A DNA stretch of 64,000 nt from a virus (lineage: Duplodnaviria > Caudoviricetes). The notes under the pieces were generated by a model. The model was given only the letters and a program-made list of their open reading frames with translations, did no database searches and was not told where the DNA came from. The translations under genes and the position numbers were made by a program. The stretch lies in the IMG/VR virus record IMGVR_UViG_3300035101_000015, positions 32,001-96,000 of that record; one strand, given 5' to 3'. Below are positions 1 to 64,000 of the stretch, piece after piece. Within the stretch, counting starts at the first letter, position 1. Every line of letters begins with the position of its first letter.

Positions 1-293
1 TTGAGCTCTACACCACGCTTCGTCTGCTTCATGTCGAGGAAGCCCCACTTCATCAGGAACTCCCCGTACAACTTCGAGGCAGCAGCGAAGACCTTGCGCA
101 GGTCGTTCAACATGAACTGGACCGCCTCATCACCGTCTGCGAAGTCATGCTGGAATGCGTAGCCCACCATCTGCTCTCGGCTACCCATCCACTTGCAGAC
201 CTGGCAGGTGGCCATGCCACCTACCAGGCCCGAGTACTCGATGCTCGCGGACCCACATTCGGGACAGAAGTAGGCTACGTCCTTCGTTGCCAC
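1..293 (-). CDS. Zinc-ribbon protein (partial, runs off window start)
   Basis: Not in the ORF track; translated by hand from GTG at 293 (GAGGTG upstream): MATKDVAYFCPECGSASIEYSGLVGGMATCQVCKW..., two CxxC pairs, open to position 1. Confidence 0.6.
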   Translation of the reverse strand, partial: MATKDVAYFCPECGSASIEYSGLVGGMATCQVCKWMGSREQMVGYAFQHDFADGDEAVQFMLNDLRKVFAAASKLYGEFLMKWGFLDMKQTKRGVEL

Positions 294-718
294 TGCTTCA
301 CCACCTCGTTGTGCCTCTCTGCCTGTTCCCTGCTAGCCATGCGTGCGAGCACGCGTTCTTTCATACGACTGCGCTTCGGACCGATGAGTGGGGTGACCTT
401 GAGCGGGCCCTCCGCAATCCACGAGCGAAGTGCGTCGTAGGCTTGTTCTGCCTGAGCCTTCTTCCGACCCTCGAGAGACGGGAAGGCAATCTTCATGTAG
501 TCCTCGAAGGCTTCGATGCCTGACTCCTGCTTCTCGGAGTTGCTGACGAGGATGATTTGAGCAAGCGCTCTGAACCTGGCGTGCTCGATGTCCTCCAGAC
601 GGTCGAGCAGCAGGATGAGCAGCCACTCCTGCAGAGACCCCGGTCGGGGCGGCGCTTGCAGGGTCCGCAGCAACAGATTCGCGCGGGCCCAGCCTGCAGG
701 AGTGTTCAGCCATTTTTT
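275..718 (-). CDS. Putative frameshift extension (GT-like part) of the upstream tail-assembly-chaperone-like ORF
   Basis: Protein-like frame (KKWLNTPAGWARANLLL...) lying in the -1 frame of ORF 706..1992; it is entered at the A-AAA-AAT heptamer at 718-712 and has no convincing start or RBS of its own. Confidence 0.6.
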   Translation of the reverse strand, partial: KKWLNTPAGWARANLLLRTLQAPPRPGSLQEWLLILLLDRLEDIEHARFRALAQIILVSNSEKQESGIEAFEDYMKIAFPSLEGRKKAQAEQAYDALRSWIAEGPLKVTPLIGPKRSRMKERVLARMASREQAERHNEVVKQWQRRT

Positions 719-1992
719 GCTCTCTCCGCGACGAGCAGCTTCCGCACACGCATCTCGAACCACGTGTGGTTGGCACCGATACTGGCGAGCACATGGATGC
801 CACGCTTCAGCACCCAGCCGAACTTCAACCAGAACTGGTCGTCGTCGAAGTCCCCCTTCTCGTTGTGGATGGCATGGGGAACTGGGTTGTTGTTGATGGC
901 AATGAGCCCCGCTGCCAGCGTCATGATGGCGAACTTGTCCAGGAGGTAGCGCTCGGTCACCTCGACGCTCTTGCTCTCCTCCATGAGCAGGCGCTTCAGT
1001 GCCAGGTCGTCATCCCCAGTCATGCTCTCGAACCGAATCTCGAACTTCCCTGGAATGACAGGCACCGTCTGACGCACGCGGTCGTGGATGATGAGGTCGG
1101 TGACATCGAGTGGGTCGAGTCTCTCCTCGATGATTTCACGCTGCTCCGGGTTGTTCAGCATGTCCTGGTTCATCTGCCGGCGCAGCGCGTCGTAGTCGAA
1201 GTCGTCGAGCTTGCTGATAGCCTCCTGGACTTCCTTCTGCTCTGCATCGGTGAGCTTCTTGCGGGGCTTGCCTGCATTCTGAGAAGCGCCTGCTGCAGAG
1301 TCCTGCACCTGCTGCTCCGCCTCCTCATCCGAGAGGGGCATCTCCTTCGGAGGGGGAGGAGAAGCCCCTGCAGCAGCCTGAAGGTCACGGATGGTGTCCT
1401 TCATGCTTCTTCGACCGGGCCCGCCGCCTCCGACGTTGGCCTGCAGGGCCTGAGGAGGAACGTGCATGCCGTTGCGAACCACCCCGTACTTCATCGCCAT
1501 GTCCGGTTGGTTGACGGCGAAGCGGTCACCCTGGCCACGACGGAAGGCTGGGTCCTGCGTAGCCTCGTCTGGCAGCATGTCCGTGGTCATTATGCCGAGC
1601 TGCGCAGGGGTCGGTGGTCGCTGCTGGGCGTTCGGGTCCATGGAGCCTAGGCTGAACGAGGTGGACCCTTCCACGATGGAGTCCTGCGCACCCGCCGCCA
1701 TGGCTGCCCGCTGCTCCGGTGACGGACCGTACATGGCAGCCTGCTGCTCCATGGTCATTCCCTCGTGCGCCTCGGCCTCGAGGGGAGGCATGGCAGGGGA
1801 TGGCCCTGGGCGCTCCGCCGTGTACTTCTGCAGGGGTACCTTCTTCTGCAATCGAGCTCGGGCACCCAGTGCATACGCCATCGCTTCGGGTGAGCCTGCT
1901 ATCGCAGGGTGAACGACAGGCTGTTGTGGTGTGGCCCCCTGCTGCACGTGGGCAGCGCTAGGGCTGAATGGGGTAGTCGGTTTTTCAGGCAT
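706..1992 (-). CDS. Putative tail assembly chaperone (G-like) with low-complexity N-terminus
   Basis: ATG at 1992 with GGAGG RBS; ends ...ERAKNG* immediately after a slippery heptamer, the lambda G/GT-type arrangement. The function is inferred. Confidence 0.55.
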   Translation of the reverse strand: MPEKPTTPFSPSAAHVQQGATPQQPVVHPAIAGSPEAMAYALGARARLQKKVPLQKYTAERPGPSPAMPPLEAEAHEGMTMEQQAAMYGPSPEQRAAMAAGAQDSIVEGSTSFSLGSMDPNAQQRPPTPAQLGIMTTDMLPDEATQDPAFRRGQGDRFAVNQPDMAMKYGVVRNGMHVPPQALQANVGGGGPGRRSMKDTIRDLQAAAGASPPPPKEMPLSDEEAEQQVQDSAAGASQNAGKPRKKLTDAEQKEVQEAISKLDDFDYDALRRQMNQDMLNNPEQREIIEERLDPLDVTDLIIHDRVRQTVPVIPGKFEIRFESMTGDDDLALKRLLMEESKSVEVTERYLLDKFAIMTLAAGLIAINNNPVPHAIHNEKGDFDDDQFWLKFGWVLKRGIHVLASIGANHTWFEMRVRKLLVAERAKNG

Positions 1993-2003
1993 GGGCCTCC
2001 AGC

Positions 2004-2022
2004 CGGTGTACAGTGTACACCG
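2004..2022. promoter_or_regulatory. 19-bp palindrome (candidate operator) upstream of the 1992 gene
   Basis: CGGTGTACA-G-TGTACACCG perfect inverted repeat in an intergenic gap; it contains TACACT on the minus strand, and TTGACA lies at 2054-2049 (-). Confidence 0.45.
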
Positions 2023-2067
2023 CATTGGTAGCTAGAAACAATAGGCCCTGTCAACCCAGACGTGAGC

Positions 2068-2598
2068 TCACGTCTTGGGCCGGGGCTGCAATGAGTGAAT
2101 GAGCTCGAAGAAATCCCTTCGAGAAAGTTGTCCTTCGGCCGACAAAAGCTCAGCCAAAACGAGGTCTTTCACCGCAGGCACCGGGTCGTAGACGGGCGCA
2201 GTCTTTCCACTGAGGATGGTGTAGCGAATGCCAACCACCTGCTGAAGTGTACCACCCTGCAGTAGTTTGAAGGCTGGGGCGCGGCTCCACACCAGCTTCT
2301 CTATGCTCCACATCAGCCAGATGGCCTTCGGGTGAGAATGCTGCTCGAGCTCCCACTTCCCGTAGCAAGTAGCGACTACCTCGTCGCAGTTGTACAGACG
2401 GACTACTCCGTCGGTACCTGCCAGAAGCCTTTGGGGGATTGCGCTTCCTGCGGTGCCGGGGCCTTGGTGACTATCAAGCTGTGCCTCTTGCACTTCAAGC
2501 ATTGTCCTACTTGTCCGTTGCTGGGGTCTCTGTAGACGGAGTCTCCAGGCTTGAGCCTGGCGCCGGCGATGAGGTCGAGCTTGGCTTTCCATCCACAT
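2068..2598 (-). CDS. Hypothetical protein (true start probably near 2406)
   Basis: The C-terminal ~110 aa look protein-like; the N-terminal part overlaps the adjacent gene. Confidence 0.4.
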   Translation of the reverse strand: MWMESQARPHRRRQAQAWRLRLQRPQQRTSRTMLEVQEAQLDSHQGPGTAGSAIPQRLLAGTDGVVRLYNCDEVVATCYGKWELEQHSHPKAIWLMWSIEKLVWSRAPAFKLLQGGTLQQVVGIRYTILSGKTAPVYDPVPAVKDLVLAELLSAEGQLSRRDFFELIHSLQPRPKT

Positions 2599-2669
2599 CC
2601 GGGATGGCTGCAGGCGACCTCGTACTCGGCTTCTCCGATGACCTTGTACTTGCTGACGTGGTAGGGCAC
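2403..2669 (-). CDS. Small zinc-ribbon protein
   Basis: CSHPGC and CLKC motifs; tightly packed in a minus-strand operon. Confidence 0.6.
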   Translation of the reverse strand: MPYHVSKYKVIGEAEYEVACSHPGCGWKAKLDLIAGARLKPGDSVYRDPSNGQVGQCLKCKRHSLIVTKAPAPQEAQSPKGFWQVPTE

Positions 2670-2962
2670 TCTGGATTCTCCCGGTTCTTCATCATCTCCA
2701 TGATGAGCTCGATGGTGCGCTTCTGATGAACCTGTCCATCCCCAGCATCCTCTGTGGCAGGAACGAAGCTGAGCTGGTGCTTAACGATAGCGAGTCGGAT
2801 GAGCTCCTTCAGCGTGACCAGTAGCTGGTTCAGCTCATTGTGGGCTTGCTGGAAGGTGCGCTCGGCAATGGTGTAGCAGTCACCGCAGACGAAGCACTCG
2901 GCGAAGAGCTTACCCTCATCCTGAGGGACATCCTTCCCACAGTTCAGGCAGGGCAGGCCCAT
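2507..2962 (-). CDS. Zinc-finger protein
   Basis: MGLPCLNCG...FVCGDC followed by a helical segment. Confidence 0.6.
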   Translation of the reverse strand: MGLPCLNCGKDVPQDEGKLFAECFVCGDCYTIAERTFQQAHNELNQLLVTLKELIRLAIVKHQLSFVPATEDAGDGQVHQKRTIELIMEMMKNRENPECPTTSASTRSSEKPSTRSPAAIPDVDGKPSSTSSPAPGSSLETPSTETPATDK

Positions 2963-3261
2963 AGAATCTCTCCGTCCCAACCCGGCTCGTCGGTCTTCAC
3001 CTCGATGGTCTTGATGATGCGGAAGGGCAGGCTCAGCACCGCCATGCTCGCATTCATCATCATGAGCGAGGGCATGTCCTCCTTGATGCGCCCGCTCTCA
3101 GGCAGCACGCGCTTGAGCTCGTCCACCACCATGTCTGGGAAGACGTACTCCGCACCCATCTTCGTCTCCACGTGGACGGTACCGCGCTTGCCTTGCAGAC
3201 CAATGGCGACCCCGTCAGGGTCGACCCTAGGTGAAGTAGTCGTCGAGGGGGGTCCAGCCAT
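2944..3261 (-). CDS. Hypothetical protein
   Basis: Compact ORF overlapping its neighbours in an operon-like arrangement. Confidence 0.55.
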   Translation of the reverse strand: MAGPPSTTTSPRVDPDGVAIGLQGKRGTVHVETKMGAEYVFPDMVVDELKRVLPESGRIKEDMPSLMMMNASMAVLSLPFRIIKTIEVKTDEPGWDGEILWACPA

Positions 3262-3625
3262 ACATCGCTCCCGGGTCCGAGGTCACCATCTCACTGGTGG
3301 GGTTCGTAGCATTCTGGCGAAGTACATCTCTCACGTCCGCCTCCGCTACTTTACGACCGATGAGCTCGATGTAAACCCTCATCTTCGGGGGCCACTCCTC
3401 CGGGAACCTGGTTCCGGCAGGAAGTGGTTCATCTAGCTCCTGCCATTGAACCCAAACGGCATCACGCTCGACACCGTTGTTCTTTTCGATGCTACGAAGA
3501 AAGGCGTCGAGGCGGACGGCCAGGTCGTGGTCGACCTGCCCGGCGTCGTTCTTCGTTCCCTCGCGCGCCAGCGCGATGAGAGCCTCGTATTCCTCCTGGG
3601 TGAGCGTGAACTGGAGCTGGGCCAT
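3227..3625 (-). CDS. Hypothetical protein
   Basis: 132-aa ORF with globular composition; TGGTAGCAT (extended -10-like) just upstream. Confidence 0.6.
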   Translation of the reverse strand: MAQLQFTLTQEEYEALIALAREGTKNDAGQVDHDLAVRLDAFLRSIEKNNGVERDAVWVQWQELDEPLPAGTRFPEEWPPKMRVYIELIGRKVAEADVRDVLRQNATNPTSEMVTSDPGAMYGWTPLDDYFT

Positions 3626-3644
3626 GCCCAGATGCTACCACGTT

Positions 3645-4388
3645 CTACCGCTCAGGTACGCACTGCGGGCGACCCTCCAGGATAGGCAGCATGAGGTAGC
3701 TGATGCGGTCCACCAGCTCCTCCAGGCCACCATCGTTGTGCAGGATGTAGTCGAACTGGTCATCCTCAAGCAGTAGCTGCTCAGTCTCACTGGGGTGGTT
3801 CCATTGTGGATTCTCGTACCCCGGGCGCTTGATGCGAACTACCTTCCCTCCAGCGGCCTTGATAGCCGTCCACTCGTTGATGAAGCGGACATCCGGGATG
3901 ACCACACCATTCACCCTCTTCGCTCCTGTAGAGACGACCGGAGGATGGAGACCTCGCACAGGGGAGTAGCTTCCAGCACTGAGGCTCAACACCAGCTTGG
4001 ACATACGGATGGTGTAGGCCGACCAAGCTGAGTCGTAGCAGCCTCGTCCCCACTCTGTCCCCAACGTCTGCATGGCATATCGTGGAGTGAGGAAGCACTG
4101 CTCTGCCTCACTGAGAGGTGTAGCAGGTCCTGGCTTGAACCCGCAGCAGACGCACTTCGCTCCATCGAACTCCTGACCGAAACCCCATGTGTGTCCACGC
4201 GGGTATCGCTTGTCGGGTACCTCCTTCAGGTTTCCCCAGAGCTGTTCGGTGGTGAAGTCGAAGACGTCCATGCAGATGCGCTTGATGGGGTCTCCAAATG
4301 CCACCTCGGTGAACTCGTGCCTCTCCGATAGCACTTTGGCTGCAGAGCTCTTGCCACTCTTCGCCAGCCCACAGATGCCGAGAATCAT
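3645..4388 (-). CDS. Deoxynucleoside monophosphate kinase (T4 gp1-like)
   Basis: Walker A GLAKSGKS, F(G)DPIK, TPRYAMQTLGTEWGR, DVRFINE and HPSE motifs typical of phage dNMP kinases. Confidence 0.9.
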   Translation of the reverse strand: MILGICGLAKSGKSSAAKVLSERHEFTEVAFGDPIKRICMDVFDFTTEQLWGNLKEVPDKRYPRGHTWGFGQEFDGAKCVCCGFKPGPATPLSEAEQCFLTPRYAMQTLGTEWGRGCYDSAWSAYTIRMSKLVLSLSAGSYSPVRGLHPPVVSTGAKRVNGVVIPDVRFINEWTAIKAAGGKVVRIKRPGYENPQWNHPSETEQLLLEDDQFDYILHNDGGLEELVDRISYLMLPILEGRPQCVPER

Positions 4389-4777
4389 CGAACTCCTTCC
4401 CACTCTGGATGCTTGCACTCCATGTGCGATGCGAGCTGCTTGAAGTAGCGCTTGCAACACGGGCAGACCCCAGCCTTCACCCGCTTGGACTGAGCCTTCA
4501 GCTTCCCCTTGGCGATGGCTTCAGCGTGGCGAGCCTTCCGCTCTCCCTCTTCTGCCCACTCCTTCTTCTTGAGGGCTTGGTCCCGCTCTCGGGTTAGGCG
4601 GTCTACCGCGCTCTCACCGATGCTGAGCCGGTGTCCTCTCGGACAGAAGAACGTGGTGCCATGTTCACAGCACGCTTGGTAGAACGCCTGTGGCACAGCG
4701 AACTGAATCCCGCAGCCATCCTTCGCCCAGCAGGTGAGCGTGGTAAGCGGCTGTGTTAGATGAACAACTTGTCCCAT
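4385..4777 (-). CDS. Zinc-finger / coiled-coil protein
   Basis: FFCPRGH, a coiled coil, and C-terminal CPCC...LASHMECKH. Confidence 0.65.
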   Translation of the reverse strand: MGQVVHLTQPLTTLTCWAKDGCGIQFAVPQAFYQACCEHGTTFFCPRGHRLSIGESAVDRLTRERDQALKKKEWAEEGERKARHAEAIAKGKLKAQSKRVKAGVCPCCKRYFKQLASHMECKHPEWEGVR

Positions 4778-4931
4778 CACTTCAACTCCTGATAGATGAG
4801 CCACCCGATGGTGGCAACGACCGTAGCTCCAGACAGGTAGAACAGGCCCAGCATCACATTGGCGAAGGCGCTGGTGCGTGCACGCCACGCCTCCGCTCGT
4901 TCCCTCATCGCACGGGCCTTGTCTACCTCAC

Positions 4932-5426
4932 TCACAGTAGCCCCTTCATCAACTCCTGGTAATCGAAATCCTCTCCCAGGGCCTGGTCGATGTAGACCTG
5001 GACATCATCCCAGTTCACACACGCGTTCTCGTAGAAGTTCCCGTGGGCGGGCATGGTCATCTGCCGACGAAGGAACAAGTACCCCGTCTCCGTCACTCGC
5101 CAGTAGCCCTGGGAGTTCTCGGTCAGCGTACGCTTGTCCTTGGGAGCAATGAGTCCCCAGTGACGCATCATCGTCCAGTCTCGGTGCTTCTGCACCCCAC
5201 GCCCGAATACCTCGTCGATGTGTACCCAGGACCCATCGGGGCGCCCCAGCTTCCGGCACACGCGTGCCATCTCGATGAGCACACGGCACTGCCCAGCATT
5301 GAGGGAGCGCCAGTAGACCACCGCATCTCGGTCGCAGCAGGGGCACTGCACAGCATACGTCTTCTTCCTGAAGCTGTTGAGCTCTTGGAAGAAGGACTGC
5401 CGGTCAGGTACTTTGATGCTTGGCAC
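4932..5426 (-). CDS. Hypothetical protein (CPCC motif, possible winged helix)
   Basis: CPCCDR; WGLI...GYWRVTETG resembles a wHTH wing. Confidence 0.6.
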   Translation of the reverse strand: MPSIKVPDRQSFFQELNSFRKKTYAVQCPCCDRDAVVYWRSLNAGQCRVLIEMARVCRKLGRPDGSWVHIDEVFGRGVQKHRDWTMMRHWGLIAPKDKRTLTENSQGYWRVTETGYLFLRRQMTMPAHGNFYENACVNWDDVQVYIDQALGEDFDYQELMKGLL

Positions 5427-5575
5427 CCTCGAGTTCCTTCCATAGCTTGGCCGCAGCCTCGCTGTTGCTCACCCCAAGCTGCACGCTTCGCTTGAGGATG
5501 ACCGTCTTGCTGGCCCGCACCCACTGCAGGCACTTCTGAAATGGCCAGTTGCTCACTCGTTGAACCGCCCTGGCC

Positions 5576-6013
5576 CTACTCTTGTCGCTCATCCACATCC
5601 TCCAGGGGTAGCTGCGCATACTGAATGCCAGCACTTGCAAGGACTACCAGGCCCTCCCGATTCCTGTAGTCGTGGCAGTAGTACACCGTCTGCACACCAC
5701 CCAGGTTCACCAGTCGCTTCGCGCACATCTTGCAGGGCAGGTGGGTACAGAACACAATCTTCTTCCACTGCCGGGGAGAGTCACAGTTGATGACTGCGTT
5801 CTCCTCAGCATGAAGGCAACCGCACTTGCCTACCTCCTCACTATCACAAGCGTTGGGCAGGCCACTGGCATTGCCGTTGTATCCCATCGCCAGAATCTTT
5901 CGATAGTCGGAGCTGGCGATGACACAACCAACCTGCAGCCTGGCACACGTCGAGCGGTGCCTCAGCAGGAGAGCCATCCGCATGTGAATCTCCTCGAAAC
6001 TGGGTCTGGTCAA
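5576..6013 (-). CDS. dCMP deaminase / ComEB-family deaminase
   Basis: RSTC..QVGCVI, GYNG, HAEENA and PCKMC zinc-binding motifs. Confidence 0.92.
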   Translation of the reverse strand: MTRPSFEEIHMRMALLLRHRSTCARLQVGCVIASSDYRKILAMGYNGNASGLPNACDSEEVGKCGCLHAEENAVINCDSPRQWKKIVFCTHLPCKMCAKRLVNLGGVQTVYYCHDYRNREGLVVLASAGIQYAQLPLEDVDERQE

Positions 6014-6216
6014 TTTGGCTTCTCCTTCTCGAACGCAACCAGGAACATCCGCCTGATGGTGTCATCATCGAAGTCGTCGATGCTCTCCAGCATAGCCAAC
6101 TCGAGGTCTTCCCTATTGTTCTCAATGTCCAGGCTCTTGCGCACTGCCTCGAATCGCCTCAGCTCTTCCTGCGACAGTTTCATTTGCTCACCTTCAATCC
6201 CTGAAGCTGCTGACAC
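6010..6216 (-). CDS. Small acidic hypothetical protein
   Basis: Short ORF overlapping its neighbours. Confidence 0.5.
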   Translation of the reverse strand: MSAASGIEGEQMKLSQEELRRFEAVRKSLDIENNREDLELAMLESIDDFDDDTIRRMFLVAFEKEKPN

Positions 6217-6644
6217 ACCAGACGCTCAACGACCTCGCCCAGGTCTGACCCGTAGAGTCCAGTCTCAAGAAGCCCACGCAAGCGTTTGTGAACGACTGGA
6301 GAGAAGCCAGCGCACACCACTTCAACCTTGCCGGTCGCGTTGTGTATCTTGCGAATCTCGGAGACGGTTTCCTTCACCGTCTTTGCCAGCTCCACATCGT
6401 CCACCAAGCGCTTCTTCAGCTTGGGGATGGAACTTATCGGAGTGGTGTGGTCTCGGTTCACAGCCATACCTATCTCTGGGTAGCTGTAGTCAAACTCCTC
6501 ACGCAGGATGTAGTAAACCACCTGCCTGGCTAGAGTACGCGTCTTGGTGCGGGACTCACCCAACACCGACATCTTGGCTACGCCGAACTTCCTACAGACT
6601 ACATCCAACACGATGTTCGGCAGCGATTCAAACGCCTCTGGCAT
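6180..6644 (-). CDS. DnaA C-terminal (domain IV)-like helix-turn-helix protein
   Basis: ARQVVYYILRE...SYPEIG...NRDHTT matches the DnaA-box-binding signature; no AAA+ domain is present. Confidence 0.8.
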   Translation of the reverse strand: MPEAFESLPNIVLDVVCRKFGVAKMSVLGESRTKTRTLARQVVYYILREEFDYSYPEIGMAVNRDHTTPISSIPKLKKRLVDDVELAKTVKETVSEIRKIHNATGKVEVVCAGFSPVVHKRLRGLLETGLYGSDLGEVVERLVCQQLQGLKVSK

Positions 6645-6945
6645 GCAACACGCTCCTGATGAAGTCGTCCCTGAAGCGACACACACGCATGTGCGGTCGC
6701 TGTTGTAGTGGCGGGGACGTACACCACCTTCCCATCACGTAGCGGCGGTCGAACACCTTCCTGTGCTCTCCACCATCCCACTTTCCAACGAGTGCGAACT
6801 CGCTGCCCGGCAGGTCCTCCACCTCGAGCGTGGTGAGATGGGCCAGCCGGCGAATGTATGCGTCCCACCTGAGTAGGTCGCGCCTGAACTTCACCATGAC
6901 CTTGTTCATGACAAGGACGAACGCCCGCAATGCCTGTAACGGCAT
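6628..6945 (-). CDS. Hypothetical protein
   Basis: The C-terminal part of the listed ORF is protein-like; the start is uncertain. Confidence 0.4.
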   Translation of the reverse strand: MPLQALRAFVLVMNKVMVKFRRDLLRWDAYIRRLAHLTTLEVEDLPGSEFALVGKWDGGEHRKVFDRRYVMGRWCTSPPLQQRPHMRVCRFRDDFIRSVLHARGV

Positions 6946-6977
6946 GCGGGCGCTGGAGCTAGGGTTGAGGTTGTAGG

Positions 6978-7754
6978 TCAGCCACTGGTCGTAGGTGGTA
7001 CGACCGGCGGGGGCGTGACTGCAGGAGGTGTTGGTGCAGCAGTGGGAGGCTGAGGTGCCTGTGCCACCTGCCCAGAGCCGTTGCCCGGCACCACAGGAGG
7101 AGTCGTCCCTGGTACTACTGCAGTCGGTGCGGCCCTGCTGAAGAGCTCGGCACCACGGCGCTCTGCATCCGTCAGCGGCTGTACGATGTCCGTCTGCATC
7201 CTCTCGATGAGCTGGGTGACGCCGGCGGCAGCACTCTTCAGGCCAGCTTCCACACTGGTCTGCTCGGTCTGACACTTCTTCAGAACATCCACCGCCTCGG
7301 CGTATGCCTGTACAGCGTTCCGAGTGCTCTCGATGCGAGCATCGACGTCAACTCCTGGTTGCTTCCCAGCCTTGGGTTGCTTTTTTGGAGCAGGCTTCTT
7401 GGGAGCTGCGGCCTTGGTCTTCTTGGCAGCCTTCTTCTTGCGCCCACGCCCTGGGCCAGGACCAGCAGGCTTCTTGGCAGCCTTCTTGGCAGCCTTCTTG
7501 GCGGTCTTCGCCGCCGCCTTCTTGGCAGCCTTCTTCGCAGCTTTCTTGGCAGCCTTCTTCTTGGTCTTCTTCTTCGGAGCGGGGGTCTCCTCACCGAAGT
7601 GCTTGGCAGCGGAGGCACGTGCGCGGTCGCGCTCGGACTCCGTCCACTCCTGCATCTTGCCGATGGCGCGTCGGGCGCCAGTCAGCGATTCGTACTCGCC
7701 GTTCTTCAGCTTCTTACGGAAGTCGGCGGGACTCAGCTTCGTATAGGTAGGCAT
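6978..7754 (-). CDS. Histone H1-like Lys/Ala-rich DNA-binding protein
   Basis: KKAA tandem repeats (KKAAKKAAKKAAKK...); ATG at 7754 with GAGGA RBS. Confidence 0.75.
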   Translation of the reverse strand: MPTYTKLSPADFRKKLKNGEYESLTGARRAIGKMQEWTESERDRARASAAKHFGEETPAPKKKTKKKAAKKAAKKAAKKAAAKTAKKAAKKAAKKPAGPGPGRGRKKKAAKKTKAAAPKKPAPKKQPKAGKQPGVDVDARIESTRNAVQAYAEAVDVLKKCQTEQTSVEAGLKSAAAGVTQLIERMQTDIVQPLTDAERRGAELFSRAAPTAVVPGTTPPVVPGNGSGQVAQAPQPPTAAPTPPAVTPPPVVPPTTSG

Positions 7755-7890
7755 CGATGTTCCTCTCTGATGAATCCTCGTCGGCCCGAGGGCAACTTCC
7801 CCAGCTATATGCCAGTCGGCCGGACTGTTCAAGCCAGTTGTTGTACCCCTCCTCTTTTACCCGATGAGCCCTCGTTGTACCATGTAGTTC

Positions 7891-8610
7891 ATGCCTCTAG
7901 GAATCACAGGACACAAGCGAATTGACCTGCTGAAGCTCGGCAACCGGAGTATCAACCTCTGGGAGTACGACGAGGACATCCAGCGGGAGTACATCCAGAC
8001 CATTGCCCACATGTGCAAGCACGCCAAGGTGGGCGACCCCATCTTCACCGACATCTGCCAGGGCCGTGCCAAGTGGGCCAAGAAGGCTAATGCCCTGTTC
8101 AGTACGTGCGGTGAGTTCGCCCAGTACCTAATCTTCCGAGCTGGCTACCGAGGCCCCATCCTCAACCGCACGGTGAAGGAGGTCAACTTCAAGAAGAAGT
8201 GGGTCGTGGGGAAGAACATCACCTACATCGTCTCGCGCGGGCGCAAGGCGGGTGCGTTCATCGAGTACCAGCTCTCCAAGAACAAGGGCAAGCGACCCGA
8301 CATTGGAGACATCATCTACGTCTCCAACGGGCCGCCCCGTACCGAACACGTCTTCTACTTCGACGGCATCGACTGGGGCCCCAACGGCGAGGAGCTCTGG
8401 GTCACCATCGACGGTGGACAGGGCGGCCGTCAGAACCAGCACATCAAGGAAGGCGTCAAGGTCTTCAACGAGAAGACCGGGCGCGCCGGCTCTTGGGACG
8501 TCGACAAGGAACGTCCCAAGGGCAAGGGGCGCAAAGTGGTGGGGTGGCTCAACCCCATCCTGCTTCCGTTCACCGCGCCGGCGAACCTACGGATGCCGTC
8601 TGCTGATTAG
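7891..8610 (+). CDS. Putative Cys/His peptidoglycan hydrolase (CHAP/NlpC-like), candidate endolysin
   Basis: STCGEF, PDIGDIIY, EHV and TIDGGQG spacing resembles the CHAP/NlpC catalytic pattern; lone plus-strand gene. Confidence 0.5.
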   Translation: MPLGITGHKRIDLLKLGNRSINLWEYDEDIQREYIQTIAHMCKHAKVGDPIFTDICQGRAKWAKKANALFSTCGEFAQYLIFRAGYRGPILNRTVKEVNFKKKWVVGKNITYIVSRGRKAGAFIEYQLSKNKGKRPDIGDIIYVSNGPPRTEHVFYFDGIDWGPNGEELWVTIDGGQGGRQNQHIKEGVKVFNEKTGRAGSWDVDKERPKGKGRKVVGWLNPILLPFTAPANLRMPSAD

Positions 8611-9305
8611 GCAGTCGGGTTGTACGGATAGATGATGGCGTACTTCACCGCTGCTACGCCACCACTGGGAATGTACGCACCGTAGGGAGGGTTGGTCGCC
8701 GGCAGGCTCAAAGCACCACTAGTCACCACGGCCGTGTCCACCACCTCATGGATGAGCGCCGGTGCAGCCAAGCTCGCCAGAGCCAGAGGGGCCGGCTTGA
8801 GGCCAACGAGGTCACCGAATCCAACCGCATGGGTAGCTGCCGCATCCGTGCCGCCGGTGAACGCCAGCTCCGTCACCGAAGCGAACAGCTTGGTGCCCAC
8901 GACCTGACCGATGGAATCGATGCCCGTGAAGTCTTCCGTCAGGACGTTGCCGTCGATGTCCGTACCAGTGACGGTACAGTCAGTGTAACCTGTAGCCGCA
9001 ACAGTCGTGTCGATGGTGATGTTTCGAGGCGGGCTCATCGTGCCAGTGCCCACCACACCATCCAAGTCGCTGCCACTGAAGGTGGCCGCGCCGGCCGCTG
9101 ACGAGAACTCGTCCTTGATGGCATCCACATCAGCCACGTCCAGCGCAGCGTCCCCGAAGTCATCCAGCGCCAAAGCAGCCAGGGGTCCCAACACGCGTGC
9201 GACATCCCGGCGAAGGTCGTCGACCTCTCCCGGTACGCCGCCCTTGCCCTCGACGAGGTGGGGAAGTCGTGCTCCCTGGTCGCTGAAAAGTCCAGAACCG
9301 CTCAT
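8607..9305 (-). CDS. Putative virion structural protein
   Basis: Thr/Gly/Asp-rich, beta-type composition; strong AAGGAG RBS. Confidence 0.55.
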   Translation of the reverse strand: MSGSGLFSDQGARLPHLVEGKGGVPGEVDDLRRDVARVLGPLAALALDDFGDAALDVADVDAIKDEFSSAAGAATFSGSDLDGVVGTGTMSPPRNITIDTTVAATGYTDCTVTGTDIDGNVLTEDFTGIDSIGQVVGTKLFASVTELAFTGGTDAAATHAVGFGDLVGLKPAPLALASLAAPALIHEVVDTAVVTSGALSLPATNPPYGAYIPSGGVAAVKYAIIYPYNPTA

Positions 9306-9382
9306 GGTGTCTCTCCTTGTGCTGCCTTTCTCGGCTAATCCAAGGGCCATTCTCCCTCAGAAGAGGCGATAAGAGAAGAGCC

Positions 9383-10249
9383 ATGACTGGAGACCCCACT
9401 ACCTACAAGGAGGCCCTGTCGATGCTGCAGGGCTATCGCAGGAGCCACCAGAAGAAGCTGTGTAACAACACCTACCTGAAGGGGCGCCTGGTACCCGACG
9501 GTTCAATGAAGAGAGACTGGTACTGGAGCAAAGATGGAGGAGAACCTACCTACTTCGCCGTGGTTCTACACGGAGTCGAAGTGGTGAAGATGTACAAGGA
9601 CGGGCGCTACCAGCTCGCCGGCATCAACTCATGGACTACCCGTGACCGAATCAACCGCTTCTCTCCATTCCGTGCGTGCACTTGGGGAGGGTACGGCATC
9701 ATCGAGACTGACACTGGAAGCCATCCCTACTTCCCTCACATGATGATGCAGCCCAACGGCGAGCTCGTACTGCCTACAGATGATGAATGGTTCAACACCA
9801 TCGACGCTTCCGACTACATCGATAAGTCAGAGAAGTACGCTGGGTTCCTAGCCCGCAAGCTGGTCTACGGACGACTCGAGGGACATGACCCAGCCACTCT
9901 GCCAGTGAGTGACGAGGAACTCGTCAAAGCTGTGCTCGCAAAGGAGTACTCCTTCAACGTCGCACTTCAGCTCATTGACGATGCTGGTGAGATAGTCAGG
10001 TACCGGAAGCTCCTGGACACGCTGAAGCCTGAAGTATACCGACGGTATTGGTTGAAGCCACACACGGTCGACGAGGAGCTCGAGCGCTACTCCAACGACC
10101 TCGTTGGAAGGACGCCAGCGGGCGTGGTGCCTGGCAGGAGCTTCAAGCATCCACGCAGGCTCCAGCCGGAACTCAAGGGGATATTCACTAACGTGCTGCG
10201 CGCAGCAGCCAAGCTCGAGAAGGCAGAAAGGAGCCCGTACAGAGGATGA
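9383..10249 (+). CDS. Hypothetical phage protein
   Basis: ATG at 9383; SWTTRDRINRF motif; GATAAGA element just upstream. Confidence 0.65.
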   Translation: MTGDPTTYKEALSMLQGYRRSHQKKLCNNTYLKGRLVPDGSMKRDWYWSKDGGEPTYFAVVLHGVEVVKMYKDGRYQLAGINSWTTRDRINRFSPFRACTWGGYGIIETDTGSHPYFPHMMMQPNGELVLPTDDEWFNTIDASDYIDKSEKYAGFLARKLVYGRLEGHDPATLPVSDEELVKAVLAKEYSFNVALQLIDDAGEIVRYRKLLDTLKPEVYRRYWLKPHTVDEELERYSNDLVGRTPAGVVPGRSFKHPRRLQPELKGIFTNVLRAAAKLEKAERSPYRG

Positions 10250-10806
10250 CTACAGCAGTAGATGACATCATCACGCGACGACGTGAAGTTCTCATGCCAG
10301 GAAAGTGCCCCAAGTGCCTGATGGACCTCACGCAAGAGGGAACCATCAAGGTGTGGGAGTACCAGGACCAGAGCCGCTTCGCCCACGTGCTGGATGGTGG
10401 AATAGAGTGGGAGATGGACCAGCCGCAGAGCGGTGAGTCTTGGCTCATGATTTCCTACGAGTGCCATGCCTGCGGGCATACGCTGGCCGAGGCCCGTTCG
10501 GAGGAGCTCTGCTCGGAGTCGCTCGGTCAGGAGATGGAGGACTTCTTCGCCATGAAGGGGGAGAAGCACACGCTGGTGCAGAAGTTACTCACCATGCGAA
10601 AGGCAGTCGAGCTCGCCAAGGAGATGCTCGGTCGGTATCTACCAGAGGACCTGACGGCTGAGGGCGATGAGCCAGTGAACCACATTGAGGTACTTCGACA
10701 TCATCTCATCGGAGGCTGGCAGTATACTCTCGACCTCGTAGAGAACCTGTGCAAGAGGGTGGTAGAGACGGAGGTAGAGGATGGACCCCGACCAGTGTCT
10801 GAATGA
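10246..10806 (+). CDS. Hypothetical zinc-binding protein
   Basis: CPKC and CHAC motifs; ATGA overlap with the upstream gene. Confidence 0.65.
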   Translation: MTTAVDDIITRRREVLMPGKCPKCLMDLTQEGTIKVWEYQDQSRFAHVLDGGIEWEMDQPQSGESWLMISYECHACGHTLAEARSEELCSESLGQEMEDFFAMKGEKHTLVQKLLTMRKAVELAKEMLGRYLPEDLTAEGDEPVNHIEVLRHHLIGGWQYTLDLVENLCKRVVETEVEDGPRPVSE

Positions 10807-11026
10807 GCTCCTGGAGCTAAAGGAGAAGCTCAAGAGTAGATTGGATGGCTACGAGTGCTGGACTGACCTTGCTGAGGCTGCCCCGGCTGAAGAGGTGGAC
10901 CAGTTCATCAGTGATGCCAATGAGCTCGTGAACCACATAGACGCTCTCGACAAGTGGATGAAGAAGGGTGGATTTCCGCCCAAGCGGTGGGCTCAGCTCG
11001 GTGCGCGTGACACGTGCCCCGATTGA
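10781..11026 (+). CDS. Small hypothetical phage protein
   Basis: MDPD...ALDKWMKKGGFPPKRW; GGAGG RBS upstream. Confidence 0.65.
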   Translation: MDPDQCLNELLELKEKLKSRLDGYECWTDLAEAAPAEEVDQFISDANELVNHIDALDKWMKKGGFPPKRWAQLGARDTCPD

Positions 11027-11041
11027 GGCTACCTTCAAGAT

Positions 11042-11659
11042 ATGAGCGACAAGAACATCCGCATCGACAAGAAGGTGTCACTACCCCCGGCGATGTGGAA
11101 ACTCTTCAGATACGCTCTCATCAACGTGGACTACGAGGCGCTGAAGGCTGGGGAACGGAGAGTGACCTCCTCCGAGCTCGTCAGCGTCATCGTACTAGAC
11201 TGGTTGGTGCGCAATGAGCACGACATCAGGTCCGACTTCTACGAGTGCGTTCTTCGGGTTGCCGAGGATAGGGTCCCTACCTTCCACACCACCGACTACC
11301 TGCTTGCCATCGCTTCAGCTACTGGAACCGAAGTTTCCGAGCTTGCACGCGTTGGCAACCACACACCAACTGCAAGGCGTGCCCGGGAAGCCAAGGAGTT
11401 CGCCGGGGTTGTTCGACGCTCTCGTGGGCGACCCACGAGTCCTCTACTACGAGCTGATGGAAGACCCTTCCAGGTTCGAGGAGGAGGTGGCGACGCTGGT
11501 GCAGCAGATAGTAAGTGGGCAGAAGCCCTACGAGAGCTTGTCCTCAACGGAGAAGACGCTGTTGGACCGAGCGACCCTGGACTGGGCGAGGACGAGGCAC
11601 CAGAAGCCGAAAGCCCCATCCCCCATCTCGTCAAAGTCGCCCGCTCCTACGCAGCCTGA
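11042..11659 (+). CDS. Hypothetical protein, possible ribbon-helix-helix N-terminus
   Basis: KKVSLPPAMW...SSELVSVIVLDWL pattern. Confidence 0.5.
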   Translation: MSDKNIRIDKKVSLPPAMWKLFRYALINVDYEALKAGERRVTSSELVSVIVLDWLVRNEHDIRSDFYECVLRVAEDRVPTFHTTDYLLAIASATGTEVSELARVGNHTPTARRAREAKEFAGVVRRSRGRPTSPLLRADGRPFQVRGGGGDAGAADSKWAEALRELVLNGEDAVGPSDPGLGEDEAPEAESPIPHLVKVARSYAA

Positions 11660-11807
11660 GGCGGTACAACACCTCACGCGTGCAGAGGCTGTGTCCGACC
11701 CGTCCGTCGAGCTCGAGTACCGAGAGGACGGGCGGCACGTGCCACTACAGACCACACCGGAACCGGACATCCCCGCTGCCCCCACCTTCTGGTGGCGGAA
11801 GACCTAG
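11409..11807 (+). CDS. Hypothetical protein (overlaps the previous ORF)
   Basis: AAGGAG at 11393-11398 precedes an in-frame TTG at 11409; helical, protein-like sequence. Confidence 0.45.
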   Translation: MFDALVGDPRVLYYELMEDPSRFEEEVATLVQQIVSGQKPYESLSSTEKTLLDRATLDWARTRHQKPKAPSPISSKSPAPTQPEAVQHLTRAEAVSDPSVELEYREDGRHVPLQTTPEPDIPAAPTFWWRKT

Positions 11808-12835
11808 CGGACGACGCCGGTGTAGCCGTAGGGGTTGATGCCCGAGGGTAGCGGGCCGCCGCCGCCCCACGACCTCGAGGTGTAGGTCGGCTGCATCATG
11901 TAGTCACGAGTCGCCTGCAGGCCCTTGTAGCCGAGGTAGCCAGCACCCAGCGCAGCGCCGGCACCGAGAATCTTGCCCTTGGTCTTCCAACTCAGCAGCG
12001 GCTTGCTCTTGGCCGCCGGGGCCGCTGCTGCCGCTGGCTTGGCCGCTGTGCGCGCCGCCGCTGCCGCCGGCCCGGAGGGGGCCGCCTTCGCCGCCCGCCG
12101 CGCCGCCTGGGCGGTGGCCTGCTGCGGGGTGAGCGTAGGCTTGACCCCCATCTTGGCCGCAGCCTGCTGGAACCTGCCGGTGGCGCCCATGCCGTAGCGC
12201 TGCCACTGCTGACCAGCGCGCTGCATACCCACGCCGGCTCCGCGCATCTTCATCCCCAGACCGGACAGCGGGCCAGCTTTACCTACCGCCCTGCTCATGG
12301 TCGAGCCCGCCAGCCGCCGGCCGGCGCCGCCCATGGCCTTGCCCAGGCCACCCGCCAGGCGCCCGAGCAGGGCGCCGATGGCCTCCTTGTCCATGCCCTG
12401 CTTCTCTAGCTCTGCAATGAGCTCAGGGTTGCTCATGGCCATCCTGGCCAGGGCAGCCCCAGAGGCAGACGCGTAGCGCACCATGCCCCCTTCCGGGGCG
12501 TTCAAGGCCATCATGGCCTGGTAGGCACGCATGGGGTTGAGCTGTTGAGCTGCCTCACCCTGGTGGGAGTACATCCGGCCCTTGCCCTGGAAGCCAGCCA
12601 CGGTCTCGGCCTGCCGCTCGCGCTCGAGCATGCGGAACATCTCGTTGAGGACCATGGCCTCGTACGCCTGCTTCTCCCTGTGCCTCTGGTCGGCGTAGAT
12701 GAGAGCGCCGCTGGCCACCGGGGCGAGCATGCGGAGCAGAGCTGGGGGAGGCTGAGCTGTCTTCTCGAGGCTGCGGCGGTAGAAGGCGCTGCCGTACTTC
12801 TCGAGCAATGCAGGGTTGGGTCCAGGGTGCATCAT
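11804..12835 (-). CDS. Gly/Ala-rich cationic protein with K-x-A motifs (putative internal head / ejection protein)
   Basis: EKTAQ and DKEAI followed by GALLGRLAGGLGKAMGG; C-terminal GAGAALGAGYLGY glycine zipper. Confidence 0.55.
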   Translation of the reverse strand: MMHPGPNPALLEKYGSAFYRRSLEKTAQPPPALLRMLAPVASGALIYADQRHREKQAYEAMVLNEMFRMLERERQAETVAGFQGKGRMYSHQGEAAQQLNPMRAYQAMMALNAPEGGMVRYASASGAALARMAMSNPELIAELEKQGMDKEAIGALLGRLAGGLGKAMGGAGRRLAGSTMSRAVGKAGPLSGLGMKMRGAGVGMQRAGQQWQRYGMGATGRFQQAAAKMGVKPTLTPQQATAQAARRAAKAAPSGPAAAAARTAAKPAAAAAPAAKSKPLLSWKTKGKILGAGAALGAGYLGYKGLQATRDYMMQPTYTSRSWGGGGPLPSGINPYGYTGVVR

Positions 12836-13518
12836 TTCAATGCCTTACTGTGGATAGGCAATTCTACCGCAGATTGAGCGGGCGGAGCAGACTCCTTCCC
12901 AGAGCTCACCTTTCGTGGCCTTCTGGGGATGATGCGTACCTTCACTGGAGCCTTCTTGGCCTTCACTGGGTCAGTCTCTGCGACCAGTTGAACTGACGAC
13001 TCACCCTCCTGCTCCTCCTTGATGTCCTCAACCTTCTCCTTCGTCTTCTTGGCTAACGACACCAGGCCACGAAGCTCTTCGGCCACGGCCTCCAGCTCCT
13101 TACGGGTCTGGGCATTTAGCTCCATCGACTCTTCCTGCCTAGCATTGGTCCGATTCTGAAGAATGCTGGCGTGAACCTGCACGATGGCGACAGTGATGAG
13201 GCCCACAGTGACGATGAGAAGTAGCAAGCCATGCTTAGCCTGCTGCCTACTGGTGCGCTTCACACAGTGGTTGGTCTCACGCTGAACTTCGTTCTGTTCC
13301 CTCATCAGAAGCATCAGCTCGCCGATGGGCACTACAGCAGCCGCGAACTTGTCCCCCAGGTCGATGAGGTCCTGCCGGCGCACGAACATCGACGTCTCGT
13401 TGTCCGTGGCGAATGGACAGAGGCAGGGAGCAGCCTGCTTGGGTTCCTTCTTCGGCTCTGGTGGAGGTTGGAAGATTGCCTTGTCAGGTCTGGGAGGGCC
13501 TTTCATCACTTCCTCCAA
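12832..13518 (-). CDS. Membrane-anchored coiled-coil protein (possible spanin-like lysis protein)
   Basis: One hydrophobic helix (GLLLLIVTVGLITVAIV) followed by a coiled coil. Confidence 0.45.
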   Translation of the reverse strand: MEEVMKGPPRPDKAIFQPPPEPKKEPKQAAPCLCPFATDNETSMFVRRQDLIDLGDKFAAAVVPIGELMLLMREQNEVQRETNHCVKRTSRQQAKHGLLLLIVTVGLITVAIVQVHASILQNRTNARQEESMELNAQTRKELEAVAEELRGLVSLAKKTKEKVEDIKEEQEGESSVQLVAETDPVKAKKAPVKVRIIPRRPRKVSSGKESAPPAQSAVELPIHSKALK

Positions 13519-13732
13519 TGGAACCGGGCGGGTTTGAAATCATGGAGCTCGGTCGGGCTCGGATGGACTCCTGTTGCTCTTCCACAGCATCGAGGATTCG
13601 AGAGAGTTGGTCCTCAATACCGTCCATCTCTTTCTGCCTCGTGTCAAACCCGTTGAGGTTCTTACGAAACCGCTCGCGCTCCCGTACCTGGCTCTCTTCT
13701 GTACCGATGAGCCGCTTCAGGAACACAATCAT
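13484..13732 (-). CDS. Small coiled-coil protein
   Basis: Overlap-coupled ORF in a putative lysis cluster. Confidence 0.5.
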   Translation of the reverse strand: MIVFLKRLIGTEESQVRERERFRKNLNGFDTRQKEMDGIEDQLSRILDAVEEQQESIRARPSSMISNPPGSIGGSDERPSQT

Positions 13733-14124
13733 GTCCGCCCCCTTGGTGGAGAGGAACCGCGTCGCACGGCATCCCTGATGACCCCATCCATGGACTGTTG
13801 CATGCTACGAAGTAGCCCCTGCGTCTGCTGCTCAGTCTGAGTGAGGTTGTCGAGCGCGTTCTTCACCCCGGAGAAGGTGCTCGTCATCTTCTCCACGAGT
13901 TTCTCCTGGCGCTCGGACGCCTTCTCCATGCGGTCACTCAGTTGCTTCTGGTCAGCCACCCGCTCGTTCTGCACGCGGTTGAGCTTCCAGACTGAGAAGA
14001 TGGCTACCACCAAGGATAGTATGGCGATGGCCCCGAGTAAACCGGACTCCAGGATGCTGAGCCCACTCTTCCCTGCGAGCTCTGCCGCCTCGGCGGCCGG
14101 CCCGGCCAGTAGAAGAAGGCTCAT
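13729..14124 (-). CDS. Single-TM coiled-coil protein (holin-like)
   Basis: GLLGAIAILSLVVAIFSVW transmembrane segment plus coiled coil. Confidence 0.45.
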   Translation of the reverse strand: MSLLLLAGPAAEAAELAGKSGLSILESGLLGAIAILSLVVAIFSVWKLNRVQNERVADQKQLSDRMEKASERQEKLVEKMTSTFSGVKNALDNLTQTEQQTQGLLRSMQQSMDGVIRDAVRRGSSPPRGRT

Positions 14125-14129
14125 GAGTC

Positions 14130-14522
14130 TCAGCCTAGGACACGTACCCGTACGGTCACATCGGCAGCGTGCGCGATGCTCATGCTGAGGATGCCTGCTG
14201 CCGTTGGGCTCGGGCTCCCGTAGGAGAGGAAGCCACCAGGTGAAATCTCAATCTGGTCGGTGCCACCGTTGAACGTGACCTGGACGGGCTGCGCTGCAGG
14301 GCTGGCGTCGGCGTCGACTTCAATCTGCACCATCTTGGCACCGTTCGGTGTGATGGAACCGAAGTCGACGTCCTGCGTGCCGGCGCCCGAGAGCTCGTAC
14401 AGGAACGAAGCGCTGTTGCTGAAGTAGGCGCTGAGCGTGATGGGGATTTCACATGCCGACACGCCCTCGTCCGGCGGGTAGGCGAGCGTTGCGCTGTACG
14501 TGAATGGTGCAGGACTGGCCAC
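14130..14522 (-). CDS. Putative virion structural protein
   Basis: Beta-rich small protein directly downstream of the tail tube gene. Confidence 0.55.
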   Translation of the reverse strand: MASPAPFTYSATLAYPPDEGVSACEIPITLSAYFSNSASFLYELSGAGTQDVDFGSITPNGAKMVQIEVDADASPAAQPVQVTFNGGTDQIEISPGGFLSYGSPSPTAAGILSMSIAHAADVTVRVRVLG

Positions 14523-14534
14523 TGACGCCTCCTA

Positions 14535-15299
14535 TCAGCTACCCGGGATGCCCAGGTAGGTCTCGCTGAGGTTGGCGCCGCCTGCGTTCTGGGAGCTCCC
14601 AGCACTGATGAGGGTGAGGGCACTGATGGCCACCGGCACCATGCGCTCGAACTGGATGCCGACCTGCTCCTGCACGAGCACGCCCTGCGAGTCCGTGGTG
14701 ATGGAGTGGTTCGGCAGGTAGCACGCCTCGAAGTACCCGGCGCCCAGGGAGTCCTGGTTGATGTCCCGGATGTACATCAGCAGCCCCACCGGCTGCGCGA
14801 ACAGGTCGGAGGCCAGGTTGATGAAGATGTTCTCGTACCCCGGCGGCACGATGACGTCGTGGGGATTGGACACGCTCGCCGCACCGGAGTTCGGCCACAT
14901 CGCAGGCACCACCGTCGGTGGGATGAGGTCCTGGTAGTAGGCGTACAGGATGCGCAGGAGCGAGGCACCGTGGTAGTACAACCGACCCAGACCAATCTGC
15001 CCGACCGTGCGCCCCGAGATGAAGTAGCTCCGCTCGGAGCCAATCTCGAAGATGCGGCTGAACTGACGGTTGTGGGTGACGTTGAAGTTCTGGACGATGC
15101 CGATGGGCAGCACAATCTGATTGGCTGCCTGACCACTGCCACTCACCGCTGAGGCGAAGGCCGCCGCGCCGCCGACGTTGGCGATGCGTGGTGGCCCGGC
15201 AGCGAGCAACGTGTGTCCCGCATTGACGTACTGCCCATCCAGCAACCCCGACTGAACGTAGTTGGTGTATGGGGACCAGTCGCTGAAGTTTCCGCTCAT
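14535..15299 (-). CDS. Tail tube protein
   Basis: Directly follows the sheath gene; PIGIVQNF...RIFEIGS...YFISGR motif; strong AAGGAG RBS. Confidence 0.75.
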   Translation of the reverse strand: MSGNFSDWSPYTNYVQSGLLDGQYVNAGHTLLAAGPPRIANVGGAAAFASAVSGSGQAANQIVLPIGIVQNFNVTHNRQFSRIFEIGSERSYFISGRTVGQIGLGRLYYHGASLLRILYAYYQDLIPPTVVPAMWPNSGAASVSNPHDVIVPPGYENIFINLASDLFAQPVGLLMYIRDINQDSLGAGYFEACYLPNHSITTDSQGVLVQEQVGIQFERMVPVAISALTLISAGSSQNAGGANLSETYLGIPGS

Positions 15300-15327
15300 C
15301 GGATGTCTCCTTGTCCTCTATTCTACC

Positions 15328-18300
15328 CTACACGACCAGCGTCAGGCGGATGTAGTTGCAGGGGTAGGGTGGGTCGAGGGTGGTGTCGACCAGGACGGTG
15401 TCTCGCGCGTCCTCGTCCTGGATGATGTTGTTGAGCGTCAGGCCGATGAGGACACCGGTCTCCACGAGGAACCCGCCGAGCCCCTGGATGACGGAGCCCA
15501 GGGTGTCGAGGAAGCCCTGAGTGATGTTGAACCGCCCAATGAAGTTGCGCAGGCCGCGCCGCATGAACTTCGCGGTGAAGTCCACCACCTTGGTGATGGA
15601 GTCGGTGCGCGTCTCGATGGACGTCATGTCCGTCGTGAGCGCCATGCGGCTGGTGAGCGGGCCACCCTCCACATCCTGGACGATGATGTACACACCACCG
15701 GCGGCCATCTGATTGAGCTGACGCTCGCTGAACGTGTCGTTCGACCCGATGACCCGGGTGAACCCACTCATCGGGAAGTTGGTGAACGACTGCTGTGGGG
15801 GCTGCTGACCAATCATGCCGACGATGGCGGCGTTCATGTAGAAGCCCTCGATGAGCTGCTCGAGCCCCTCGATGGTGGCCGCCGCCTGGTCCGGGAAGGT
15901 GAGCCAGAACCGACGGTTGCCGAACGCCTGGCCCAGCGAGGACATAGTCGAGGCGATGCCCGACTTGTCCTTCTGACCAGTGGACGTCAGCAGCTCGGCA
16001 CCGCGCACGCGGATGGCGAATGCCTCACTGATGAGTGGCAGGCTCATCGCCGTGTCGGCGTAGAACCCATCGTCGTTGTCGCCAGCCGTGAAGGTCGTGC
16101 GGATGGTCACCACACCACCAGAGATGCTCTCGATGGAGTAGTGCTCGTCGTCACTGGCGAGGTCGAGGAAGACACCCTCACTGGTCGGGATGGTGCCCAC
16201 CGGGTTGACGCCGGCATTGTTCAGCAGCGTGCTGAGATTCACCACCTTGGTGTCGAAGGTCAGGGTGGTCAGCCCATCACCGTCGGTACCAGAAGCCACG
16301 AGGGTGTCGAGTTGACGCTCGGGCACATCCGGGTTCCAGATGACGATGCGCTCGCCCTTGTTCTCCGGCTCGCTCATGAAGTTGACGTGGGTGTTGAACA
16401 CCTGGCCAACCGTCTGGTCGTGGGTGAGCGGAGCGATGGCGTAGACCTCGAAGCCCTCGAGGTACTCCGCCGCCCGAGTGAACGCTTCCACCGTACCGTA
16501 CGGAGCGTCGGCACTGATGGCGTCCACACCCAGGCCAGTCACCTGGACGCCCGGCGCGTTGACCATGGCGTAGAACAGGCCCAGAGAGAGCGGGTTGTCG
16601 GAGTTGATGGGCGGGAGCTGCTGCTCGAGCTGGGTGGTGCTGTCGAACCGCAGCAGGCCAGGCTGGCTGGCCAAGGCGCTGACGTCCTGACGGACGGCGC
16701 TGTAGGACACGTACAGCGGGGCCTTGCCCGGCACCGGCGCGCCCTGGGTATCCCGGAGCTGGTCGTGCTTGATGTTCAGGGTTCCCTGAGCATCGAGGAC
16801 GAAGTCCGGGGTCGGGCGGGAGACGCCGATGGTGGCGTCGCCAGCGACCAGGTTCTTGGCGATGATGTACCAGTCTCGCCCAACGTCCGAGGTGATAGGC
16901 ACCTGCTTGTCGATGCGCAGCGTGTCGGTCAGCCCACCCGGGGCCACCTTGGAGATGAGCGCGTAGAACAGCCCATCTACCCACAGCTCGTCACCTGGCT
17001 GAGCCTGGAAGGGGTCGCCGTACTCCTTGGCTCCGGCAACGATGTTCTCGCCATCACCATAGACGGTCTCGAGGGAGAGACCGAGCAACGCCGCAGCACC
17101 AGTTCCCTCAGCCACGACAAGGCTGGCCTGCACACCAGTGGTGGTACCAGTCATCACCAACCCACCGTTGACACCCTGTGTCGCAGTGACACCGGTGAGA
17201 GCACCCTCGATGTTGGCCTTCAACGCCGCGAAGGTTGTCTCACTTGCGAGCGTCACCGTGGTGGGACCAGCACCGTCGATGTCGACAGTGAAGGTCTCAG
17301 TGCCTAGCGTAGGGAACACATCGGTTCCAGTAACCACCTCGACAGTGAGCCCCAAGAGCTGCAGACCTCCACCAGCATCGTCAATGATTTCCAGCGAACC
17401 AGTGGAGCCAAGAGTGCTACCCGTCAGCACCAGACCACCCGTCGTCCCGCTAGCACGCGTAGCGGTCACACCCGTCAGCGCTGTCTCAAGGACAGCCTTC
17501 AGACCGGTAACGGGAGTACTCCAGTCGGTGATGGTACCAGGAAGCGTCACTGGGATTGCAACGCCACCGTCAATCTTGACCTCGAAGGTCTCACCAGCGA
17601 ATGTGGGGAAGACCGCATCAGCCAAGTTCACCGTACCCTCGGTAGTCACCGCAGGCAGGTCCGGGCCAAGGTCGACCGAGCCTTCGGTGGTCTCCGCCGG
17701 AGTGTCACCAATATCGAGGTATGGAAGAGCAGTCCCGCCGATGATGTTGACGACCGACTCTTCACCCTTTCGGCTGTTGGTGATGATGATGGCACCAATC
17801 GGAGGAGTGGGGCCGGTGGTCTCTTCACTCACCACCAAGGTGCCGCCAGCGTTTGAGCCCATCACAGCCTCGATGGCTGTCTTGAGTAGAGCAACGGTGG
17901 TCTCGGTGCCATCGAAGGTGATGGTCTGTGCTGGCCCACCATCACTGATGATGAGGGTGGAATTGGCAGGCGGAGGCAGGTTGGGAACACCCGAACCAGA
18001 CAGCACAGCGGTGCCGGGAGCAGAGGTGAAGTCCTGACCCGAGAACTCGAGCAGCGGAGTCACCGCGTCGCCGTTGCCATCGTCGACCGCAGCAATGCTC
18101 ACGCCGTAGACGGTCTGCGCGGTCAGGCCGAGCAGCCCCATCGCCGAGTTGGAGTCCGGGGTCACCAGCTCGATGGTGTGGTCGTAGCCACCCGTGTCGT
18201 GGGTGAAGACCAGACCGTTGCTGCCACCCAGTGATGCCGTCACCCCCGTGAAGCCGGAGGTGCCGTTGAGCAGGGCTAGGAGCTGCGTGGAGTCGTTGAC

Positions 18301-19134
18301 GGTGGCCGGGATGGTGACCAACTGAGTCTCCCCTCCATCAACCTTCATCCACAGCGCCTCACCACTGAAGAACGGGAAGCTGCCACTGAGGTCAACCGAG
18401 CCCTCCGAAGTCGAAGCAGCACCTGCAACATAGCCACGGGAGAGGAATGACTGGTCTCGCTTCGACTCTTGCAGTCCCACACCCGAGCCGGTGAAGAAGA
18501 ACACCCGGATGGAGTCCTGCTCAACCGCCAGCTCATCCAGGTTGCTGTTCGGGTCGGGCAGTGCCGTCGGGGGAATCTCCACCTCGTACTGCAGGTACTG
18601 GCTGATGCCCCGGTAGGTCTTGCCGAGGCCGAAGCCGAAGGTGTCCGCCACACTCTGAGTCGTGGTGTCATCGACCAAGATGGACTCGAACTCGCCCTTG
18701 CCCACCGTCACTAGCTGCCACCTGTCCGTGCCCACCGTCTCAGCCAGCGCAGAGGTCACGCCGAGCGCGCTGAGCTGGGTGTTGATTTGGGACACGACCG
18801 TCGCCGGCGTCAGGCCGAACAAGGTGGGGTCGCTGAAGATGATGGTGATGGCAGGGCTTTCGTTGACCGAGATGACCAACGAGTCTCCGTCCAGACCAGT
18901 GTAGCGAATGGGGTCTCCAGTCCCAGGCTTCGAGATGACCAGGGCCGGGAGGGTGATGAGTGCGTCGGGGTTCAACTGGTTCCCGCCGGCGCCGTCGCTC
19001 TCCAGCACCTCGACAATCTGCTTCGCAACGCCCACGACGTTGGGGACCAGAGTCGGAGTGATGATGGACGGAGTGACCGTGCGGAACTCCTGGATGACCT
19101 CTACGCCAGGGCGGGCGAGTTCTTCTGCTGCCAC
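15328..19134 (-). CDS. Tail sheath protein with large repeated insertion domains
   Basis: N-terminal RPGVEVIQEF and C-terminal sheath signature (SITKVVDF...RNFIGR...PPYPCNYIRLTLVV). Confidence 0.88.
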   Translation of the reverse strand: MAAEELARPGVEVIQEFRTVTPSIITPTLVPNVVGVAKQIVEVLESDGAGGNQLNPDALITLPALVISKPGTGDPIRYTGLDGDSLVISVNESPAITIIFSDPTLFGLTPATVVSQINTQLSALGVTSALAETVGTDRWQLVTVGKGEFESILVDDTTTQSVADTFGFGLGKTYRGISQYLQYEVEIPPTALPDPNSNLDELAVEQDSIRVFFFTGSGVGLQESKRDQSFLSRGYVAGAASTSEGSVDLSGSFPFFSGEALWMKVDGGETQLVTIPATVNDSTQLLALLNGTSGFTGVTASLGGSNGLVFTHDTGGYDHTIELVTPDSNSAMGLLGLTAQTVYGVSIAAVDDGNGDAVTPLLEFSGQDFTSAPGTAVLSGSGVPNLPPPANSTLIISDGGPAQTITFDGTETTVALLKTAIEAVMGSNAGGTLVVSEETTGPTPPIGAIIITNSRKGEESVVNIIGGTALPYLDIGDTPAETTEGSVDLGPDLPAVTTEGTVNLADAVFPTFAGETFEVKIDGGVAIPVTLPGTITDWSTPVTGLKAVLETALTGVTATRASGTTGGLVLTGSTLGSTGSLEIIDDAGGGLQLLGLTVEVVTGTDVFPTLGTETFTVDIDGAGPTTVTLASETTFAALKANIEGALTGVTATQGVNGGLVMTGTTTGVQASLVVAEGTGAAALLGLSLETVYGDGENIVAGAKEYGDPFQAQPGDELWVDGLFYALISKVAPGGLTDTLRIDKQVPITSDVGRDWYIIAKNLVAGDATIGVSRPTPDFVLDAQGTLNIKHDQLRDTQGAPVPGKAPLYVSYSAVRQDVSALASQPGLLRFDSTTQLEQQLPPINSDNPLSLGLFYAMVNAPGVQVTGLGVDAISADAPYGTVEAFTRAAEYLEGFEVYAIAPLTHDQTVGQVFNTHVNFMSEPENKGERIVIWNPDVPERQLDTLVASGTDGDGLTTLTFDTKVVNLSTLLNNAGVNPVGTIPTSEGVFLDLASDDEHYSIESISGGVVTIRTTFTAGDNDDGFYADTAMSLPLISEAFAIRVRGAELLTSTGQKDKSGIASTMSSLGQAFGNRRFWLTFPDQAAATIEGLEQLIEGFYMNAAIVGMIGQQPPQQSFTNFPMSGFTRVIGSNDTFSERQLNQMAAGGVYIIVQDVEGGPLTSRMALTTDMTSIETRTDSITKVVDFTAKFMRRGLRNFIGRFNITQGFLDTLGSVIQGLGGFLVETGVLIGLTLNNIIQDEDARDTVLVDTTLDPPYPCNYIRLTLVV

Positions 19135-19140
19135 TGTTCT

Positions 19141-20076
19141 CTAGCCTTTCTGCTCGAATGCCACGGACGAGTCTGATTGTTCCACGCAGGGGCGCACTAT
19201 GGGAATAGTGCTGCCCCCACGTGGGTTGAGGCGTTGGCCCGGCCGGTTGGGCCGAATCGTGCGAACTCTCACCGTGACGGCTGGATTGAGGGGATGCGGT
19301 TGTAGCGAAAGAGGACTTCGTTGTAGGTCCCTCGCTTGCGGTGCGAAGGTTGGTGGAGGACAGGCGTAGAACGCCATGGGAAGTTCATGGTCCATCGCAG
19401 GGTTGTTCCGGGGCGCCCCGAGGCTCCCTCGGAACGTGCGGCCCCGCACCTGCATGGTTTGCTCAATGTTCTGGACTACTTGTAGTCCCAACGGAGTGAA
19501 GGACGAGAGGCGAGCGAACTGGAAGGGCACGCTCACCGGCGTGCAGTAGAACTCATCGCCCCGGTCGTTGGCGATGATGCTGCCAGCGCCTGAGGGAGAG
19601 CCTACTTGAATCCCTCTACCGGTCTCGAAGAAGCCTGCCTTCATCAGCAGGTCTCGCAGTAGCCAAATGTGGTCAGCGATGACGAAGGCCAGGTGCTCAC
19701 TCTCGAGGTCGACCCGAGAGCAGCAGTTGATGGTCATGGTACCCGGAAGAAGCACACCCTTCGTCTTGCGGCCCAGCGCGAAGTCGTACCCCTCGAGGTC
19801 GTCGAGTCCGAGGTTGTAGAACTGGACGGGTCCGCGAACGAAGTTCACGGCCGGCACCTTCTCCACCACCGTTGGCTGAATGACATTCTCGTTGGTGATG
19901 TAGATTTCGGTGTTCTCGTCGTCGGGTACCCACCGATACGAGCCCTCTGGTGCCGTAGCGAACAAGCCCTTCACGAAGTTCACGAAGAGCACGCGCACGT
20001 GCATCAGCGGGTTGTACTTGAAGCTCGACTCCGGGTAGGCCGGACAAGAGCGGGTCTCAGGGTTCTTTGCTGCCAC
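19141..20076 (-). CDS. Putative tail terminator / completion protein
   Basis: Position just upstream of the sheath gene; globular sequence. Function by synteny only. Confidence 0.5.
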   Translation of the reverse strand: MAAKNPETRSCPAYPESSFKYNPLMHVRVLFVNFVKGLFATAPEGSYRWVPDDENTEIYITNENVIQPTVVEKVPAVNFVRGPVQFYNLGLDDLEGYDFALGRKTKGVLLPGTMTINCCSRVDLESEHLAFVIADHIWLLRDLLMKAGFFETGRGIQVGSPSGAGSIIANDRGDEFYCTPVSVPFQFARLSSFTPLGLQVVQNIEQTMQVRGRTFRGSLGAPRNNPAMDHELPMAFYACPPPTFAPQARDLQRSPLSLQPHPLNPAVTVRVRTIRPNRPGQRLNPRGGSTIPIVRPCVEQSDSSVAFEQKG

Positions 20077-20731
20077 TGGCCCTCCTAGCAGCCGACTGCT
20101 CCCTCATCTTGTCGAGGAGGGTGTTCTGCCAGTGGGAGAACAGAAGGCTGCCAAGTCCCATGGTGACAGGGATTGCGTGTCCTGCAAAACGACCGGTGAC
20201 CAGCGGCTTGCCAGTGCGTTTCTTGCTCAGCCGATTGGCCAGTGAAAGGCCGCCGTAGCCGGCGCCGACGCCCGCCCCGAACGCACCGATGTCCTTGGCG
20301 GCAGTCACCCAGGGGTGAGATTTGGCAGGCTTGGGCTCGGGAAGCTCCTCCTGTGGCTCCACAGGAACCACATCAGCCTCAGCTCTCTTCTCCTTTCGAG
20401 CCTGATGGAGCAGATGAAGTCCACCACCAGTGAGAGCTCCACCAATCCCCAACGTCATCAGCGCCTGACCTAGTGGAGGTGCGGCTGATACAGGGCGCGT
20501 GGGTCGAATGGGTGGAATCTTGATGACGATTCGCTTCATCCGAGGCGCTCGCCTCGGCATGGCCTGTTGCTTTGGCACCTTGTGCCCACGTCGCTTCAGG
20601 TCATCTTCAATCTCCCTGAGCTTCCGCTCGAGCTCATCACCTGGGTCCGGGCGAGGCGCTGGAGTGGGCTCCGCCGTCTTCAACAACCCATCCTCGAGGG
20701 CGACTCTCATCTGCATGTGCGTCAGCGACAC
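20057..20731 (-). CDS. K-x-A motif, glycine-zipper protein (putative internal head protein)
   Basis: EDGLLKTAE and EKRAE; GAFGAGVGAGYGG. Confidence 0.5.
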   Translation of the reverse strand: MSLTHMQMRVALEDGLLKTAEPTPAPRPDPGDELERKLREIEDDLKRRGHKVPKQQAMPRRAPRMKRIVIKIPPIRPTRPVSAAPPLGQALMTLGIGGALTGGGLHLLHQARKEKRAEADVVPVEPQEELPEPKPAKSHPWVTAAKDIGAFGAGVGAGYGGLSLANRLSKKRTGKPLVTGRFAGHAIPVTMGLGSLLFSHWQNTLLDKMREQSAARRASGSKEP

Positions 20732-21645
20732 GGCCGGTCTCCGCAGTTGTCGGTCAGGTAGATGTTGAAGATGGAGTTGGTCATCTCATCATCGAGTGCC
20801 TCAAGCTGCTGAGGATTGGTGAAGTTGCGCTCGGGCTTGAGGAAGATGTTCCTCAGTACGTCGCAGAGCTCCACTGGGATGAGGTACTCGATGGCACTCT
20901 GAGGCACCTCGTGAATCTGCACCTCCTGATGAACCGGAGTGCCGACGTGCTTGGTTTTGCTGACCTGGGTAATCTTGTAGCGGGTGTTGTCCGACAGACT
21001 GAGCATCAGGTCACCCGGCTTGAGCGGCGGGTAGTACAACGTCCGGTAGGTGGTGTCCGTCTGCTGCGTCTTGCCGACGGAGCTGAACTGCTCTCGTGCA
21101 GGGTTCGGGTCCCGTGAAATCCAGGACTCGATGGGGTGCATGTACCCCCGGATGAAGCTGGTGTCCCAACAGGTGCGGCATCCAGAACGCTTGCGCTTCT
21201 TGAGGCTCTCACTCCAACACTCAGGACATCGTTGCCCGAAGGTGCGGACTGGGAATATGACGCAGCGCTCACCGATGAACTCCCGCATGAGCAGGGCGAT
21301 GTGCTGCCGGAGTTCGGTGGTGACGAGGTCGGCCTCCTGACCCATCATCACCGGACCGAAGTCCCAGAAAGCGTCAGTTGCCTTGCACCGAACCCTCACC
21401 TTGTAGTGGAGCTGACGGTACCGGTGCAGCGACTTGATGGAGTTGTCGACGTAGAGGTAGCCGTCGTCGAACGGCTCGCAGAGCTCGTCGTACGGACCCT
21501 CAGCGCCCTCGGACCTGAGCACCTGGAAGGTGAAGTCCAGGACGTCGGTCGTCGTCGGCTCGAGCTCCCAAGAGACCTCGTTGTGCTCTACCGACAGCGA
21601 CCGAACCCGCAACTTGCGGACCTGGATTGGGCACGAGCACGACAC
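20722..21645 (-). CDS. Putative neck / head-closure protein
   Basis: CPECW...CRTCWDT insertion, PPLKPGDL and RYKITQV motifs; lies between head and tail genes. Confidence 0.55.
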   Translation of the reverse strand: MSCSCPIQVRKLRVRSLSVEHNEVSWELEPTTTDVLDFTFQVLRSEGAEGPYDELCEPFDDGYLYVDNSIKSLHRYRQLHYKVRVRCKATDAFWDFGPVMMGQEADLVTTELRQHIALLMREFIGERCVIFPVRTFGQRCPECWSESLKKRKRSGCRTCWDTSFIRGYMHPIESWISRDPNPAREQFSSVGKTQQTDTTYRTLYYPPLKPGDLMLSLSDNTRYKITQVSKTKHVGTPVHQEVQIHEVPQSAIEYLIPVELCDVLRNIFLKPERNFTNPQQLEALDDEMTNSIFNIYLTDNCGDRPCR

Positions 21646-21660
21646 CGCCTGAGCACCTCA

Positions 21661-23313
21661 CTACGCTGTGGCTCGACCCAGTAGTGCAGCACCACCGAGT
21701 CCAGCGCCGGCGAGGCCGAGAGCAGCACCACGGTTCTCCGTCTTGCCCGCCCACCGGGCGGCTCGACCGACACCACGGCTGGCCTGACCCTTCAGAGCCT
21801 CCATGCCCTTGCCGAACTGCATCCCTTGACCCTTGGCGCCCTTGAACGCTTTGCCGACGGTGGGTGCGGCCTTGCGGATGAACTGACCAGCACCCTTCAG
21901 TCCAGCCAGCATCGCACCACCAAAGGCTTCCTTCTGAAGCTGCTCGAACTCCTCAGGGGTGAGACCGAAAGCTGCCGCCTGCTTCACCAGTATCGAAGCA
22001 TGCTTGCTGCCGCACGCTGAGTCCTTCTCTTTGCCGCGCAGCATGCCCTTCACCTTGGCAGGCATGGGGCCCTTGCCCTCGCCAACCTTCTTGTCGTTGT
22101 CGAAGTCAGTACCAGGAGGAACTGCGTCCTTGCCGAGGTTCTCGAGCTGGGCCTTCTTCTCTTTGCCCTTCTTCTCGGACTTCTCTGCCTTCGGCTTCTT
22201 GCTACGCGTGTAGCCAAGGTAGGCACCTCCGCCGGCACCCAGAGCTCGTCCAACAGCAGCTCCAGGAGCACCTCCGGCGGCACCTCCCACTATTCCACCA
22301 CCAAGGCTGCCCATCAAAGCGCCAGTTCCTGGACCCATCTCTCCGGGCTTGAAGTCCGCATTCTCCGCGTACCTTCCCATCCTACCGGCTGCGTACCCAG
22401 CGAGGCCGGGTGTGAAGATGTCCTTGGTTGCACCAGCAGCAAGGCCAACTGGAGTGGCGACAGCCAAACCTGCAGGGTCCACTGCAGACACCTTCTGCAG
22501 CGGCTTCTCCCTCTTCTGACTCTCCTGTCCCTTGCTCACGCCGACCTTCTTCTCGGCCTTGCGCTGGAGCTTCTGGGGAACGACCTCGGAACGCGTGGCG
22601 AGTGCCGGGTACTTCTTCGACACAGCCTTGAAGACCTGCGCCTTCTCAGATGGTGAACCGAATTGCCGCACGCGTGTCAGGGCATTGCGGGCGTGCTTCG
22701 GGTCGTGGATGGGGTACTTGCCCCCCTTGACAGCGAAGTTCTTGGACTTGATTTTCTCCCGAGCCTGACCGGTGAGCACAGCAGAGAGCTTGATGGAAGC
22801 AGCCTTCTCTACCGGACTCGCCTCCTCAGCTTCGGCTTCATCCTCTTCGTCCTCTTCATCCTCCTCACCCTCTTCAGGCTCTTCGGCTTCGAGCTCTTCG
22901 CCCTCCTCTTCCTCAGTTTCACCGCCACCGGATGCCTGGAGCTTGTGCTTGTTGAGCTCGAGGTCGAGGATGCGCTTCTTGAGACGAATGGCGTCCTGCT
23001 GGCGCCACTCCTCATCGCACTCTTCGCGCTCAGCTTCCCGCTCCTGCTGCTTGGCTAGGCGCTTCTGCTCCCGAGCAATCTCGAGCTCTAGGCTCTCCTG
23101 CTCGAGCGCCAGGGCCTGTTCATGGAAGGGGGTGCCTTCGTACTTCTCCAACCATTCATCCGAGCCACCGCAGAGGTAGGCCAGCTTGCTCTTGCCCTCG
23201 GCCAGAGCGTAGAGCTCCCGCTTGGGGAGCTTGGTGAAGTCCTGCACCATGGCCTTGTAGGCTGATGCCTTCTTCTCGTGCTCGACTGCGACTTCGAGGA
23301 ATGCGTCCAACAT
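21661..23313 (-). CDS. Modular K-x-[A/S] protein (putative internal head polyprotein)
   Basis: Acidic tract, a KYPIHDPKHARNALTRVRQFG module and glycine zippers, separated by K-x-[A/S] motifs. Confidence 0.6.
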   Translation of the reverse strand: MLDAFLEVAVEHEKKASAYKAMVQDFTKLPKRELYALAEGKSKLAYLCGGSDEWLEKYEGTPFHEQALALEQESLELEIAREQKRLAKQQEREAEREECDEEWRQQDAIRLKKRILDLELNKHKLQASGGGETEEEEGEELEAEEPEEGEEDEEDEEDEAEAEEASPVEKAASIKLSAVLTGQAREKIKSKNFAVKGGKYPIHDPKHARNALTRVRQFGSPSEKAQVFKAVSKKYPALATRSEVVPQKLQRKAEKKVGVSKGQESQKREKPLQKVSAVDPAGLAVATPVGLAAGATKDIFTPGLAGYAAGRMGRYAENADFKPGEMGPGTGALMGSLGGGIVGGAAGGAPGAAVGRALGAGGGAYLGYTRSKKPKAEKSEKKGKEKKAQLENLGKDAVPPGTDFDNDKKVGEGKGPMPAKVKGMLRGKEKDSACGSKHASILVKQAAAFGLTPEEFEQLQKEAFGGAMLAGLKGAGQFIRKAAPTVGKAFKGAKGQGMQFGKGMEALKGQASRGVGRAARWAGKTENRGAALGLAGAGLGGAALLGRATA

Positions 23314-23322
23314 GGTCCTACC

Positions 23323-25860
23323 TCACACGGGCTTCGTGTTCTTCGCGATGTTCTGAATGCCACGGCCAATGGCCGGGCCTGCCAGGGCGCCCACGGCGGC
23401 GCCGCGCAGAGCGTGCATCCCCATCGCTGCCTGGGGGTACTTCCCTGCGATGTCGGCCTCGGCCGCCTGAGCTCGAGCTCCGGCGAGCCGCATGGCCTGC
23501 ATGAATCCTCCCTGCTCCTGCGTCTCCATGTCACGGACGCGCTGTTGGAGCTGCGGGCCGGCGACGCTCTGGTGCTTGCCGTAGGCTGCACCCATCCCAG
23601 CGCCAGCCAAAGCCCATGGCAGGCGCTTCTTGGCCTGCTCCAGCACACCAGCGGCCTTGAAGCCGGTGTCTGGCGCCAGGTCGCCGGGTGCGACCTGCGC
23701 TGGCTCGGCGCCGGGCGCCGGCGTACCCTCCGGCGGTGGAGCGACGGCGACCCCTCCACCAGCAGTGGCTTCCTCTGCCTGGGCTGTCTGTTCGGCCGCG
23801 TCATTCTGAGCCCTAGCAGCCTCCTCCATCTCCTTGCTGGCCTTGGCTGGTGGTGCAACAGGCATTCCCCCAGCCCCTGCGGCGTCAGGACCCATCGCAG
23901 TGGGGTCAGTGGGCTGCGCACCCATCCCACCCTGGAGCTCCTGAGCGGCGACCTCGGCTGGGTCCTGGCTGGCCACTTCGAGCATCTGGGCACGGAGCTT
24001 CTGCATCCCCATCCGCATGTTGGCGGCAATCTGGGTCTGCTTCAGGGCATCATCCTGGGCCGCCATGGCGCCTTGGGTCGCCTGCTGGACACTCTGTCCG
24101 GCCTGGTCCGCCTGCATCTGGAGCTGCTGGAGCTGCTGCTGCATGCCTTCGATGGCCTGCTGCATCTCCGCCGCCTGGCCCTGAGCCTCCTGGGCCTGCT
24201 GCTTGTAGTAGGCCGCCTCCTGGGCACCCTGAGCCTGCTGGCCCATGAGCTCGGCCTCGAGGAAGTTGGTCGGCTGGGTGGAAGGGGCAGTCGGCTCGGC
24301 AGGCCCCTGGGACATGTCCGGTGCTCCCAACCCGACAGCCTGCGGCGGCATCCCCGGTCCCTCACCGCTGCTGCCCGGGGCCATGGGGGCCTCGGTCTCC
24401 ATCGTCTCGCCCGGCTCCTGGCCGAGCTTCTGCAGTGCGAGCTGGAACCTCCCCTCGATGGACGCCTTCTTGGTCGTGCCCTTGGACTTCTTCTTGAGGT
24501 GCCGACTGATGTCGGCGCTGCGGCCGACGGTGCCGCCCGCCTCGCGCCCGGCGAGCATGCCGGCGGCCATTCCAGCGATGGTGCCGGCCGGCCCCTTGCC
24601 ACCGATGAGCTTCTTGCCCGCCGCTGCACCACCGACGGCGCCGGCGATGCCACCGAGGGCCTTGCCGTAGCGATGGCCACGCCGCTCTCGGTCAGTCACC
24701 ACGTTCTTGCGGGCCTGAGTGATGCCTCTCTCGGTACCCTTCACTCGCGCCTCGCGTAGGCGGTCCCGCATCTCCGAGGCCGCAGCAGAGAGCTTGGTTC
24801 TATCCTCATGCTTCGCCTTGGCTTTGCCTACCTGATAGGCGCCTCCCAATGCTGCTCCACCGGTAGCAGCTTGGGTGCCACGTACCTTCATACCTTCGAC
24901 TGCTCGTGCTGCACCCTCATCCATTCGGTACACAGGCTTGCTTCTACCGGGGTAGGTACGCGCCTTGTCCATCTCCTTCGCTCGAGAGCCAGTGAGAAGC
25001 TCCTTGTAGCGCTTTCCTACTCCCTTGGCCTTCCCGGGCCACGGCGGCTTCTTCCACTTCCCAGACAGCTTCACTGAAGCGGACTTCTCATCCTCCTCAG
25101 GTTCCTCTGTCTCTTCAGGCTCTTCGACTTCCTCGCCCTCCTCAGCCTCAGGTGCGGCACCCTCGCCACCTTCAGCTTCAATCTGTTCGGGTGCGACAGC
25201 TTCTGTCGCATCTTCAGGTGCCTCTTCCGGCCCAGCCTTGTCCAGCAGAGACTGAACCTCAGGTGGGTAGCCGGGCTTGCTCCCCGGCTCGAGCGCACGC
25301 CACATGTCGTCGATGAGGCTCTGCACGTTCGACATGTACTGGCAAACGCGCATCTTCATCGGGTTGGTACCAACCACAGCCACGACAGCCTGCATGGCCT
25401 GGATGAGCTCCTGCCCACCACGAATCATCGCCTTGCCGATGGTAGTCGGGTCAGTGCTGGGAGGCGGAGGCTCGGTGTCACCGACATGAACCGCCCCAGC
25501 CAGTACGGAAGCACGACGGGAGAAGTACTCCACGATGTCCCGGTACTCGTAGTCCCTGCATTGGAGGGCCTGCTTCACGGACATGGAGGCAATGCCGGGC
25601 CTGATGCTCACGGAGTAGACCATGGTGGCCTGCAGCATGGTCATCGCCTTGGTGATGACCTCCTGCAAGAGAGCCGCCATCTGCTCTGGAGGAACGTCGA
25701 ACTGCCCCTCGAGCTCACCGGTGGTGTCAGGCTCATCGGCGAGCCCAGCGGTCTTCTCCGCCTCAGCAGTGGGCTGCTTCATACGGAGGTAGAAGTCTGC
25801 TCCGTCCTGGAATGGGATGGCCAGGTCACTTCGTAGTGCTCGCTCGAGGGGATTCATCAC
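23323..25860 (-). CDS. Modular K-x-[A/S] protein with Gln-rich coiled coil (putative internal head protein)
   Basis: Alternating acidic and cationic Gly-rich blocks; EKTAG, EKSAS, KLSA, KKAS, FKAAG. Confidence 0.6.
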   Translation of the reverse strand: MMNPLERALRSDLAIPFQDGADFYLRMKQPTAEAEKTAGLADEPDTTGELEGQFDVPPEQMAALLQEVITKAMTMLQATMVYSVSIRPGIASMSVKQALQCRDYEYRDIVEYFSRRASVLAGAVHVGDTEPPPPSTDPTTIGKAMIRGGQELIQAMQAVVAVVGTNPMKMRVCQYMSNVQSLIDDMWRALEPGSKPGYPPEVQSLLDKAGPEEAPEDATEAVAPEQIEAEGGEGAAPEAEEGEEVEEPEETEEPEEDEKSASVKLSGKWKKPPWPGKAKGVGKRYKELLTGSRAKEMDKARTYPGRSKPVYRMDEGAARAVEGMKVRGTQAATGGAALGGAYQVGKAKAKHEDRTKLSAAASEMRDRLREARVKGTERGITQARKNVVTDRERRGHRYGKALGGIAGAVGGAAAGKKLIGGKGPAGTIAGMAAGMLAGREAGGTVGRSADISRHLKKKSKGTTKKASIEGRFQLALQKLGQEPGETMETEAPMAPGSSGEGPGMPPQAVGLGAPDMSQGPAEPTAPSTQPTNFLEAELMGQQAQGAQEAAYYKQQAQEAQGQAAEMQQAIEGMQQQLQQLQMQADQAGQSVQQATQGAMAAQDDALKQTQIAANMRMGMQKLRAQMLEVASQDPAEVAAQELQGGMGAQPTDPTAMGPDAAGAGGMPVAPPAKASKEMEEAARAQNDAAEQTAQAEEATAGGGVAVAPPPEGTPAPGAEPAQVAPGDLAPDTGFKAAGVLEQAKKRLPWALAGAGMGAAYGKHQSVAGPQLQQRVRDMETQEQGGFMQAMRLAGARAQAAEADIAGKYPQAAMGMHALRGAAVGALAGPAIGRGIQNIAKNTKPV

Positions 25861-26318
25861 GTGACCTCAACATGTGCGAAGTAGTTGTCCATGCGGGGAC
25901 TGGAGCCGATGCTCACAACTCGTGGAGCGGCCCCTGACGGGAAGTTATAGACGGTACCGACGTTGTCGGCGCTCTTGCCAAAGCCAAAGATGGCATTGGC
26001 AGTTCCGTCCTTGTCGACAGTGACTCCAGAGGCATGCTCAAGCGCCAGCCTGCCATCTCTGAAGGAGGCAGTGACACCAGCCACGGTGTCTTCGATTTCC
26101 TTCTTGATGCTGTCACCAGTGGGGCCATCGTAGAGCTTGATGCCCTGCCCACCAGCATCACTGAAGGTCACCGTTGTGGTGTTGATGATGAGTGTGAGGT
26201 TGTGCAGACCAAGCACCCGACCCTCAGGGCTGCGCAGGTCATTGCCACCCATCACACCACCGTTGAGGATGAACTCGAGCTCATCCAGGGTGGCAGCTTT
26301 GATGAACTTGTGTGCCAT
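25857..26318 (-). CDS. Putative virion structural protein
   Basis: Operon-coupled, beta-rich. Confidence 0.55.
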   Translation of the reverse strand: MAHKFIKAATLDELEFILNGGVMGGNDLRSPEGRVLGLHNLTLIINTTTVTFSDAGGQGIKLYDGPTGDSIKKEIEDTVAGVTASFRDGRLALEHASGVTVDKDGTANAIFGFGKSADNVGTVYNFPSGAAPRVVSIGSSPRMDNYFAHVEVT

Positions 26319-26319
26319 G

Positions 26320-26826
26320 TCAGTAGCTCAGGTAGGTGGCGTTGACCGCCCAGTACTCGGAATGGATACCGACGTTGCCTGGGCCGAGGATGCTCTCGAC
26401 GTTCAGGGCGACCTTCACCTGCTTCTTCATCTGTTCGGTGTACCCCCTGAAGTACTGTAGCCAGTTCATCAGGAGGGGAGTCTTGTCGTTCACCCCGACG
26501 TTGATGCCGCCGGTGGAGTAGTTGATGTGGTTGCGGGTCTGGAGCATGCCCACCGACTCGATGACGGCGATGACCGTCATCCTCATGAGCAAGTGGTGCT
26601 GCTGGCGGTCCAGTAGCTGCTCCAGCGTGATGTCGGTGATGGGAGGCGTCCCGTTGAAGTTGCTGACCGCGTCGAGCACCGACCATGCAATCATCCGGTC
26701 GTTGGTCTCCTCGCCAGCGATGAGCCGATTCAACTCGGCGAAATCCCGGAGGAACAGCCGCACCCCTTGGACGAATGCCTTGGTGGTGTCGCTGACTCCC
26801 GGGATTCCTTCGAGGGTCACCCCCAT
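26320..26826 (-). CDS. Putative head-tail adaptor
   Basis: Helical 168-aa protein two genes downstream of the major capsid gene (VRLFLRD...LNRLI). Confidence 0.55.
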   Translation of the reverse strand: MGVTLEGIPGVSDTTKAFVQGVRLFLRDFAELNRLIAGEETNDRMIAWSVLDAVSNFNGTPPITDITLEQLLDRQQHHLLMRMTVIAVIESVGMLQTRNHINYSTGGINVGVNDKTPLLMNWLQYFRGYTEQMKKQVKVALNVESILGPGNVGIHSEYWAVNATYLSY

Positions 26827-26831
26827 CTACC

Positions 26832-27374
26832 TCAGCCCTTCTTGCGGCGGGACCGCTTGCTGCCGGTGAACGACTTCTCCTCCGGCGGAGCTGGTTCTTC
26901 CGCAGGCGGCGGCGGGGGCTCGCCCTCGGGGATGGCCTGCTCGCCAACCGCTGGCACGGGCAGCTCGACGCCCTGCGGCACGCCGCCCTCCATCTTGGGC
27001 ATCTTGTTGCCGGCCGGCTTGTCGTCGGCCACCGTATCCGGCTTGGGCTTGGGCTTCGGACCCTCCACCAGCTTGGTCCCCTTCGACAGGGCCTTCAGGG
27101 TGCGGATGTCCACCGGTTCGCCCTTGTCGGTGGTGACCTTGGCAGCACCAACTTCCACCCGGTTGACCAGCTCGGCGTGCAGCTTGCGGATGGTGGTCTC
27201 CGTCACCGGCAGGGGCCGGTTGCGCATGACGCGGATGGAGCCGCCACCCAGCATGAGCACGGTGCGGGACCGCTCCCGAGCGACGGCGGCTCGTCCAGCG
27301 CGCGTCTCCCGACTGCGGGTCATGTTGTGAATCTGGTAGCGCTGTTCGGGCGCCTTCTTGCTCTTCTCGGCCAT
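26832..27374 (-). CDS. Hypothetical virion-region protein
   Basis: ATG at 27374 with GAGGAG RBS; Pro/Lys-rich tail. Confidence 0.55.
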   Translation of the reverse strand: MAEKSKKAPEQRYQIHNMTRSRETRAGRAAVARERSRTVLMLGGGSIRVMRNRPLPVTETTIRKLHAELVNRVEVGAAKVTTDKGEPVDIRTLKALSKGTKLVEGPKPKPKPDTVADDKPAGNKMPKMEGGVPQGVELPVPAVGEQAIPEGEPPPPPAEEPAPPEEKSFTGSKRSRRKKG

Positions 27375-27402
27375 GATGTCTCCTCTGTATACCAAGCCTA
27401 CA

Positions 27403-27442
27403 AGAAGAAAGGGCGCCAGCACACTCCGGCGCCGGCGCCCTC
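27403..27442 (-). terminator. Rho-independent terminator after the major capsid gene
   Basis: Minus strand AGGGCGCCGGCGC...GTGCTGGCGCCCT stem followed by TTCTTCTT. Confidence 0.65.
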
Positions 27443-27473
27443 TCTCCGGGCCGACCAAGGACGGGTCGGGGGC

Positions 27474-28598
27474 CTAGAACTGGACGACCTGCGGGAACTT
27501 CAGTCCCTGGTCGACACGGTTGTTGACCGCTCCGAGGTCCTCCTCCGCCTTCGGGATGAAGTTGGCGAGGAGGCCGTCCGCGTCGGTGCTCGGGTTGGCG
27601 TCGCCGCCGTAGAGCTCCATCTTGCGCACGGAGGCGATGTTGGCGATGAGCATCGAGATGTCCTCCCACGCCTGGAACGAAATCAAGTTCGCCACCTTGT
27701 CGATGTAGAACTTGGTGTTGTTCAGGATGTAGAACTTCCCGAGGAACTCCGGCCGGGTGAAGACGTACACGTTGCCGGGACGGAGGATGTCCGTCTTGAT
27801 GGTGCGGATGTACGCGCGACCCAGGAGGGTGTTGTACTTGTAGCCGTCGACCGTGGTCTCCGACTGGATGCGGTCGCCGTTGTCGTCCACCGTCCACTGC
27901 AGGACATCGTCGTAGTCGACCTCGGTCATCAGCAGGCGCTCGGCCCGCAGACGATTGCCGTCCAGCATCTTGAACAGGTTGACGATGTCCGGCCGTTGGA
28001 TGGGCCGAACGACCGCGTCGTCCGCACCGCCGGCGCCGCGAGCGAGCTCACCCTTGCGGATGGAGAACTCGACCGTGGTCCCGATGGCCGTGTTGTTGAG
28101 GGCGGTGGGGGTGCCACCGTTGGCCTCGGTCTGGAGCGCCTGCACCGCTGCCTCGATGTGCAGCAAGAACTCGCGGTCCTCGATTTCCTGGATGTCCTTC
28201 ACCGAGTTCTCCTCGATGATTTTCGTGATGGGCATCTCGTAGGCGAGGAGCTCCTGCTCGGTCTTCTGGAAGATTTCCGAGCTGATGGTGAAGAAGGCCG
28301 CCTCGGCGCGCTCACCTCGGATGAACCGGGTGGTGGGCTGGCCTCGGAAGCTGATGGCCATCGCGCGAGACTTCGGCTCGATGTCCACAATCTTCACCAG
28401 GGTGTCGTGGTTGGTGGAGCGCTGGCAATCCGTACGGGTCACCTGCTCCGGTGGCAGAACCTTACGCGCGAAGCTCACCTCGCGCAGACGGTCCCGAATG
28501 TACGAGCCTCCGTACTGTGCGAGCTTCTCCTTGCCCTCAGCCGAGTTCAGCTTCGTGGCGAAGGCATCGTTGAGCATGCGCGGCGAAATGGCACTCAT
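27474..28598 (-). CDS. Major capsid protein
   Basis: 374 aa; IRDRLREVSFARKVLPP and KDIQEIEDREFL resemble HK97-fold MCP segments; strong RBS, strongly C/G-ending codons, follows a decoration-like gene, own terminator. Confidence 0.8.
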   Translation of the reverse strand: MSAISPRMLNDAFATKLNSAEGKEKLAQYGGSYIRDRLREVSFARKVLPPEQVTRTDCQRSTNHDTLVKIVDIEPKSRAMAISFRGQPTTRFIRGERAEAAFFTISSEIFQKTEQELLAYEMPITKIIEENSVKDIQEIEDREFLLHIEAAVQALQTEANGGTPTALNNTAIGTTVEFSIRKGELARGAGGADDAVVRPIQRPDIVNLFKMLDGNRLRAERLLMTEVDYDDVLQWTVDDNGDRIQSETTVDGYKYNTLLGRAYIRTIKTDILRPGNVYVFTRPEFLGKFYILNNTKFYIDKVANLISFQAWEDISMLIANIASVRKMELYGGDANPSTDADGLLANFIPKAEEDLGAVNNRVDQGLKFPQVVQF

Positions 28599-28651
28599 CT
28601 TGAGTCTCCTTGTTCCTGTCCTTGGTCTACTGGCTCTTGGTCAGGCTCACC

Positions 28652-29167
28652 CTAGTAGAGCGTGCCGCCGCGAATCCTGAGTTTGCCGCCGTTGCTGGCC
28701 GGGAGGCGGGTGATGAAGCCCACCGTGATGCCCGTGAGCGGGGTCGCGATGGTGCCGTTGTTGACCAGGCCGGCGTAAATCTTCGTCCCGGCGCCGCCCG
28801 GCTGGATGGAGCTGACCGAGACCAGACCCCCGTGGGTCATGCTGGTCGAGTCGTAGATGCGGGTATCGAACTCCCACGCGCCCAGCCACAGGACGGCGCC
28901 CTTGCGCTCTGCCTGGGCCTGGACATCGTACCGCCCCTTCTCCATCCAGTAGGGGTAGCTGTGTCCAGTCGCAGCGTTGCCAGCGGCTGCGATGTCCGCC
29001 GCTCGCTGCATCTTGTAGGCGCTCGTGATTTCCATCCATTCGCCGTCCACCAGCGCCTCCGCGTTGTACGGGTCGGCAATGGTGGGGTCGACGAGAGGGA
29101 AGTCCCTGGTCTGGATGTGCATCACGTTCGAGACGGGCTCGAAGTTGACTTTCTGCACAGTGCTCAT
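28652..29167 (-). CDS. Putative capsid decoration / cement protein
   Basis: Small beta-rich protein immediately upstream of the MCP; strong RBS. Confidence 0.6.
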   Translation of the reverse strand: MSTVQKVNFEPVSNVMHIQTRDFPLVDPTIADPYNAEALVDGEWMEITSAYKMQRAADIAAAGNAATGHSYPYWMEKGRYDVQAQAERKGAVLWLGAWEFDTRIYDSTSMTHGGLVSVSSIQPGGAGTKIYAGLVNNGTIATPLTGITVGFITRLPASNGGKLRIRGGTLY

Positions 29168-29206
29168 GATTCCAGTTCTCCTTCAGTCCAACAGGCTTGG
29201 CCTCTC

Positions 29207-29593
29207 TCAGCCGATGCTGCCGAGGAGGTAGCGTGTGAGGTCATCCTCTCCCGCACCAACCGGCGTGTCGTGATGAATACTGGCGGTCTTGAAACTCATG
29301 TCCGGGCCAACCATGTCCACCGCCTCTTCGATGGTTGGCAACTTGCCTTCCTGCGCTGCCTTCTCGAGGTCGGCAACTAGGGAGGGGAACTCGACGTCGG
29401 TGCGCAGGCCCTTCTGGTGCATCATGGCCGCGACCTTTTCGGCGTGTGTGCGCCGTTCGTACGCTGCAACCTTGAGCTGCAGCTCGGCCACCTTGGTGAG
29501 CGCCGAGTTGCGCTCGTTGGTGACTTGCCGCAGGGCCACAGCCGAGTCGGCGAGGACCTGAGCGACCTTCTTCTGGTACTCTTCGTTCTTCAT
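29207..29593 (-). CDS. Putative scaffold-like coiled-coil protein
   Basis: Coiled coil with six K-x-A motifs, upstream of the decoration and MCP genes. Confidence 0.5.
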   Translation of the reverse strand: MKNEEYQKKVAQVLADSAVALRQVTNERNSALTKVAELQLKVAAYERRTHAEKVAAMMHQKGLRTDVEFPSLVADLEKAAQEGKLPTIEEAVDMVGPDMSFKTASIHHDTPVGAGEDDLTRYLLGSIG

Positions 29594-29601
29594 CGCTGGC
29601 C

Positions 29602-31011
29602 TCACATTCCGCCTGCGCCAGCACCACCCATGGTGGCAGCGCTCATGCCCGTCTGCCCCTGCGGGGTGGACAGGGCCGGGTTGACCTGAGAGTTCTTCTC
29701 CTTCTTGGCCTTCTTCTTCTCGGCCTCCGCCTCTTCAGCGAGCTTCAGGAGAAGCGCGTGTGCCGCAGCCGTCTTGGTCAGCTTCGACGACGGGGACTCG
29801 GCCGAGGCAATCTTGGCGCCGGCCTCGTTGGTGTGAGTCCATGCCTTCTGCAGCACGGAGTCGTGCGCCGCTGACAGCGCCGGCTCGTCGATGACCTTGC
29901 CCAGGTCCTTCTTCGGGTCGGCCTTGGCCTGGCGCTTGGTGTAGTCGATGGCTGCCTGGTTGGTGGCAATCATCTGCTTCTGGCTCTTGACGTCGCTCGG
30001 CTCGGGCGGGATGGGTCCCTCCTGAGCAGCACTCGCGCCGTCGGGAGCGTCAGCACCCTGCGCACTGGCCTGTCCACCCGAAATCTGGGCGGGGTTGATG
30101 GCGTCCTCGGCCATCTTGGCCAAGAGCTCCATGTTCTTCTGGGCGAGAGCAGCCGTCTTGGCTTCCTCACCCTGGGCCATGCCGGAGAGCTCAAGCAGGT
30201 GCTGGAGGTTGGCCTCGGCCTGCTTCTGAGCAGCGTTGGACGCGTGCTCATTGCCCATCGGGTCGACCGGCTGCTCCGGGTGCTGCATCTCCAGGTTGTC
30301 GTCCATGACGTTGGCCGGACCCTTGCTGTCCGGGAACGAACGCATGGTCGGGTCCTTCTTGGGGACGTCCTTGGAGATGGCCTGGCCACTCTGGCCAGCC
30401 TCCATGACACCGTCACCCTCGGCCTTCGCCTCGAGGACCTCCATGACCTGTCCTGCGCCTTGGCCGGGTCCCACACCAGGGGACGCCACACCGGCACTGC
30501 CGGGGTCGGCCGCTTCCTTCGCGAGGTGCTCGAGCGCACTGGCGTACTTCTCGATGACCTCGTCAGGCAGAACGGCCGACTGCTCGACGGCTGCCGTCTT
30601 CGTCTGCTCCTGAGGGGTCACGGGGTGGCCAAGCTGCCGAGCTGCCTCAGCGGTGATGTCGACCTTGCTGAGCGTGCCCGCCATGGCTTCCTTGACCAGG
30701 TCGTGCATCGTCGGTCGCGTCATCATCCTTGCCATCGAAATCTCCTTGTGAGCCACCTTCGCGGGTAGGAACTCCATCCCCCTAGGTGGCGACGCCTTGG
30801 CTTGAGCTCCCACCGACGGGACCGGCGGAGCTCCGGTGTTCACACGGGAGTAGGTGGTGCGGGGAGCCAGCCCCTTGGGTCCCGTCTGCCCTGGAGCTGG
30901 CTTGTTGTCCACGACGACCGGAGTCGTCCCCGCAGGCGGAGTGGCAGCAGCCTCGGACTTCACCGAGTCGGGAAGGGCTGAGCCCTGGGCTGCTGCCTGC
31001 TTGCGCCACAT
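29602..31011 (-). CDS. Low-complexity K-x-A protein (scaffold / internal head protein)
   Basis: Many K-x-A motifs (KQAA, KTAA, KEAA, KMAE, KIAS, KLAE). Confidence 0.55.
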   Translation of the reverse strand: MWRKQAAAQGSALPDSVKSEAAATPPAGTTPVVVDNKPAPGQTGPKGLAPRTTYSRVNTGAPPVPSVGAQAKASPPRGMEFLPAKVAHKEISMARMMTRPTMHDLVKEAMAGTLSKVDITAEAARQLGHPVTPQEQTKTAAVEQSAVLPDEVIEKYASALEHLAKEAADPGSAGVASPGVGPGQGAGQVMEVLEAKAEGDGVMEAGQSGQAISKDVPKKDPTMRSFPDSKGPANVMDDNLEMQHPEQPVDPMGNEHASNAAQKQAEANLQHLLELSGMAQGEEAKTAALAQKNMELLAKMAEDAINPAQISGGQASAQGADAPDGASAAQEGPIPPEPSDVKSQKQMIATNQAAIDYTKRQAKADPKKDLGKVIDEPALSAAHDSVLQKAWTHTNEAGAKIASAESPSSKLTKTAAAHALLLKLAEEAEAEKKKAKKEKNSQVNPALSTPQGQTGMSAATMGGAGAGGM

Positions 31012-31026
31012 CGACGTCCTTGAGGT

Positions 31027-31986
31027 CTACTCGGCCTCTTCCTCCTCGCCGGTTCCGAACACCGAGTCCCAGTTCACGTCGTAGCCGCACTTCTCGAGCA
31101 GCTCGAGCCCGCGCACCTGGATGGCGTCGTTGGTGTCCTCGACGAACGCAATCTTCTCGCTCTCGCCGGGTCCTTCAGTCAGGACATTCTCGAGCAGTTC
31201 GATGCACTCGTCGGTGTCCCAGCCGCCCGCCTCGGCAATCTTCACCGCCTCTTCAGCCGCCAGCATGTCGAGTTGAGAGACCGAGCTCTCCTTCTTCAGG
31301 GCCTTGGCTGCGCCAGCCGCGCCGGCCGCGCCACCGAGAGCACCCGCTGCCAGAGCAGCACGTCCCACGGTCCGCTTGGTGCCCGCCGTACCCTTCAGGT
31401 TCTTCTTGAGCAGTCCGGTCTTCTTGCCAGCCTTGCTCGCGGCGCCCATCAGACGCTCGCCGACACCCTTGGAGAAGCCCTTCTCCGCACGACCGACCTG
31501 CTTGGCCTTCTTGGCAGCCGCACCGTAGAGCTTCTTGGCACCCTTCTGCACGGCCTCCATGCGACCAGCGGCCTCCTTGGCCTGGTCGATTTCCTGCAGC
31601 TCGTTGACGAACGCGTGCGCCATGGTCCGGCCCATGATGTCGGCCTCGGCGAACTTGGCGGCGGCTTCCTTGGCAGCCGCATGCTCAGACTCGGCGGCCT
31701 CTAGCTGCGACTCCTTCTCCTTCTCCTCTTCGTCCTCGCCCTTCTCCTTCTCCTTGGACTCGGAGGCTTCATGCTCCTCGCTCTCGTCCTCACCCTCTTC
31801 CTGAGCGAGCTTGCCGAAGGTCTCGGCGTACAGAGAGCTGACCTGCTCCGGCTGGAGCGTGGTGAGGTCGATGCCGTTGTCAGCGGCGAGCTTCGCGAAG
31901 AGCTCGAGCTCCGCCACCTTCTCCTGGGCTTCCTCGGCTTGGGTGCCGGTGCCGTACATCTCGGCGAGCCACTGATTCATTGCCAT
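31027..31986 (-). CDS. Acidic/cationic modular K-x-A protein (scaffold / internal head protein)
   Basis: Acidic blocks flank a Lys/Gly/Ala-rich block bounded by KEAA and KESS. Confidence 0.55.
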   Translation of the reverse strand: MAMNQWLAEMYGTGTQAEEAQEKVAELELFAKLAADNGIDLTTLQPEQVSSLYAETFGKLAQEEGEDESEEHEASESKEKEKGEDEEEKEKESQLEAAESEHAAAKEAAAKFAEADIMGRTMAHAFVNELQEIDQAKEAAGRMEAVQKGAKKLYGAAAKKAKQVGRAEKGFSKGVGERLMGAASKAGKKTGLLKKNLKGTAGTKRTVGRAALAAGALGGAAGAAGAAKALKKESSVSQLDMLAAEEAVKIAEAGGWDTDECIELLENVLTEGPGESEKIAFVEDTNDAIQVRGLELLEKCGYDVNWDSVFGTGEEEEAE

Positions 31987-32025
31987 GGGTGTTCTCCCTT
32001 GATTCGTGTTGGTCGGTGTCGTGCC

Positions 32026-33762
32026 TCACATCCACGTGTTCTTGGAGGGGGAACCCCTCTTCACGCTGGCAACTGACTGGATACTCGGTTCTACCACCTC
32101 GGAAGCCGTATCAGCAAACGGCAGCTCATCGAGGTACGCCGTCCTCAAGTAGCTGAACGACAGAGGTGTGAAGACTTCGTCTGCAGAGGAGGCAGCGAGC
32201 TTTGCAATCCCTTCGTCGGTTGGTGCCGCCTTGGGGAGCATGTCTTGAGCGCTTGCCACCATCTCCATCAGAGCTGTCCGATACCCGTTGTACGCAACCC
32301 CAATCTTACGTAGGTCTTCGGAACTATGGGAAGTGGGTGGTTCATCACTTCCCTTCTCGGTGATGATGATGCGCTTCTCTACGAAAGGACCGAGTCCTGA
32401 ACGACCCTGGAGAAGCGGCATGAGGAGGCGCGCCAAAGAGGGCATGAAACTCGAGGAATCGAGCGCACACGCCTGACTTTCCTCCACTTTCGGGAACACC
32501 TTGTTGGCCGCTGCCAGCTCATTCGCCAGGTCCTTCTTGCCCAGACGGATGAGGGTGATGCGCTGGAACTCCTTGGGCTTCAACACGATACCCATGCTGG
32601 CCGTTGTACCAAGCGCCTTCTCCTCAGGCACCGAGGCCAGGGCGTTGATGGCGCTCTCCGGGAGGTCCTTCTCGGTCTTCGTCAGCAGAGGTACAGCCTT
32701 CCCTGCGAACTGTGAGGGGATGACGTCCTTCTTGATTTCACCCTGCTTGTCCTCTGCCGACTTGATGCCGAACGCCTTCTTCAGCATGTCGTCAGGCACA
32801 CTCGCAACCTTGGCTGCGGTGTCCATATCCATCTCGCCGGCGCAGTAGACCGAGGCAACTTTCTCCCCTGCCTCAGCACTGGGGATGTAGCGCGTGTCCC
32901 CTTGCCTCACGATGAATACCATCACCTTGGCGGTGCGGTCAGCGCCGATGAAGACGAAGCTGATGTCGAAGAAGCGTGGGTAGGGATTGTAGACGAAGAC
33001 CTTCCTGCCGTCGGGCAGGATGCGGTTCATGTGGTTCTTCGTCCACTCATCGTAGTCGTTGCGGGTGATGCTGAGACCACGAATGCCAACACCATCCTTG
33101 GCCCTGAGCTCCTTGTGAAACTTGACTATGGCCAGACCCGGATAGGCGAACTTCTTCGGGTCGAAGGTCTTCATCGCCTCCTGATAGAGCTTCCAGTCGG
33201 TGGTGATTGAACTCAGGTCGTAGCAGACCTTCGAGCCCATGGAGACGTCTGGGTACTGCCCGAGCTTGAGCTTGTCCCACACGGGCACGCCACCGAACTT
33301 CACGCACTTGTCGTGGTCGACTCGGCAGACGAGCTCGACGCGCTTCATCCCCTCATTCCACACCGCAAGTTCAACCTGACCGTAGGCTCGGCTTGGGTCC
33401 TTGTTACGATGGTGTGCGTAGGGGTACGCATTGTAGAAGGTCGGGTAGCCGTAGGTCCACTTCTGACCAAGCGGGCGGTCGACTAGCGGATTGCCGGACC
33501 ATCCCGGAGGTGTGTGGATGAGCCCCGCCTCCTCGAAGTGGTCTCCGTTGATGTTGCTGCCGTAGTACTCACCCGCACCCATGGCGTTGACGAGAACGTA
33601 TTGGCAACCAGGCTTCGGCTTGAGGTTGGCGATGTACTGCAGCACCTCAGGAAGCAGGTTGACCGATGCCGTCTTCTCGAAATACGAGTCGGCAGGGCCG
33701 AAGAGTGGCACGGCAGACAAGCCGTGCTCACTCTCTGAGAGGAAGGTGCTGAGCTTGTACAT
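32026..33762 (-). CDS. Prohead maturation protease (HK97/assemblin-type)
   Basis: AHHRNK (His), DVSMG (Ser) and FFDISFVFIGADRTA, matching the caudoviral prohead serine protease pattern; lies in the head operon. Confidence 0.7.
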   Translation of the reverse strand: MYKLSTFLSESEHGLSAVPLFGPADSYFEKTASVNLLPEVLQYIANLKPKPGCQYVLVNAMGAGEYYGSNINGDHFEEAGLIHTPPGWSGNPLVDRPLGQKWTYGYPTFYNAYPYAHHRNKDPSRAYGQVELAVWNEGMKRVELVCRVDHDKCVKFGGVPVWDKLKLGQYPDVSMGSKVCYDLSSITTDWKLYQEAMKTFDPKKFAYPGLAIVKFHKELRAKDGVGIRGLSITRNDYDEWTKNHMNRILPDGRKVFVYNPYPRFFDISFVFIGADRTAKVMVFIVRQGDTRYIPSAEAGEKVASVYCAGEMDMDTAAKVASVPDDMLKKAFGIKSAEDKQGEIKKDVIPSQFAGKAVPLLTKTEKDLPESAINALASVPEEKALGTTASMGIVLKPKEFQRITLIRLGKKDLANELAAANKVFPKVEESQACALDSSSFMPSLARLLMPLLQGRSGLGPFVEKRIIITEKGSDEPPTSHSSEDLRKIGVAYNGYRTALMEMVASAQDMLPKAAPTDEGIAKLAASSADEVFTPLSFSYLRTAYLDELPFADTASEVVEPSIQSVASVKRGSPSKNTWM

Positions 33763-33764
33763 GC

Positions 33765-34295
33765 TCAGAGGTTCCGGCGGTACCTCACAGGGCCGAACTC
33801 ACCCTCGATGCCGAAACCACTAGGCTGGGCCTGCGGTGGCTTCATGGTGCTCATGAGGATGGTGCCGGCAGTCTCCGGGCTCTCCATCATGCGGCGCATG
33901 AGTGAACCAGATACGACAGGGTCTTTGCCGTAGGCCGGGTTGATGCTACGCATGGAGTCGTAGGCGGTGTTGAAGAACTTCGGGTTGCTCTTCTGCTGTG
34001 CTCCCAGGTCTGGGTTCGCTTCCAGCATGGCAGTGAACTGCCGTCGCTTGCTCGCGGCACCCATGAGCTTCTGGGCTCCGACACCCACACCAGCCACACC
34101 AGCAGCGCCGAGAGCGCCGGCCGCACCCATCGCCACGTTCTCCCCAATCTTCCCGCCGGAGCCCTTGAGGCCACCCCAAATGCTCTTCATGAAGCTGGGG
34201 TCCGCTGCCTTCCTCCCACCCCGTGCAGCAGCACCAAGCAGCTTCCCGAAGAACGCTTCCTTGGTCTGCAGTGCATCATCAAGAGGGCTGGTCAT
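33765..34295 (-). CDS. K-x-A / glycine-zipper protein
   Basis: MTSPLDDALQTKEA then FFGKLLGAAARGGRK and GAAGALGAAGVAGVGVG. Confidence 0.55.
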   Translation of the reverse strand: MTSPLDDALQTKEAFFGKLLGAAARGGRKAADPSFMKSIWGGLKGSGGKIGENVAMGAAGALGAAGVAGVGVGAQKLMGAASKRRQFTAMLEANPDLGAQQKSNPKFFNTAYDSMRSINPAYGKDPVVSGSLMRRMMESPETAGTILMSTMKPPQAQPSGFGIEGEFGPVRYRRNL

Positions 34296-35800
34296 CAGTA
34301 CGCTCCCATTTGAAGTTGCTGCCTGCGAATCATCCCTTGGTGCGTGTACGGGACCTGTGACATCGCGTAGTTCTTGATTTGCTGGTAGGTGGGGCTGTAG
34401 CGCATACGGTCGCTGAGTTCCTTCGCTCCCAGCGCACCGGCGCCAACCGCCACGGCAGTCGGTGCCAGCCTGCCTGCTGTCGCCATACGCTGCGCCCCCT
34501 TGGACCCAGCGCCGAACAGAACCTCGCCAGTCTCCTGGCCTGCCTTGCCGGTGTACTTACCGGCTGTCTGCAGCGCCTGCCGAACTTTTGGGACAAGTCC
34601 GCCCGTCGCCTTGAGCTTCTGAAACAACGCCAGCTTCTGCAGGAACCCGTCGAGCTCGTCACGATGAGTGATGAGTTCCTCCTGTGCCGCATGAACCTCC
34701 GCCAGCTTGTCGAGCGTGGTGCAGTAGGCCGCCATGGAACCCACCAACGGGTGCTTGGGGTTGACGAATCCCTGATGTGCAGTCTTCTCGAGAGACCCAC
34801 CAACAGCATCCACCGATGGGAACACACCATCCTCGACGAGTCGTGGGCCGATGTGAGCGAAGGCGGTCTTCACGTAGTCCGCATCGGTGATGACCTGCTG
34901 CCACGCGGCGAGAATCTGCCCGAGCTCGACGCCATCCATCGCAGCCTGCTTGACCTGCTGGTAGACGTCATCCAGGCACTCCCGGAACTGGTTCTCCAGG
35001 GAGAACAGGTCGCTGGTGAGATGCTCGGCCGCGCCCGCCAGCTTGTCCCGAAGCTCGGTGGCATCACCGGTTGGGTTGGCATGGGGGTACGGTTCATCCT
35101 TGGCGTCGAATGCCTCCCGGAGCATGGTCTCCTCCGGGTCGAAGTCCAAGGCGGAGCCGTGCTTCACCACCACTGGCTGCTTACCAGTCATGGCTGAGAG
35201 CATCTTGACCTGCATCGCCTTCTGCTTCTGACCGAATGGGTCGAAGCCAGCCGAGCCGTAGCCTGGCAGCGAGTAGGACTTCATGACGTCGCCCTGCATG
35301 TCCTGAGCGATGTCCATCATCGTCGGACCACCGACGCGCACCTGTGCGGCCTTCTCGAGCTCGGCGTGTGCACTCAGGGCGTCATGAACCACTGCCAGGT
35401 TCCGGTCCAGCACCTCGGAGGTCTTGGCCTGCGGCGGAGGCAGTGAGTAATCGGCGAGCCCACGGTCGAAGACCGTGCCGCCACCACCGTCATTGAGGTC
35501 CCGAAGTACATCCGCCGGGTCGGCGGGTCCTCCATGGAACTCGATGTACTTGTGACTCGAGCCCTCCTTGTTGAACTCGGTCAGGTAGGCATTGGTGTTC
35601 GCAAACTCGATGACTCGACGCACCTGCTCGGGGCTGAGCCCGGCGTGCTTGACCGTTTCGACGACTGCGTCACTGAGCGTCTCGGACTGGCCATCGACGT
35701 AGCGCTTGGACGCGCATTTGCCGAGAACCTCGAGCTCCTCGCCCGTCTTCGGAACGGCGTGCTGCTGCTGAAGCAGCGTAACGGAAGGGAGGTCGTGCAT
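34295..35800 (-). CDS. Head-region K-x-A protein
   Basis: LSPEQVRRVIEFANTNAYL N-terminal domain; multiple K-x-A motifs; cationic C-terminal peptide after QKLA. Confidence 0.55.
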   Translation of the reverse strand: MHDLPSVTLLQQQHAVPKTGEELEVLGKCASKRYVDGQSETLSDAVVETVKHAGLSPEQVRRVIEFANTNAYLTEFNKEGSSHKYIEFHGGPADPADVLRDLNDGGGGTVFDRGLADYSLPPPQAKTSEVLDRNLAVVHDALSAHAELEKAAQVRVGGPTMMDIAQDMQGDVMKSYSLPGYGSAGFDPFGQKQKAMQVKMLSAMTGKQPVVVKHGSALDFDPEETMLREAFDAKDEPYPHANPTGDATELRDKLAGAAEHLTSDLFSLENQFRECLDDVYQQVKQAAMDGVELGQILAAWQQVITDADYVKTAFAHIGPRLVEDGVFPSVDAVGGSLEKTAHQGFVNPKHPLVGSMAAYCTTLDKLAEVHAAQEELITHRDELDGFLQKLALFQKLKATGGLVPKVRQALQTAGKYTGKAGQETGEVLFGAGSKGAQRMATAGRLAPTAVAVGAGALGAKELSDRMRYSPTYQQIKNYAMSQVPYTHQGMIRRQQLQMGAY

Positions 35801-35835
35801 CGGAAACCCTTTCAGTTGTCCTCTACAGAAGTACC

Positions 35836-36555
35836 ATGTACCTATTGAGCATGGGAAGCGAGGACCTGGTCAGCCGCAAGGAGGCCGCAGCCATCTTGGG
35901 CACCACCGTCAAGATGGTAACCTACTGGACAGACAAGGAAATCCTCAAGGCCCACCCAGTCGACGGGGACCCACTCGGTAGGCTCATGTACGACCGAGAG
36001 GAAGTGGCGGCCCTAGCCGAAGCGCATGAGCGTGGAGAGAAGCTCTCCGACGTTGCCATGACCGCCAAGGTAGCCTATGCCTCCGCGCGTGTAGCACAGA
36101 GGAAGGCGGACATGCTAATGCGTGCGTTTGGGTACGGTCCGTCGCTGAGCACGGACCCAGAGTCCGTGCGCGCTCTGCACCTCGAGGCGGAGGAGGATTG
36201 CAAGCGGGTCATCAACGGTGAGGAGCGAGTCAGCTACTGGGCTGACAAGTTCTTCGGCATCTGCGACATCTACATGGAGCATGTAGCTGAAGTGATGAAG
36301 ACCGAGGAGCCATGGGAGCCCTACCTCACCCTGATGAGGCGACTCGCCAAGAATGCCGATTACGATGAGGCCGCCCACAACCCACTGCTGCGGCACGCCT
36401 ACCACCAGTTGACAGCATCCAGAGCTGCATTCCGGCAATCCTTCTTCACCTACCTCAGTGCCAAATTCGGAGTTAGAAAAGCGAGGAAGGCATTCCCTCA
36501 GGAGTTCGGCGGTGAGATGTACCGCATCATGCGCTACGCGGTGACGAACCGCTAG
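35836..36555 (+). CDS. HTH DNA-binding protein (MerR/excisionase-like N-terminus)
   Basis: VSRKEAAAILGTTVKMVTYW...L...RLMYDREEV. Confidence 0.7.
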   Translation: MYLLSMGSEDLVSRKEAAAILGTTVKMVTYWTDKEILKAHPVDGDPLGRLMYDREEVAALAEAHERGEKLSDVAMTAKVAYASARVAQRKADMLMRAFGYGPSLSTDPESVRALHLEAEEDCKRVINGEERVSYWADKFFGICDIYMEHVAEVMKTEEPWEPYLTLMRRLAKNADYDEAAHNPLLRHAYHQLTASRAAFRQSFFTYLSAKFGVRKARKAFPQEFGGEMYRIMRYAVTNR

Positions 36556-38363
36556 CCCTGGTCGATTGGCCCCGGCCAGTTCTGCTTGCGGAAGCCGTGG
36601 GCGTCCTCGGTGTCCGGCGCGATGATGTCCGGGCGCGGGTGGTCGAACATCGATGCGAGCCAGCAGTACAAGAACGCGTGGAAGGAGTCGTCCGGCTTGT
36701 CGACGCCGTGCTTGTACTGAATCATCTTCAGGTTCTCGTTGTACTCACTGAAGATGTTGAGCATGTCCTGACCGAAGGGGTCACGGAAGTCCTGCCACCG
36801 TGGGAACTCACACTTGCCACGCTTGATGGCGTTGAAGATGTCGCTCATTACCTCAGTGCGGCTCACTAGGTAGCGCTGCAGCTTCCCATCCCACACCACC
36901 TTGCCTCGAGCAGAGCGAGCCAAGTACTGGAACTTGCGCACGCGCTGAGCGCCGAACGTCTTCACCAACTTGTAGTTGCTGCTAAATCCTCCGCCGTAGT
37001 CGGAGCCAATCCACTTCACGTTGAAGAACCGGATGAGCTCGATGATGCGCTCGATTTGCACGTCGGGGTCCACCTCCTCACCCACGAACCGGTGGGCGAA
37101 GATGACCCGGAACTTCATGTCGATGTACATCCCGAGGAAGATGACGGTGTAGCTGTGCTCTCCTGTGCCCCAGTCGATACCGGCATACACGCCCTGCGCA
37201 TAGCTGAGCTTGCGGTAGTTCTCCATGTCCGCCATCTTCAGCTCGCCCTTGCAGGCGTCTCTCAGTTGGCGGGTGGTGAGTGGACGAAGACCGGAGTCGT
37301 AGGAGAGCCCGAGGCACTCGTTGTAGAACTTCTCTCGGGGGTAGTGCTCGTAGTTGTGGAGGATGTCGTTCTGCCAGTCGACCCACGGCACCATGAGCTG
37401 AGGGATGCGGTAGCTCTCCCAAGGAGCCTCCTTCACCATCCTCATCCACGTCGCGTCTGGGTGCATCGGGTTGATGAGCCGCTTGCACTTCTCACAGATG
37501 AGCCCACGCTTGCCGATGTTCTTCTCACCAAGGACGTTCCAGAACCTACCTGCTTCTCCTCCATGAGCATCACAAGGGACCACCCACTCGTTCTGGGTGC
37601 TCATGTTCGCGCGGTAGTACTCGAGGTGATTGTCCAGACTCTTCGGTGTCCCCGAGTACACCTGGCGCTTCAACGTCTTGGGAGCGTGGCTGAGACACTG
37701 CTCGATGACCGGGACGTTGTCCTGCAGCACATCCTGGAACTCATCGATGGCCAGCATGTAGGCTGGGATGCCGCGCGTGCGGTCAGCATTCAGGTAGGCG
37801 TAGCGCAGCGTAATCTTCGAGCGGTTGATGAACTGCTTCTCGAAGATGTTCTGCGACAGCATCGTCGTGGTGAACCGACGCAGCACGGGGCTGGTCTCGA
37901 TGGGTTCCTTCACACGGTCGTTGCTGAAGGTCTTCGTCTGCGTAGCTGATGGACTGACATACAGAGCCTTGTACGTCGGGATGAGGCTCATGTAGCAGAT
38001 GATGATGTTGCCCAGCAGAGTGCTCTTCTCGACCTGGCGTCCACAGAACAACAGCAGCCGCTTCGCCGGCGTGTTGTAGCAACGCACCATGTGCCGGCGA
38101 CCCTCGAAGCTGAACTTGTCTATCTTGACGCGCTCGTCTTCGTTGCCATCTTCATCGATGAACTTCTCCGCTCGTGGCATCCAGAACGCGTAGGAGGTGA
38201 AGTCCGCTGGAGTCAGAGCGGGTATCTTCTCCTGCTTCTTCCTAGCGTTCTGCAGGACTATGGGGTCTTCGACGAGCTCCGGCTCAGGTATCCAAATGCG
38301 GTCGTCGTACCAAGTATCGTCCCACTCGTCCTCGGGTTCGACGTAGACTGGTTCAGCCGCCAT
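36552..38363 (-). CDS. terL: Terminase large subunit
   Basis: CGRQVEKST (Walker A-like), AIDEFQD (Walker B), SGTPK coupling motif, AGIDWG and DDSFHA nuclease motifs. Confidence 0.9.
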   Translation of the reverse strand: MAAEPVYVEPEDEWDDTWYDDRIWIPEPELVEDPIVLQNARKKQEKIPALTPADFTSYAFWMPRAEKFIDEDGNEDERVKIDKFSFEGRRHMVRCYNTPAKRLLLFCGRQVEKSTLLGNIIICYMSLIPTYKALYVSPSATQTKTFSNDRVKEPIETSPVLRRFTTTMLSQNIFEKQFINRSKITLRYAYLNADRTRGIPAYMLAIDEFQDVLQDNVPVIEQCLSHAPKTLKRQVYSGTPKSLDNHLEYYRANMSTQNEWVVPCDAHGGEAGRFWNVLGEKNIGKRGLICEKCKRLINPMHPDATWMRMVKEAPWESYRIPQLMVPWVDWQNDILHNYEHYPREKFYNECLGLSYDSGLRPLTTRQLRDACKGELKMADMENYRKLSYAQGVYAGIDWGTGEHSYTVIFLGMYIDMKFRVIFAHRFVGEEVDPDVQIERIIELIRFFNVKWIGSDYGGGFSSNYKLVKTFGAQRVRKFQYLARSARGKVVWDGKLQRYLVSRTEVMSDIFNAIKRGKCEFPRWQDFRDPFGQDMLNIFSEYNENLKMIQYKHGVDKPDDSFHAFLYCWLASMFDHPRPDIIAPDTEDAHGFRKQNWPGPIDQG

Positions 38364-38617
38364 GTACCCTCCGAGGTTCACAGACGACCTGGGTCAAGCA
38401 GTTCAATGGCTCGGTGAATCTCTGTTCGCTGCCGTACCAAACCTCAGCGGGCAAGTCGCTTTTGCGGAGGACCCTGATGGTGACTGGATAGCGCTGCAAC
38501 TTGTAGAACCCGTCGCAAAAGAGCTCCGTGAACACTTCAGTGCTTACACTAAGGGGTATCTGAGAGAGTGTGGATGGCACGTCGACCGCTTCCGATTTCG
38601 TGCAGGTCGATTCGAGT

Positions 38618-39115
38618 TCAGGTGTCGCCCAGAGACAACCTACCGTTCAGCGCCGCGTAGAACTGCCCGGCGAGGGTCGCTGGGTCCACCACGTTCCCAA
38701 ACCCCCGAGCCCGAAAGTACCAGCTCACCAGGTCAGGGGTGTACTTTGCCACCAGCCTGCGCTTGTCAGCTTGGAAGAACTCCATGGCGACCGGGCTCAG
38801 CACCTGAGGGAAGTGCTCCAGCCAGTAGGCTTCCCATCTCTTCTGCTGATTGGCATCAGCTTTTCTCAGGTCCCCCGCCGCCTTCGGCAGGAAGAAGTGA
38901 ATGACGAGGTCGCCATCTATGACGGTGAACTCGGCGATGAAGTGTGGGAGCTCCGTGCGCACGAACCTTGGCACGGCCCTCACCACATCCGCTTCCGTTC
39001 CTTCCATGAGCCTGCTCTCCGAACCGAGCATCCCAACCACCTTGTCCTCAGGCACTCCCTGCAACGCCACCGTTCGTTCATCGTTCGACATCTGCTGACT
39101 CCTCTGGGCTGGCAA
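38618..39115 (-). CDS. Hypothetical protein
   Basis: Protein-like ORF in the minus-strand operon. Confidence 0.6.
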   Translation of the reverse strand: MPAQRSQQMSNDERTVALQGVPEDKVVGMLGSESRLMEGTEADVVRAVPRFVRTELPHFIAEFTVIDGDLVIHFFLPKAAGDLRKADANQQKRWEAYWLEHFPQVLSPVAMEFFQADKRRLVAKYTPDLVSWYFRARGFGNVVDPATLAGQFYAALNGRLSLGDT

Positions 39116-40013
39116 TCGGCATCACGTCTACGGTGTGCTCTCCTGAAGTGAGCTCACCGATGTATGGCACGTCCTCCTTGTCCGTCTTCAAGGCAATGGC
39201 CTGCAGCTCAGCCTGCAGGTCCGAGTCTGGACTGCCGATGTCATTCATCATCTCCCCAAGCATCTTGCTGGCGAGTACGTAGTCCCTGGTCTCCGAAGCA
39301 CCGCTGTGTCCGCCCACCTGAGACGAAGTGAATGCCTGCAGCATGGTGGACGCTCTGGTAGCCGTTAGCAGACGTGACAGGTCTAGCTGGTTCGGCATGT
39401 ACCCCATCCGCATCTGGTTGAGGATGGTGCCCATGGTCCTCGTAGGCTGGTCCGCCATCATGCGCCGTGGGTCACGATAGGCTGACTTCTTCATCGCAGC
39501 GCGCATCTGGTCTTCGTACTCATCCGAGTCTGGATGAACGAAGTCCACGCGCAGTCGGAGGATGGCTCGCAGCTCAGTGCTGTCGAGAGTGCTCGTGTTG
39601 AAGAAAAAGAACTTGTAGCGTCCTACAGCCTCCACATCACAACCGTGCCCTAGTGCCTTCATCCGATGAGAGATGAGAGCGAGAGGGTCATCCGTGATGA
39701 GCATCGCCTCCATGTCCTCCTTGGCCCTGGGGTCCTCGAGAATCTCCAGGGCCTGCCGCACCGGCTTGTTGGGGTGGAAGAGGTAGTGGATGCAGTGCTT
39801 CGCCAAGAAGCGGCTGGACGCGGAGTGCAATAGGTCGTGGGGCCGGAAGTTCTTTGGCAGCTTTAGGCCACGCCGCAGGCGGTCCAGGTAGGAGGGGCTG
39901 AGAAAATCGAGCTGCTTGAGCCGCAGCAGGTCTATGACGTCATCATTGCTGTAGTTGTCCGGGTGTACCAGTAGGTACTTGATGTACACCTCGCACGGGC
40001 TGCGGCGAATCAT
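39078..40013 (-). CDS. Hypothetical protein
   Basis: 311 aa; GGAGG RBS. Confidence 0.65.
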   Translation of the reverse strand: MIRRSPCEVYIKYLLVHPDNYSNDDVIDLLRLKQLDFLSPSYLDRLRRGLKLPKNFRPHDLLHSASSRFLAKHCIHYLFHPNKPVRQALEILEDPRAKEDMEAMLITDDPLALISHRMKALGHGCDVEAVGRYKFFFFNTSTLDSTELRAILRLRVDFVHPDSDEYEDQMRAAMKKSAYRDPRRMMADQPTRTMGTILNQMRMGYMPNQLDLSRLLTATRASTMLQAFTSSQVGGHSGASETRDYVLASKMLGEMMNDIGSPDSDLQAELQAIALKTDKEDVPYIGELTSGEHTVDVMPIASPEESADVER

Positions 40014-40060
40014 CCCCTCCGAAGATGTACCAGACGGAGAGAATGCTCAAGTAGTTCGTG

Positions 40061-42244
40061 CTACTGACCCTGGAATGCCAGAACCTTGAGCCCCTCGAGG
40101 ACCTCTTCAACCGTGCGCACTGCGCGCTCGAGCGCCGTGGTCGGCAGGTCCATGCCAACGCGGGCAGCCAGCAACAAATCGCAGAGTTTCTGCTGTGCTT
40201 CCTCAATGGAGGGCATGTAGCTCACGAAGCTCATGATGTTCTCGGGGTTGATGAACCCGAGGCTCAGGACCGTGTCGACAGCGGTGGGGTCGGGAATGAC
40301 CGCCGCCTCCTTCGTGAGGTCGCGACGTAGGCGCCCAGCGATGACCACGAGCTCCTGAGCCCGAGCGCGGGCCAACTTGTCCTGCTCCTCAGCCAGCCGG
40401 ATGGGTCGACCCGTCACCACTTTCACAGGCTCGTTCAGGGAGTGAGCCAGCTTCTGGACCCCGTGGGCCTGCTCCACCCCGAGTGCCGCCAGGAGGAACA
40501 TCGCCTGGTCCAGGTCCACCATCTGGGTCTCCGCGCTGGCGAGCTTGGACACGGCCGGGCCGGCGAAGCTGAAGCAGTCCTCGGCGCCTCGCACCCAGAC
40601 GTGGCTCTCCTTCTGCTCCTCGCCCTCCTCAGGCTCGTTGCTCTCCATACCCTCGGGGACACCCTCCGGGGCGGACTCGTGCCAGTCCTCGGGGGCCTCG
40701 CCCTGAGGCTCCTCGGAGCCAACCAGGGCCACGGCATCCGCAGCGCCCAGCGGAGTCCACTGCCAGTGCTGGGGAATCAGCACCTTGCCCTCGGGTGACT
40801 GAAGCACCGTCTGGATGTTGGGCTGGATGCTCACCTCCACGGGCCGGCCGTCGAAGGTGTTGCCCATCAGGGTAGGAGGCTCACCCGGCGAGGCATAGGA
40901 ACCACCCTGCAGCTCGAGCGGAATGGTGGCCTGCAGCTCACCCTCATCGGTGTAGCTGAAGAAGGCACCAGAACCACCAGGCTCCCCTGTAGGAAGGTTG
41001 CCGCCGTCGCCGGCAGGCACGCCCATGATGTCCGGCTGCATCGCCGAGTGAGAGCCATTCGTGAACATCGCCAGAGGGAGGGGAGTGCCATCGACATCGA
41101 GCAGGTTCGGGATGACGAAGCCGATGAGCTCCTTCCCACTCTGTTCGTCGGTCACCTTGTATAGGCCCGCCTCGTTGATGACCTCAGGCTGCTCCTGGTC
41201 GAGAGCACCCTCATCAGGCTGGGCAGTGGCGCCCTCGGTCATGGTGACCTGGCCAGACTCATCCGCTGCCAGCGCCACCTTCTCACCGAAGTGCTGCACC
41301 ACATCCCGGCGGCTCACAGGTACGGTGGTCGGCCTCCAATACAGGACGCTGGCCGTCTTCATGAGGTAGCCGTCAGGCTGCTTGATGAGCTGGACCACCG
41401 TCGGCTTGATGTTGGAGGCCAGTGCAGAGGCGCGCTTCTCCTGACTCACCGGCTCGTACTTGGCAAGGATTCCCAGCGGTCCAACCGTAGCGCTGTTGTT
41501 GTGCTGGTAGGCTGCCTGCAGGCTCTCATCCGAGCCCAGCTTCTCGAAGAACGAGTCCACGTCGGATTCGTTGAAGGTAGTGATGAGAGCAGCAGTGAGA
41601 GAGGCAGTCCTGTGGAAGGCGACCTTGGCAGAGGCAGTCTTCTCCTTCGTGGTGGGCGGCTTTCGGAAGCCGGCATCCTTCTCTTCTAGCTCCTTGATGA
41701 GGTACTCCTCGAGCACCGAGCTCTGCTTGCCCATGCCAGCATTCATCGCCACGCCACCACCACCGAAGCCGTAGTTCTGACGGTACGGTGGGTAGAGCTG
41801 CGAAATCATGGACTGGTCACCAGGCGTCTGTGAGGTGACGTCGAACGCCTGAGGACGGAACAGCGCCTGACGCAGGCGCGCCTCGGTCAGCGGGAGCACC
41901 TTGCCCGTGTCGTTCACGAGCAGGTCGAACGGAGCCAGCTTGCGCTCGCGGATGATGACGGGGATGCGGACGGCACGAATGCCGGCTGCCTCCATCATGT
42001 CCGGGCTGGTCCCCATCTGAGCTTCGCTCTTGCTCGAGATTTCGACCTGCCCCATCCCGTAGCCGCGCTCGCTGTCCACACGCTCCATCGTCACGTGAGG
42101 CTCGAAGTCGGCGATGTACGGGACCTGCTTGTACAGCTCCTGCAGGATTTCCTGCGGCCACTGGTTCGGGTCCTCGGGAAGGTCGACTTCACCGGCGGTC
42201 TTCTCGAGCGCGACTTCAGGCTGGATGAACAGAGGCTGCGTCAT
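40061..42244 (-). CDS. Large virion-region protein with K-x-[A/S] motifs
   Basis: EKTAG, EKTAS, EKRAS, MKTAS, SKLAS, TKEAA; C-terminal TVLSLGFINPENI. Confidence 0.6.
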   Translation of the reverse strand: MTQPLFIQPEVALEKTAGEVDLPEDPNQWPQEILQELYKQVPYIADFEPHVTMERVDSERGYGMGQVEISSKSEAQMGTSPDMMEAAGIRAVRIPVIIRERKLAPFDLLVNDTGKVLPLTEARLRQALFRPQAFDVTSQTPGDQSMISQLYPPYRQNYGFGGGGVAMNAGMGKQSSVLEEYLIKELEEKDAGFRKPPTTKEKTASAKVAFHRTASLTAALITTFNESDVDSFFEKLGSDESLQAAYQHNNSATVGPLGILAKYEPVSQEKRASALASNIKPTVVQLIKQPDGYLMKTASVLYWRPTTVPVSRRDVVQHFGEKVALAADESGQVTMTEGATAQPDEGALDQEQPEVINEAGLYKVTDEQSGKELIGFVIPNLLDVDGTPLPLAMFTNGSHSAMQPDIMGVPAGDGGNLPTGEPGGSGAFFSYTDEGELQATIPLELQGGSYASPGEPPTLMGNTFDGRPVEVSIQPNIQTVLQSPEGKVLIPQHWQWTPLGAADAVALVGSEEPQGEAPEDWHESAPEGVPEGMESNEPEEGEEQKESHVWVRGAEDCFSFAGPAVSKLASAETQMVDLDQAMFLLAALGVEQAHGVQKLAHSLNEPVKVVTGRPIRLAEEQDKLARARAQELVVIAGRLRRDLTKEAAVIPDPTAVDTVLSLGFINPENIMSFVSYMPSIEEAQQKLCDLLLAARVGMDLPTTALERAVRTVEEVLEGLKVLAFQGQ

Positions 42245-42252
42245 GTCTTTCC

Positions 42253-42924
42253 TCACGGCGGTACGCTGATTATGGCATCGAAGCTGGCTTTAGCAGAAGG
42301 TGTGGGCCCGAAGATGAGGACCCCGAAGACGTCGGGCTGGCTGAAGGGTAGTGGAGGCACCCCAGTATCCACTGGTGACTGTAGCTGTGGAGCCTGGGCC
42401 GCCAGCCATGCGGAGACTGCTCCCACCGTAGTTCCAGAGAAGGAAATGATGTAGAACGGCCCCACGCCGAGCGCAGCGGTGAGTGAGGCAGCAGCTTGAA
42501 TCGCCGGAATCTTGATGGCCAGCGCAGCCTTGATGAGCAACTGCAGCCCACCAAGTTGTACTTGTAGCGTCGCAGCCAATGCCGCCGTGGCAGCGAGCTC
42601 GGCACCGAGACTGAGCTGAATGGGTGGAAGCCCGAGTGACAGAGCACCAGCCAGTGCAACCTGCAGTTGAGCCAGTGCAGCAATGGATGCCTTGAGTGCA
42701 CCGATGATGCCGATGTCGCCGATGGAGATACTCAGTGACAGGCTAGCTTGTGCTGCCAGCGCAGCGTTGAACTGTGCTGCCAGCGCAACCTGGAATGGAC
42801 CGAGGCCGAGAGCGAGCAGCGCGTCTATCTGAGCACCCAGTGGGTTCAACAGAGCGACGGCTGCAGCCGCACCGACGTTGAAGTCGATGAGATTGATAGC
42901 GCGGTAGGCGTCGGGTAGAGCCAT
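42253..42924 (-). CDS. Very hydrophobic Ala/Leu/Ile-rich protein next to the spike gene
   Basis: Almost uncharged helical sequence over about 150 aa. Confidence 0.55.
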   Translation of the reverse strand: MALPDAYRAINLIDFNVGAAAAVALLNPLGAQIDALLALGLGPFQVALAAQFNAALAAQASLSLSISIGDIGIIGALKASIAALAQLQVALAGALSLGLPPIQLSLGAELAATAALAATLQVQLGGLQLLIKAALAIKIPAIQAAASLTAALGVGPFYIISFSGTTVGAVSAWLAAQAPQLQSPVDTGVPPLPFSQPDVFGVLIFGPTPSAKASFDAIISVPP

Positions 42925-42927
42925 GAA

Positions 42928-44190
42928 TCAGACGAGGATGGTGGGGTTACCTGTAGAGATGACCCCTTCGAGGAACTGACCGGAGAGGATGGTACCTGGT
43001 CCCTGCGGTGTGGTGATGGCAATTGGAATCGTGATGGCCACGCGTACCGTCGAGCCTACCGATGCCACCGGCTTTCCGCCACCATTGAGCACCAGGCCAC
43101 CTCCGGCCGTGCCCAGCTCCGCACCACTCTTGCCGATGAGCTTCACCGAGCCCTCGGCTTCGACGGACACGTTCTTCTTGCAGAAGATTTCGATGTTGTC
43201 GTCCACGGTGAGCCGGAGCTTCTTCTTCACCCGCAGGTTCACTGAGCCTTCCCAGCGCCCCATCATGTTGCCTGCACGGTCTACGAAGATGCGCAGCTTC
43301 ACATCCTCAGCGTCTGCCTTGAATTCACCCGCATCCGTCTCAAACCCGTTGCGGGCCAGCACCATCTCGAAGACTGTGTCCTCGTCAGTCCCAATCTCGA
43401 GCTGGTTGTTGTTTGAATCCTCACCAGCATCACCAGTGGGCTCCGGTACTGGAGAACGTACTCGACCCATGGCGAAACGCATGTCTGCATACTCATCGTT
43501 GGCGAACACGCGCACGGTGTGACGCCATTCCGTATCCGGGTCGTCGTTACCCCGGTCCTGCACACCCCAGTTGATGGAGCCGCCCGAGTTGAAGTGGTTG
43601 TACTTCTGGCTGATGTCGGTGACGAGGTTCTGCAGCGGGATGCAAATCCGTTGTGCGAGTGGGGTCGCGCCAAATTGGGCCACTCCTCCACGATGCAAAA
43701 TCATGAAGTTCCCATCTCTCGTTCGGGCTACGATGTCGCCCGGCTTCCCACGAGTCCTGCCACCTGCGTACGTGTAGTCGCTGGTACTCTCCGTATTGCC
43801 CGCCGCATCCGGTGAGGTTCCCGCAGGGGCCTCCTCGCTTGAGGTATCGGGAATCGTCACCATAGGCATGATGAAGGCCAGGACAAACGGCGGCGGCCCG
43901 TCCGAAGGAATGCAGATGAGACACTTCGCTCCTACCTCCGGTACAACGTAGAGACCCTCACCCTGGTTGGCGTTCATGTAGGGACTCGCAACCTGCAGGT
44001 CGAGCATGACCTTCTGGTCGAAGATGGTGGCGACGTCCACCGTCCAGTTGGTCATGTTGACGTTGAAGATACGCGCCTCGTGAACGTAGGCGGCGACTGC
44101 ACCCTCAGGCTGAGTCCACGATGAACGAGCGAAGCTACTCCACGCCAGTGGGTTGAAGTAGTCGGTGTACATGCCCTTGAGTGCGGGCAT
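42928..44190 (-). CDS. Baseplate central spike / hub (gp5/gpV-like)
   Basis: N-terminal OB-like VVPEVGAKCLI, beta-helix-like C-terminus ending KPVASVG...GVISTGNPTILV. Confidence 0.7.
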   Translation of the reverse strand: MPALKGMYTDYFNPLAWSSFARSSWTQPEGAVAAYVHEARIFNVNMTNWTVDVATIFDQKVMLDLQVASPYMNANQGEGLYVVPEVGAKCLICIPSDGPPPFVLAFIMPMVTIPDTSSEEAPAGTSPDAAGNTESTSDYTYAGGRTRGKPGDIVARTRDGNFMILHRGGVAQFGATPLAQRICIPLQNLVTDISQKYNHFNSGGSINWGVQDRGNDDPDTEWRHTVRVFANDEYADMRFAMGRVRSPVPEPTGDAGEDSNNNQLEIGTDEDTVFEMVLARNGFETDAGEFKADAEDVKLRIFVDRAGNMMGRWEGSVNLRVKKKLRLTVDDNIEIFCKKNVSVEAEGSVKLIGKSGAELGTAGGGLVLNGGGKPVASVGSTVRVAITIPIAITTPQGPGTILSGQFLEGVISTGNPTILV

Positions 44191-47100
44191 CTAGTACCCC
44201 CACTCGGGCAGACCCTTCAGATGAGGCGCCTTGAAGTGGTGGCGCTTCTTCGTCATGCCGAACTCCGCACCGTAGGCCGCACCCGGAATGGGATGCAATC
44301 CATGAAGGTCGCTCGCCGAGCCCTCTGCCGCAGCGTCGGTCAGGGTCTTGGTCAGCCGGTTGTAGTTCAGCTTGGCCATCCAGTCTTCTTGCATCGCCCG
44401 GGGCATCACATCAATACCCTTCATGATGGGAGCGTGGGTGATGGGCTTCTTGCCGGATTTCACGAGCTGGGAGTTCACCGCTCGGACCTTCGAGGTGGGC
44501 TGGTACTCACCCTTCAGGATACCGGACGCACCTCCTGGAGAGCGTACACGTGTGAGGTTGCTCATCCCCTTCACCACCGTCTCGATGTGCTGGCGGCGCA
44601 CGCCCTCGTTCTTGAAGATGCCATGGAGCTCGTCCGTCAGGTAGTTCTGCACGCGCTCCATGTTGTTGGTGGCCTTGTACAAGTCGTGTGGGTTCACGAA
44701 GGTACGGGCGGGGTCACTGAGCTGCTGACCAGCCTCGACCTTCATACCCACCTTCGGCGGAGTCCAACCAGGCGCCTGCATGTTAGGTAGTGAGGTATGA
44801 AGTGACCTACCAGTTCGGTCCTTTGGAACGAAGTGCTTCATCCCATCGATGAAGATGTTGGTACCAGTACGACCCGTCTCCACCTTGTCGACGGTACCAG
44901 ATTTCATGGCTAGAGAGGCAGAGTCCGGGATGCGCTTCGGCAGCAGCGTGAGCTGCTTGGTGCGGTCGAACATGCCGAGCGTTCCACCACCCTCTGCTTT
45001 CACACCACCTGAATGGAATGCCTTCAGCGCGAGCTGCACCGAGCGCTCACCGAGAGACTGCGCTCCGAGCACGCCGACGTTGGTGCCCTTGTCGTAGTAC
45101 TGACCTGTAGGACTGAGCCCAGCGCACTTCTGGCAGAGACCCTCTCCATGCTCACACTTCAGGGTCGAGCGCACGACAGCCTGCGCGTTCTTGTCGAGCC
45201 GGCGAATCTGACCGACCACGTCTGGGGACATGATGGTCCCCTTCTTGAAAGTGCGACCACGCACCTTCAAGTCCGTCGCGAGCTCGCGGTCGTGCACGTC
45301 CTTGCTGCCTATAGGCAGGCCAACACCACGCTGGGTACCACAATCGTCACCATTCACCACCATGTTCATCGTGGTGTTGATGAGCTGCTTGGAGAAGTAC
45401 CCCGGGTCCTGAACCTCCTGCACCTTCTGGATGGAGCCCTTGCGGGCACCGCTGGACTGGGTCCAGTACCCCGCCACGTCGAGTCCTTCGGAGTAGGACT
45501 TCGTCACCGGCATCGGTATGGTTCGCCCAGCAGCATCCTCGAGGAGCATCGGTGCCAGCTTGAGCTGCTGGTACTGTGACCACTTCGGCTTGATGCCAGC
45601 ATCGTGCATCCTGAAGAGGTTGTCCGGGTTCTTGGTGGCACCAGACAGGTGCTTCTGCTGCATCTGAGTGGTGGCCTTACCCCACTCGGCAATGGCACGC
45701 TGCTCCTTCTGAGCCTTGGTCAACCCAGAGTTGTTTATCATGTCCACACGCCGCTGCGTGGCTCGGATGATGGGGTCTCGAACCTTCCTGTCAGGTGTCA
45801 GGTCATCGAGGCTGAGCGAGTGGGTACCGACGGGAAGGGTTTGAACCTTCTTGGGATTCTCCGCTGCGTCGATTGCACCAGGACCCACATGCTTGCCTGG
45901 GTGCTTCAACCGAATCTGTCCATAGGAGGCATCGAAGCCAAAGTCCTTGAGCTTGTTGGCTGCATCCCCAAACTCCTGAGGGTGCTTCCTTGCCAGCTCA
46001 CCGTACAGCTCATCGATACCCCTGCCGTTGAGCTGGAACTTGTGGTCTGTCAACACGCGCTGCTGCATCGGCTTGGGCAGCGCGGTCGACAGCAGAGCTC
46101 GACCCGGTGTCGTCTTGCCTAGCCCCTTGATTTGCGCCAGCTCATCGATGCCGAGCTTGCCCGACTGCACAGCCTTCAGTGCATCAGCGGGGCTGCCGAA
46201 CCTTCGGTTACCGGTACCACGCACCTGAGTCATCTTGTAGAGACCGAGCGCGCTCTCGAGCGTGGGGGTGTACGCCACGCGCCCAGTCGCCTCATTGAAG
46301 AGGTTCCTGGAAGGCATCATGCCGCGAGCCTCTTCGACTGCCTCGTCGCTTATCGGCACGTACATGCTCATCTGGTCGCCATCGAAGTCGGCGTTGTACC
46401 CAGAGACGGTGAGCGGATGAATCTTGATGGCCTTGCCCTTCACCCGATGAGCCTTGAACGCCTGGATGCTGTGCTTGTGCAAAGCTGGGTCGCGCTTCAT
46501 GAGCAGCGGCCGTTCCTCCATCACCATGTCGAGCGCACGCTGGACGTTCTTGTCTCGATGCACACCCTTCTTCGTCAGCATCTCCTGCGCCTCGAGGGCG
46601 CTGGGCGCAACGCCGAGCTCGGTCATCTTCTTGACCACGAACGGTCGGAACAATTTCAGCGCCTTCTCCTGAGGGACGCCCACGTCATCCAACCCCATGC
46701 CCGGCTCTGGCACGATGGTCGAGCGCATGCTCATGTCCTGACGTCGACTGAGCAGCGTCTTCTGGAAGTAACCTTCCTTAGGTGACGCGCCGGAGATGAG
46801 CTCCATGACGCCCTTGGCCTTCTTGGTACCCTTCTCCGAGCTGGACTGCCCGACACCAACCAGGGCCTTCAGGCCATCGTACATCTCTCGGCGGTGCTCC
46901 TTCAGGTCGGCATCCCCGATACCGAGGTGTGCCTTACCCTTGAGCTCTTTGAGCTGACCGTTGTTCTGAGCGAAGTTGGAGTAGAGACCGTTGAGGTCCT
47001 CCCAGCGCACGTTGCCATCCTTCATGATGCTCGGTGGGCGCATGGCAGGAGGAAGCACGGGGAGGTTCTTGACGGTGTACGCGTCGTCGGGACTGACCCC

Positions 47101-50100
47101 CTTCTCCTTGAGCAGGCTGAGGTACTTCACCCGCTTCAGAGCATTGTCGAGCTTCTGGGTGTTGGCTCCATGAGCAAACCCTGAGGGGATGTTGGCAGCA
47201 TGCAAGTCCTTCTTGGCTTGGTCGAGGGCCTTGTCGACGCTGAGCCCTTTCAGCGCGCCGGCGATTGCTGCCCCACCAGTATCACCCTTGCCTAGTGCAA
47301 CGACGTTGCCCTTCTTGTCCAGAGCCTTGTCACCATTGACCACGTCGTTGTACTGCCTACCAGTGAGGCCGAGCACCTTCTGGATGGCACCCTCGAACAT
47401 CGGGTTCGGCATGGGCTCGGCGAGCTTCATGTGACTCCACTTCTTGCCGCCCACACCACCAGTCACCTTCTCGTCGAACAATCCTCCTGGTAGAGGCTTG
47501 AGGTTGCCCTCCTTGTCCACCTTTGAGTAGGTCAAGCGGCTGGGCTGCTTGAGCTCACCCGAGGACATCTTCATCACCTCAGCATCCGTGAGCGGGCTGA
47601 GCTGCATCCGGTGGCCCTTCTTCTCCACATTCACACCGGAGGCACGCAGCATGTCGGTGAACTTGCGGAAGGCGAAGGTGGGCTTGGGAGTAGGCAGTGG
47701 CTCACCTAGCTGGATGGAGTTCCACACCTCATGGTGCTGACTGGGGAACTTCTTCGCCTCGGGTGCAGGGTCGGGGCCCTGGGACTTCCACGTCTGCGCC
47801 TCACGGATGTTGGCCTTCGCTCCATGGGCCAGCAGTACGTTGAGTCCGAGATTGCCGAACGACTGCCCGCCACTCTTGCCTCCACTGGTGGGCATGAGGT
47901 TGACGTCGTAGGTCTCGGGCGTCTCGCCCTTGAGCGTCAGACCAGAGCGGACGCTGACCTTCTTGTCCACCTGGTGCTGCAGCTTGAGCATGTGCTGGGG
48001 TCCAACCAGAGCCTTGCCCAGGCTCTTCCCCGTCCTCGGGTCTACGAGCTCCTCTTGGTCACTCAGGCCGTGCCTCTTGAGCTCCTTCTTCACTCGGTCG
48101 ACCTGGTCCACACCGTGCTCGAAGTTGTCGATGACGATGGGCTTGCCAGTCTTCTTGGCCACCTTGCCCAGTGCTGTCTCCAGCACCTGACCGACGTTCA
48201 TACGTCCGGGCACGCCCGATGGATTGAGGGCCACCTGCACGACCTCGCCGGACTTGGTACGTGGCATCTCCTCGTCAGGTACGACCTTGGTCACGATGCC
48301 CTTGTTGCCATGACGGCCGGTGAGCTTGTCGCCGACCTGCATCTGCTCCTCGGTCTTGACGTGTACGGTGACCTCGCCCTTCTTGTTCTTGTGGACGCCT
48401 ACGACCTTTCCACCGTAGTCGCTGTCCCACTTGAGTGAGGCGTCACTGTGCTGCCCAGCGAGGCTCTTTCGGATGCGAGCGATGCCCGAACGGTCGGTGA
48501 TTTGCACGGGACGTGTCGCCAATACCAGAGGGTCACCTGGATTCACATGCTGACCGACCTTCACCACACCATCATCACCCAGCTTCCCGTACTGCTCCTT
48601 CTTGTAGGACTCCGGGTGCTGCACCTGGAACTTCTTCGGAGCGGTGACGTCCTGGTCGGTGAGCTTCACACTCGGCTTGTGCATGTGCTCGCTGCGCAAC
48701 TTCTTGGCAGCGCTCTCACTGATGACGACGCCATCCTCGAAGTTGTATCCCTTCCAGGGGATGTAGGCGACGTTGAGGTTGGCACCCAACGCCAGCTTGC
48801 CTTTCTTGGTGAAGTTGGTGTCGGCTACAGGCTGACCAGCCTTGACCTTCTGGCCCGGCTTGACCGTGGCCTCGGAGTTGAGAACGGACTTGGCGTCGTT
48901 CAGGGGGAAGTTGTCGTAGAGCTGGACGGTGTGAGCCTTGCCCTTGGAGTCCTTGAGCACGACTCCCTTCTTGGTGACCTTCTCCACAGTCCCATCCACC
49001 GGCGACATGTGCCCAGACTGTCGACCGATGAACTCCTCGAAGCTGCGAACACCCTTGCGGCCCGAGCCGGTGCCAACCTGTACCAGTGGCTCTTCACGGT
49101 CCTTCAAGCTGATGGCCTGCTCGATGTGGTGGGTCGCGTAGCTGGCGCGGTTGCCTGAGTTGTTCCCCATGAAGGGGATGAGGTTGCTCGTCATGCTGAA
49201 CGCCTGCGATGGGTGGAACATCGCGTACTGGGCGTCCTTCATACTCATCTCCTCGAGCTCGTTCGCCTTCGAGGAGACCTTCACCTTTGAGCCTACCGCT
49301 GTGGGTTTGCCACCTTCCCACTTCACCTGGTCTGGCAGAACCACGTTCGACTTGACGAAAGTGCCTGGTCCGATGAGCTCCTTCTTGCCAGTTTTCAAGT
49401 TGTATACCGGAATGCGTGGTTCTTTCCCCACCTTCTTCACACCCATTGGCAAGTGAAGCGTCACGCCAGTCTTCTGGCCCTCAGGGGTATGCAGTGGGTC
49501 AACGAACCCGAAGTGGCTGGGGTTGATGAGCTTCGCCTCATCCATGATGGCGTTCTCGCTCTGAATGCCACCTGGGCCCATGATGGTGGTGGACATCGAC
49601 GAGGCCATCATCTCTACAGGATTGACCTGGTCCGCCACCCGCATCGCCGAGTTCTTCCTGAAGGTGTCCTGCACGGGCTTGTTGAACACCTCACTGCGGA
49701 CGACGTCTCTTGGTGAACTGGCGTTGTTGATTTGCCGCAGCATCTTGTTGCGGATGGACTTGGCCGTCTTCCAATCGGTCAGCTTGTCGTGAGCGTAGTC
49801 GCCTACGCTGCGCAGGTCCTTGAACACCAAGTTGTCCCGGTCGTCCTCTGGCGCGCCGGCCTGGACCTTGAGCATCTTGGAGGTGGCCCTGGTGAAGGCG
49901 TCACCCTCCACTCGGTCGAACTTCTTGCCCAGCGTGAGCTCGGTGGCATCGGGTCGGACCTCCGAGGCCATCAGGGTGTCCCGCACGTACGCCTCGGCCG
50001 CCTCCCTGTCCTTGGGCGCGAACTTGCGGTCGGCCTTGAAGAAGCGCTCGAGCGCGGTACCGGCGCCACGCGCATTCTTGTTGGCCTCGAGGACGTCCTT

Positions 50101-50652
50101 GCCCCATTGCCGCTCGAGCGTGTCATCGTCGACCCCCATCGCCTTCATGATGGGGTAGACGGGGATGCTCTTCGACTTCCCCCGCTCCATAAGGAAGGTC
50201 TTCTTCTCAGGATTGAAAGTGATGTCGAATGCCGGACGGTTGGCGATGTTGAACCTGGTCTCGAGCTCACCACTCTGACGGCGTCGGGTGTAGACCCCTG
50301 GCTTGAGCTGCCACTGGTTGTCAGCCTGGTATTCCTGACCGCCCACGATGTAGCTGTAGCGACGGGTGAGCACGGGCAGCTCCGCCACCTTCATCCGCTG
50401 AGTGGTCTCCTTACCTGTCTTGTGGTCCTTGAGGGCCATGGTGGCGTACACCGGTCGGCTGAAAGTGCCGCCCTCCACCTTGGCCTTGTGCTGACCCTCG
50501 ATGTCATCGGAGTCGGCTTTCTCCATCTGCACGTCCAGGTCCTTCAGGACGAGCGACTGCTCTCGTCCCTCGACCGGGAAGTGGGAGCGGATTCCTTCCA
50601 GCGCCCGCTCCTTGAAATCCGCAAACGCCTCGTCGTGGTCCAGGTACGCCAT
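44191..50652 (-). CDS. DNA-directed RNA polymerase, fused beta-beta' single polypeptide
   Basis: Beta motifs HFGFVDPLHTPEG, GYNFEDGVVISE, GDKLTGRHGNKG, LNPSGVPGRMNVGQ; beta' motifs LPVLPPAMRP, KRDPALHK, catalytic YNADFDGDQM, trigger loop AQSLGERSVQLALKAFHSGG. Confidence 0.95.
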   Translation of the reverse strand: MAYLDHDEAFADFKERALEGIRSHFPVEGREQSLVLKDLDVQMEKADSDDIEGQHKAKVEGGTFSRPVYATMALKDHKTGKETTQRMKVAELPVLTRRYSYIVGGQEYQADNQWQLKPGVYTRRRQSGELETRFNIANRPAFDITFNPEKKTFLMERGKSKSIPVYPIMKAMGVDDDTLERQWGKDVLEANKNARGAGTALERFFKADRKFAPKDREAAEAYVRDTLMASEVRPDATELTLGKKFDRVEGDAFTRATSKMLKVQAGAPEDDRDNLVFKDLRSVGDYAHDKLTDWKTAKSIRNKMLRQINNASSPRDVVRSEVFNKPVQDTFRKNSAMRVADQVNPVEMMASSMSTTIMGPGGIQSENAIMDEAKLINPSHFGFVDPLHTPEGQKTGVTLHLPMGVKKVGKEPRIPVYNLKTGKKELIGPGTFVKSNVVLPDQVKWEGGKPTAVGSKVKVSSKANELEEMSMKDAQYAMFHPSQAFSMTSNLIPFMGNNSGNRASYATHHIEQAISLKDREEPLVQVGTGSGRKGVRSFEEFIGRQSGHMSPVDGTVEKVTKKGVVLKDSKGKAHTVQLYDNFPLNDAKSVLNSEATVKPGQKVKAGQPVADTNFTKKGKLALGANLNVAYIPWKGYNFEDGVVISESAAKKLRSEHMHKPSVKLTDQDVTAPKKFQVQHPESYKKEQYGKLGDDGVVKVGQHVNPGDPLVLATRPVQITDRSGIARIRKSLAGQHSDASLKWDSDYGGKVVGVHKNKKGEVTVHVKTEEQMQVGDKLTGRHGNKGIVTKVVPDEEMPRTKSGEVVQVALNPSGVPGRMNVGQVLETALGKVAKKTGKPIVIDNFEHGVDQVDRVKKELKRHGLSDQEELVDPRTGKSLGKALVGPQHMLKLQHQVDKKVSVRSGLTLKGETPETYDVNLMPTSGGKSGGQSFGNLGLNVLLAHGAKANIREAQTWKSQGPDPAPEAKKFPSQHHEVWNSIQLGEPLPTPKPTFAFRKFTDMLRASGVNVEKKGHRMQLSPLTDAEVMKMSSGELKQPSRLTYSKVDKEGNLKPLPGGLFDEKVTGGVGGKKWSHMKLAEPMPNPMFEGAIQKVLGLTGRQYNDVVNGDKALDKKGNVVALGKGDTGGAAIAGALKGLSVDKALDQAKKDLHAANIPSGFAHGANTQKLDNALKRVKYLSLLKEKGVSPDDAYTVKNLPVLPPAMRPPSIMKDGNVRWEDLNGLYSNFAQNNGQLKELKGKAHLGIGDADLKEHRREMYDGLKALVGVGQSSSEKGTKKAKGVMELISGASPKEGYFQKTLLSRRQDMSMRSTIVPEPGMGLDDVGVPQEKALKLFRPFVVKKMTELGVAPSALEAQEMLTKKGVHRDKNVQRALDMVMEERPLLMKRDPALHKHSIQAFKAHRVKGKAIKIHPLTVSGYNADFDGDQMSMYVPISDEAVEEARGMMPSRNLFNEATGRVAYTPTLESALGLYKMTQVRGTGNRRFGSPADALKAVQSGKLGIDELAQIKGLGKTTPGRALLSTALPKPMQQRVLTDHKFQLNGRGIDELYGELARKHPQEFGDAANKLKDFGFDASYGQIRLKHPGKHVGPGAIDAAENPKKVQTLPVGTHSLSLDDLTPDRKVRDPIIRATQRRVDMINNSGLTKAQKEQRAIAEWGKATTQMQQKHLSGATKNPDNLFRMHDAGIKPKWSQYQQLKLAPMLLEDAAGRTIPMPVTKSYSEGLDVAGYWTQSSGARKGSIQKVQEVQDPGYFSKQLINTTMNMVVNGDDCGTQRGVGLPIGSKDVHDRELATDLKVRGRTFKKGTIMSPDVVGQIRRLDKNAQAVVRSTLKCEHGEGLCQKCAGLSPTGQYYDKGTNVGVLGAQSLGERSVQLALKAFHSGGVKAEGGGTLGMFDRTKQLTLLPKRIPDSASLAMKSGTVDKVETGRTGTNIFIDGMKHFVPKDRTGRSLHTSLPNMQAPGWTPPKVGMKVEAGQQLSDPARTFVNPHDLYKATNNMERVQNYLTDELHGIFKNEGVRRQHIETVVKGMSNLTRVRSPGGASGILKGEYQPTSKVRAVNSQLVKSGKKPITHAPIMKGIDVMPRAMQEDWMAKLNYNRLTKTLTDAAAEGSASDLHGLHPIPGAAYGAEFGMTKKRHHFKAPHLKGLPEWGY

Positions 50653-50691
50653 GGGCTAGTCGATTCTAGCGTACTTCATGGCGGAAAGGCG

Positions 50692-50722
50692 CTGCAAGGA
50701 GTTGATGAACACCGGGATAAGA
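50692..50722 (+). promoter_or_regulatory. Candidate promoter CTGCAA-N18-GATAAGA
   Basis: The same bipartite motif with identical spacing recurs at 54872-54902; both copies head plus-strand units. Confidence 0.5.
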
Positions 50723-50760
50723 GGCGTGAAGGTGGCTCATCCGCCTTTCAGAAAGGAAGC

Positions 50761-50892
50761 ATGTCAGGACCAGGCAACACAGGAGCACTCCTCGAGGACG
50801 AGTTGGACGACATCTACAGTGAAGACGGCCAGTCCGAAGAGGAGGACGAGGAGGACACGGATTCTGACGATGATGACGGGGACGACGACTGA
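50761..50892 (+). CDS. 43-aa highly acidic protein (possible nucleic-acid mimic)
   Basis: AAAGGA RBS then MSGPGNTGALLEDELDDIYSEDGQSEEEDEEDTDSDDDDGDDD. Confidence 0.55.
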   Translation: MSGPGNTGALLEDELDDIYSEDGQSEEEDEEDTDSDDDDGDDD

Positions 50893-50955
50893 TGTGGTTG
50901 CCGTTTCTCGCAGGCGTAGCCCAGGGGGTGACGCTGTTTCTGATGGAGGTAGTCA

Positions 50956-51552
50956 GTGCTTCTCAATCCCATGCAAGGCGTACCCGTCCTGCCAGGGACC
51001 CGAATGCTGACTGAGAGCTTTGGCTTGGTGGGGGTCCTCATCGAGGACCCCCGCCGCGCCGGGCGCAACTGGACCATCACCAACCTGTTCGCGCCCGTCG
51101 GCCGGGCTCTCAACGGCATCCGAGCCAAGCTGGTCGACGAAAAGGGTTTCGTTAGCTTCGTGAACCAACGAGACCTGGAGCTGCTGCTGGACATAGCCCA
51201 GCCAGGCCAGTGGTGCCCCTGGACCGAATCTCGCTACCCCGGCATCAACTCGTTCGAGGAAGGGTGGTTCGGCATCTGCTGTGACGACGATGACCTGCTC
51301 GATGACCTGTACGAGCGAGAGCTCATGCTCCGCCAGCAGTACAACGGGCTCATCCCAGACGGTGTTGAGCTGAGCAGGAGAGTTCATCTCGAAGACAACA
51401 ACGACCAGGAGGAGCTGCTGTTGCTTCTCTGGGACCGTGACCCCGATACCAACTATGCCCCCGACACCAGGATGGAAACTCTGCGACGTCGTTGGGTACA
51501 AGTCGAAAGGAGAAGACTGATATGGTCCAGAGTTTCGGACATGCAGCAGTAG
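50956..51552 (+). CDS. Hypothetical protein
   Basis: GGAGG RBS before GTG; 198 aa. Confidence 0.65.
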   Translation: MLLNPMQGVPVLPGTRMLTESFGLVGVLIEDPRRAGRNWTITNLFAPVGRALNGIRAKLVDEKGFVSFVNQRDLELLLDIAQPGQWCPWTESRYPGINSFEEGWFGICCDDDDLLDDLYERELMLRQQYNGLIPDGVELSRRVHLEDNNDQEELLLLLWDRDPDTNYAPDTRMETLRRRWVQVERRRLIWSRVSDMQQ

Positions 51553-52139
51553 CGAGTGGGCTCGCGCCCATCAACTACGACTCGGAGAAGCTCTGCCCTG
51601 AGTGCGGAAAGAACATCATGCTCACGGAAGCAGCGGTGCTTCTCCAAATCGTGATGCCGACGGCGAACGAGCTTCGCCAGGTACTCTACATGCCGTTCGA
51701 GAGAGCGGACGGTGGGTACGCCTACGAACCCTACTTCTTTCATGCAGAGTGCTGGGCAGCCAACAACGAGGCGCTCGACAAGCTGCTGAGCGAGTACGAC
51801 TGCCACGCAGTACACGACGACCACAGCTTCATGACCTGCAAGCTGTGTTGCAGCGGGCTCCGAGTCGGTGAGCCTGCAGCGCTGGTGTCCCATGGTGAGC
51901 TTCGAGCGAGCCAGCGGTCACCAGACGGCATTCACACGCCGACGTTCTACACCTATCCCAACGGGCGAGAGCTGCTGTGCCTGTCTTGCATCCGCTCGTT
52001 GAATGAAGAAATCATGGGCCTGTGGGACCACATCTCGTATAGCGGTGAGTGTCCCGGTTGTACCTACGACAGAATCTGGCGCACCGGTGCGGTATGCCAA
52101 CACGAGTATGAAGACCCCTCTGATGAGGATGACGAATAG
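51522..52139 (+). CDS. Cys-rich multi-zinc-finger protein
   Basis: CPEC, HAEC, CKLC, CLSC, CPGC; AAGGAG RBS. Confidence 0.7.
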   Translation: MVQSFGHAAVASGLAPINYDSEKLCPECGKNIMLTEAAVLLQIVMPTANELRQVLYMPFERADGGYAYEPYFFHAECWAANNEALDKLLSEYDCHAVHDDHSFMTCKLCCSGLRVGEPAALVSHGELRASQRSPDGIHTPTFYTYPNGRELLCLSCIRSLNEEIMGLWDHISYSGECPGCTYDRIWRTGAVCQHEYEDPSDEDDE

Positions 52140-52151
52140 GAGAACGAACGC

Positions 52152-53339
52152 ATGGCTACATTGGAACAGGTAATCGCCACCTGCCTCATGACTCCGAGGC
52201 ACGACCCCAGGGACGCAGCGTGTGTCTGGGGGTTGCCGCTGAACATCGTGGGGCTCTCTGGAGGCGGGAAGTCCGAGCGCATCGCTCAAGCATGTGCCGC
52301 CGTTGGCCTGCCGCTCTTCGTTGTGTTTCCAGCGTCGAAGCAGCCGGAGGACTTCGGCGGCGCGCCGTTCATGTCAGCAGATGGCATCATCATCGAGTGC
52401 ATTCTCCCTCAAGCCAACAAGCTGCGGGACCTCGGTCAGGGTGTCCTGGCGATTGATGAGCTCAGCACCGCACGTCCTGCAGTCCAGGCGTCGGCGCTGG
52501 GCTTGGTCAACGACCGCCGCGTCGGTGACCATCTACTTCCTCCCAGGGTTCGCGTCGTCACGGCAATGAACCCCACCGAGTACGCCGCCGGTGGCTTCAC
52601 TCTGGAAGCTCCGCTGGCGAACCGCATGATGCACGTCACATACGACATGCCTACCGTGAGTGAGTGGACCGATTGGCTCACTGGGCAACCTCAGCACCAC
52701 CTCGAGAGCGTGGTCAACGCAGAGCAGAAGATTCTGGCAGGCTGGGATGAGCACTGGTCACAACTCCGTGGACTCATGGTTGGGTTCATGGAATCGAACC
52801 AGTCGCAGCTCCACCAGCAGCCCAAACCCGATGACCCAGACGCTAGTGGACCGTGGCGTAGCCCACGCATGTGGCACTGGGCCGGGCGTGGAATCGCTGC
52901 TTCGCGCTGCCTGGGGATGCCTGGCGACATCGAGAACAAGCTCATCGCTGGCTGCGTAGGTGAAGGGGTACTGCCTGAGTGGATTGAGTGGGTCAGCAAG
53001 GCCGACTTACCTCACCCGAGGGACATGCTCCAGAAGAACTGGATGCCGGACACCCAGCGTCTGGACATCACCATGGCCGCACTCACCTCGATGTCGATGT
53101 GGGTCTGCGACATGAAGGACCTGCAGGCGCAGCAGCAGTATGCCATCCCCGCTTGGGGCCTGGTGGACCGTGTGTTCGACGCCGGACTGGCCGACGTCGC
53201 CATGAAGCCAGCGAGCGCGCTGCTCGGCAAGAACCTGGGGCACACCAGCCCCAATCCGAGCTTGAAGCAGGCGGCGCGAGAGGTCATCCTCAAGCTCGGC
53301 CGCAGTGGCTACGCCAAGTTCGCAGGACTCATCCAATGA
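52152..53339 (+). CDS. MoxR-like AAA+ ATPase
   Basis: GLSGGGKS (Walker A), AIDELS (Walker B), AMNP, PLANRM and SPRMW motifs. Confidence 0.85.
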   Translation: MATLEQVIATCLMTPRHDPRDAACVWGLPLNIVGLSGGGKSERIAQACAAVGLPLFVVFPASKQPEDFGGAPFMSADGIIIECILPQANKLRDLGQGVLAIDELSTARPAVQASALGLVNDRRVGDHLLPPRVRVVTAMNPTEYAAGGFTLEAPLANRMMHVTYDMPTVSEWTDWLTGQPQHHLESVVNAEQKILAGWDEHWSQLRGLMVGFMESNQSQLHQQPKPDDPDASGPWRSPRMWHWAGRGIAASRCLGMPGDIENKLIAGCVGEGVLPEWIEWVSKADLPHPRDMLQKNWMPDTQRLDITMAALTSMSMWVCDMKDLQAQQQYAIPAWGLVDRVFDAGLADVAMKPASALLGKNLGHTSPNPSLKQAAREVILKLGRSGYAKFAGLIQ

Positions 53340-54775
53340 GCAAAGCACAACCGACGTACGAGGAGTGTGTCCTCAAGACCAACGACCTACTGGCGAAAGC
53401 CAGGCTCGCGGTGCTGCAAAAAGGGCCGTACTACTCCAGCATCATGTACGCACTCATCCCGGTCTACGTGCCTGGGTTCAGCACCATCGCCGTGACGGAT
53501 GAACTCCACCTCATCGTGGACCCGGTACGCGTGGCGCTCGACCCAGAGTTCAGTGCCGTAGACCAGGACGGCCTACCTCAGAAGCTGGCGGGCACCATCG
53601 TCCATGAATGCAACCACGTCCTTCGGGACATGGAGCGCATCCGTTCCCTAGCCGGAGTGAACAAGGAGCTCGCCAACATCGCAGCCGACCTCCCCATCAA
53701 TGCCGACCTACGAAAGGCCGGCTGGCAGCTACCGGCCTGGGTGGTCTACCCAGACCGGTACGGCTTCCCAGAGGGAGAGACGATGGAACAGTACTTCGAG
53801 CGGCTCATGAAGGACCCGAAGAAGTACATGAAGCAGACCATGCAGATGGTACTCGTCGCCAAGCAGGGCGGCGGTGGCAAGGGGAAGGGCAAAGGAAAGG
53901 GCAAGGGCGGTCAGGACCAGCAACCAGGACAGGGGCAGGGACCTGACAGTGGCCTCGACGTCGGCGCGGGGCAGTGCGGTGGCGTTGCTGGCAACCCGAA
54001 CCCGAAGGAGAACCAGCAGGTGGACCCCAGCAAGAACCCAGGCCGGGGTCCTGCAGAGGTCGACAACGCCAAGCGCAAGACGGCCAGAGATGCCAAGCAG
54101 TACTTCTCTGGCTCAGGCCGTGGTGACTGCCCAGGTTGGGCAGAGGACATCATCAAGTTCAAGAAGCGGCGCGACCGTGACTGGGCGCGTGAGCTTCACT
54201 CGGTGGTACGACGACGCAGCGGCATCATCATGGCTGGTGGTGCCGACTTCTCATTGAGCAGGCCGTCACGACGCTCACTGCTTCGCGATGGATTGCTCCG
54301 ACCCGGTATGGTGGAGCAGCAGCTCACTGCTGCCATCGCCATCGACACATCAGGCTCGATGGGCAAGCAACAACTACAGGCGGCACAGAACACGACCTGC
54401 AACATCATGGAGCAGATTGGGCTGGACACCGTCTGGGTGGTGCAGTGCGATGCACGCGTTCACGGAGATTGGACGCGCACGAGACTTCGAGACGTGTACA
54501 ACATGACCTTCAAGGGGCGTGGCGGGACGGACTTCCGACCCATCTTCGCTCACCTGAAGAAGTTGCGACCGAGGCCGGACCTCATCGCCATCCTGACGGA
54601 CGGTGATGGACCAGCTCCAGCGAAGGCTCCCGTCGGCATCGATACCATCTGGGTCATCGTGCCAACTTCCTACGGGCGACGACCTGCCCCATGGGGGCAC
54701 ATGGTGGTTTGTTCCAACGACCACGGCCTCTCCGACCCGTACTACTTCGACGACGAAGACGAAGATGCCACATGA
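53336..54775 (+). CDS. Metallopeptidase-like + VWA domain protein (DUF2201-type partner of the AAA+ ATPase)
   Basis: HECNH (HExxH), NIAADLPIN, DTSGSM MIDAS, GRGGTDF, LTDG; ATGA overlap with the ATPase gene. Confidence 0.85.
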   Translation: MSKAQPTYEECVLKTNDLLAKARLAVLQKGPYYSSIMYALIPVYVPGFSTIAVTDELHLIVDPVRVALDPEFSAVDQDGLPQKLAGTIVHECNHVLRDMERIRSLAGVNKELANIAADLPINADLRKAGWQLPAWVVYPDRYGFPEGETMEQYFERLMKDPKKYMKQTMQMVLVAKQGGGGKGKGKGKGKGGQDQQPGQGQGPDSGLDVGAGQCGGVAGNPNPKENQQVDPSKNPGRGPAEVDNAKRKTARDAKQYFSGSGRGDCPGWAEDIIKFKKRRDRDWARELHSVVRRRSGIIMAGGADFSLSRPSRRSLLRDGLLRPGMVEQQLTAAIAIDTSGSMGKQQLQAAQNTTCNIMEQIGLDTVWVVQCDARVHGDWTRTRLRDVYNMTFKGRGGTDFRPIFAHLKKLRPRPDLIAILTDGDGPAPAKAPVGIDTIWVIVPTSYGRRPAPWGHMVVCSNDHGLSDPYYFDDEDEDAT

Positions 54776-54781
54776 AGTTCA

Positions 54782-54809
54782 GAGGTTGCGCCCTTCGGGG
54801 CGCTTCCTC
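54782..54809 (+). terminator. Stem-loop after the VWA gene (probable terminator)
   Basis: GCGCCC-TTCG-GGGCGC hairpin with T-rich sequence downstream. Confidence 0.5.
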
Positions 54810-54871
54810 ACTAGCATTGTATTTTCTTCTTGCGCACATGAACCGCGTGTTGTATTTCCTGCGGCCCTGCC

Positions 54872-54902
54872 CTGCAAACTAGGGGGTGACGCAGTGATAA
54901 GA
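54872..54902 (+). promoter_or_regulatory. Candidate promoter CTGCAA-N18-GATAAGA for the Y RNA/ro60 unit
   Basis: Ends 5 nt before the first base of the first Y RNA stem (54908); matches the 50692 element. Confidence 0.55.
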
Positions 54903-54907
54903 ACTTC

Positions 54908-55052
54908 GCAGCAGACCGGAGACTCTGGGTTATCGGTTAGAGCGTTGGGCTCTGCTTCGGCGAGTCCAGAGGTCGCGGGTTCAAGTCCAGCCTCCTTGCC
55001 TCGGCGGGGAGTAGCTCAGTAACAACACCCAGTTTCGTCACTTGTCTGCTGC
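54908..55052 (+). ncRNA. Y RNA (YrlA-like) enclosing a circularly permuted tRNA-like domain opened in the D-loop
   Basis: Terminal stem GCAGCAGAC/GTCTGCTGC with GACCGG/CTTGTC bulged helix. Inside: GGTTAGAGC, a UUCG-capped arm, T-arm GGTTCAAGTCC, closed acceptor CTCCTTGC/GCGGGGAG, then TAGCTCAGT. Confidence 0.8.
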
Positions 55053-55089
55053 TCTGCCTTCACCAGGCTGACTACTTGGTGGAGGCGCT

Positions 55090-55151
55090 GAGCGACCGGA
55101 TGGTGTGGGTTATCGCCAACACAGACATCCACATCAATGAACTTGTCGCTC
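55090..55151 (+). ncRNA. Minimal Y-RNA module in the ro60 leader
   Basis: GAGCGACCGGATGGTGTGG-GTTATC...CCACATCA..ACTTGTCGCTC, followed by TTTTT. Confidence 0.7.
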
Positions 55152-55192
55152 TTTTTACCACTTGCTCCGTACGGAGCCGAAAGGAGTTCATC

Positions 55193-64000: not shown

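Follow-up and report, generated by a model that had tools for sequence, protein, structure and literature searches.

The window analysed here (64,000 nucleotides, positions 32,001 to 96,000 of IMG/VR record IMGVR_UViG_3300035101_000015) comes from an uncultured tailed phage with a genome of ~187 kb, represented by a contig that is 78% complete. On its minus strand, a single open reading frame of 2153 aa without internal stop codons (P0001, 44191..50652, (-)) encodes a fused beta-beta' RNA polymerase (RNAP), recognised by its Pfam and NCBIfam matches. The Pfam domains follow the order Rpb2_3 and Rpb2_6 (beta), then Rpb1_1, Rpb1_2 and Rpb1_5 (beta'), the best E-value being 7e-66, and all pass the Pfam cut-offs except Rpb1_1 (29 vs 39.7 bits). 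The uninterrupted frame and the domain order bear out the initial annotation, which had read beta motifs and then beta' motifs in one 2153-aa ORF. Its view of the gene as a phage-encoded, fused and cellular-like two-barrel RNAP inside the virion gene block also holds, the type being bacterial.

The beta module (residues 1-1010, 47623..50652, (-)) is defined by motifs, an AF2 model and alignment to cyanobacterial beta, residues 33-1016 of which can be aligned. It comprises a protrusion and lobe, a divergent Rif region, a flap with a flap-tip-like helix, and the GDKLTGRHGNKG barrel motif, and it matches bacterial beta with an E-value of 8e-80, compared with ~1e-30 for archaeal and eukaryotic B/RPB2. 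The beta' module (residues 1011-2153, 44194..47622, (-)), similarly defined by motifs, an AF2 model and alignment to Streptomyces beta' (residues 246-1249, E 9e-105), contains the clamp helices, the catalytic barrel, and the bridge and trigger-loop region, and ends in a short tail whose last residue is an invariant Tyr. The catalytic set is complete: NADFDGD (residues 1420-1426, 46375..46395, (-)) is invariant across the fused family, in which GDKLTGRHGNKG, with the beta barrel lysines, and KAFHSGG, with the trigger-loop His, are invariant or nearly so. A second Zn site is kept (C1771, C1833, C1840 and C1843; 45124..45342, (-)), and its Cys columns are invariant in the family. The sigma docking sites, i.e., the clamp helices and the flap-tip-like helix, are also retained. 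The Rif pocket carries the substitutions Q513R, H526S, R529S and S531T, which suggests that rifampicin would not inhibit the phage enzyme.

The two modules meet at E1010|K1011 (47620..47625, (-)), where the beta end ...GVNVE leads directly into the beta' start KKGHRMQLSPLTD... and ~4 C-terminal residues of E. coli beta and 14 N-terminal residues of E. coli beta' have no counterpart. The ORF is a complete bacterial-type beta fused seamlessly to a complete beta', with its catalytic motifs intact. The sole core element that has been lost is the beta' zinc-binding domain: alignments place a deletion of 32 residues, equivalent to E. coli beta' 68-99 and including all four Cys Zn ligands, between G1069 and K1070 (47443..47448, (-)). 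This domain is absent from every aligned family member and from Salmonella phage Arash. The missing N-terminal beta' Cys cluster had been noted initially, and the loss is real, but it was placed before GLFDEKVTG and the site lies after that motif. The RNAP is, as also noted, much shorter than E. coli beta plus beta'; this is less striking than it seems, since the lineage-specific E. coli inserts beta SI1, beta SI2 and beta' SI3 account for most of the difference. In the AF2 models, the beta module (pLDDT 81) has TM-scores of 0.72-0.77 to bacterial beta and the beta' module (pLDDT 78) 0.72-0.74 to bacterial beta', and the best Foldseek matches of both modules are bacterial beta and beta' (TM 0.72-0.77). 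To call the enzyme minimal was therefore an overstatement, as both halves model as full-length bacterial subunits, minus the inserts and the zinc-binding domain.

Could the long frame simply join two genes through an assembly or frame error? We give this almost no credence. The junction sequence and the length (~2050-2170 aa) are found again across hundreds of independent assemblies, the cultured phages Arash (in gp206) and D69 share the junction sequence, and nothing was found in favour of an artefact. There is likewise no sign that a head protease cuts the chain into beta and beta'. Only two copies of the K-x-A/S head-protease mark are conserved, one of them in KKVSxRS, and both are embedded in conserved parts of the beta module, away from the termini and the junction. 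The RNAP has no N-terminal extension, and neither a head-targeting nor a cleavage signal could be recognised in it.

The fused family is encoded by phage genomes of 173-200 kb and includes over 100 full-length homologues that are 54-77% identical. In metagenomes it forms more than 150 clusters at 50% identity, and the best 150 clusters all belong to it. Metagenomes from a variety of environments contain the family very commonly, and the current labels of its genes go no further than 'beta' subunit' or 'hypothetical'. A near-identity DNA search among phage records returned no match, and our literature search found no paper that describes the fully fused form. This record and five relatives that are 95-100% complete each have one RNAP gene.

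Bacterial enzymes are also fused in some lineages, and a recent capture of a cellular rpoB-rpoC operon or rpoBC fusion has to be weighed. The cellular fusions (Helicobacter, Wolbachia, and candidate phyla, including a 2281-aa gene in the Paceibacterota MAG L126) place beta before beta' in one ORF, as here, yet are ordinary bacterial enzymes with alpha, omega and host sigma. The bacterial architecture of the phage RNAP would fit such a capture, as would its best NCBIfam match, the fused beta/beta' model PRK09603. However, its scores lie ten-fold under the curated cut-offs (500.7 vs 5372 bits for PRK09603; 455.9 vs 4632 bits for PRK14844), and the best identity to cellular RpoB/RpoC among genomes representing each of 185,579 species is only 25-30%. 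In the tree, the phage clade falls outside all sampled bacteria: 20 of 20 bacterial rows, the fused Paceibacterota protein among them, lie across a branch with SH-aLRT 100. Scores, identity and tree contradict a recent capture, which we regard as very improbable; on this point the initial interpretation is supported. Given the low PRK scores and the placement of the Paceibacterota fusion with bacteria, sequence comparison indicates that the phage and cellular fusions arose independently. In the tree, the Arash/D69-type RNAPs form the sister group of the fused family. The lineage is both large and old, with Salmonella phage Arash and Vibrio phage D69 as cultured outliers.

The gene lies in a block with a conserved order of portal, RNAP, spike-like gene, further genes, and terminase. 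The base directly after the RNAP stop codon starts a 420-aa ORF (42928..44190, (-)), a candidate gp5/VgrG-like central spike or hub protein. The abutment on a spike gene recorded in the initial annotation is thus exact, and the spike identity is plausible, if weakly supported: the Phage_base_V match is below the cut-off (E 0.001), the nearest Atlas clusters carry Phage_base_V, Gp5_OB or DUF2345, and of 33 related loci, 30 have this spike-like gene after RNAP. Further downstream, the block contains a conserved 731-aa protein (40061..42256, (-)), which has no family match and whose homologues in 27 related loci keep the same relative position, and the terminase large subunit (36552..38381, (-); phrog_675, E 1e-53). 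A portal protein homologue (59614..61683, (-)) has counterparts in 28 loci and is 31-34% identical to the annotated portal of Arash (gp204) and its D69 counterpart. The portal gene is directly upstream of RNAP in most relatives, and in this genome the two are parted by an inserted block at ~50.7-59.6 kb. PHROG and Pfam searches with the portal homologue and the four genes downstream of RNAP gave no or weak matches.

No alpha or omega gene was found in this record or in the five near-complete relatives, and the RNAP may be independent of alpha. Host alpha could still be recruited by the phage enzyme. That no alpha, omega or sigma gene is recognisable was correct for the window, but the genome encodes a sigma70-family protein ~26 kb before it (G000:C1:4788-5615, (-)). 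This gene was detected only via homology to Arash gp10 and is supported by a family profile; the single sequence scores under the NCBIfam cut-offs and has no Pfam match, and a Sigma70_r2 HMM search of the genome found nothing. The family profile matches SigA 189-375 across regions 2-4 (E 6e-15), and its positions 25-245 align nearly end to end with a 278-aa sigma (chain 31-264). The sigma proteins of relatives carry PF04539 and PF04545 (Sigma70_r3 and r4). The profile occurs once per genome checked, and sigma and RNAP genes co-occur one-to-one in every such genome, on the same large contigs. Since a conserved sigma70-family gene travels with the RNAP, activity of the fused enzyme without a sigma factor seems unlikely. 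For the second Arash sigma, gp196, no convincing homologue was found here. With a completeness of only 78%, the contig could lack a second transcription factor.

A promoter-like motif, GCAA-N18-GATAAG, lies at 50694..50721 (+), divergent from the RNAP gene and at the head of a plus-strand block, and a motif scan located a second copy at 54874..54901 (+). The same divergent arrangement is present in two relatives (L005 and L018). Across five family genomes, GCAA-N17-19-GATAAG occurs 28 times, compared with once for the reversed control; the six copies in this genome are all on the plus strand, and copies head non-structural plus-strand blocks, not structural ones. The layout resembles a weak sigma70 promoter, and the conserved T that ends sigma70 -10 elements is missing from GATAAG. 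The motif emerged only from a GATAAG-led search: an unsupervised k-mer promoter search yielded nothing with either crude or GC3-based gene calls, and a sigma70-type consensus scan around the RNAP gene produced no more matches than in shuffles. It was not found in the 72 kb of Arash searched.

Does the sigma factor serve this RNAP? The phage sigma may instead act on the host core only, with the fused RNAP using another, so far unrecognised initiation factor, as in phiKZ and AR9. Recognisable sigma factors and phage RNAPs have been reported to be mutually exclusive in published jumbo phages, and the flap tip of the phage RNAP is divergent, both of which fit this idea. The one-to-one co-occurrence described above, the retained clamp helices, the presence of sigma gp10 together with RNAP in Arash particles, and a motif conserved among relatives with only ~40% RNAP identity argue against it, and we consider it improbable. 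Hundreds of related phages share the fused RNAP, their own sigma and the promoter signal, so transcription of the phage genes by this RNAP probably needs no host polymerase.

Virion-packaged RNAPs such as those of N4 and phiKZ are defined by their presence in purified particles and their activity on early promoters after injection. By analogy with Arash, whose homologues are ~30% identical, and from the synteny of the structural block, packaging of the fused RNAP is plausible. The Arash RNAP proteins gp206 and gp216 and sigma gp10 are among the most abundant proteins in mass spectrometry (MS) of Arash particles (PMC10585845). A different reading, modelled on T7 RNAP or the non-virion RNAP of phiKZ, is that the enzyme is not packaged: the host RNAP, perhaps redirected by the phage sigma, would transcribe early genes, and the fused enzyme would take over middle and late genes. 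Consistent with this, each genome has a single RNAP gene, and neither a targeting propeptide nor a conserved cleavage mark is present at the junction or the termini. The Arash particle proteome also lists 116 proteins, some of them metabolic enzymes; the preparation yielded ribonucleotide reductases as well as RNA ligases and helicases, and the authors raise the possibility that abundant intracellular proteins are carry-over (PMC10585845). On the other hand, an Arash homologue exceeds every other protein in spectral count, the major capsid protein included, the whole family keeps the RNAP gene in the structural block between portal and spike, and the motif copies head non-structural blocks. 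We judge the non-packaged reading unlikely, if still worth serious consideration.

With moderate confidence in the whole, we favour an explanation that combines a single-chain core, a phage sigma, phage promoters and virion delivery. The beta-beta' chain would assemble without an alpha dimer or omega and pair with the phage's own sigma70-family factor, starting at GCAA-N17-19-GATAAG promoters, which head plus-strand blocks of probably early genes. The RNAP would be made late, alongside the structural genes, then enter the particle and be injected together with the DNA, where it would start transcription. More tentatively, and with some doubt, the family may represent an ancient and widespread, self-sufficient two-component holoenzyme (beta-beta' chain plus sigma) that requires neither alpha nor omega, uses its own -35/-10-like promoters, is injected from the particle, and is sister to all bacterial RNAPs.

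If the latter is true, this would be the simplest natural enzyme with the full bacterial RNAP architecture, on a branch sister to all bacterial RNAPs and derived from none. Independence from alpha and omega would offer a natural test of what these subunits are for, a compact bacterial-type transcription system of two genes that synthetic biology could use, and a deep branch added to the RNAP tree. Cell-type RNAPs described earlier in phages come in many pieces without a recognisable sigma (phiKZ, AR9) or as little more than the catalytic core (crAss-like phages, YonO). The fused family would be a third solution, in which the entire bacterial core forms one chain and works with a recognisable sigma70-family factor and a simple promoter.

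The closest known RNAPs are those of Arash (gp206 and gp216, with sigma gp10) and Vibrio phages D69, D148 and D181; Arash and D69 are the nearest cultured relatives. These phages share with the fused family the seamless beta/beta' junction, the loss of the zinc-binding domain, adjacency to a homologous portal (in most relatives) and a homologous sigma. However, RNAP identity is only ~30%, and beta' is cut after the catalytic domain to give proteins of 1525/1545 aa and 606/609 aa, whereas the frame is continuous in the fused family. Between the two pieces lie small ORFs in D69, a homing endonuclease in D181 and D148, and nine genes in Arash. Arash also has gp196, without a clear counterpart here. 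In the Arash paper, the RNAP proteins are annotated just as beta and beta', with no mention of the fusion (PMC10585845).

The mReC phages (Weinheimer & Aylward 2020, PMC7481178) are likewise uncultured and tailed, measure 100-300 kb and encode a cell-like beta and a cell-like beta', which branch outside the cellular clades (PMC7481178). There, the subunits are separate genes (1361-1371 and 1005-1010 aa, or 1009-1017 and 900-915 aa), some contigs carry two RNAP sets, and the capsid proteins are of the Gp23 type (PF07068). PF07068 had no match in this genome, in a search that lacked a positive control. No fused entries of ~2150 aa were found in the published tables. The comparison with mReC covers these tables and the published description, and a phylogenetic link to the fused family may exist.

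The phiKZ/Chimalliviridae and AR9 enzymes are also phage two-barrel RNAPs without alpha or omega, and one of their two sets is packaged and injected. They consist of 4-5 polypeptides in two paralogous, far more divergent sets, and rely on factors that show no similarity to sigma in sequence. The enzyme described here is a single chain, present as a single set, and has a recognisable sigma70-family partner. CrAss-like gp66, YonO and the tape-measure-fused RNAP of Thermus phage P23-45 place both barrels in a single polypeptide, as here, and some of these RNAPs are virion-delivered. However, they retain little beyond the catalytic core and are missed by cellular beta/beta' models, whereas the fused RNAP described here keeps the whole bacterial domain set.

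The initial annotation had read beta motifs followed by beta' motifs within a single 2153-aa frame, and this reading holds: the ORF (window 44191..50652, minus strand, 2153 codons) is uninterrupted, and Pfam places the beta domains Rpb2_3 (residues 339-401) and Rpb2_6 (552-903) N-terminal to the beta' domains Rpb1_1 (1014-1240, weak), Rpb1_2 (1303-1446) and Rpb1_5 (1723-2045). Residues 17-961 align with cyanobacterial beta 33-1016 (E 8e-80) and residues 1124-2135 with Streptomyces beta' 246-1249 (E 9e-105); the beta' module opens with 54 residues whose match to beta' 16-54 is weak and falls short of significance. AlphaFold models of the two modules, for which 31-sequence family alignments served as input, have mean pLDDT values of 81 (beta) and 78 (beta'), and the best structural matches of both are full-length bacterial beta and beta' (TM 0.72-0.77). 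The existence of a single-chain bacterial-type RNA polymerase (RNAP) is well supported.

An artefactual ORF was rejected, given that a word-indexed search recovered over 100 full-length homologues (2130-2170 aa, 54-77% identity) from contigs of up to 200 kb. When the beta' half was used as query in an exhaustive HMMER search, the 150 top-scoring clusters at 50% identity were all of the fused family, with scores of at least 530 bits versus ~350 bits for bacterial beta'. Lengths among these clusters reach 4739 aa, and the longer homologues carry intein or LAGLIDADG domains. Such insertions bring many members to 2400-4739 aa (P0123, P0127, P0141, P0151, P0196 and others; loci L013, L015 and L020); the copy in the window is free of them.

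In a MAFFT alignment with the E. coli/Salmonella subunits, the phage protein lacks beta 215-355 (SI1), beta 946-1048 (SI2) and beta' from about 946 to 1100 (SI3), which are lineage-specific inserts of Proteobacteria, as well as some short segments and beta' 68-99. The last of these is the N-terminal zinc-binding domain, carrying all four Cys ligands, and it is absent from every aligned family member and from Salmonella phage Arash. The initial annotation was correct that the Cys cluster is missing, but it looked for it before GLFDEKVTG, and the deletion sits just after that motif. The enzyme had also been called minimal. It is compact, but because the losses are mainly inserts and one domain, with other core elements kept, it is better described as near an insert-free bacterial core minus one domain. 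The beta/beta' junction is seamless, with no gap between the final conserved block of beta (...FTDMLRASGVNVE) and the initial one of beta' (KKGHRMQLSPLTDAEV...). Retained are the beta barrel motif GDKLTGRHGNKG, NADFDGD (1420-1426), the trigger-loop KAFHSGG, the second zinc site (C1771, C1833, C1840, C1843) and the clamp helices, and a flap-tip-like helix is present in divergent form. Four classical rifampicin-pocket positions are altered (Q513R, H526S, R529S and S531T, E. coli numbering), and from what is established about this pocket the enzyme would be expected to be insensitive to rifampicin. A short, basic C-terminal tail (window 44194-44256, minus strand) follows the last conserved beta' block, and its C-terminal Tyr is invariant across the aligned family members and Arash gp216.

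Could the gene be a recent capture from a bacterium? Among genomes representing 185,579 prokaryotic species (one each), ordinary rpoC genes matched best, at 25-30% identity, and no prophage copy or close cellular copy was found. NCBIfam models of the cellular equivalogs, those for fused Helicobacter/Wolbachia-type proteins among them, give scores about ten-fold under their cut-offs. In a maximum-likelihood tree (41 rows, 1999 columns, LG+G4, quick search) that holds few Gracilicutes and was built without an archaeal or eukaryotic outgroup and without rows from multimeric-RNAP-encoding Caudovirales (mReC) or phiKZ, all 20 bacterial rows, from seven phyla, are separated from the phage rows by a branch with SH-aLRT 100. 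The identities, the NCBIfam scores and this branch led us to reject recent cellular capture. The 19 fused phage proteins group together (support 92), with Arash and Vibrio phage D69 as the sister group.

A naturally fused RpoB-RpoC from a Candidatus Paceibacterota MAG, a single 2281-aa ORF on contig DATJQA010000074.1 (L126:172-7014, plus strand), falls among the bacterial rows, which identifies it as an independent, unusually compact cellular fusion. Two further records deserve mention. A MAG labelled Gammaproteobacteria has overlapping rpoB and rpoC genes (L100:1899-8934, plus strand) whose products of 1094 and 1263 aa are short for the class, and its taxonomic label or bin may be wrong. Rhizobium phage RHph_Y65 (Kleczkowskaviridae, 207 kb) encodes a 1127-aa annotated beta' (L046:8001-11384, plus strand) with 24% identity to the beta' half; a beta part matching the RNAP was not found in its record.

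No alpha or omega homologue was found in the virus record, which at 145,842 bp is an estimated 78% complete (implying a genome of ~187 kb), or in five relatives of 173-185 kb, which are 95-100% complete and in three cases have terminal repeats; each of them, like the record, has exactly one RNAP gene. The reported lack of a sigma gene is true of the window, but the genome carries one before the window start. This sigma-like ORF (G000:C1:4788-5615 in full-record coordinates, minus strand, 276 aa) is homologous to the Arash sigma factor gp10 (E 6.5e-15), in which a Sigma70_r3 domain is present, and occurs as one copy in each of the five relatives. Its family numbers 114 homologues, many with PF04539 and few with PF04545, bears the JGI label 'specialized sigma subunit', and has several members on contigs matching in size those with RNAP matches. 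The family profile matches SigA regions 2.3 through 4.2 (E 6e-15); against a 278-aa sigma factor, its positions 25-245 align with chain 31-264, nearly the whole length.

The placement of the RNAP gene inside the structural region, noted initially for this genome, is conserved across family loci. Most related loci share the order portal homologue, short gap, RNAP, 420-aa gp5/VgrG-like protein, 731-aa conserved protein, 311-aa protein and terminase. The portal homologue shares 31-34% identity with the annotated Arash portal, which has the same position relative to the RNAP gene, and with the shared gene order this makes the location a family feature. Between portal and RNAP, the window and its closest relatives have an inserted plus-strand block (~50.7-59.6 kb) with genes for an ATPase, an HNH-like protein, Ro60 with Y RNAs, and tRNAs. 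Directly after the gene for the 420-aa spike-like protein is a 223-aa, strongly hydrophobic, Ala/Leu/Gly-rich protein (window 42253-42924, minus strand) with no family match; it is kept in the closest relatives only, and its third-position GC signal is atypical.

A promoter-like motif recurs in these genomes. GATAAG is rare in the record (14 copies), and eight copies have a (T)GCAA-like element upstream, with six in the exact form GCAA-N17-19-GATAAG. With a relaxed pattern, seven sites are recovered, each lying on the plus strand upstream of a block of plus-strand genes. One (window 50694-50721) is divergent from the RNAP gene, as also seen in related loci L005 and L018; another (window 54874-54901) ends 7 nt before the predicted Y-RNA 5' end at 54908; and those at G000:C1:21527, 22117, 22938, 97135 and 102003 head plus-strand gene blocks. 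The two copies in the window compare with a chance expectation of 0.18, and across five family genomes, including relatives with just ~40% RNAP identity, the motif occurs 28 times versus once for a reversed control. The layout is similar to that of -35/-10 promoters. In sigma70 -10 elements the final T is the most conserved position; GATAAG ends in G, which points to a private promoter class, one that the phage holoenzyme may recognise.

On whether the RNAP travels in the virion, direct evidence comes only from Arash. In mass spectrometry of Arash particles, gp206 ranked first among all proteins by spectral count (3516), with 1210 spectra for gp216 and 100% coverage of the sigma factor gp10, and the authors caution that carry-over of abundant intracellular proteins is possible (PMC10585845). 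The late-gene context of the RNAP and the confinement of the motif to non-structural blocks fit packaging; counting against it, neither a protease mark nor an extended N terminus was found on the RNAP. On balance, our analysis leans modestly towards a packaged enzyme. A plausible mechanism, read from sequence, is that the fused RNAP and the phage sigma would use a private promoter, the enzyme probably being delivered by the virion and working without alpha or omega.

We found no description of the fully fused family in open-access papers and preprints. Among described enzymes, those of Arash and the Vibrio phages come closest, and the beta/beta' junction is common to them and the fused family, so the fusion appears older than the divergence of these two groups. 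In Arash and the Vibrio phages, unlike the fused family, beta' is broken after the catalytic domain by small ORFs, a homing endonuclease or nine genes, which suggests that the split beta' is the derived form. The break holds two tiny ORFs in D69 (L002:12537-13177) and a homing endonuclease in D181 (OZ196140.1) and D148 (OZ196545.1), suggesting that a mobile element split a once-continuous beta' gene. Reviews describe jumbo phages with their own RNAP as being without recognisable sigma factors, and those with sigma as being without RNAP, whereas the fused family has both. The mReC phages differ in encoding beta and beta' as two genes, whose lengths are not those seen here and which sometimes come as two sets; their capsids are of the Gp23 type (PMC7481178). 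The phiKZ/AR9 enzymes are multiply split, unlike the single-chain RNAP, and those of crAss-like phages, YonO and P23-45 are far more reduced.

What the first reader, a model, noticed from the sequence alone, without database searches (positions are those of the whole stretch)
54908..55052. Circularly permuted tRNA opened in the D-loop and held by a Y stem
The order is D-3' (GGTTAGAGC), UUCG-capped anticodon-position arm, T-arm, loop-closed acceptor, D-5' (TAGCTCAGT). Joining 55020 to 54935 yields TAGCTCAGTGGTTAGAGC, identical to the intact D-arm of the tRNA at 57058-57075. The break falls exactly after GGGTTATC, like the insert boundaries downstream. This resembles a permuted intron-exon arrangement that would give a circular tRNA mimic. 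It differs from YrlA, where the Ro stem exits at the anticodon arm.
Basis: partly seen in the sequence, partly recalled or inferred. Interest (0 to 1): 0.8.

Follow-up and report, generated by a model that had tools for sequence, protein, structure and literature searches.

The report
Y RNA with D-loop-split tRNA mimic
Just upstream of a phage's Ro60 gene lies a small partner RNA (a Y RNA) whose body is a complete tRNA look-alike joined to the Ro60-docking stem through its D-loop; this wiring differs from the published bacterial Y RNAs and recurs, with compensating base changes, beside Ro60 genes in five other sequences.

Summary
Positions 54908-55052 (+), 140 nt upstream of an rsr/Ro60 gene, read in this order: Y stem, D-loop 3' half plus GAGC, UUCG-capped arm, AGGUC, T arm, loop-closed 8-bp acceptor, UA-GCUC-AGU, Y stem.

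A covariance model built from this one sequence and the proposed fold found five more RNAs with the same split. All five lie on the rsr strand within about 600 nt of the gene. Four are high-GC soil contigs whose Ro60 groups with Gaiellaceae, and one is an Anaerolineae MAG. Across the six, 92% of cells pair and 28 of 47 pairs change on both sides. The anticodon-position, T and acceptor helices all covary. The D stem GAGC/GCUC is invariant. MAFFT plus RNAalifold gives the same cloverleaf independently.

It is a Y RNA, but not a YrlA: Rfam gives no YrlA hit, and YrlA opens at the anticodon. A sister phage (80% Ro60 identity) keeps the same Y stem but carries a tRNA module in natural order. GGGUUAUC is the conserved Y-RNA motif, not a splice border, and nothing supports the intron or circular-RNA idea.

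Verdict: new variant of a known kind. Ro60 binding and function are inferred. This scan noted the same stretch in overlapping windows. My look-ups showed only a related D-loop graft on other DNA, not this permutation.

The parts
54908..54930 (+). 5' strand of the Y stem: basal helix GCAGCAGAC, bulged C, the CGGAG Ro60-helix motif, and upper stem CUGGGU
   Evidence: It pairs with 55027-55052 in the MFE fold. In six members, 8 of 14 basal pairs and 5 of 6 upper-stem pairs change on both sides. Rfam's nematode sbRNA model (Y RNA homologues) aligns to this stem at 25.8 bits, below its cut-off.
54931..54934 (+). UAUC linker, the end of the conserved GGGUUAUC Y-RNA motif
   Evidence: The motif occurs 5 times in the window, all in the Ro60 locus. 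It is present in Y RNAs of the other loci.
54935..54943 (+). D-loop 3' half GGUUA (G18, G19, A21) and D-stem 3' strand GAGC
   Evidence: GG, A and GAGC are conserved in all six members. The D stem is 100% paired but invariant.
54945..54969 (+). Anticodon-position arm: 8 bp, a bulged U, 2 bp, and a UUCG tetraloop
   Evidence: The helix is 100% paired in six members, and 4 pairs change on both sides. Caps and lengths vary (UUCG, GCAA, GAAA, 5-7 nt loops).
54970..54974 (+). Variable region AGGUC (C48 position)
   Evidence: It is 5 nt long, as in class I tRNAs. Four of six members read AGGUC and two read AGGCG.
54975..54991 (+). T arm: GCGGG, loop UUCAAGU, CCAGC (one G.A mismatch in the stem)
   Evidence: Four of 5 pairs change on both sides and 96.7% of cells pair. 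The UUCRA T-loop is conserved.
54992..55011 (+). Acceptor stem closed by the 4-nt loop CUCG (8 bp including two G.U); no free CCA end
   Evidence: Seven of 8 pairs change on both sides in six members. The loop is 3-4 nt in five members and 17 nt in L242.
55012..55020 (+). U8-A9, D-stem 5' strand GCUC, and D-loop 5' half AGU (A14, G15, U16)
   Evidence: UAGCUCAG is invariant in all six members. Joined to 54935-54943 it equals the D arm at 57058-57075.
55021..55052 (+). AACAAC linker and 3' strand of the Y stem (ACCCAG ... CACUUGUCUGCUGC)
   Evidence: It pairs with 54908-54930. The CACUUGUC motif is the 3' half of the Ro60-binding helix. It also aligns in the sister phage's second Y RNA to the metazoan Y_RNA model.
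55193..56923 (+). rsr / Ro60 gene, the presumed protein partner
   Evidence: Pfam TROVE 6e-44 and vWA_Ro60 6e-55.

Best explanation
The element is a phage-encoded Y RNA, the small-RNA partner of the Ro60/Rsr ring encoded 140 nt downstream. Its paired ends form the Ro60-docking helix: the GACCGGAG side with a bulged C pairs with the CACUUGUC side. Its large loop folds into a complete tRNA-shaped module with D stem, anticodon-position arm, 5-nt variable region, T arm and acceptor stem. The junction linkers are 2, 1, 5 and 0 nt, as in tRNA. The module joins the docking helix through the D-loop, between nt 16 and G18. Both arm tips are capped by small stable loops, so the RNA can be neither charged nor used for decoding. 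It is a structural tRNA mimic tethered to Ro60.

By analogy with characterised Y RNAs, the module most likely either recruits a tRNA-recognising factor to Ro60 or gates Ro60's RNA-binding surface. The invariant UAGCUCAG...GG.AGAGC D arm suggests that the D stem and elbow are the part that is read, as was proposed for YrlA. It defines a third wiring of tRNA-like Y RNAs, open at the D-loop, beside YrlA (open at the anticodon) and Yrn1 (natural order, open at the acceptor).

Shown: sequence, conserved fold, and linkage to rsr. Inferred: Ro60 binding and the L-shaped tertiary fold. Speculative: the effector.
For: The rsr gene is adjacent on the same strand. The stem matches Y-RNA-type models, below their thresholds. 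Model R1, built from the window sequence plus the proposed fold only, found L142:1057-1191 (64.3 bits), L242:4139-4284 (63.4), L128:767-901 (53.9), L136:278-408 (50.9) and L163:1431-1568 (48.3). All are on the rsr strand and within about 600 nt of rsr.

Covariation: 92.2% of cells pair, 28 of 47 pairs change on both sides, 0 of 500 shuffles reach that, and slid controls give 36-43% paired. RNAalifold on an independent MAFFT alignment predicts the same D stem, anticodon arm, T arm and acceptor hairpin. The MFE folds of L142, L128 and L163 alone give the permuted cloverleaf.

With model R2 the six members score 92-132 bits and everything else scores 60 or less. A regex scan independent of the models finds the same six. 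After the D-loop halves were re-joined in silico, ARAGORN called 5 of 6 tRNA-shaped. U8, A14, G15, G18, G19, A21 and the UUCRA T-loop are conserved.

The published YrlA work supports the idea of a tRNA mimic tethered to Ro60 and an effector that reads the D/T stems and elbow (PMC4201824; 10.1101/312249).
Against: There are no expression, end-mapping or Ro60-binding data. The D stem, the key helix for this topology, is invariant, so it has no covariation of its own. Only six sequences are known, four of them from one Ro60 clade, and the alignment used was fitted to the model. The window's own T stem has a G.A mismatch, and its MFE fold is 3.6 kcal/mol better than the cloverleaf. A helix leaving the D-loop next to G18/G19 could disturb the elbow, and no 3D modelling was possible. 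The class is rare. It was absent from IMG/VR pattern scans, from 151 + 151 sampled genomes, from 401 genomes in the phylum of the Gaiellaceae MAG (Actinomycetota) by pattern, and from 8 cultured actinophage Ro60 loci.
Confidence: 0.85

Rival explanations
1. It is a permuted tRNA precursor. The Y-like stem would be a processing scaffold that is cut and ligated to give a circular or re-ordered tRNA-like product.
For: The gene order mimics the permuted tRNA genes of some algae and archaea, which Wang et al. discuss for YrlA (10.1101/312249). The ends of the RNA are held side by side.
Against: The flanking stem carries the conserved, covarying Ro60-helix motifs expected of a mature Y RNA. There is no conserved 7-nt anticodon loop; the caps are UUCG, GCAA and GAAA. 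The acceptor is closed by a 3-4 nt loop in five of six members. No bulge-helix-bulge is seen at the junction by inspection. The phage record (78% complete) has no RtcB.
Confidence: 0.03
2. The cloverleaf is not the functional fold. The RNA is an ordinary Y RNA whose loop adopts the alternative MFE structure, with GUUGGGCU paired to AGUCCAGC, and merely contains tRNA-derived sequence scraps.
For: The MFE fold of the window sequence is -66.7 against -63.1 kcal/mol for the cloverleaf. AGUCCAG occurs twice, and the T stem has a G.A mismatch.
Against: The T arm, anticodon-position arm and acceptor hairpin all covary in the six members. The alternative helix depends on a duplicated heptamer that I did not see in the other members' sequences. 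Three relatives fold into the cloverleaf by MFE. The junction linkers match tRNA.
Confidence: 0.07
3. It is a non-functional by-product of recombination between tandem tRNA-like genes in a locus full of such modules.
For: The locus holds at least seven Y and tRNA-like modules. The sister phage has a different module in the same Y stem. In L238 the homologous Y RNA has lost the module.
Against: The same split architecture is kept with compensatory changes in at least three separate Ro60 lineages. The acceptor strands pair with each other (7 of 8 pairs covary), which a random fusion of two tRNAs would not give.
Confidence: 0.05

Closest known systems
YrlA (Y RNA-like A; Rfam RF02553; Chen et al. 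2014 PMC4201824; Wang et al. 2018, 10.1101/312249)
   Same: It is a Ro60-linked RNA whose ends form the Ro60 stem and whose loop is a circularly permuted tRNA mimic. The acceptor is loop-closed, the tertiary nucleotides are conserved, and the D-arm sequence UAGCUCA..GG.AGAGC is strongly conserved.
   Different: YrlA is opened at the anticodon loop, so it has no anticodon arm, an intact D arm, and the order V-T-acceptor-D. Here the D-loop is split, a capped anticodon-position arm is present, and the order is D3'-AC-V-T-acceptor-D5'. There is no RF02553 hit on the element even at E up to 10. In four loci a YrlA-type RNA and this type sit side by side.
Deinococcus radiodurans Yrn1 (Chen et al. 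2014)
   Same: It is a Y RNA with tRNA-like features including an anticodon-like arm. The paper shows that the orientation of the tRNA-like parts relative to the Ro60 stem can differ between Y RNAs.
   Different: Yrn1 keeps the natural D-AC-T order and exits at the acceptor position. The sister phage RNA L002:1179-1314 is of that kind (52 bits to RF00005 in natural order). The window's RNA is not.
Circularly permuted tRNA genes of Cyanidioschyzon merolae and some archaea (cited in 10.1101/312249; details from my own knowledge)
   Same: The 3' part of a tRNA is encoded before the 5' part, and the acceptor strands are joined by a short loop.
   Different: Those are precursors processed to working tRNAs with real anticodons. 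Here there is no anticodon, and the flanks are a Ro60-binding helix.
Metazoan Y RNAs and nematode sbRNAs (RF00019, RF01656)
   Same: They share the terminal stem with bulged C, the CCGA/CUUG-type helix and the GGGUUAUC motif.
   Different: Their loops are not tRNA-like.
tRNA-shaped Y RNAs noted by this scan (e1-5761990, e1-5767129; unpublished AI notes)
   Same: They combine a tRNA body with a Ro60-type helix. One note describes the helix grafted into the D-loop, the same attachment point.
   Different: In those the free ends are the tRNA's acceptor ends and the Y helix is loop-closed. Here the free ends are those of the Y helix and the acceptor is loop-closed.

Membership tests
Y RNA (Ro60/Rsr-associated small RNA) | Encoded next to a Ro60/rsr gene | tested here: met
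   It lies 140 nt upstream of rsr on the same strand. The other five members lie within about 600 nt of rsr on the same strand.
Y RNA (Ro60/Rsr-associated small RNA) | The 5' and 3' ends pair into a long stem carrying the conserved Ro60-binding helix (GNCGAA-type 5' motif, bulged C, ACUUG-type 3' strand) | tested here: met
   The stem is predicted and covaries. The motif reads GACCGGAG, with G instead of A at one position. The 3' strand reads CACUUGUC. The stem aligns to RF01656 at 25.8 bits, below the cut-off of 38.
Y RNA (Ro60/Rsr-associated small RNA) | Bound by Ro60 in vivo; a discrete stable transcript | not testable with these tools
   This needs RIP or Northern analysis. The simple promoter/terminator scan found nothing.
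YrlA (RF02553) | Reaches the Rfam gathering score (69 bits) | tested here: not met
   There is no RF02553 match on 54908-55052 even at E up to 10. No family reaches its gathering score on any of the six members.
YrlA (RF02553) | Topology: anticodon-like stem enclosing the variable region, T arm, closed acceptor stem-loop and intact D arm | tested here: not met
   The D arm is split by the Y stem and a capped anticodon-position arm is present.
YrlA (RF02553) | tRNA tertiary-interaction nucleotides and a closed acceptor | tested here: met
   U8, A14, G15, G18, G19, A21 and U54-U55-C56..A58 are conserved, and the acceptor is closed.
tRNA (RF00005) | Contiguous cloverleaf with free acceptor ends and a 7-nt anticodon loop | tested here: not met
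   ARAGORN and Rfam do not call it. The arm is capped by tetraloops. Only after in-silico re-joining do 5 of 6 look tRNA-shaped to ARAGORN.
Permuted tRNA precursor genes | Yields a functional tRNA (anticodon present) through a splicing-type junction | tested here: not met
   There is no conserved anticodon loop. No bulge-helix-bulge was seen at the junction, by inspection only. Processing itself is not testable here.

The most novel reading that the evidence does not exclude
Ro60 ribonucleoproteins use the tRNA body as an interchangeable plug-in that can be wired to the docking helix at three or more points: anticodon, acceptor and D-loop. The wiring is swapped even between sister phages. The D-loop wiring, which leaves both arm tips free and keeps the invariant D arm, would present a different face of the mimic from YrlA. 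That could let one Ro60 ring engage different tRNA-reading partners, for example host tRNA-modifying, tRNA-repair or tRNA-cleaving defence enzymes during infection. This would explain why a YrlA-type RNA and a D-loop-type RNA coexist in the same loci.
Probability: 0.25. Interest if true: 0.75.

Novelty: new variant of a known kind. Interest (0 to 1): 0.6.

Why it matters
The partner that reads the tRNA-like domain of bacterial Y RNAs is still unknown. This is a second, independently wired full tRNA mimic on the same Ro60 stem. It keeps the D-arm sequence and the elbow nucleotides but moves the attachment point and adds a capped anticodon arm. That narrows what the partner can be recognising: the shape plus the D stem and elbow, not the anticodon or acceptor ends, and not a fixed orientation to Ro60. 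It also gives natural 'permutation mutants' for binding and structural work. In addition, current Rfam models miss part of the Y-RNA repertoire, and Y-RNA effector modules are exchanged rapidly, since sister phages differ.

Tried and rejected
- Exact and gapped DNA patterns for the junction in IMG/VR gave one chance hit (L001, unrelated sequence) and then none.
- A single-protein related-loci search in viral contigs found nothing. The alignment-based search was needed.
- The DNA of the 80%-identical relative P0003 and of P0123 could not be fetched. L005 and L006 are the same phage with an identical RNA.
- R2 searches of 151 genomes in the class of the Anaerolineae MAG and 151 in the class of the Gaiellaceae MAG found no new member. 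Only 22 candidates per genome were scored, so this is weak evidence.
- A pattern scan of 401 genomes in the phylum of the Gaiellaceae MAG (Actinomycetota) found none.
- My first loose descriptor script over-called and was dropped.
- The candidate L081:1573 turned out to have an intact D arm and is YrlA-type.
- The mid-scoring model hits (35-60 bits) are YrlA-type or other designs, not D-loop-split.
- The consensus promoter/terminator scan was empty. The conserved upstream TTGTATTT motif is not repeated elsewhere in the phage.
- There is no donor tRNA for the module in the phage genome.
- The Sim et al. 2020 review could not be read.

Full report
**What is there.** The window is part of a 145.8-kb virus record. 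Positions 55193-56923 (+) encode a Ro60/Rsr protein: Pfam TROVE 6e-44 and vWA_Ro60 6e-55. The finding lies 140 nt upstream on the same strand. Read base by base, it consists of:
- a long terminal stem: 54908-54930 pairs with 55027-55052, with a bulged C and small internal loops;
- the linker UAUC;
- GGUUA-GAGC, then one G;
- a 25-nt hairpin capped by UUCG;
- AGGUC;
- a T arm with loop UUCAAGU;
- an 8-bp hairpin closed by CUCG;
- UA-GCUC-AGU;
- the linker AACAAC.

The four helices meet with linkers of 2, 1, 5 and 0 nt in the cyclic order acceptor, D, anticodon, T. That is exactly the tRNA junction. So GAGC/GCUC is the D stem, and the chain break lies in the D-loop between nt 16 and G18. GGGTTATC occurs five times, only in this locus.

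**Is it more than chance?** The sequence alone does not settle this. The D-arm sequence is the commonest one in tRNAs. The window's T stem has a G.A mismatch. The MFE fold (-66.7 kcal/mol) differs from the cloverleaf (-63.1 kcal/mol), because AGUCCAG occurs twice. I therefore looked for relatives.

The same phage in two other assemblies has an identical RNA. I then fetched 240 Ro60 loci from viral, metagenome and genome collections. I searched them with a covariance model made only from the window sequence and the proposed fold (R1).

Five hits stood out at 48-64 bits: L142:1057-1191, L242:4139-4284, L128:767-901, L136:278-408 and L163:1431-1568. All show the same order: UAUC, GG..A-GAGC, capped hairpin, 5-nt linker, T arm, closed acceptor, UAGCUCAG, Y stem.

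The comparative evidence across the six sequences is as follows.
- 92% of cells pair, and 28 of 47 pairs change on both sides. None of 500 shuffles reaches this, and slid controls drop to about 40% paired.
- By helix, the pairs with changes on both sides are 4 in the anticodon-position arm, 4 of 5 in the T arm, 7 of 8 in the acceptor hairpin, and 13 of 20 in the Y stem.
- The D stem is invariant. It is always paired but never informative.
- MAFFT plus RNAalifold, which is not fitted to my structure, predicts the same four helices.
- The MFE folds of L142, L128 and L163 alone give the permuted cloverleaf.
- With a second model (R2), the six score 92-132 bits and nothing else exceeds 60.
- A regex scan independent of the models returns the same six.
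- When I re-joined the D-loop halves in silico, ARAGORN called five of six tRNA-shaped, all with non-standard 'anticodon' loops.

**What it is.** It is a Y RNA. The stem carries the Ro60-helix signature, GACCGGAG with a bulged C opposite CACUUGUC. It aligns, below threshold, to the nematode sbRNA model, and sbRNAs are Y-RNA homologues. The neighbouring minimal Y RNA of the sister phage aligns to the metazoan Y_RNA model.

It is not a YrlA by Rfam's test, since there is no RF02553 match even at E up to 10. It is not one by topology either. YrlA reads variable region, T arm, closed acceptor and intact D arm inside an anticodon-like stem (consensus; PMC4201824; 10.1101/312249). Chen et al. also describe Yrn1, where the order is reversed and the stem exits at the acceptor position. 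The D-loop opening seen here is a third wiring. I did not find it in the papers I could search. The 2020 review was not available.

**Evolution.**
- The sister phage (Ro60 80% identical) has a nearly identical Y stem at the same place. Its loop, however, is a natural-order tRNA-like module scoring 52 bits to RF00005.
- On a Ro60 tree, the four soil contigs fall in a 98%-supported clade with two Gaiellaceae MAGs that lack the element. In one of these, L238:1430-1518, the same Y stem holds a reduced, non-tRNA loop.
- L242 is the only Chloroflexi locus that has the element.
- The trait therefore needs at least four changes on the tree, so modules are swapped or lost often.
- In the four soil loci a YrlA-type RNA lies directly upstream of the D-loop type. 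The two are therefore not simple substitutes for each other.
- The class is rare: 6 of about 246 loci. It was not found in IMG/VR pattern scans, in about 700 sampled genomes, or in 8 cultured actinophage Ro60 loci.

**How it probably works.**
- Shown: the conserved fold and the linkage to rsr.
- Inferred: the terminal helix docks on Ro60, and the module adopts the tRNA L-shape. U8, A14, G15, G18, G19, A21 and the T-loop residues are all kept. Positions 16/17 are the exposed, length-variable part of the D-loop (from general tRNA knowledge), so a helix joined by 4- and 3-8-nt linkers is sterically plausible.
- What the module cannot do: both arm tips are capped by stable loops (UUCG, GCAA, GAAA; 3-4 nt acceptor loops). 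This excludes charging, decoding and ordinary RNase P processing.
- Speculative, as for YrlA: the mimic tethers a tRNA-recognising factor to Ro60 or gates Ro60. The invariant D arm, shared with YrlA, points to the D stem and elbow as the part that is read.

**The splicing or circular-RNA reading.** I found nothing in its favour. The 'boundary' GGGUUAUC is the general Y-RNA motif. The flanks are a functional covarying helix. No anticodon would result. The phage record has no RtcB.

**Limits.** There are no transcript or binding data. The alignment has six sequences from three lineages. The D stem has no covariation. There is no 3D model.

**Verdict.** This is a new variant of a known kind.

Noticed in passing
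L002:1179-1314 (sister phage, Ro60 80% identical): The homologous Y RNA has an almost identical Y stem, but its loop is a tRNA-like module in natural order with a weak acceptor (52 bits to RF00005). The wiring of the tRNA module therefore differs between sister phages.
   Followed up: partly
window 55090-55151 and 56978-57044; L002:1353-1425: These are minimal Y RNAs of about 62-67 nt with GGGUUAUC/GGGUUCUC and no tRNA module. The L002 copy aligns to the metazoan Y_RNA model (26.3 bits) and the nematode sbRNA model (35 bits), both below cut-off.
   Followed up: partly
window 57052-57436 and 57441-57501: Three tandem complete tRNA-like genes with 7-bp acceptors each carry a loop-closed Y-type hairpin with its 3' strand first. 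The hairpin sits at position 26 or in the anticodon region. A fourth such hairpin stands alone. The Rfam YrlA hits here are artefacts of T-arm/D-arm adjacency in the tandem copies.
   Followed up: partly
window 55158-55195: A small reversed Y-type hairpin (CACUUGCUCC...GGAGCCGAAAGGAG) overlaps the rsr ribosome-binding site and is conserved in L002. It is a possible autoregulatory site.
   Followed up: no
window 58018-58171 (-): Two adjacent tRNAs have 9-nt anticodon loops sharing CUAAAG. They lie next to a PTH2-like ORF at 57587-57943 (-); the PTH2 call comes from Pfam annotation of the equivalent ORFs in relatives. They are the only tRNAs ARAGORN finds in the 146-kb phage record.
   Followed up: no
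window 52152-54775 (+): A MoxR-type AAA+ gene (weak AAA_5 hit) and a DUF2201 metallopeptidase-VWA gene lie directly upstream of the Y RNAs. The same order is kept in the 80% relative's contig.
   Followed up: no
L238:1430-1518: In a Gaiellaceae MAG, the Y RNA at the position of the D-loop-split RNAs keeps the same Y stem but has a short non-tRNA loop. The module has been lost or replaced.
   Followed up: partly
L163:1596-1965 and L238:1540-1908: A conserved small ORF of about 120 aa sits between the Y RNAs and rsr in the Gaiellaceae-type loci.
   Followed up: no
L205:4578-4724, L209:4769-4915, L210:4735-4880, L225:4648-4793: Chloroflexi Y RNAs of YrlA wiring appear to be built on a class II-like tRNA, with a GUCCCGAG..GGCAAAGGGG D arm and a long extra arm.
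   Followed up: no
L163:1036-1150 and L098:1045-1162: These Y RNAs have UGGUAGA, a hairpin, a T arm and a closed acceptor, but no D-stem 5' strand. They look like a truncated form of the D-loop-split design.
   Followed up: no
L142, L128, L136, L163: Dense arrays of ordinary tRNA genes flank the Ro60/Y-RNA cluster (up to 8 within 700 nt), so these contigs may themselves be phage.
   Followed up: no
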